Shown: one piece after another, positions 1-23,559 of the stretch
How the letters are laid out: each line of letters begins with the position of its first letter
How positions within the stretch are numbered: the stretch's first letter is position 1
Assembly (NCBI RefSeq): GCF_004010195.1
Contig: NC_057719.1
Location: forward strand, 35,538,107 to 35,561,665
Direction of reading: 5' to 3'
DNA from: Chiloscyllium plagiosum
Taxonomy: Eukaryota
Length of the DNA stretch: 23,559 bases
The notes under the pieces: generated by a model
Databases searched by the model: none
Told to the model about the DNA's origin: nothing
What the model saw: the letters and a program-made list of their open reading frames with translations, nothing else
Made by a program: the position numbers and the translations under genes

Positions 1-280
1 ATTAAAAGCATCAATACAGAACTTATATTCAACTTTTACATAACACTCAATTGGAATAGTCTGTTACATTCTGGGCAAGATAGAATGTTACCAGAGATAA
101 GAAAATCCAAATATATGGAGTGACTGGGTAATGGAAACAATCTGAATCAAGCATATGAAATTTGAATTACAAGTCACTTGCCCAGAAGCAAATCAAACAA
201 AAGTACGAGAAATTCAAAAAATACAGAATATTCCAAATGTGCAAACAATGCGTATTAGATCGGCATGAGAGACTTCCTAC

Positions 281-421
281 CTCAAAGTCAATGATAGGCA
301 TGTTAGGTGTGCTTGGCAGTGGAATGGTGGTAATTCGTCTTATGTATTCACCAAGTTCTGCTCTCATCTTCAACCGTGCATCACCCGAAAGTGACCACAG
401 AATGGCATAAATTAAGTATTT
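281..421 (-). CDS. DYNC1H1: Dynein heavy chain exon 14 of 14 (141 nt); gene continues beyond the window
   Basis: actag|AAA TAC TTA ATT TAT GCC ATT CTG TGG ... GAC TTT GAG|gtagg; [47 protein letters not shown]. Confidence 0.96.
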
Positions 422-524
422 CTAGTCAAGAAACATAACATGAGCATTTTTAAAAAGATTTAGATGACAGAGTACATTTACTCATTTTCATGTAAACAAA
501 TCCAAGACCTGCAGAAGATCATAC

Positions 525-755
525 CTGGATGTATCGTTCCAACTGGTCATTTGGCATTGGAAAATCAGGATGATTAGCATTGTATAGTGCAACATTCCTG
601 CAACCTTGGTGCATCATAGAGAAGAGGGAACCAAGACATCGCAATCGGGTAAAGTCCATAATGTGTTCCATCTTGGCAGCATGCTCTACTGCTTTGATAA
701 TCAAGCCATTTGAAGTGAAGTATGGCTGTAAAACAGTTGCTGCATCTCTCTGTAT
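525..755 (-). CDS. DYNC1H1: Dynein heavy chain exon 13 of 14 (231 nt)
   Basis: tacag|ATA CAG AGA GAT ... ATC CAG|gtatg; [18 protein letters not shown]...[19 protein letters not shown]. Confidence 0.96.
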
Positions 756-2084
756 CTGTAATAAAAAGTGTTTAAACAATAACATTTGCAGCGAAAATTT
801 TGCACAAGTTTTAGAGCAATTAACCTAAGGTCTGGGAAACGTTACTGGTTAGAAAGTAAAGTGATACATTTACCACTGACAAAAAAGTTACTTAAAATGT
901 TCCTGGAAAATACTCTCAATTTAGTAAAAGAATAAAAGTATGAACAGGTTTGCAAGAAAACGTGGAAAAATACAGTTCAAGTTTTTTTGTTATTCAACAG
1001 GGAGAGATACAGTTCCACTTCCTTCGATCTAACACTAGAAGTTCACTCCAATATTCAAGAAAACTCACTCAATCACAGGGACAACTAACTGGAGAACAGC
1101 TGAACTGAAAACCTACAATTAGAGAAGTAACATCTAACAGGTTGTTTCTCATGCTGCGGCAGATCCTTCAATTACAGGCTCCTTTCCTCAGTCTTTCAAG
1201 CAGCAGGAACTGTGTCTGTAGTAGCAAAAGCAGGAGAGAGGAACTTACGATTGACTGAGCTGGAGGAGATACTTCAGTCAATCCAAAGGCTGCCATACAG
1301 CTAAGAATCACAAACTCTCAGTACTAGCTGCCTAGCAAGGGAGAATCTGTGTTTTGATAGTGTGGGCCAGGTATTATGCAGGGAACAGAGCAAATGTAAT
1401 GGCTAAGGCACTAGAATCGTGGTTAATCCACAAAATGATTTGGGGAGTACCACATCTTTCACACCATGTAACTTCATCCATTCCTAACCAATTTATTGGA
1501 GTTTATACCCGCTCAATGTTAAGCATGTCAAGAATACAGGCAACATGACAACTTCCTGTAACAAGGCAGCATTCAGGCTAGTGGCAACCTTATTTTCTTT
1601 CCACATATGGGAGGTACATAGTATAAACATGTAGTCTGAAAATTGTTTACACAGGCAACAGTCAACATCCACATTCAATTTTTACTAAGGTTTCAGGAAG
1701 CTCTTTACAAAAGGCTTTCCTACTTTAAATAACAATACTTGGAAAACATTTTTACACAAACTATTGACTCAACTAATTGCTTTGATGAATGCATAAAAAT
1801 ATGGAATGTAAAAGACTTGGAATTTATAGAATAAATTACAGGAAAAATATTTAAGTGAAAAAGATTTAGTAAGATATGCAATCTTAGTAGAAATATCACC
1901 TTCCCCCCACCAATGTCAACACAAACACACAAGTTAAGATTATTACATAACTACATCAAGTAGGGGCATTAGCAATAATGAAAAAGCAGCCCTAGAAAAA
2001 AAAAGAGTAATTCAAATGATCTGGCTCATTTTATAAAGATGCAACCTCTGCTAAATGACACGCTTAGGCAGAAAATTCAAACTA

Positions 2085-2336
<252 letters not shown>

Positions 2337-2409
2337 TCATGATCAACTTTTTGGACAAGCATAAATTCTATTCAATACAATTCTATCAATCCTTTGCAAA
2401 AATGCTTAC

Positions 2410-2566
2410 ATTTGATGGAAGGCTGAGACGCTCTCCATTGGGCAGGGTAAGCAATTTGTTATCATCGAGAACCGAATTCAAATTTTCTACCCATTCAGGA
2501 TCCACATCACCATCAAAGATGATCCACTGACGTTTCTGCAGTTCACCTCGTACATTGTCAATAATC
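2410..2566 (-). CDS. DYNC1H1: Dynein heavy chain exon 11 of 14 (157 nt), AAA2 Walker B region
   Basis: ttcag|G ATT ATT GAC ... TCA AAT|gtaag; [52 protein letters not shown]. Confidence 0.97.
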
Positions 2567-2979
2567 CTGAACAAATATATGATTTGCATAAAATTTGACA
2601 TTGTTGAAGTATACAATTTGAACATTAAACATAGTTGATACTGACTTTGTAATAAGTGGAGAAAAACAACGAGCTTCCAATGGATTGTTGAGCAACTTTA
2701 TCCACATTAGTTGAACCAAATGGACTAGGAAGTAGCCAAGTCCATTTTCCATCAGAGTTAGTGGTTTGCACCTCAACACCCATTAGAGACAGCACAGAAA
2801 ACAAAAAAAAACTTGACACATCCTTGCTGGAAGCAAATGAGAGCATGTAGGGTGTGGAGAAGCTACCCTGTTCACAATGTCACTATATCAGTGGTATTCC
2901 GCATTAAGCAGGTATGAAAGAGGTCCACTTGAGCAACCAGCACCTTGTAATCATACAAGGGAGTCAACATCTTCAGGAT

Positions 2980-4510
2980 GATAGAACTCTGTGGGAAGCT
3001 AGAAGAAAATTGATTGCTGGGCCTCTTACTGAGATATTTGTATCATCGATAATCACAGGTGAGGTGCCGAAAGACCAGAGGTTGGCTAATGTGGTGCCAC
3101 TGTTTAAGAAGGGTGGTAAGGACAAGTCAGGGAACTACAGACCAGTGAGCCTAACGTCAGTGATGGGCAAGTTGTTGGAGGGAATCCTGAGGGACAGGAT
3201 GTACATGTATTTGGAAAGGCAAGGACTGATTAGGGATAATCAACATGGCTTTGTGCATGGGAAATCATGTCTCAAACTTGATTGAATTTTTTGAAGTAGT
3301 AACCAAGAGGATTGAGGAGGGCAGAGCAGTAGATGCGATTTATGTGGACTTCAGTAAGACTTTCGATAAGATTCTCCATGGGAGACCGGTTAGCAAGGTT
3401 AGATCTCATGGAATATAGGGAGAAGTAACCATTTGGATACAGAACTGGCTCGAAGGTAGAAGACAGAGGGTGGTGGTGCAGGGTTGTTTTTCAGACTGGA
3501 GGCCTATGACCAGTGGAGTACCACAAGGATTGGTGCTGGGTTCACTATTTTTCATCACTTACATAAATAACTTGGATGTGACCATAAGAGGTATAGTTAA
3601 GTTTGCAGATGACACCAAAGTTGGAAGTGTAGTTGTCAGCGAAGGTGGTTACCTCAGATTACAACAGGATTTGGACCAGATGGGCCAATGGGCTGAGAAG
3701 TGGCAGATGGAGTTTAATTCAGAGAAATGTGAGGTGCTGCATTTTTGGAAAGCAAATCTTAGCAGGACTTATACACTTAATGGTTAAGGTCTAGAGAGTT
3801 TTGCTGAACAAAGAGACCTTGGAGTGCAGGTTCACAACTCCTTGAAAGTGGAGTCGCAGGTAGATAGGATAGTGAAGGCAGCGTTTGGTATACTTTCCTT
3901 TTTTGGTTGGAGTATTGAGTACAGGATTTGAGAGGACATGTTGCAGCTGCACAGGACATTGGTTAGACCACTGTTGGAATACTGCATGCAATTCTGGTTT
4001 CCTTCCTATTGGAAAGATGTCGTGAAACTTGAAAGGGTTCAGAAAAGATTTAAGGATGTTGCTAGGGTTGGAGGATTAGAGCTATAGCGAGAGATAGAAT
4101 AGGCAGTTTTCCCTGGAACGTCAGAGACTGAGGGGTGATCTTACCGAAGTTTATAAAATCATGAGGGGCATGGATAGGATAAATGGACAAAGTCTTTTCC
4201 CTGTGGTCGGGGAGTCCAGAACTAGAGGGCATAGGTTTAGGAGAGGGGAAAAATATGAGAGACACCTAAGGGGCAACTGTTTCACGCAGAAGGTGGTATG
4301 TATATGGAATGAGCTGCCAGAGGAAGTGGTAGAGGCTGGTACAATTGTAACATTTAAAATGCATCTGGATGGTATACGAATAGGAAGTGTTTGGAGGGAT
4401 GTGGGCTGGGTGCTGAGAGGTGGGACTAGATTGGGGTGGGATATCTGGTCGGCATAGATGTATTGGAACGAAGAGTCTGTTTCCGTGCTGTACATCTCTA
4501 CGGCTCGAAT
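2980..4510 (+). mobile_element. 5'-truncated CR1-clade LINE (HER1-like): broken RT domain plus 3' UTR
   Basis: ORF fragments ANVVPLFKKGGKDKSGNYRPVSLTSVMGKLLE, QHGFVHGKSCL, TSGVPQG, KFADDTK, WQMEFNSEKCEVLHF, FTQKVVCIWNELP with stops and frameshifts; 3' end resembles the SINE tails in this window; boundaries approximate. Confidence 0.92.
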
Positions 4511-4547
4511 AGGGAGGAAAACTGAAAAGAAAACAGTGGTCAACTTA

Positions 4548-4787
<240 letters not shown>

Positions 4788-4814
4788 CTAACGTAGAACA
4801 TGTAATTAAAGTTA

Positions 4815-5111
<297 letters not shown>

Positions 5112-5352
5112 TCAATTACTCAACATGATTGGGTGGTGTTAATATTCATGAAGCAAAGTGAACACTTAATTGATGTCAAGGTCAGAAATGCTTATTTTTC
5201 TGAAGAGAAAGTACAAAGTACAAGTATAACAACCAAAGTAAGACATTCAGAAAAGATATTTCTCAACTTCTTTGGGCTTAAAGTACGATCAAAACAAGTT
5301 ATAACATTGAAAAACACCAATCGAATATTAAGTCAGAATAGGAATGTTTATA

Positions 5353-5644
5353 TAGATTAGATTCCCTACAGTGCAGAAACAGGCCCTTTGGCCCAATCAG
5401 TCCACACCTACCCTCCAAAGAGTAACCCACCCAGACCCATTTCCCTAATGCACCTAGCACTATGGGCAATTTAGCTTCGCCAATTCACCTAACCTGCAGA
5501 TCTTTGGACTGTGGGAGGAAACCGGAGCATCCAGAGGAAACCGACACAGACAGTCGTCCGAGGCTGGAATCAAACCTGGGACCCTGGCGCTAAGAGGCAG
5601 CGGTGCTAAGAGGCAGCAGTGCTAACCACTGAGCCACCGTGCCA
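5353..5644 (-). mobile_element. tRNA-derived V-SINE (HE1-like) with internal deletion
   Basis: Reverse complement begins TGGCACGGTGGCTCAGTGGTTAGCAC (A box), contains the V-core CCGGTTTCCTCCCACAGTCCAAAGA and ends in GGGAATCTAATCTA; aligns by eye with 22883-23200; 16-bp tandem duplication near 5589-5620. Confidence 0.92.
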
Positions 5645-5669
5645 ACCTGAAGTTAACAATTTCAGGAAA

Positions 5670-5744
5670 TGCAGTCAGCAGGATTTGAACCTGCGCAGGG
5701 AACCATCTTCTAATCCATCACCTTAACCACACAGCCACAGCTGC
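5670..5744 (-). pseudogene. tRNA-Ser(AGA)-derived pseudogene
   Basis: Reverse complement GCAGCTGTGGCTGTGTGGTTAAGGTGATGGATTAGAAGATGGTTCCCTGCGCAGGTTCAAATCCTGCTGACTGCA resembles vertebrate tRNA-Ser-AGA as I recall it; the 3' anticodon stem and variable arm are partly deleted, with several CpG-type transitions. Confidence 0.8.
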
Positions 5745-5830
5745 ATGTTGTATACTGTATTTCATTTTTCTTGTACGTACACTAATCAAGATAATTTGAC
5801 AAGTAATGACAACTGCAAAGAATAACTAAC

Positions 5831-6014
5831 CTCTTGCTCAGGTAGATTCTCTGCAATTTCTGCCTCATCAACATCTTCACCACGTTCTCCTTTCTCTTTC
5901 TTTATCTTCTGAATCCTCTCTCGCTTCACATTCCCTGCACTTACCAGTACACTCTTCAGGGCACGAAGACCAAAATCATAGTGACTCTGAGATGACAGCT
6001 GTTCATCACAAAGC
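5831..6014 (-). CDS. DYNC1H1: Dynein heavy chain exon 8 of 14 (184 nt)
   Basis: ttaag|G CTT TGT GAT ... GAG CAA GAG|gttag; [32 protein letters not shown]...NLPEQE. Confidence 0.96.
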
Positions 6015-6140
6015 CTTAAAAAGTAATTTTTGAAAAAGAAATTCAGTATATGAATGTTATTGAACTGGATCAAAAAACATGTGAAATTTTCACCAAAAGA
6101 GATTCAAGGAGAAATGTCATCGTGAAGCTTAACATGCTTA

Positions 6141-6407
<267 letters not shown>

Positions 6408-6547
6408 TCAAGCTGCAAGTTCAATACTTCACACAAGAACAGGAATAGACTAGGCAGCAGTTTGAAGCTGTTACACATTCCATTAGTTCACGTCTGAACT
6501 GTTCCCTCGCTCTAAATATGAATTGAAAGAATTACGGATGATGTAAA

Positions 6548-6890
6548 TCAGAAACAAACAGAAATTGCCAGTAAAGTTCAGCAGGTCTGGCAGCATCTGT
6601 GGAAAGAAATCAGAGTAAATGTTTCAGGTTGTGAAACACTTCCTCACTCAATCTGAAATTTTAAGTGAAATCACAAACAATTGATCTCAGTGTTGTGGGG
6701 GCTGATATTCATGGAGTTTAATAAGGTGTAGGTTTTTAAGGAAATATTAAAGTTGGCAACAGTTAGGGGCCAAAAACCGAAATGGCTGGATAAGCTCTGC
6801 AAGTATGGCAGTATCTGCGGAGAGAAATCAGTAAGTGTTTTGGGTTAAGAAACACTTCCTCACTCAATCTGAAATGTTAACTCTGATTTC
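6548..6890. repeat. Two diverged tandem copies of a short repeat (about 6548-6660 and 6770-6890)
   Basis: CAGCAGGTCTGGCAGCATCTGTGGAAAGAAATCAGAG versus CTGCAAGTATGGCAGTATCTGCGGAGAGAAATCAG; both followed by GAAACACTTCCTCACTCAATCTGAAAT; the CAGCAGGTC.GGCAGCATC motif is shared with the fold-back family. Confidence 0.7.
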
Positions 6891-6959
6891 CGAGGATTCC
6901 TTTGTGATCAATTGTTTGTGATTTCATTTAAAATTTGGTTTAGACCATACTTAAGATGG

Positions 6960-7133
6960 AGAGAAAGTGAGGACTGTAGATGCTGGACAGCATGTGTCGA
7001 AAAGTGAGATGCTGGAAAAGCACAGCAGGTCAGGCAGCATCCAAGGAACAGGAGAATCGATGTTTCGGGTATTAACCCTTCTTCAGGAATTAACATCCTC
7101 TGATGTTGCCTGACATGTTGTACTTTTCCAGCG
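6960..7133. mobile_element. Short fold-back element (probably Penelope-related, non-autonomous) with 15-bp TSD
   Basis: Flanked by exact direct repeat CCATACTTAAGATGG (6945-6959, 7134-7148); starts (A)GAGAAAGTGAGGACTGTAGATGCTGGA like the 13418 copy; partial inverted arm at about 7096-7132. Confidence 0.85.
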
Positions 7134-7149
7134 CCATACTTAAGATGGT

Positions 7150-7420
7150 GTGCACTCATCCCAAATTACGTTAAAAGATTAAATAATTCTTTGCATTTAT
7201 CCCATCAGGTCAATTTATCATTTTACATAATTAGTGAGATGACTCCTCATCCTCCTGAATTCCAGGAAATACAGGCCAGATTTATAAAACCTACGCTCAT
7301 AATTCAATCTTCCAGGCCCATGCATGATCCTGGCAAATATAGACTGTACCTCTGCCAGTGCATTCCTCTATCCTAAAACAGCTTGGATAACATACGCTAA
7401 GTTGGAGAAAAAGGCTAAAA
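7150..7420 (-). mobile_element. Old, highly degenerate CR1-like fragment; its 3' end may lie at about 6430-6500
   Basis: Weak resemblance to the reverse complement of CR1 RT C-terminal DNA seen in the other copies (GAGATGACTCCTCATCCTCCTGAATTCCAGGAAATACAGGCC); no ORF support. Confidence 0.4.
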
Positions 7421-7569
7421 TGTTTCCACATCCACCGTCAGTATCTTTGCAGCAACCAAGTAGTAGTACAAGAGTATACTACTTCTATCAGCATACACAT
7501 TGTTAAATCAATTACACTTGCTCATGCAGATCAAAGGAATAGTGACCTATAAACAATGCTTTTTGCATA

Positions 7570-7880
7570 CTAGCACTGCTGCCTCACAGTGCCTGAGATC
7601 CGGTTCAATTCCCGACTCAGGCGACTGACTGTGTGGAGTTTGCACGTTCTCCCAGTGTCTGCGTGGGTTTCCTCCGGGTGCTCCGGTTTCCTCCCACAGT
7701 CCAAAGATGTGCAGGTCAGGTGAACTGGCCATGCTAAATTGCCCGTAGTGTTAGGTAAGGGGTAAATGTAGTGGTATGGGTGGGTTGCGCTTCGGCGGGT
7801 TGGTGTGGACTTGTTGGGCCGAAGGGCCTGTTCCCACACTGTAATGTAATCTAATCTATAATCTAAAAATCTAATCTAAT
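7570..7880 (+). mobile_element. V-SINE (HE1-like), slightly 5'-truncated
   Basis: B box GGTTCAATTCC; V-core GTGTCTGCGTGGGTTTCCTCCGGGTGCTCCGGTTTCCTCCCACAGTCCAAAGATGTGC; tail of AATCT repeats; nearly colinear with 22883-23200. Confidence 0.93.
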
Positions 7881-7889
7881 TTTTCATGA

Positions 7890-8160
7890 CTGGCTGGTCA
7901 ATGACAGATTGCAAGAATTCCTGTAAGCAGGATATTAAAATGGTGGTTATTGGCATTGACAACTGGGAGTCAGATGCCTGCAGAAGCAAACTGTTTGAAA
8001 AGAAGTTGACGAGCAGAACAGGAGAGATGAGCTCAGTTGTCCAAGAAAGCTCAGACAGTAAAGAGAGCAAGAAATCATGTGGCTTCTTAGCCTGACTTCC
8101 TCTACAGCAAAAGCAGCCATGACAAAGTAGGTCTCTTGAGTATCTCACGCAGCTAGCCAT
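7890..8160 (+). mobile_element. Probable RTE-clade LINE 3' remnant
   Basis: Peptide KNSCKQDIKMVVIGIDNWESDACRS resembles the RTE C-terminal motif (KD..K.DLK..GID...WE..A.DR); GTAGGTCTCTTGAGT (VGLLS) lies downstream; heavily decayed. Confidence 0.45.
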
Positions 8161-9169
8161 CTTCTTACAAGGTGACAAGTTCCTGTGCACAAAATCAAAG
8201 AAATCCAGTAGCTTGGGTGTAAGGATAAAATAACCATGAATTGCAGGAGTACATTCAGTCTTTGCATAGTCTCCTCTCTTACCCACACCCTCCCCAATCC
8301 ACTCAATCCAACATTCCCTCATCTTCAAGCAGTGTTCATTCCTCTCGACAGATATACAAAGATTTCTCTTCCTGCATTCACTTCAAATCTGCAAAGTTTC
8401 TTGTCCTCACCTATTGTAGTTTTTACTCTTTGCAGACACACTGTCAACTTCAGATTAGAAGTTAATGGAACACTTTTTTCCCTCCATCATAGCCTACAGA
8501 AGTAACTGGGATGAGGCAAGCAACCAGTCCAAACTATCAAGTTGTGGGTGTTAATTTAGTCAAACATCTGCAGGCATGCAAGACTGCAAAATCAACGGTT
8601 GCCCTAAGCTTTGCAGTCTATACTGTTCCTTTAGGCTGAACTAACTATTTCAGGATGATTCAGATTGTACAAATATTTTCACCCAGGCAAAACCCACAGC
8701 TGAGTGTCAAGCCCCACTTCCCGCTGACTCTGACCTCAATTTTCCTTTAGGCTTGTAGCTGCTAAGACCCTCATGCATATTTTGACAAAGTTAGAGTCAA
8801 TTATTGCAAAGTCCTCCTACTTTTCATTATGCTTAGAATTTTAGCCTGCAAAATATATCATGTCCTGCACTAAGTTTTACTTATTAATCGCCTTCATTGA
8901 ACAATGCTGTTTCATAACAACATAAAAATGATCTTACAATTATTCCAATGTCTTGACTCTTATCACAGCAAACTTCTCCCATGTTAGATTTCCTACATCC
9001 AAAAATATCCCAAGCCATGACTCTTGCGCATACCCTCCCTTTATCCAATTGCTGATACGAAAGCCTTCACCTGACTCAGCTCCATTCTTCATAACTACTG
9101 CCATCAAGCAGCTCATCCTCACCTATATTAAAAGAAATCATTTCAATTCAATTTTCAATGATCTCTCCC

Positions 9170-9826
9170 TACTCAAAGTTCACTGAAGAGGAAGAGAATA
9201 ACAAGGCTCCTTTCCTAGGCATCATGGTAGAATGCAAAGCAAATGGAGAGCTACAGACCAGAGTTTACAGGAAAGCCATAAACACTGACGAGATACGCAA
9301 CTACGGAAGCAATTATCCCACCATCCACAAACTAAGCTGCATCAGAATTTTATTTAAATGAGCCACAACACACTGCAGCACTGAGGAACTAAGAGAAACA
9401 GAGGGAAAAATACCTGTACAACAGGTACCTGATAAGCACAGTTCACTAATTCCCTCACAACAGACCTAAAAAAGACAACACACCCAGAAACCCCAGCCAC
9501 CCGGCCATATATTAAGGATATTCCCGAGATGACGACAAGACTATTCCAGGCCCTAGGCATCATGGTAGCCCACCAACCTACCACCACACAAATAGATCCT
9601 GATGAATTTAAAAGACCGCCCCCCCTAGCAACAACCAGCAGAACTAATGTCATATACAAAATACCCTGCAAGGACCACAACAAACATTACATTGGCAGGA
9701 AACTAGCTGCCAGGATACATGAGCACCGACTAGCCACCAAAAGACATCCAAGAACAAATCTACCAGCTCAGTGAGCAAACTTACAACCTGATCCACAATT
9801 GGAGCTACAAATCTTCTCTAAAATTG
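9170..9826 (+). mobile_element. Penelope-like element remnant (RT C-terminus, GIY-YIG endonuclease, terminal sequence)
   Basis: KFTEEEENNKAPFLGIMVE...GELQTRVYRKAINTD...SNYPTIHKLSCIRILFK is typical of the PLE RT thumb; NVIYKIPCKDHNKHYIG..RIHEH is a GIY-YIG motif; frameshifted and internally deleted. Confidence 0.88.
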
Positions 9827-10168
9827 CAAATCTCTCCCTACGTTTTAATTAAGCCTTGGCATAAATCCCCTCTAGTTTTATTTTTCTCCCTTCTCTGTAA
9901 AAGATTTTTTTGCTTTATACCTGTATTTACAAGTAGCTGTTATTGGTTTGTACTATTCTGTTTGCTGTGTCTGTTTGACAGAAGTCCAAAGATGAAGAAC
10001 AACTGAAGGCTCTGTACTTCAAAGCTGAATTCACATATGGTTAATAACAAAAATTACTTTTACACCTTGCAAGTTATGGTTAAAAAAAAATGAAGTTATT
10101 GCACTGTAGAGGAACTAATTTTGAAAGAGAATCAGGACAACAAAAAAAATCAAAAATGCATAGAATTA

Positions 10169-10333
<165 letters not shown>

Positions 10334-13300
10334 CTAAAGTTAAGAAAATAAATCAATTAGATAAGAAAAATCCAAAAAGACCAAAAGCATTTTATGAACG
10401 TTTTATATAAGGCCTGGAAGAATTTAGAATCAAACAAGATCAACAAACATTGGAGTCTTGAATGATTTTACCATTTGTTTTAGGGTCATAAAGTAACCAA
10501 CCCAAGAGGTTACTTGGTAAAAATCTTTACAATTTCAGACTCCCCTTTTCTATAACTCTTGTTTTAAGATATAACAGTTAAGACAAAATACTGTACGATA
10601 ATGATTAACTTACTGAAACAATCAATAACATCTCAACTGCTCAATACACAAACAACTTCACTACAGTGGAGCAGTATTTCAGAAGTCAGACTTCAAGCCA
10701 GTTCAATTAAAAAAAACACTTGAAAGATTTACACCACATTATTAAAACCAGTTACAGCTTTTCTTTTAAATTTAGAAATAGTTTTTTATTATATTGTTGA
10801 GAGTGTATTAGCCTTTATTTTTGTGAATTTTATATGCTCTATGCTTGGGATGTTCTGGATGAGGTTCCCTTCCTGAGGGGTCTCGGATTTGCCCGGACGA
10901 TTATGGTTGATCAATCAGTTAAGTGGTGCACCTGGAATGTCAAGGGGAGCAATTCACCAGTCAAAAAGAAAATATTATCAAACCTCAAAAAAGAAAGGGT
11001 TGATATGGCTCTCCTACAGGAGAGCCACTTATTGGATAAAGAACACTTGACAGGGTGGATTTTATCAGGGGAGTTGTTATTCTTATTCGGAAGAATTTCC
11101 CTTTCAAAATCCTAAATCAGATAAAAGACGAATCTGGATGATATATTCTGATTAAAGCCCTTATAAATGGAGAGGAAAATGGGATTTTAAAATTTGTATT
11201 GCCCCTGCCCGGCACATCCTTTTAAATTTATAACGGAAGCCTTCTCAAAATTGATGGCTCTCTGTGCTCGTCATACAATTATAGGGGGAGACTTTAATTG
11301 TATTATGGATATGGAAATAAATAGGATTCCCAAGAGTACTGCAGAAGTATCTCCCAGATCTAGACAATTGGTGGATTTGAACAAAGAATTAGGACGAGAT
11401 GATGTATGGAGATGTCTTCATCCACAGGGCAGAGATTTTTAAAATTTCATATCCTGTAAAATAGATAGTATAACAATTTCCGACCACGCTGCTGTACATA
11501 TGGAAATCAAGGCGAGGAACAACGGGACATCCCCTCGGCATTGGCGTATGGACCCCTTCCTGATGAAAGATAGTAAATTTGTAAAATACTTCTCTCAAGA
11601 ATTTAAAACTTTTTTAGAAATTTAGGTATGGCTAGCAACCCATCAATGATGTGGGAGACCATCAAAGCTTACGCGCGAAGTTTGATCATCTCATACTCAG
11701 CGACCCAGAAAAAATTAAAGGGAGAACAACAACGTCTGCTTGAAGCTCGCTTAAAAGTGGCTGAAACAGCATACGTTGATAGACCTTCTATTATCAAATT
11801 GCAAAGGATTACGGCCCTTAAGACAGCTCTAAACACCACACTTTCCCTCTTAACCGTTTGGGTAATATTATTTGCAAAACAAAGGTTATATGAATTTGGC
11901 GATAAACCTGGTAGATACTTAGCATTTCTTGCAAAGAAAAAGAAGGCCCCTCAAACTACCACGTCTATCAAGGAAAGTACGGGTATTTTGACTCATGATC
12001 ATAAAAGGATTATTGCAATCTTTAGAAAATTTTATTTTGATTTATATAAATCACAGGATTGTGAAGACAGGACTAGGAGGATGCAATCATTTTTAAAAAA
12101 TTTGACCTTTCTGGACCTAACTCCGGAACAGGTATCGGTCTTGAATGCTCCCCTAACAATCCAAGAAATACTTGACGCAATCAGACAACTTCAAAGCAGT
12201 AAGGCACCTGGCCCAAGTTGAATTCTATAAAGAGTTTACAGGAATATTGGCTGGTCCACTTATGGACATGTATAACTACTCATACAGTCAGGGCTATCTC
12301 CCGCCTTCGCTGAAAGAGACAAATATCTCTCATCCTTAAAAAAGGAAAAGGACCCAGAAGATTGCACGTCATACAGACCAATATCTTTGCTAAATGTAGA
12401 TTTTAAAATCCTCTCTAAAACATTAGCATTGAGGCTAGAAAGGGTATTGCCACATATCATAAAGGAGGATCAGACAAGGTTTATTAAGGGCCATAGATCA
12501 TCCAATAATGTTAGAAGGGTTTTGAATGTGATTCAAGCCTGCCATCAGGGAAAGATACCAGGAGTAGTAGTCTCATTAGACACGGAAAAGGCATTCGACA
12601 GGCATATTTGTTTTACACATTGGAAAGGTTTGGCGTTGATCAAATGGGTCTCAACACTGTATAGTGATCCCAAAGCAGTGGTGATTACCAATGGATTAGG
12701 CTCGGATAGCTTCAACGTGGATAGGGGCTACCGTCAGGGATGTCCTCTCTCGCCATTGCTATTTACGCTAATAATTGAACCACTAGCAGAAGCTATACAG
12801 GCTGACCCTAATATAACGGCCCTGAGGATTGGTACAAGTAAACATAAAATTACCCTTTATGCAGATGATGTTCTCCTATTCCTCAGTAATCCCCCTGATG
12901 TCCGTGCCTCGCTTAATCCAATTTATTAATACATTTAGTGCATTCTCAGGCTATAAAATTAACTTCTCAAAATCGGACGCTATGTCAATGGGTGGCCTTG
13001 CTAGTATATCCCACTTATTGGACAGATCCCACTTTCCCTTTCGGTGGTCCCTGGAGGGTTTCTTATATTTAGGCATTTTTATTACCCCAGTATTTGGTCA
13101 GTTATACAAGGCTAACTTTGTGCATTTACTGGAAAGGATAAGGCAGGACCTCCAGCGATGGGGAGACCTTCCAATTTCCTGGCTAGGCAGAATAGCACTA
13201 ATTAAAATGAATGTCCTGCCCCATCTCCTATACCTTACGAGGATGCTTCCGGTGATGCTGCAGAGGCTGGCACTACATAAATTATATGGCTGATTGGATT

Positions 13301-13417
13301 CCTTTATCTGGAATCATAGACAGCCCCTCATTAAGCTAAAGAAGCTACAGCTGCCAGAGGCAAGGGGAGGATTGGATTCCCCAGATTTTAGGAAATATCA
13401 GTTAAGTTCCTATTGGG

Positions 13418-13626
13418 GAGAAAGTGAGGTCTGCAGACGCTGGAGATCAAAGCTGAAACTTTATTGCTGGAACAGCACAGCAGGTCAGGCAGCATCTAGG
13501 GAACAGAAGATTCGACGTTTCGGGCACATGCCCTTCTTCAGGAAGGGCATGTGCCCGAAACGTCGAATCTTCTGTTCCCTAGATGCTGCCTGACCTGCTG
13601 TGCTGTTCCAGCAATAAAGTTTCAGC
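13418..13626. mobile_element. Short fold-back element inserted in L1 ORF2, with 15-bp TSD and perfect 86-bp inverted repeat
   Basis: TSD TAAGTTCCTATTGGG (13403-13417, 13627-13641); arms 13451-13536 and 13542-13627 are exact reverse complements around loop TTCAG. Confidence 0.93.
13509..13544 (-). ncRNA. Candidate minimal type I hammerhead ribozyme motif
   Basis: Minus strand UUC CUGAAGA A GGGC AUGU GCCC GAAAC GUC GAAUC: CUGANGA core, stem II, GAAA, palindromic ACGU stem III, GUC cleavage triplet; stem I only 3 bp and one extra A before stem II. Confidence 0.6.
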
Positions 13627-15136
13627 TAAGTTCCTATTGGGTCTTGTCTGACCCGCAATCAATCTGGCTGGACATCGAGGCTTCTCAAGTAAAATGCCCA
13701 CTTATTAACCTTTTTTTTTAGACAAGAGGAAAATCATTACGGATCACTGTAAAAACCCTATAATACTAAACACAATTAAAGTTTGGAATATAATGCGGCA
13801 AAACGAGGGCAACTCACAAAACATCCCCCTATGCTCCGATAGTGGGAGCATGGGGATTTCAACTGGGGTTTACAGATGCCACTTTCAAACTCTGGAGATC
13901 CAGGGTATCTTTTGTTTAGGGGATCTATTTAAAGAAGGGGTCCTGATGCCTTTTGAACAGCTGCGTCAGAAATTCGGATTACCCAATGAAGACCTCTTTC
14001 GATACTTCCAAATTCGAGATTATATACAGAAGACGACTACGTTACTAGATAGTCTTTACAAATCAGATAGAGAATGTAGAGTGCTATGGTCAATGGGGGT
14101 ATCTTCCGTCAGTATGATTTATCATTTACTACATGATGAAGTGTCGGGAGATATGGACAATCTGCTTAAAACATGGGATCAGGATTTGGGACTAGAAATC
14201 TCTCTAGAAACGTGGAGTGACATTTGGGAAAATGCCAGAAGAATCACCATCTGCAACAGAACTCAGGCTATTCAGCAGAAGATACTTCATAGGGCCCATA
14301 CAGCACCGGATCGATTGGCAAACTTTAAGGCAGGAGCATCTCCAATGTATCCCAAATGTAAAATAGAAGTGGGCACTCTTGTACATTGCCTATGGACCTG
14401 TCATAAGATCTGTAGATATTGGACTAAAGTAGCAAGTGCTCTGACAGAAATCCTAGGAACGGAAATTAGAGTGGACTCTGTATCCCTCCTTTTGGGCTTT
14501 TCAAACTTTTCCTTCCTGGATATGCACAGGAACAGGTTATTTTCTATTCTCTCTTTCTGTGCAAGGAAAAATATTTTGGTAGACTGGGTGGCTGAGGACC
14601 CTGGACTTTCAAATTGGCACAGATTAATTATGGAATGTATTCCCCTTGACTTCCTTACAAATATGGTGCACCAAAAGACCGAATTATTCCATAAAATATG
14701 GCAGCCCTTCTTGAATTATATGAATACAGATATCTCGGCCAACCTAACAAGGATTTTTATTTATTTGAGATGGCGAACCTGGCTGGTCCGGGCCCTCTTG
14801 GGAGAGGAATCCTGCACGAATACGGGTTTTGTTACATTCAATGTTAATACATTCCGAGCATGTATCTCGCTACCCAATTTATGTTATCCGTCGTTTTTTT
14901 TTCTCTTATTTGAATAACGTGAGAGACTTAATTATACATTCTGGTTAGTTGTAGGTTAGATTAGTAGTTAGTTGAGCTTTTTTTTCCCCTCTTATTTTTC
15001 TTTTGTTAAATGTTGGTTATTATTTATTTAAGATTTAATTGTATATCAATGTTTATACTTGGATTTTTTTTTTATTTTTGTAAACTTGCAAAAATGTTAA
15101 ATTTTCAATAAAAATAGCTATATAAAAAAACAGTTA

Positions 15137-15295
<159 letters not shown>

Positions 15296-15734
15296 CTATC
15301 AAGGTAACATTTGCTAGAAAATTAAATGCTGCTTATTAACAGATGCTAGTTTTAAAATTACTTGTTTACAACCAAGTATGATTTTGGGAAGGCAGATTTG
15401 AGGACAACAGCATCAATAGATTGAATACCATGTACACATGCAGAAAATCAAATGCGAATCCAACAACAAAGTTACTCAAAACCCAATCGATGCAATTGAG
15501 TGGTACCTTTTACAGTCATCTTCAAAGTGCTGATTGTTTGAAATTTTGAACAGGTAAATCTGTTTTCATAAAGCCTATGTCATTGCCCAGCACTGATTTC
15601 TTTTCCAGGCTGTTGTTTAGTCCTGTATGTATCTCCACAGTTTTCTTCAGTTCTACTGTTATTCTTATTTAACTTTCTGGCAGAAGACTATTTTTAATTG
15701 TACTGAATTCAGACTGAGTAGATCTTATAAATGG

Positions 15735-15826
15735 TTTTGAGAAGATTAGTAGCTCAGGTTGAGGTTCTGGATGTAGGTTTGCTCTCATGAACTTTCCAGC
15801 TCAGTGAGCAAACCTACATCCAGAAC
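15735..15826. repeat. Solo Penelope terminal fragment arranged as a hairpin
   Basis: Exact 21-bp inverted arms GTTCTGGATGTAGGTTTGCTC (15764-15784) and GAGCAAACCTACATCCAGAAC (15806-15826); CCAGCTCAGTGAGCAAAC and GAGCTAC.AATCTTCTC are shared with the 3' end of the PLE at about 9762-9820. Confidence 0.8.
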
Positions 15827-16425
15827 ATCTTATAACATTCCATTTACATTCAAGTCAATTAGCTTTTCAAACACAATACCCTCAAGATACAGCAAATGCC
15901 AGTTGTGGCTTGCAACTTTTTGAAAATACATCAAGAGCGTTTACACTTGTCCATTGGTATGACATCACAGGAATTCTCATACTGGAAACTTGTGCTCTGC
16001 TTTGGGGATAAGTTTGCTTTCGGTCATTTGAAAAATTCATGGGAGAGAGAGAGAAATTCAAATAAGAACAGAAAAACATTGGTGGTGGCCAATGCTTTTA
16101 AGGTGTTTTACTGGCCAAAGATGTGGCTGTGTGTCAGCCTTACTGTGGACAGCAGTATCGCCAATCACAATGCCATCAGATGTCACTGAATCAGAGCTTT
16201 ACATGATTGGTTACCAGACCATAATGAGATGCACTCATTTTCTGCTCTGTCCCCTTCCCCAATTATGCTGATCACCACAGCCCAGGAGGCAAACTAGGGA
16301 TCATCAGTATTTTTCATGTATGATCTATAGACATCATTAATAGTTAAGAAAATGTCATTTAGTGTTCTTAGTGCAGCTAAACCATGAAAATAAAACATTT
16401 CTTAAACTCTTGAACAGATGTTTCA

Positions 16426-16824
<399 letters not shown>

Positions 16825-17241
16825 TTAAATATTCAAAATAAACATTAATTTGATATAGGAAAAAGATGAGAAATATTGAAGACAAATTGAGAATGTGTTT
16901 CAAAGTATGTTACAAACACGCTTTTTATTAATTGGCACCTATGGGATCAGGAGGTCCTCAATGTAAAACGCACACTAAGTAATGTAGGGGTATACACATC
17001 ACTTATGCTTTATAGCATAAATCACTGAAATAATAATGCAAACTACTCTGACAATAAGCTTCCAGTATTTGAGGTATGTAATCTCACATTCTCCTCTGCA
17101 TATAACTTTTGCCAATTTATCAATAGTATTGGTTCATAAGGTGACAATTTGAAGAAGGTTTGCTGGACATCTTCAATTTAACACAAACTGTCCTTGGCAG
17201 CACTAAAATTTGACCTCAACGGACAAAGGATGCTCACTCAC

Positions 17242-17433
17242 CAAGTGTTCAAGTTTCCTCCTACGAAGTGCTGGTTGTTCCATCAACACAGAATCTGCCA
17301 ACACAGTCAAAGTAGCTTCCACATTAACTAGGACTGGTGCGAGTGGGGACTGACCACCACTTGCTCCATTATTCAGGGCATTTTCCACATTTTCTGACCA
17401 TGATATCTGAGCGGAAAGGACAACAAGCTGGGC
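17242..17433 (-). CDS. DYNC1H1: Dynein heavy chain exon 3 of 14 (192 nt)
   Basis: tgtag|GCC CAG CTT GTT ... GAA CAC TTG|gtgag; [20 protein letters not shown]...[21 protein letters not shown]. Confidence 0.96.
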
Positions 17434-17524
17434 CTACATTTAAAGATAAAAACGCAAGAATATCCAGTTATCCCCACACTGCAATTTCACTTCAAATTAC
17501 TAATTCTCATTTCTGCATACATAC

Positions 17525-17713
17525 CTGGTATTTATCTATCCAGGAAATGTAGTCGGCAGCATCAATTGAAGTGCCTTGACCAAAGATTCCAACTTCCGTG
17601 ACCGATTCAGCGAGCAACTTGGCCAAGGTAACCCTCATTTCCTTCTCCACTAAGGTTAGCCACTCATTAATCTTAGGGTGCTCAGTGATTGAAACAGGAG
17701 TCTTAAAAAGCAC
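17525..17713 (-). CDS. DYNC1H1: Dynein heavy chain exon 2 of 14 (189 nt)
   Basis: gacag|GTG CTT TTT AAG ... AAA TAC CAG|gtatg; [41 protein letters not shown]...WIDKYQ; phase 0/0. Confidence 0.96.
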
Positions 17714-17801
17714 CTGTCAGATAATGTATGTAGGTCCTCAATGTTAAATTGAAAGATAATCATACCAAGTATTCTTTCTGCTACATTTAAACAATATACT
17801 A

Positions 17802-18056
<255 letters not shown>

Positions 18057-18109
18057 CTAAGACACGTAACAAAAGGTAAGCAGCATTTGAACCATTAGGC
18101 TACTCTGCC

Positions 18110-20135
18110 ACAGTAAACTGGAAAATCTGTTAATGTATAAAAGAACTGAAGAACAGTGGGAGGATGTAAAAAAACATTTAGTGCAATACAGAACCAGTTT
18201 ATACCAGAGAGGGGAAAAAAACTACACTTCACACGGGAAAAAACCATAGCCATGAACAACTAAAGAAATAATATATTACTAAAGGAACTTACAAAAATAC
18301 AAAACACAACACGGTCTGCTGAATGGGACAGATACAAAGATCAAAGGACCAGAAAGCAACTTAGTAAGAGCTACCAAAGGGATTAGGAATGGAAAAACTG
18401 GCAAAAGGCATCAAAATCAATGAACATTTAGAGCAACATAAAAAGAAATCCTGCGATCAGGAGCAATGTTGATCCACTAAAGACTGAAAGTGGGGATATC
18501 AATGACGATGGGGAAATATCAGACTTTAATTTGTCTGCCTCAGTATATCCAATAGAAAAGGAGGCTAGCTTGCTATAAACCCTGAGGAAATTAATGTTGG
18601 ATCAAAACAGGGACTTAAAATCATTAATAATAAAGAAATTAATGGTCAAATCCCCAGGACCTGAAGGTTTCCATCTTCAGAAGCAAAGGAAGGAGTGGTG
18701 TACAGTAAAAAAAATTTAGAGCATCTACAGAAGTTTCCTAGATTCAGGAGTCATCCCTCTGGATTTGAAAATTGCACGTTAATCTGCTTTTTAAAGTAGG
18801 GCTAAAGGCGAAAACAGGAAATTACAGACGAGTCAGCCTAATATCTGTGAAGGAGAAATTGTTGAAGTCTATAATCAAGGATAACTAACTGAAAATCTGA
18901 AGTGCTCAACAGGGGACAAAGAACATGGATTCATAACAGGTAGCTCATGTCTGACAAACCTCAAATTGTTTCTTTTTGTTTTGAAGAGGTAAACAAAGTT
19001 GACAGGTGAATGTTTATTCAGGCTGTTTAAATAGACTTCTAGAGGTATTTGATAAAGTTCTATGTAATACACTTAACAAAGGTAGAAGCCCAAAGAATTG
19101 AGGGCAAATTATGAACATGTCTAGGAAATTGGTTGAGTGGTAGGTGAAAGTAGGGATAATAGGTACTCAAATTGGCAGGATGTGACTAGTGGTGTCCCAC
19201 AAAGATCTATGTAAGGCCTCAATTATGCACATTTATTAATGACTTGCAATTTGTTGATAAAAAGTTAGGCAGCATCGTAGACATGCAGATAGTAGTATAA
19301 AATTACTAATGGATATTAATAGACTTGGGGAATGGGCATAACAATTGCAGATAATTTCATTACAAGCAAGTCAGTTATACATTTTGGATCAAAAAAGGAC
19401 AGAACAGGGCACTTTCTGGACAGTACGAAGTTGAATATAGTTAAGGGTTCACGTGCATAGATCTTTAAAAAGCCATAAAAATGTGCAGAAAATAATCAAG
19501 GCAGCTAATCAAAGTTGGCCTTTATATCCAGAGGGCTGAATTTTAAGGATGCAGAAGTCATAACACCAGCTATAAAAAAACCTCTGGTTAGACCCCACTT
19601 GTAGTACTGATAACAGATCTAAGCATCACACCTTAGGATATGCTGACGTTGGATCAAGTATAATGCAGGTTTATAAGAATGAAACCTGGACTTCAGGGGG
19701 ATTAAGTTATGAGGAAAGGTTAAACAAATTAGGCTTGCTCTCTCTAAAATTTAGAACATCAGGGGGTGAACTGATTAAAGTTTTCAAATATATAAACAGC
19801 AAGAAAGAGTAAATAAACAATTTTTGCTGGATTCTGGAACTAATGGGCATAGTCTGGAAGTCAGGGCCAGACCGAATTGCTGTTCAGGAGAAATTATAGA
19901 AAGTACTTCAACAAACAAGGGTGGTTAAGATTTAGAATTCTCTTCCACAAATGGCAGTTCAAGCTAGATCAGTTATTCAGGTTAAATCAGAGACAGAAGT
20001 TTATGTTAAGCAAAGGTATTATGGGATATGGGTGTTAGGTGTTATGGTGTATGGAGTTAGGTGTAGATTAGCCATGATCTCATTGAATGGCAGATAGACG
20101 TAAGGGGCTGAAGGGCCTACTCCTGTTCTTATGAG
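18110..20135 (+). mobile_element. Old, heavily degenerate CR1 LINE (linker, RT, 3' UTR)
   Basis: DNA motifs AAATCCCCAGGACCTGA (KSPGP), GGAAATTACAGACGAGTCAGCCTA (GNYR.VSL), GTGACTAGTGGTGTCCCA (VTSGVP), CTGGTTAGACCCCACTTG (LVRPHL); 3' end GGGGCTGAAGGGCCTACTCCTGTTC; no long ORF; boundaries approximate. Confidence 0.82.
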
Positions 20136-20199
20136 TCATGAGAGAATGCGGACACATAGTAAGAATTAAAGGAAATGTTCTTACAAAAGTATCATGGAC

Positions 20200-20380
20200 T
20201 CGAGAGGGTGAGTTGATATTCAAAGTTGAGATAGATTTTTTTTTAAATCAGAAAGGGAAACGACTTATGGGGAAATGACAGGAAAGTGGAATTGCGGTCA
20301 TCAGGTTAGCCATTATCTCAATGAATGGTGGAGTTGATTTGATGGGCTGAAGACCTATATCTACTCCTTATGGTCTTCTA
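20200..20380 (+). mobile_element. Short CR1 3'-end fragment
   Basis: TTCAAAGTTGAGATAGATT...TTAGCCATTATCTCAATGAATGGTGGAG...GATGGGCTGAAGACCTATATCTACTCCT parallels 19975-20135. Confidence 0.65.
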
Positions 20381-20419
20381 ACCAATTAATAAATTCATAG
20401 TTGAACAATATCAATTTTA

Positions 20420-20680
20420 CTTTCCAATCCTATCCCACATCTTTTTATCCCTTTACTGTCCAATCATCTACTGAACTCAGTTGTGATCTTCAGAATCAAA
20501 CATCAATTACATTTCAGACTAAGGGAAGAGACCTTTGCTCATCTCAGTCCTAATTGAACAAAATCCCTAATTCTAAACATTCAAGCAGGAAAGACAGTTT
20601 CTTAGCACCCACCTTGTCAAGCCCTTTCTGAGCGTTGTTTTAATGAGATTATCTCCCATTTAGAGGGCAACCATCTCAGC
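20420..20680 (-). mobile_element. Degenerate antisense CR1-like fragment
   Basis: CTCATCTCAGTCCTAA, CCCACCTTGTCAAGCCC and ATGAGATTATCTC resemble the reverse complement of CR1 RT C-terminal DNA. Confidence 0.45.
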
Positions 20681-20852
20681 TCAAATACAATCTAAAGAAT
20701 ATTCATTGTGCCTAATTTACAGCAAGCTTGTCCTTCCTCAGACAAGAACCATACATATTACTCAGACAGATGGGTGACAGTGAGGGGGACTGGGAGGAAG
20801 CAGCCAGTGCAGGGACCCCGAAGCCGCTCCCCTCAAGAACAAGTATACAGTT

Positions 20853-21467
20853 TTGGATACTTGTGGGGGTGACGACTTACCAGGGGTAAGCAATGGGGTT
20901 CAGGCCTCTGGCACGGAGCCTGTCCCCGTTGCTCAGAAGGGAAGGGTGGAGAAGAGCAGAGCAATAGTTATTGGGGACTCAATAGTTTGGGACACAGATA
21001 GGCGGTTTTGTGGGGGCGGGAGAGACTCACGTTTGGTATGTTGCCTCCCAGGTGCAAGGGTACGTGACGTCTCTGATTGTGTTTTCCGGGTCCTTAAGGG
21101 GGAGGGGGAGCAGCCCGAAGTCGTGGTCCACATTGGCACCAACGACATAGGTAGGAAGAGGGCTGAGGATGTTAGGCAGGCTTTCAGGGAGCTAGGTTGG
21201 AAGCTCAGAGTTAGAACAAACAGAGTTGTTGTGTCTGGTTTGTTACCCGTGCCACATGATAGAGAGTCGAGGAATAGGGAGGGAGAACAGGTAAATGCAT
21301 GGCTACAGGGATGGTGCAGGAGGGAGGGATTCCGGTATCTGGATAACTGGGGTTCTTTCTGGGGAAGGTGGGACCTCTATAAACAGGATGGTCTACACCT
21401 GAACCTGAGGAGCACCAGTATCCTTGGGGGAAGGTTTGTTAGTGCTCTTGGGGGGGGTTTAAACTAA
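20853..21467 (+). pseudogene. CR1 ORF1 C-terminal SGNH/GDSL esterase-like domain (204-aa open stretch)
   Basis: GDS, G, GTND and DGLH blocks occur in SGNH order; the N-terminus is missing because the element is truncated. Confidence 0.85.
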
Positions 21468-22342
21468 CTCTGCAGGGGCATGGGAACCCAGACTGTAGCT
21501 TTAGGGTGCAGGAACTGGAGTGTAGGGAGGTTAGGAACATGGCATCAATCTCAAAGGAGGGTGCCTGTAAACAGGAAAGTGGCTTGAAGTGTGTATACTT
21601 CAATGCAAGAAGTATACGAAATAAGGGAGGTGAACTTGCAGCGTGGGTTGGTACCTGCGATTTCAATGTTGTGGCCATTTCAGAGACATAGCTAGAGGAG
21701 GGACAGTGATGGTTGTTGCAGATTCCAGAATTTAGATGTTTCTGTAAGAACAGAGATGATGTAAAAGAGGGGGTGGTTTGGCATTGTTAACCAAAGGTAG
21801 TATTACAGAAGCTGAGACAACTTTGAGGACTCATCCACTGAGGTAGTTTGGGCTGAGGTTAGGAACAGGAAAGGCGAGGTCACCCTGTTAGGAGTTTTCT
21901 ACAGGCCTCCTAATAGTCCTAGAGACGTAGAAGAAAGGATTGCGAAGATGATTCAGGAGTAGAGTGAAAGTAATAGGGTGGTTGTTATGGGGGCTTTAAC
22001 TTTCCAGATATTGACTGGGAAAGCTATAGCTCGAGTTCATTAGATGGGTTGGTGTTTGTCCAAGGTGTGCAGGAGGTTTCCTGACACAATATGTAGACAG
22101 GCCAACAAGAGGCGAGGCCATACTGGATTTGGTTCTGGGTAACGAACCAGGCCAGGTGTTAGAATTGGAGGTAGGTGAGCACTTTGGGGACAGTGACCAC
22201 AATTCGGTGACTTTTACTCTAGTGATGGAAAGGGATAAGTGTGCACTGCAGGGCAAGAGTTATAGCTGGGGGCAGGGAAATTATGATGCGGTGAGGCACG
22301 ACTTAGGATGCGTGGCTTGGAAAAGTAGGCTTCAAGGGAAGG

Positions 22343-22418
22343 GCTGAAAGTGTTGCTGGAAAAGCGCAGCAGGTCAGGCAGCTCTGATCTCCAGCATCTG
22401 CAGTCCTCACTTTCTCCT
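22343..22418. repeat. Truncated fragment of the fold-back family at a deletion junction in CR1 ORF2
   Basis: TTGCTGGAAAAGCGCAGCAGGTCAGGCAGC joined to TCTGATCTCCAGCATCTGCAGTCCTCACTTTCTCC, the reverse complement of the family start GGAGAAAGTGAGGACTGCAGATGCTGGAGATCA. Confidence 0.85.
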
Positions 22419-22882
22419 CGGTAGTAGTTGATGGTAAAGGTTCATCTTGGATTGCAGTTACTAGCGGTGTTCCGCAAGGATCTGTTTTGGGACCATTGCT
22501 GTTTGTCATTTTTATAAATTACCTGGAGGAGGGGCTAGAAGGTTGGGTGAGCAAGTTTGCGGATGATACGAAAGTCGGTGGAGTTGTTGACAGTGAGGAA
22601 GGATGTGTCAGGTTACAGCGGGATACAGATAAGCTGCAGAGCTGGGCAGAAAGGTGGCAAATGGAGTTCAATGTAGGCAAGTGTGAGGTGATTCACTTTG
22701 GTAAGAGTAACAAAAAGATGGGGTACTGGGCTAATGGTCGGATACTTGGTAGTGTGGATGAGCAGAGGGATCTTGGTGTCCATGTACACAGATCTCTGAA
22801 AGTTGCCACCCAAGCAAATAGTGCGGTGAAGGCGGCATATGGTGTACTGGCTTTTATTGGTAGAGGATTTGTTTTTATTTGT

Positions 22883-23200
22883 GGGTGGCACGGTGGCACA
22901 GTGGCTAGCACTGTTGCCTCACAGCGCCAGAGACCCGGGTTCATTTCCCGCCTCAGGCGACTGACTGTGTGGAGTTTGCACGTTCTCCCCGTGTCTGCGT
23001 GGGTTTCCTGCGGGTGCTCCGGTTTCCTCCCACAGTCCAAAGATGTGCAGGTTAGGTGAATTGGCCATGCTAAATTGTCCGTGTTAGGTAAGGGGTAAAT
23101 GTAGGGGGGTATGGGTGGTTTGCGCTTCGGCGGGTCGGTGTGGACTTGGTGGGCCGAAGGGCCTGTTGCCACACTGTAAAGTAATCTAAATCTAATCTAA
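22883..23200 (+). mobile_element. Full-length V-SINE (HE1-like) nested in the CR1 RT region
   Basis: A box TGGCACAGTGG (22894-22904), B box GGTTCATTTCC (22938-22948), V-core, AATCT-repeat tail; CR1 reads ...ATTGGTAGAGGA before and GGAATTGAGTTCCGG after. Confidence 0.94.
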
Positions 23201-23559
23201 AGGAATTGAGTTCCGGAGTACTGAGGTCATGTTGCAGTTGTATAAGACTCTGGTGCGGCCGCATCTGGAGTAGTGTGTGCAGTTTTGGTCGCCATACTAT
23301 AGGAAGGTTGTGGAGGCACTGGAAAGGGTGCAGAGGAGGTTTACCAGGCTGTTGCCTGGTATGGTAGGAAGATCGTATGAGGAAAGGCTGAGGCACTTAG
23401 GGCTGTTTTCACTGGAGAAAAGAAGGTTTAGGGGTGACTTGATAGAGGTGTACAAGATGATTAGGGGTTTAGATAGGGTCAACAGTGAGAATCTTTTTCC
23501 ACGTATGGAGGCAGCTATTACAAGGGGGCATAGCTTTAAATTAAGGGAGGGTAGGTATA

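What the first reader, a model, noticed from the sequence alone, without database searches (positions are those of the whole stretch)
13418..13626. Young fold-back element with a perfect 86-bp hairpin, 15-bp TSD and hammerhead-like core, sitting in a dead L1
Seen: arms 13451-13536 and 13542-13627 are exact reverse complements with a 5-nt loop and intact CpGs, while the host L1 ORF2 is full of stops and frameshifts. The insert is flanked by an exact 15-bp direct repeat. It is asymmetric (about 33 nt of unpaired head), so it is not a classic MITE with terminal inverted repeats. Known: Penelope-like elements carry minimal hammerheads in their terminal repeats and often integrate with an inverted partial copy. 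Inference: a recently inserted, non-autonomous element mobilised by a PLE. This is the best candidate for an under-described system in the window, though the repeat may already be catalogued.
Basis: partly seen in the sequence, partly recalled or inferred. Interest (0 to 1): 0.72.

Follow-up and report, generated by a model that had tools for sequence, protein, structure and literature searches.

The report
Young fold-back Penelope retroelement stub
The hairpin is a recent insertion of two head-to-head stubs from the end of a very abundant Penelope-like jumping gene, a pattern already described for this class, so it is a clean example rather than a new system.

Summary
Observation confirmed: 86-bp perfect arms, 5-nt loop, 33-nt unpaired head, exact 15-bp flanking repeat, inside a dead L1 ORF2. 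A minimal hammerhead lies on the minus strand only (13541-13514; 2 descriptor hits in the window, 0.023 expected). In runs from related organisms the family is very abundant, has one fixed end with unrelated flanks, often continues past the fold point into a longer body, and folds back at several other centres. That is the published insertion pattern of Penelope-like elements: a 5'-truncated end copy carrying a 30-40-bp tail, an inverted tail-less copy, and a target duplication. So this is a one-off integration product, not a fixed hairpin element or MITE. Not shown: a link to an RT/GIY-YIG gene (no genome held; empty), independent reads across this copy, or an orthologous empty allele. Likely mechanism (inferred): both target nicks primed reverse transcription, and the two cDNAs joined through 3 nt at the hammerhead's 5' edge; snap-back copying is the rival. 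This scan found the same kind of insert before on other DNA of this genome.

The parts
13403..13417 (+). Left copy of the target-site duplication (15 bp exact; 13398-13417 if the 20-bp, one-mismatch reading is taken)
13418..13450 (-). 33-nt 'tail': the family's fixed 3' end, present on one side only
   Evidence: length; loose ends before 13416/13417 with agreement 0.35-0.42 in X6 and X23; same end in window copies 2 and 3
13418..13544 (-). Direct, tailed copy of the PLE end (pLTR-like), 127 nt, 5'-truncated three bases upstream of the hammerhead core
   Evidence: family sequence leaves the window sequence behind 13544 in 4 of 4 runs
13510..13544 (-). Minimal type I hammerhead motif: core 13541-13535, one extra base 13534, helix II 13533-13522 (4 bp, 4-nt loop), GAAA 13521-13518, palindromic helix III 13518-13515, C17 at 13514, short helix I (13544-13542 with 13513-13511). 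Sequestered in the long hairpin in this copy
   Evidence: fold -182 kcal/mol, z -26.8; features as in PMC4209133
13537..13544 (.). Head-to-head junction: 5-nt loop plus 3 nt (13542-13544) shared by the direct and the inverted copy
13542..13627 (+). Inverted, tail-less copy, 86 nt, lacking the hammerhead's 5' core box
13627..13641 (+). Right copy of the target-site duplication; overlaps the inverted copy by 1 nt (6 nt on the 20-bp reading)
10800..15130 (+). Host: decayed L1-type LINE (ORF2 remnants, A-rich 3' end near 15120-15130; left edge approximate), in an intron of a dynein heavy-chain gene on the minus strand
   Evidence: empty-site joint 13410 to 13636 in related L1 copies
6945..7148 (-). 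Second, older family copy (insert 6960-7133) with its own exact 15-bp duplication (6945-6959, 7134-7148), tail, direct copy ending at the same point, a hammerhead with a compensatory helix II pair and a decayed helix III CpG, and a shorter diverged inverted copy
   Evidence: 103 of 127 aligned bases identical to the focal copy
22343..22418 (+). Third family copy in the opposite orientation: tail plus 5 nt joined to a 42-nt inverted copy that has no direct counterpart; no duplication found, host CR1-like LINE lacks sequence at the site

Best explanation
This is a dead-on-arrival integration product of an endonuclease-bearing Penelope-like retroelement: two 5'-truncated copies of the element's hammerhead-bearing end, head to head, one with the 33-nt tail and one without, between a 15-bp (possibly 20-bp) target duplication. 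Shown: the anatomy, the repeat family, its fixed 3' end, variable fold points, the hammerhead motif. Inferred from published PLE biochemistry: the RT/GIY-YIG protein nicked both strands of the L1 DNA 15-20 nt apart; the upper-strand end (13417) primed cDNA from the outer RT start site and ran 127 nt to the 5' edge of the hammerhead; the lower-strand end (13627) primed from the inner start site 33 nt further in and ran 86 nt; the two cDNA ends were joined through the 3 shared bases at 13542-13544 and repaired. I put about 0.8 on the class and architecture; within that, about 55:35:10 for two primed cDNAs, snap-back copying, other. Both cDNAs cross the cleavage position (13514/13513), so the templates were uncleaved. 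The hammerhead in this copy is most likely inactive because the hairpin swallows it.
For: Tail of 33 nt on one end, inverted 5'-truncated copy and target duplication match Craig 2021 (passages) and Arkhipova 2013 (passages: 31-bp tail, inverted pLTR overlapping the direct one, 8-10-bp TSD). Hammerhead has the PLE marks of Cervera 2014 (extra base after position 9, G10.1-C11.1, palindromic helix III); 2 hits against 0.023 expected (300 simulated windows); helix II pair C-G here is U-A in copy 2. Helix II start to family end is 116 nt against RT starts 111-118 nt into the ORF that begins at stem II in the anole PLE; that protein cuts and extends both strands and uses two RT starts that bound the tail; 28,138, 19,498 and 9,169 contigs laid in 3 contig runs; summed depth over the insert 42, 18 and 20 times that of the L1 flanks (not a copy number); fixed end with unrelated flanks (196 contigs in X6, 223 reads in X23); continuation behind 13544 starting with the same five letters in 4 of 4 runs (162, 127, 70 contigs; 330 reads); empty L1 site (2 and 6 contigs). 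For two primed cDNAs: the inverted copy ends at the tail boundary in copies 1 and 3, and is longer than the direct copy in copy 3 and in 7 of the 14 internal joints shown (my arithmetic, table 5). A second, unrelated repeat in the window has the same anatomy (15731-15829, 9-bp duplication) and matches the end of a decayed ORF with a weak GIY-YIG hit.
Against: No RT/GIY-YIG gene was linked to this family: no genome held, 0 hits; the body beyond 13544 is known only as a 30-letter consensus of low agreement (0.36-0.63). The listed runs hold at most 0.37 of the words, so they are relatives, not this locus; no listed piece spans the insert. The internal joints have only 18-25 letters on the short side at 85% likeness, 64 of 79 joint rows were not shown, and unequal arms can also arise by later deletion of a hairpin. 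15 bp is longer than the 8-10-bp duplications in the rotifer paper. The GIY-YIG hit for the second family is below cut-off (E 0.046). Arkhipova 2013 reads junction palindromes as self-priming, not twin priming.
Confidence: 0.8

Rival explanations
1. Same element, different second step: one cDNA was made, its 3' end folded back on the 3-bp stem around 13537-13541 and copied itself for 86 nt, then was resolved at the tail boundary (self-priming, as proposed for rotifer PLEs).
For: Arms are 86 of 86 identical, as self-copying demands; the cDNA end can form a weak hairpin (-0.6 kcal/mol); 5 of 14 internal joints shown are near-symmetric about another short native stem near 13496; PMC3846280 argues for self-priming.
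Against: Cannot by itself make inverted arms longer than the direct arm (copy 3; 7 of 14 joints). Identical arms are also expected from two RNAs of one young subfamily: this copy's letters at 13459/13461 are 97% of depth in X2, and at 13438, 13507, 13605 are 14-20% in X2 against 1-7% in X1/X6.
Confidence: 0.28
2. The template was a short non-coding RNA (about 127-130 nt) that starts at the 5' edge of the hammerhead, a non-autonomous PLE derivative or a promoter/splice-defined short transcript, mobilised in trans. This is compatible with the architecture above and changes only the source RNA.
For: The direct copy stops at 13544 here and one base further in copy 2; 4 of the 12 rows shown table 5c leave at 13544 (to 13413, 13417 and twice 13512; kind of joint not given). 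Non-LTR retrozymes derived from pLTRs are reported in vertebrates including one chondrichthyan (passages).
Against: Hundreds of records continue beyond 13544 into a shared body; 13544 is also where the window stops resembling the family, which inflates joints there; no tandem array at the locus; no read-end pile-up in the RNA run (table 6), which is a poly(A) library of another organism.
Confidence: 0.35
4. Assembly or library fold-back artefact.
For: No independent record spanning this copy was listed; hairpins are a known assembly hazard (passage).
Against: The mirror stops after 86 bp, omits the tail, and the L1 resumes through a duplicated 15-mer; an artefactual fold-back would mirror the flank. 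Two other inserts in the window and joints in independent short-read contigs show the same kind of structure.
Confidence: 0.03
5. MITE or other DNA-transposon derivative.
For: Short, palindromic, high copy, flanked by a duplication.
Against: Termini are not inverted repeats of each other (33-nt tail on one side); variable centres and lengths; 15-bp duplications of unrelated sequence in 2 of 2 copies that have one; hammerhead motif.
Confidence: 0.02

Closest known systems
Insertions of endonuclease-bearing Penelope-like elements with inverted pLTR and tail (Arkhipova et al. 2013, PMC3846280; Craig et al. 2021, PMC8557442; passages read)
   Same: Direct 5'-truncated end copy, adjacent inverted copy head to head with a small overlap, 30-40-bp tail at one end only, target duplication, hammerhead in the repeat.
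   Different: Here nothing but the two end stubs was inserted (209 bp, no ORF), so the whole insert is one hairpin; duplication 15 bp against 8-10 bp in the rotifer examples; coding partner not identified.
Poseidon PLE of the green anole, PAc (Frangieh et al. 2024, PMC11167929; parts 1-2 of 4 read)
   Same: Hammerhead about 110-120 nt upstream of the insertion end; tail bounded by two ends; template not cleaved by the ribozyme.
   Different: No sequence comparison was possible; clade (Poseidon or Neptune) of this family not determined; the target here is not notably AT-rich (9 of 15 A/T).
Minimal hammerheads (min-HHR) of metazoan PLEs (Cervera and De la Pena 2014, PMC4209133; parts 1-2 of 4 read)
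   Same: Full core, extra base between positions 9 and 10.1, G10.1-C11.1, palindromic helix III needing a dimer; that paper also notes pairs of motifs 100-700 bp apart on opposite strands and many solitary motifs from truncated PLEs.
   Different: Helix II 4 bp and helix I 3 bp here; second arm lacks the core; sharks were not named in the parts read.
Non-LTR retrozymes (Li et al., bioRxiv 10.64898/2026.07.22.740005; part 1 of 5 and passages read)
   Same: Short, non-coding, hammerhead-bearing, pLTR-derived.
   Different: Defined as tandem arrays with a hammerhead in each unit; this is an inverted pair with one complete motif.
L1 twin-priming 5' inversions (recalled, not read here)
   Same: Second nick primes an inverted cDNA; junction microhomology; duplication of about 15 bp.
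   Different: No poly(A) tail; in L1 the inverted part comes from upstream RNA and does not mirror the direct part, here it does.

Membership tests
Endonuclease-bearing Penelope-like element | Single ORF with PLE-type RT and GIY-YIG endonuclease attached to this terminal repeat | tested here: inconclusive
   No ORF in the insert; no genome held; two short-frame protein searches gave 0 hits, which is weak because the queries were 40-43 residues of a possibly non-coding end.
Endonuclease-bearing Penelope-like element | Minimal hammerhead in the terminal repeat | tested here: met
   Descriptor hits at 13541 and 7086, minus strand; 0.023 expected; one compensatory helix II change between the two.
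Endonuclease-bearing Penelope-like element | 30-40-bp tail at one end only | tested here: met
   33 nt; tail on one end in 3 of 3 window copies.
Endonuclease-bearing Penelope-like element | Inverted 5'-truncated copy adjacent at the 5' end (head to head) | tested here: met
   13542-13627 against 13418-13544.
Endonuclease-bearing Penelope-like element | Fixed 3' end, variable 5' truncation, no poly(A) | tested here: met
   tables 5 and 7 (relatives); three different window copies.
Endonuclease-bearing Penelope-like element | Target-site duplication of variable sequence | tested here: met
   15 bp in 2 of 3 window copies, none found in the third; empty-site joint in related L1 copies.
Endonuclease-bearing Penelope-like element | Partial-tandem (direct pLTR) arrangement | tested here: inconclusive
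   Not at this locus; rows 13544 to 13413/13417 table 5c may be tandem joints, kind not printed.
Endonuclease-bearing Penelope-like element | RT phylogeny within a PLE clade; match to a Dfam/Repbase entry | not testable with these tools
   No protein and no repeat library available.
Active hammerhead ribozyme | Self-cleavage after C17 | not testable with these tools
   Predicted to be sequestered in this copy; the direct copy alone forms helix II but not the full fold.
MITE | Terminal inverted repeats at both ends and a fixed unit | tested here: not met
   33-nt unpaired end; variable centres.
MITE | Short superfamily-specific duplication (2-9 bp; recalled) | tested here: not met
   15 bp in 2 of 2 copies with a duplication.
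Non-LTR retrozyme | Tandem units, each with a complete type I hammerhead | tested here: not met
   No tandem array at the locus; one complete motif.

The most novel reading that the evidence does not exclude
In this lineage the PLE end is mobilised mostly as a short RNA beginning at the hammerhead's 5' edge, and each hairpin insert records one integration in which both target nicks primed reverse transcription from the two start sites that bound the tail, the inner one helped by 1-6 nt of target microhomology. Thousands of young, duplication-flanked stubs would then be a genome-scale natural data set that settles how PLEs build their inverted ends (twin priming against self-priming), a step the literature calls undefined; no paper in the library ties 'twin priming' to PLE integration by title or abstract (3 listings seen).
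Probability: 0.25. Interest if true: 0.55.

Novelty: new member of a known kind. Interest (0 to 1): 0.25.

Why it matters
As a single insert it matters little: it is one of very many stubs, in an intron, inside a dead L1. Its use is as a clean specimen. PLE integration is still unresolved, and young copies like this keep the nick spacing, both RT start sites and the junction legible. It also warns annotators that such hairpins look like MITEs or microRNA precursors (6 of the 9 Rfam matches in the window were sub-threshold miRNA or sRNA models on hairpins).

Tried and rejected
Own-genome search: no genome held, so copy number, arm-length and duplication-length tables could not be made. Motif scans of public collections: 5 metagenome, 0 viral and 3 prokaryote-genome loci; all 8 matched only 22-25 bases and were dropped as chance. 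Protein link to an autonomous element: 0 hits from two reading frames of the end sequence. Rfam: no hammerhead family among 9 matches; the miRNA-model hits are far below their cut-offs and reflect the hairpin. Sequencing runs: no RNA holder listed on record. The one raw RNA run laid (X23, 2 in 100 read; 1,620 reads) shows family reads in both orientations, 0.95 running on into unlike sequence, and no start or end pile-up: it says nothing on this locus or on ribozyme cleavage. A search with the second family's ORF remnant gave 1 hit of 52 candidates, without an informative Pfam family. The CpG argument for youth was considered and given little weight. I considered that joints 13544 to 13512 mark inverted copies starting at the cleavage site, but the table does not give the strand, so no claim is made. 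Literature: 7 searches listed no paper describing this family in sharks; subscription journals, Repbase and Dfam are outside the library, and no supplementary files were read, so the family may well be catalogued.

Full report
Observation. The structure is there as described. The arms 13451-13536 and 13542-13627 pair at 86 of 86 positions around a 5-nt loop, the only such palindrome in the window. The 15-mer at 13403-13417 recurs exactly at 13627-13641 and nowhere else; none of 4,944 random flank pairs came closer than 11 letters. The repeat extends to 20 bp with one mismatch. The head 13418-13450 is unpaired. The host is a decayed L1-type ORF2 whose frame runs through the site once the insert and one repeat are set aside; it lies between exons of a dynein heavy-chain gene on the minus strand (AAA_6 hits at 10169-10333 and 15137-15295). 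That the animal is a shark is my inference from recalled repeat types and from earlier notes of this scan; no call names it.

Hammerhead. A minimal-hammerhead descriptor hit 2 sites in the window, 13541 and 7086, both on the minus strand, against 0.023 per simulated window (300 simulations). The focal motif has the full core, one extra base before helix II, a G-C first pair, a 4-bp helix II and a palindromic helix III, the marks listed for metazoan PLEs in PMC4209133 (parts 1-2 of 4 read). The fourth helix II pair is C-G here and U-A in copy 2. Rfam found no hammerhead (9 matches). The plus-strand arm begins inside the core and lacks the first box. As RNA the insert folds into one -182 kcal/mol hairpin, so this copy is unlikely to cleave.

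The family. Two more copies lie in the window. Copy 2 (6960-7133) has its own exact 15-bp duplication, the same end, a direct part that stops one base further than here, and a shorter, diverged inverted part. Copy 3 (22343-22418) has the tail, almost no direct arm and a 42-nt inverted arm ending at the tail boundary; no duplication was found and the host CR1-like element lacks sequence there. No genome is held, so I used sequencing runs. The 24 listed hold at most 0.37 of the words: they are relatives, not this locus. I laid 4 of the 24 on 13050-14000 at 85% likeness. 28,138, 19,498 and 9,169 contigs and 1,620 RNA reads were laid; summed depth over the insert was 42, 18 and 20 times that over the L1 flanks, which shows abundance but is no copy number. 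Of 927 loose-end rows 24 were shown. They give a fixed family end at 13416/13417 with unrelated flanks (65 plus 131 contigs in X6, 223 reads in X23; agreement 0.35-0.42), and a continuation behind 13544 that starts with the same five letters in 4 of 4 runs (162, 127, 70 contigs, 330 reads; agreement 0.36-0.63). So the sequence is the 3' end of a longer element, cut here three bases upstream of the hammerhead core. Of 79 joint rows 15 were shown: 1 is the empty L1 site (13410 to 13636; 2 contigs in X1, 6 in X6) and 14 are internal. By my arithmetic about the mirror axis, 5 are near-symmetric about a centre near 13496, 7 have the inverted part 30-69 nt longer than the direct part, and 2 the reverse. 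These rest on 18-25 letters on the short side and are indicative only. No listed piece spans the focal insert.

Age. Zero of 86 mismatches bounds divergence at 3.4% per pair (95%) if arms are not homogenised, while listed L1 pieces from relatives differ from the flanks by several to over ten percent (table 8). The letters that set this copy apart from one organism's majority are common in the other (97% of depth at 13459 and 13461, 63% at 13499, 14-20% at three more sites in X2, against 1-9% in X1 and X6), which suggests a young subfamily rather than mutation followed by arm conversion. CpG content does not separate insert from host (0.51 against 0.43-0.47).

Target site. Related L1 copies carry 18 more bases within the duplicated stretch and a C at the position of 13402 (9 contigs in X6, table 7). 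The duplication therefore spans an older deletion in this L1 copy, which confirms the order: L1 decay first, insertion later. If the target had C, the duplication was up to 20 bp with 6 nt of microhomology to the tail-less end and the left copy mutated later; if it already had T, it is 15 bp with a 1-nt overlap. I cannot decide.

How it works. Craig 2021 (passages) and Arkhipova 2013 (passages) describe PLE insertions as 5'-truncated copies with an adjacent inverted copy, a 30-40-bp tail on one end and a short duplication. Frangieh 2024 (parts 1-2 of 4) shows that a vertebrate PLE protein cuts and extends both target strands, starts reverse transcription at two internal sites that bound the tail, 111-118 nt after the ORF start at hammerhead stem II, and uses uncleaved RNA. 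Here stem II to the end is 116 nt, the tail 33 nt, and both arms cross the cleavage position. My preferred inference: each nick primed one cDNA, from the outer and the inner start site, and the two met through the 3 shared bases at 13542-13544. Inverted arms that end at the tail boundary (copies 1 and 3) and exceed the direct arm (copy 3; 7 of 14 joints) favour this; later deletion could mimic the latter. Snap-back self-copying, the reading of Arkhipova 2013, explains identical arms as well and stays a serious rival. A second repeat family in the window shows the same anatomy at 15731-15829 with a 9-bp duplication overlapping its tail-less arm by 3 nt, and aligns with the end of a decayed ORF at 9095-9822 that has only a weak GIY-YIG hit (E 0.046, below cut-off).

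What is not shown. No coding element was tied to this family (0 hits), so membership rests on anatomy and the ribozyme. Whether the template was a full element or a short derivative is open: the direct copy ends at the hammerhead's edge in 2 of 2 window copies that reach it, and 4 of 12 shown rows of table 5c (110 in all) leave at 13544, but that position is also where the window stops matching the family.

Novelty. The architecture is known; 7 literature searches listed no description of this family in sharks, but Dfam, Repbase, subscription journals and all supplements were out of view. Other papers consulted as passages only: PMC8969392, PMC6155905, PMC4350176, PMC6765202, and the retrozyme preprint. 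My reading was fixed before the look-ups of earlier findings; those notes report the same kind of insert many times elsewhere in this genome and are not counted as evidence. Verdict: real, young, ordinary for its class; interest 0.25.

Noticed in passing
window 15722-15835 and 9095-9822: A second PLE-like family: a 96-bp tail-plus-inverted-arm stub with a 9-bp duplication, and a decayed ORF end with a weak GIY-YIG hit whose 3' terminus matches it.
   Followed up: partly
window 6556-6940: Two tandem, older copies (spacing about 218) of a third, distantly related end sequence with nested inverted repeats, directly beside copy 2; no duplication found.
   Followed up: partly
window 22343-22418: Copy 3 sits at a point where its CR1-like host lacks part of the RT region present in the CR1-like copy at about 3000-4500; insertion with target deletion, or later deletion.
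   Followed up: partly
window 13398-13417 and 13622-13641: The duplicated target spans an 18-nt deletion relative to related L1 copies, and the duplication may be 20 bp with 6 nt of microhomology.
   Followed up: partly
window 13449-13465 and 13613-13614 (table 7): Loose ends show at least two further subfamilies that differ in the segment between the tail and the conserved arm.
   Followed up: no
window 13544 to 13512 (table 5c, run X2): Two joint types link the hammerhead's 5' edge to the position next to the predicted cleavage site; strand not printed, so it may be an inverted copy starting at the cut or a short tandem.
   Followed up: no
window minus strand, exons scattered from about 480 to 18000: The host gene is a dynein heavy chain (motor region); the hammerhead strand of copies 1 and 2 is the pre-mRNA strand, so the intron carries an 86-bp perfect double-stranded RNA.
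   Followed up: no
window 5367-5645, 7570-7870, 22880-23200: Three copies of a SINE-like repeat of about 300 bp (D1, D4, I1, I3); recalled as the shark HE1 type, not tested.
   Followed up: no
window 5670-5744 minus: tRNA-like sequence at Rfam's gathering score (29.3 bits), with a second related stretch near 17541-17562; probably a tRNA-derived repeat or pseudogene.
   Followed up: no
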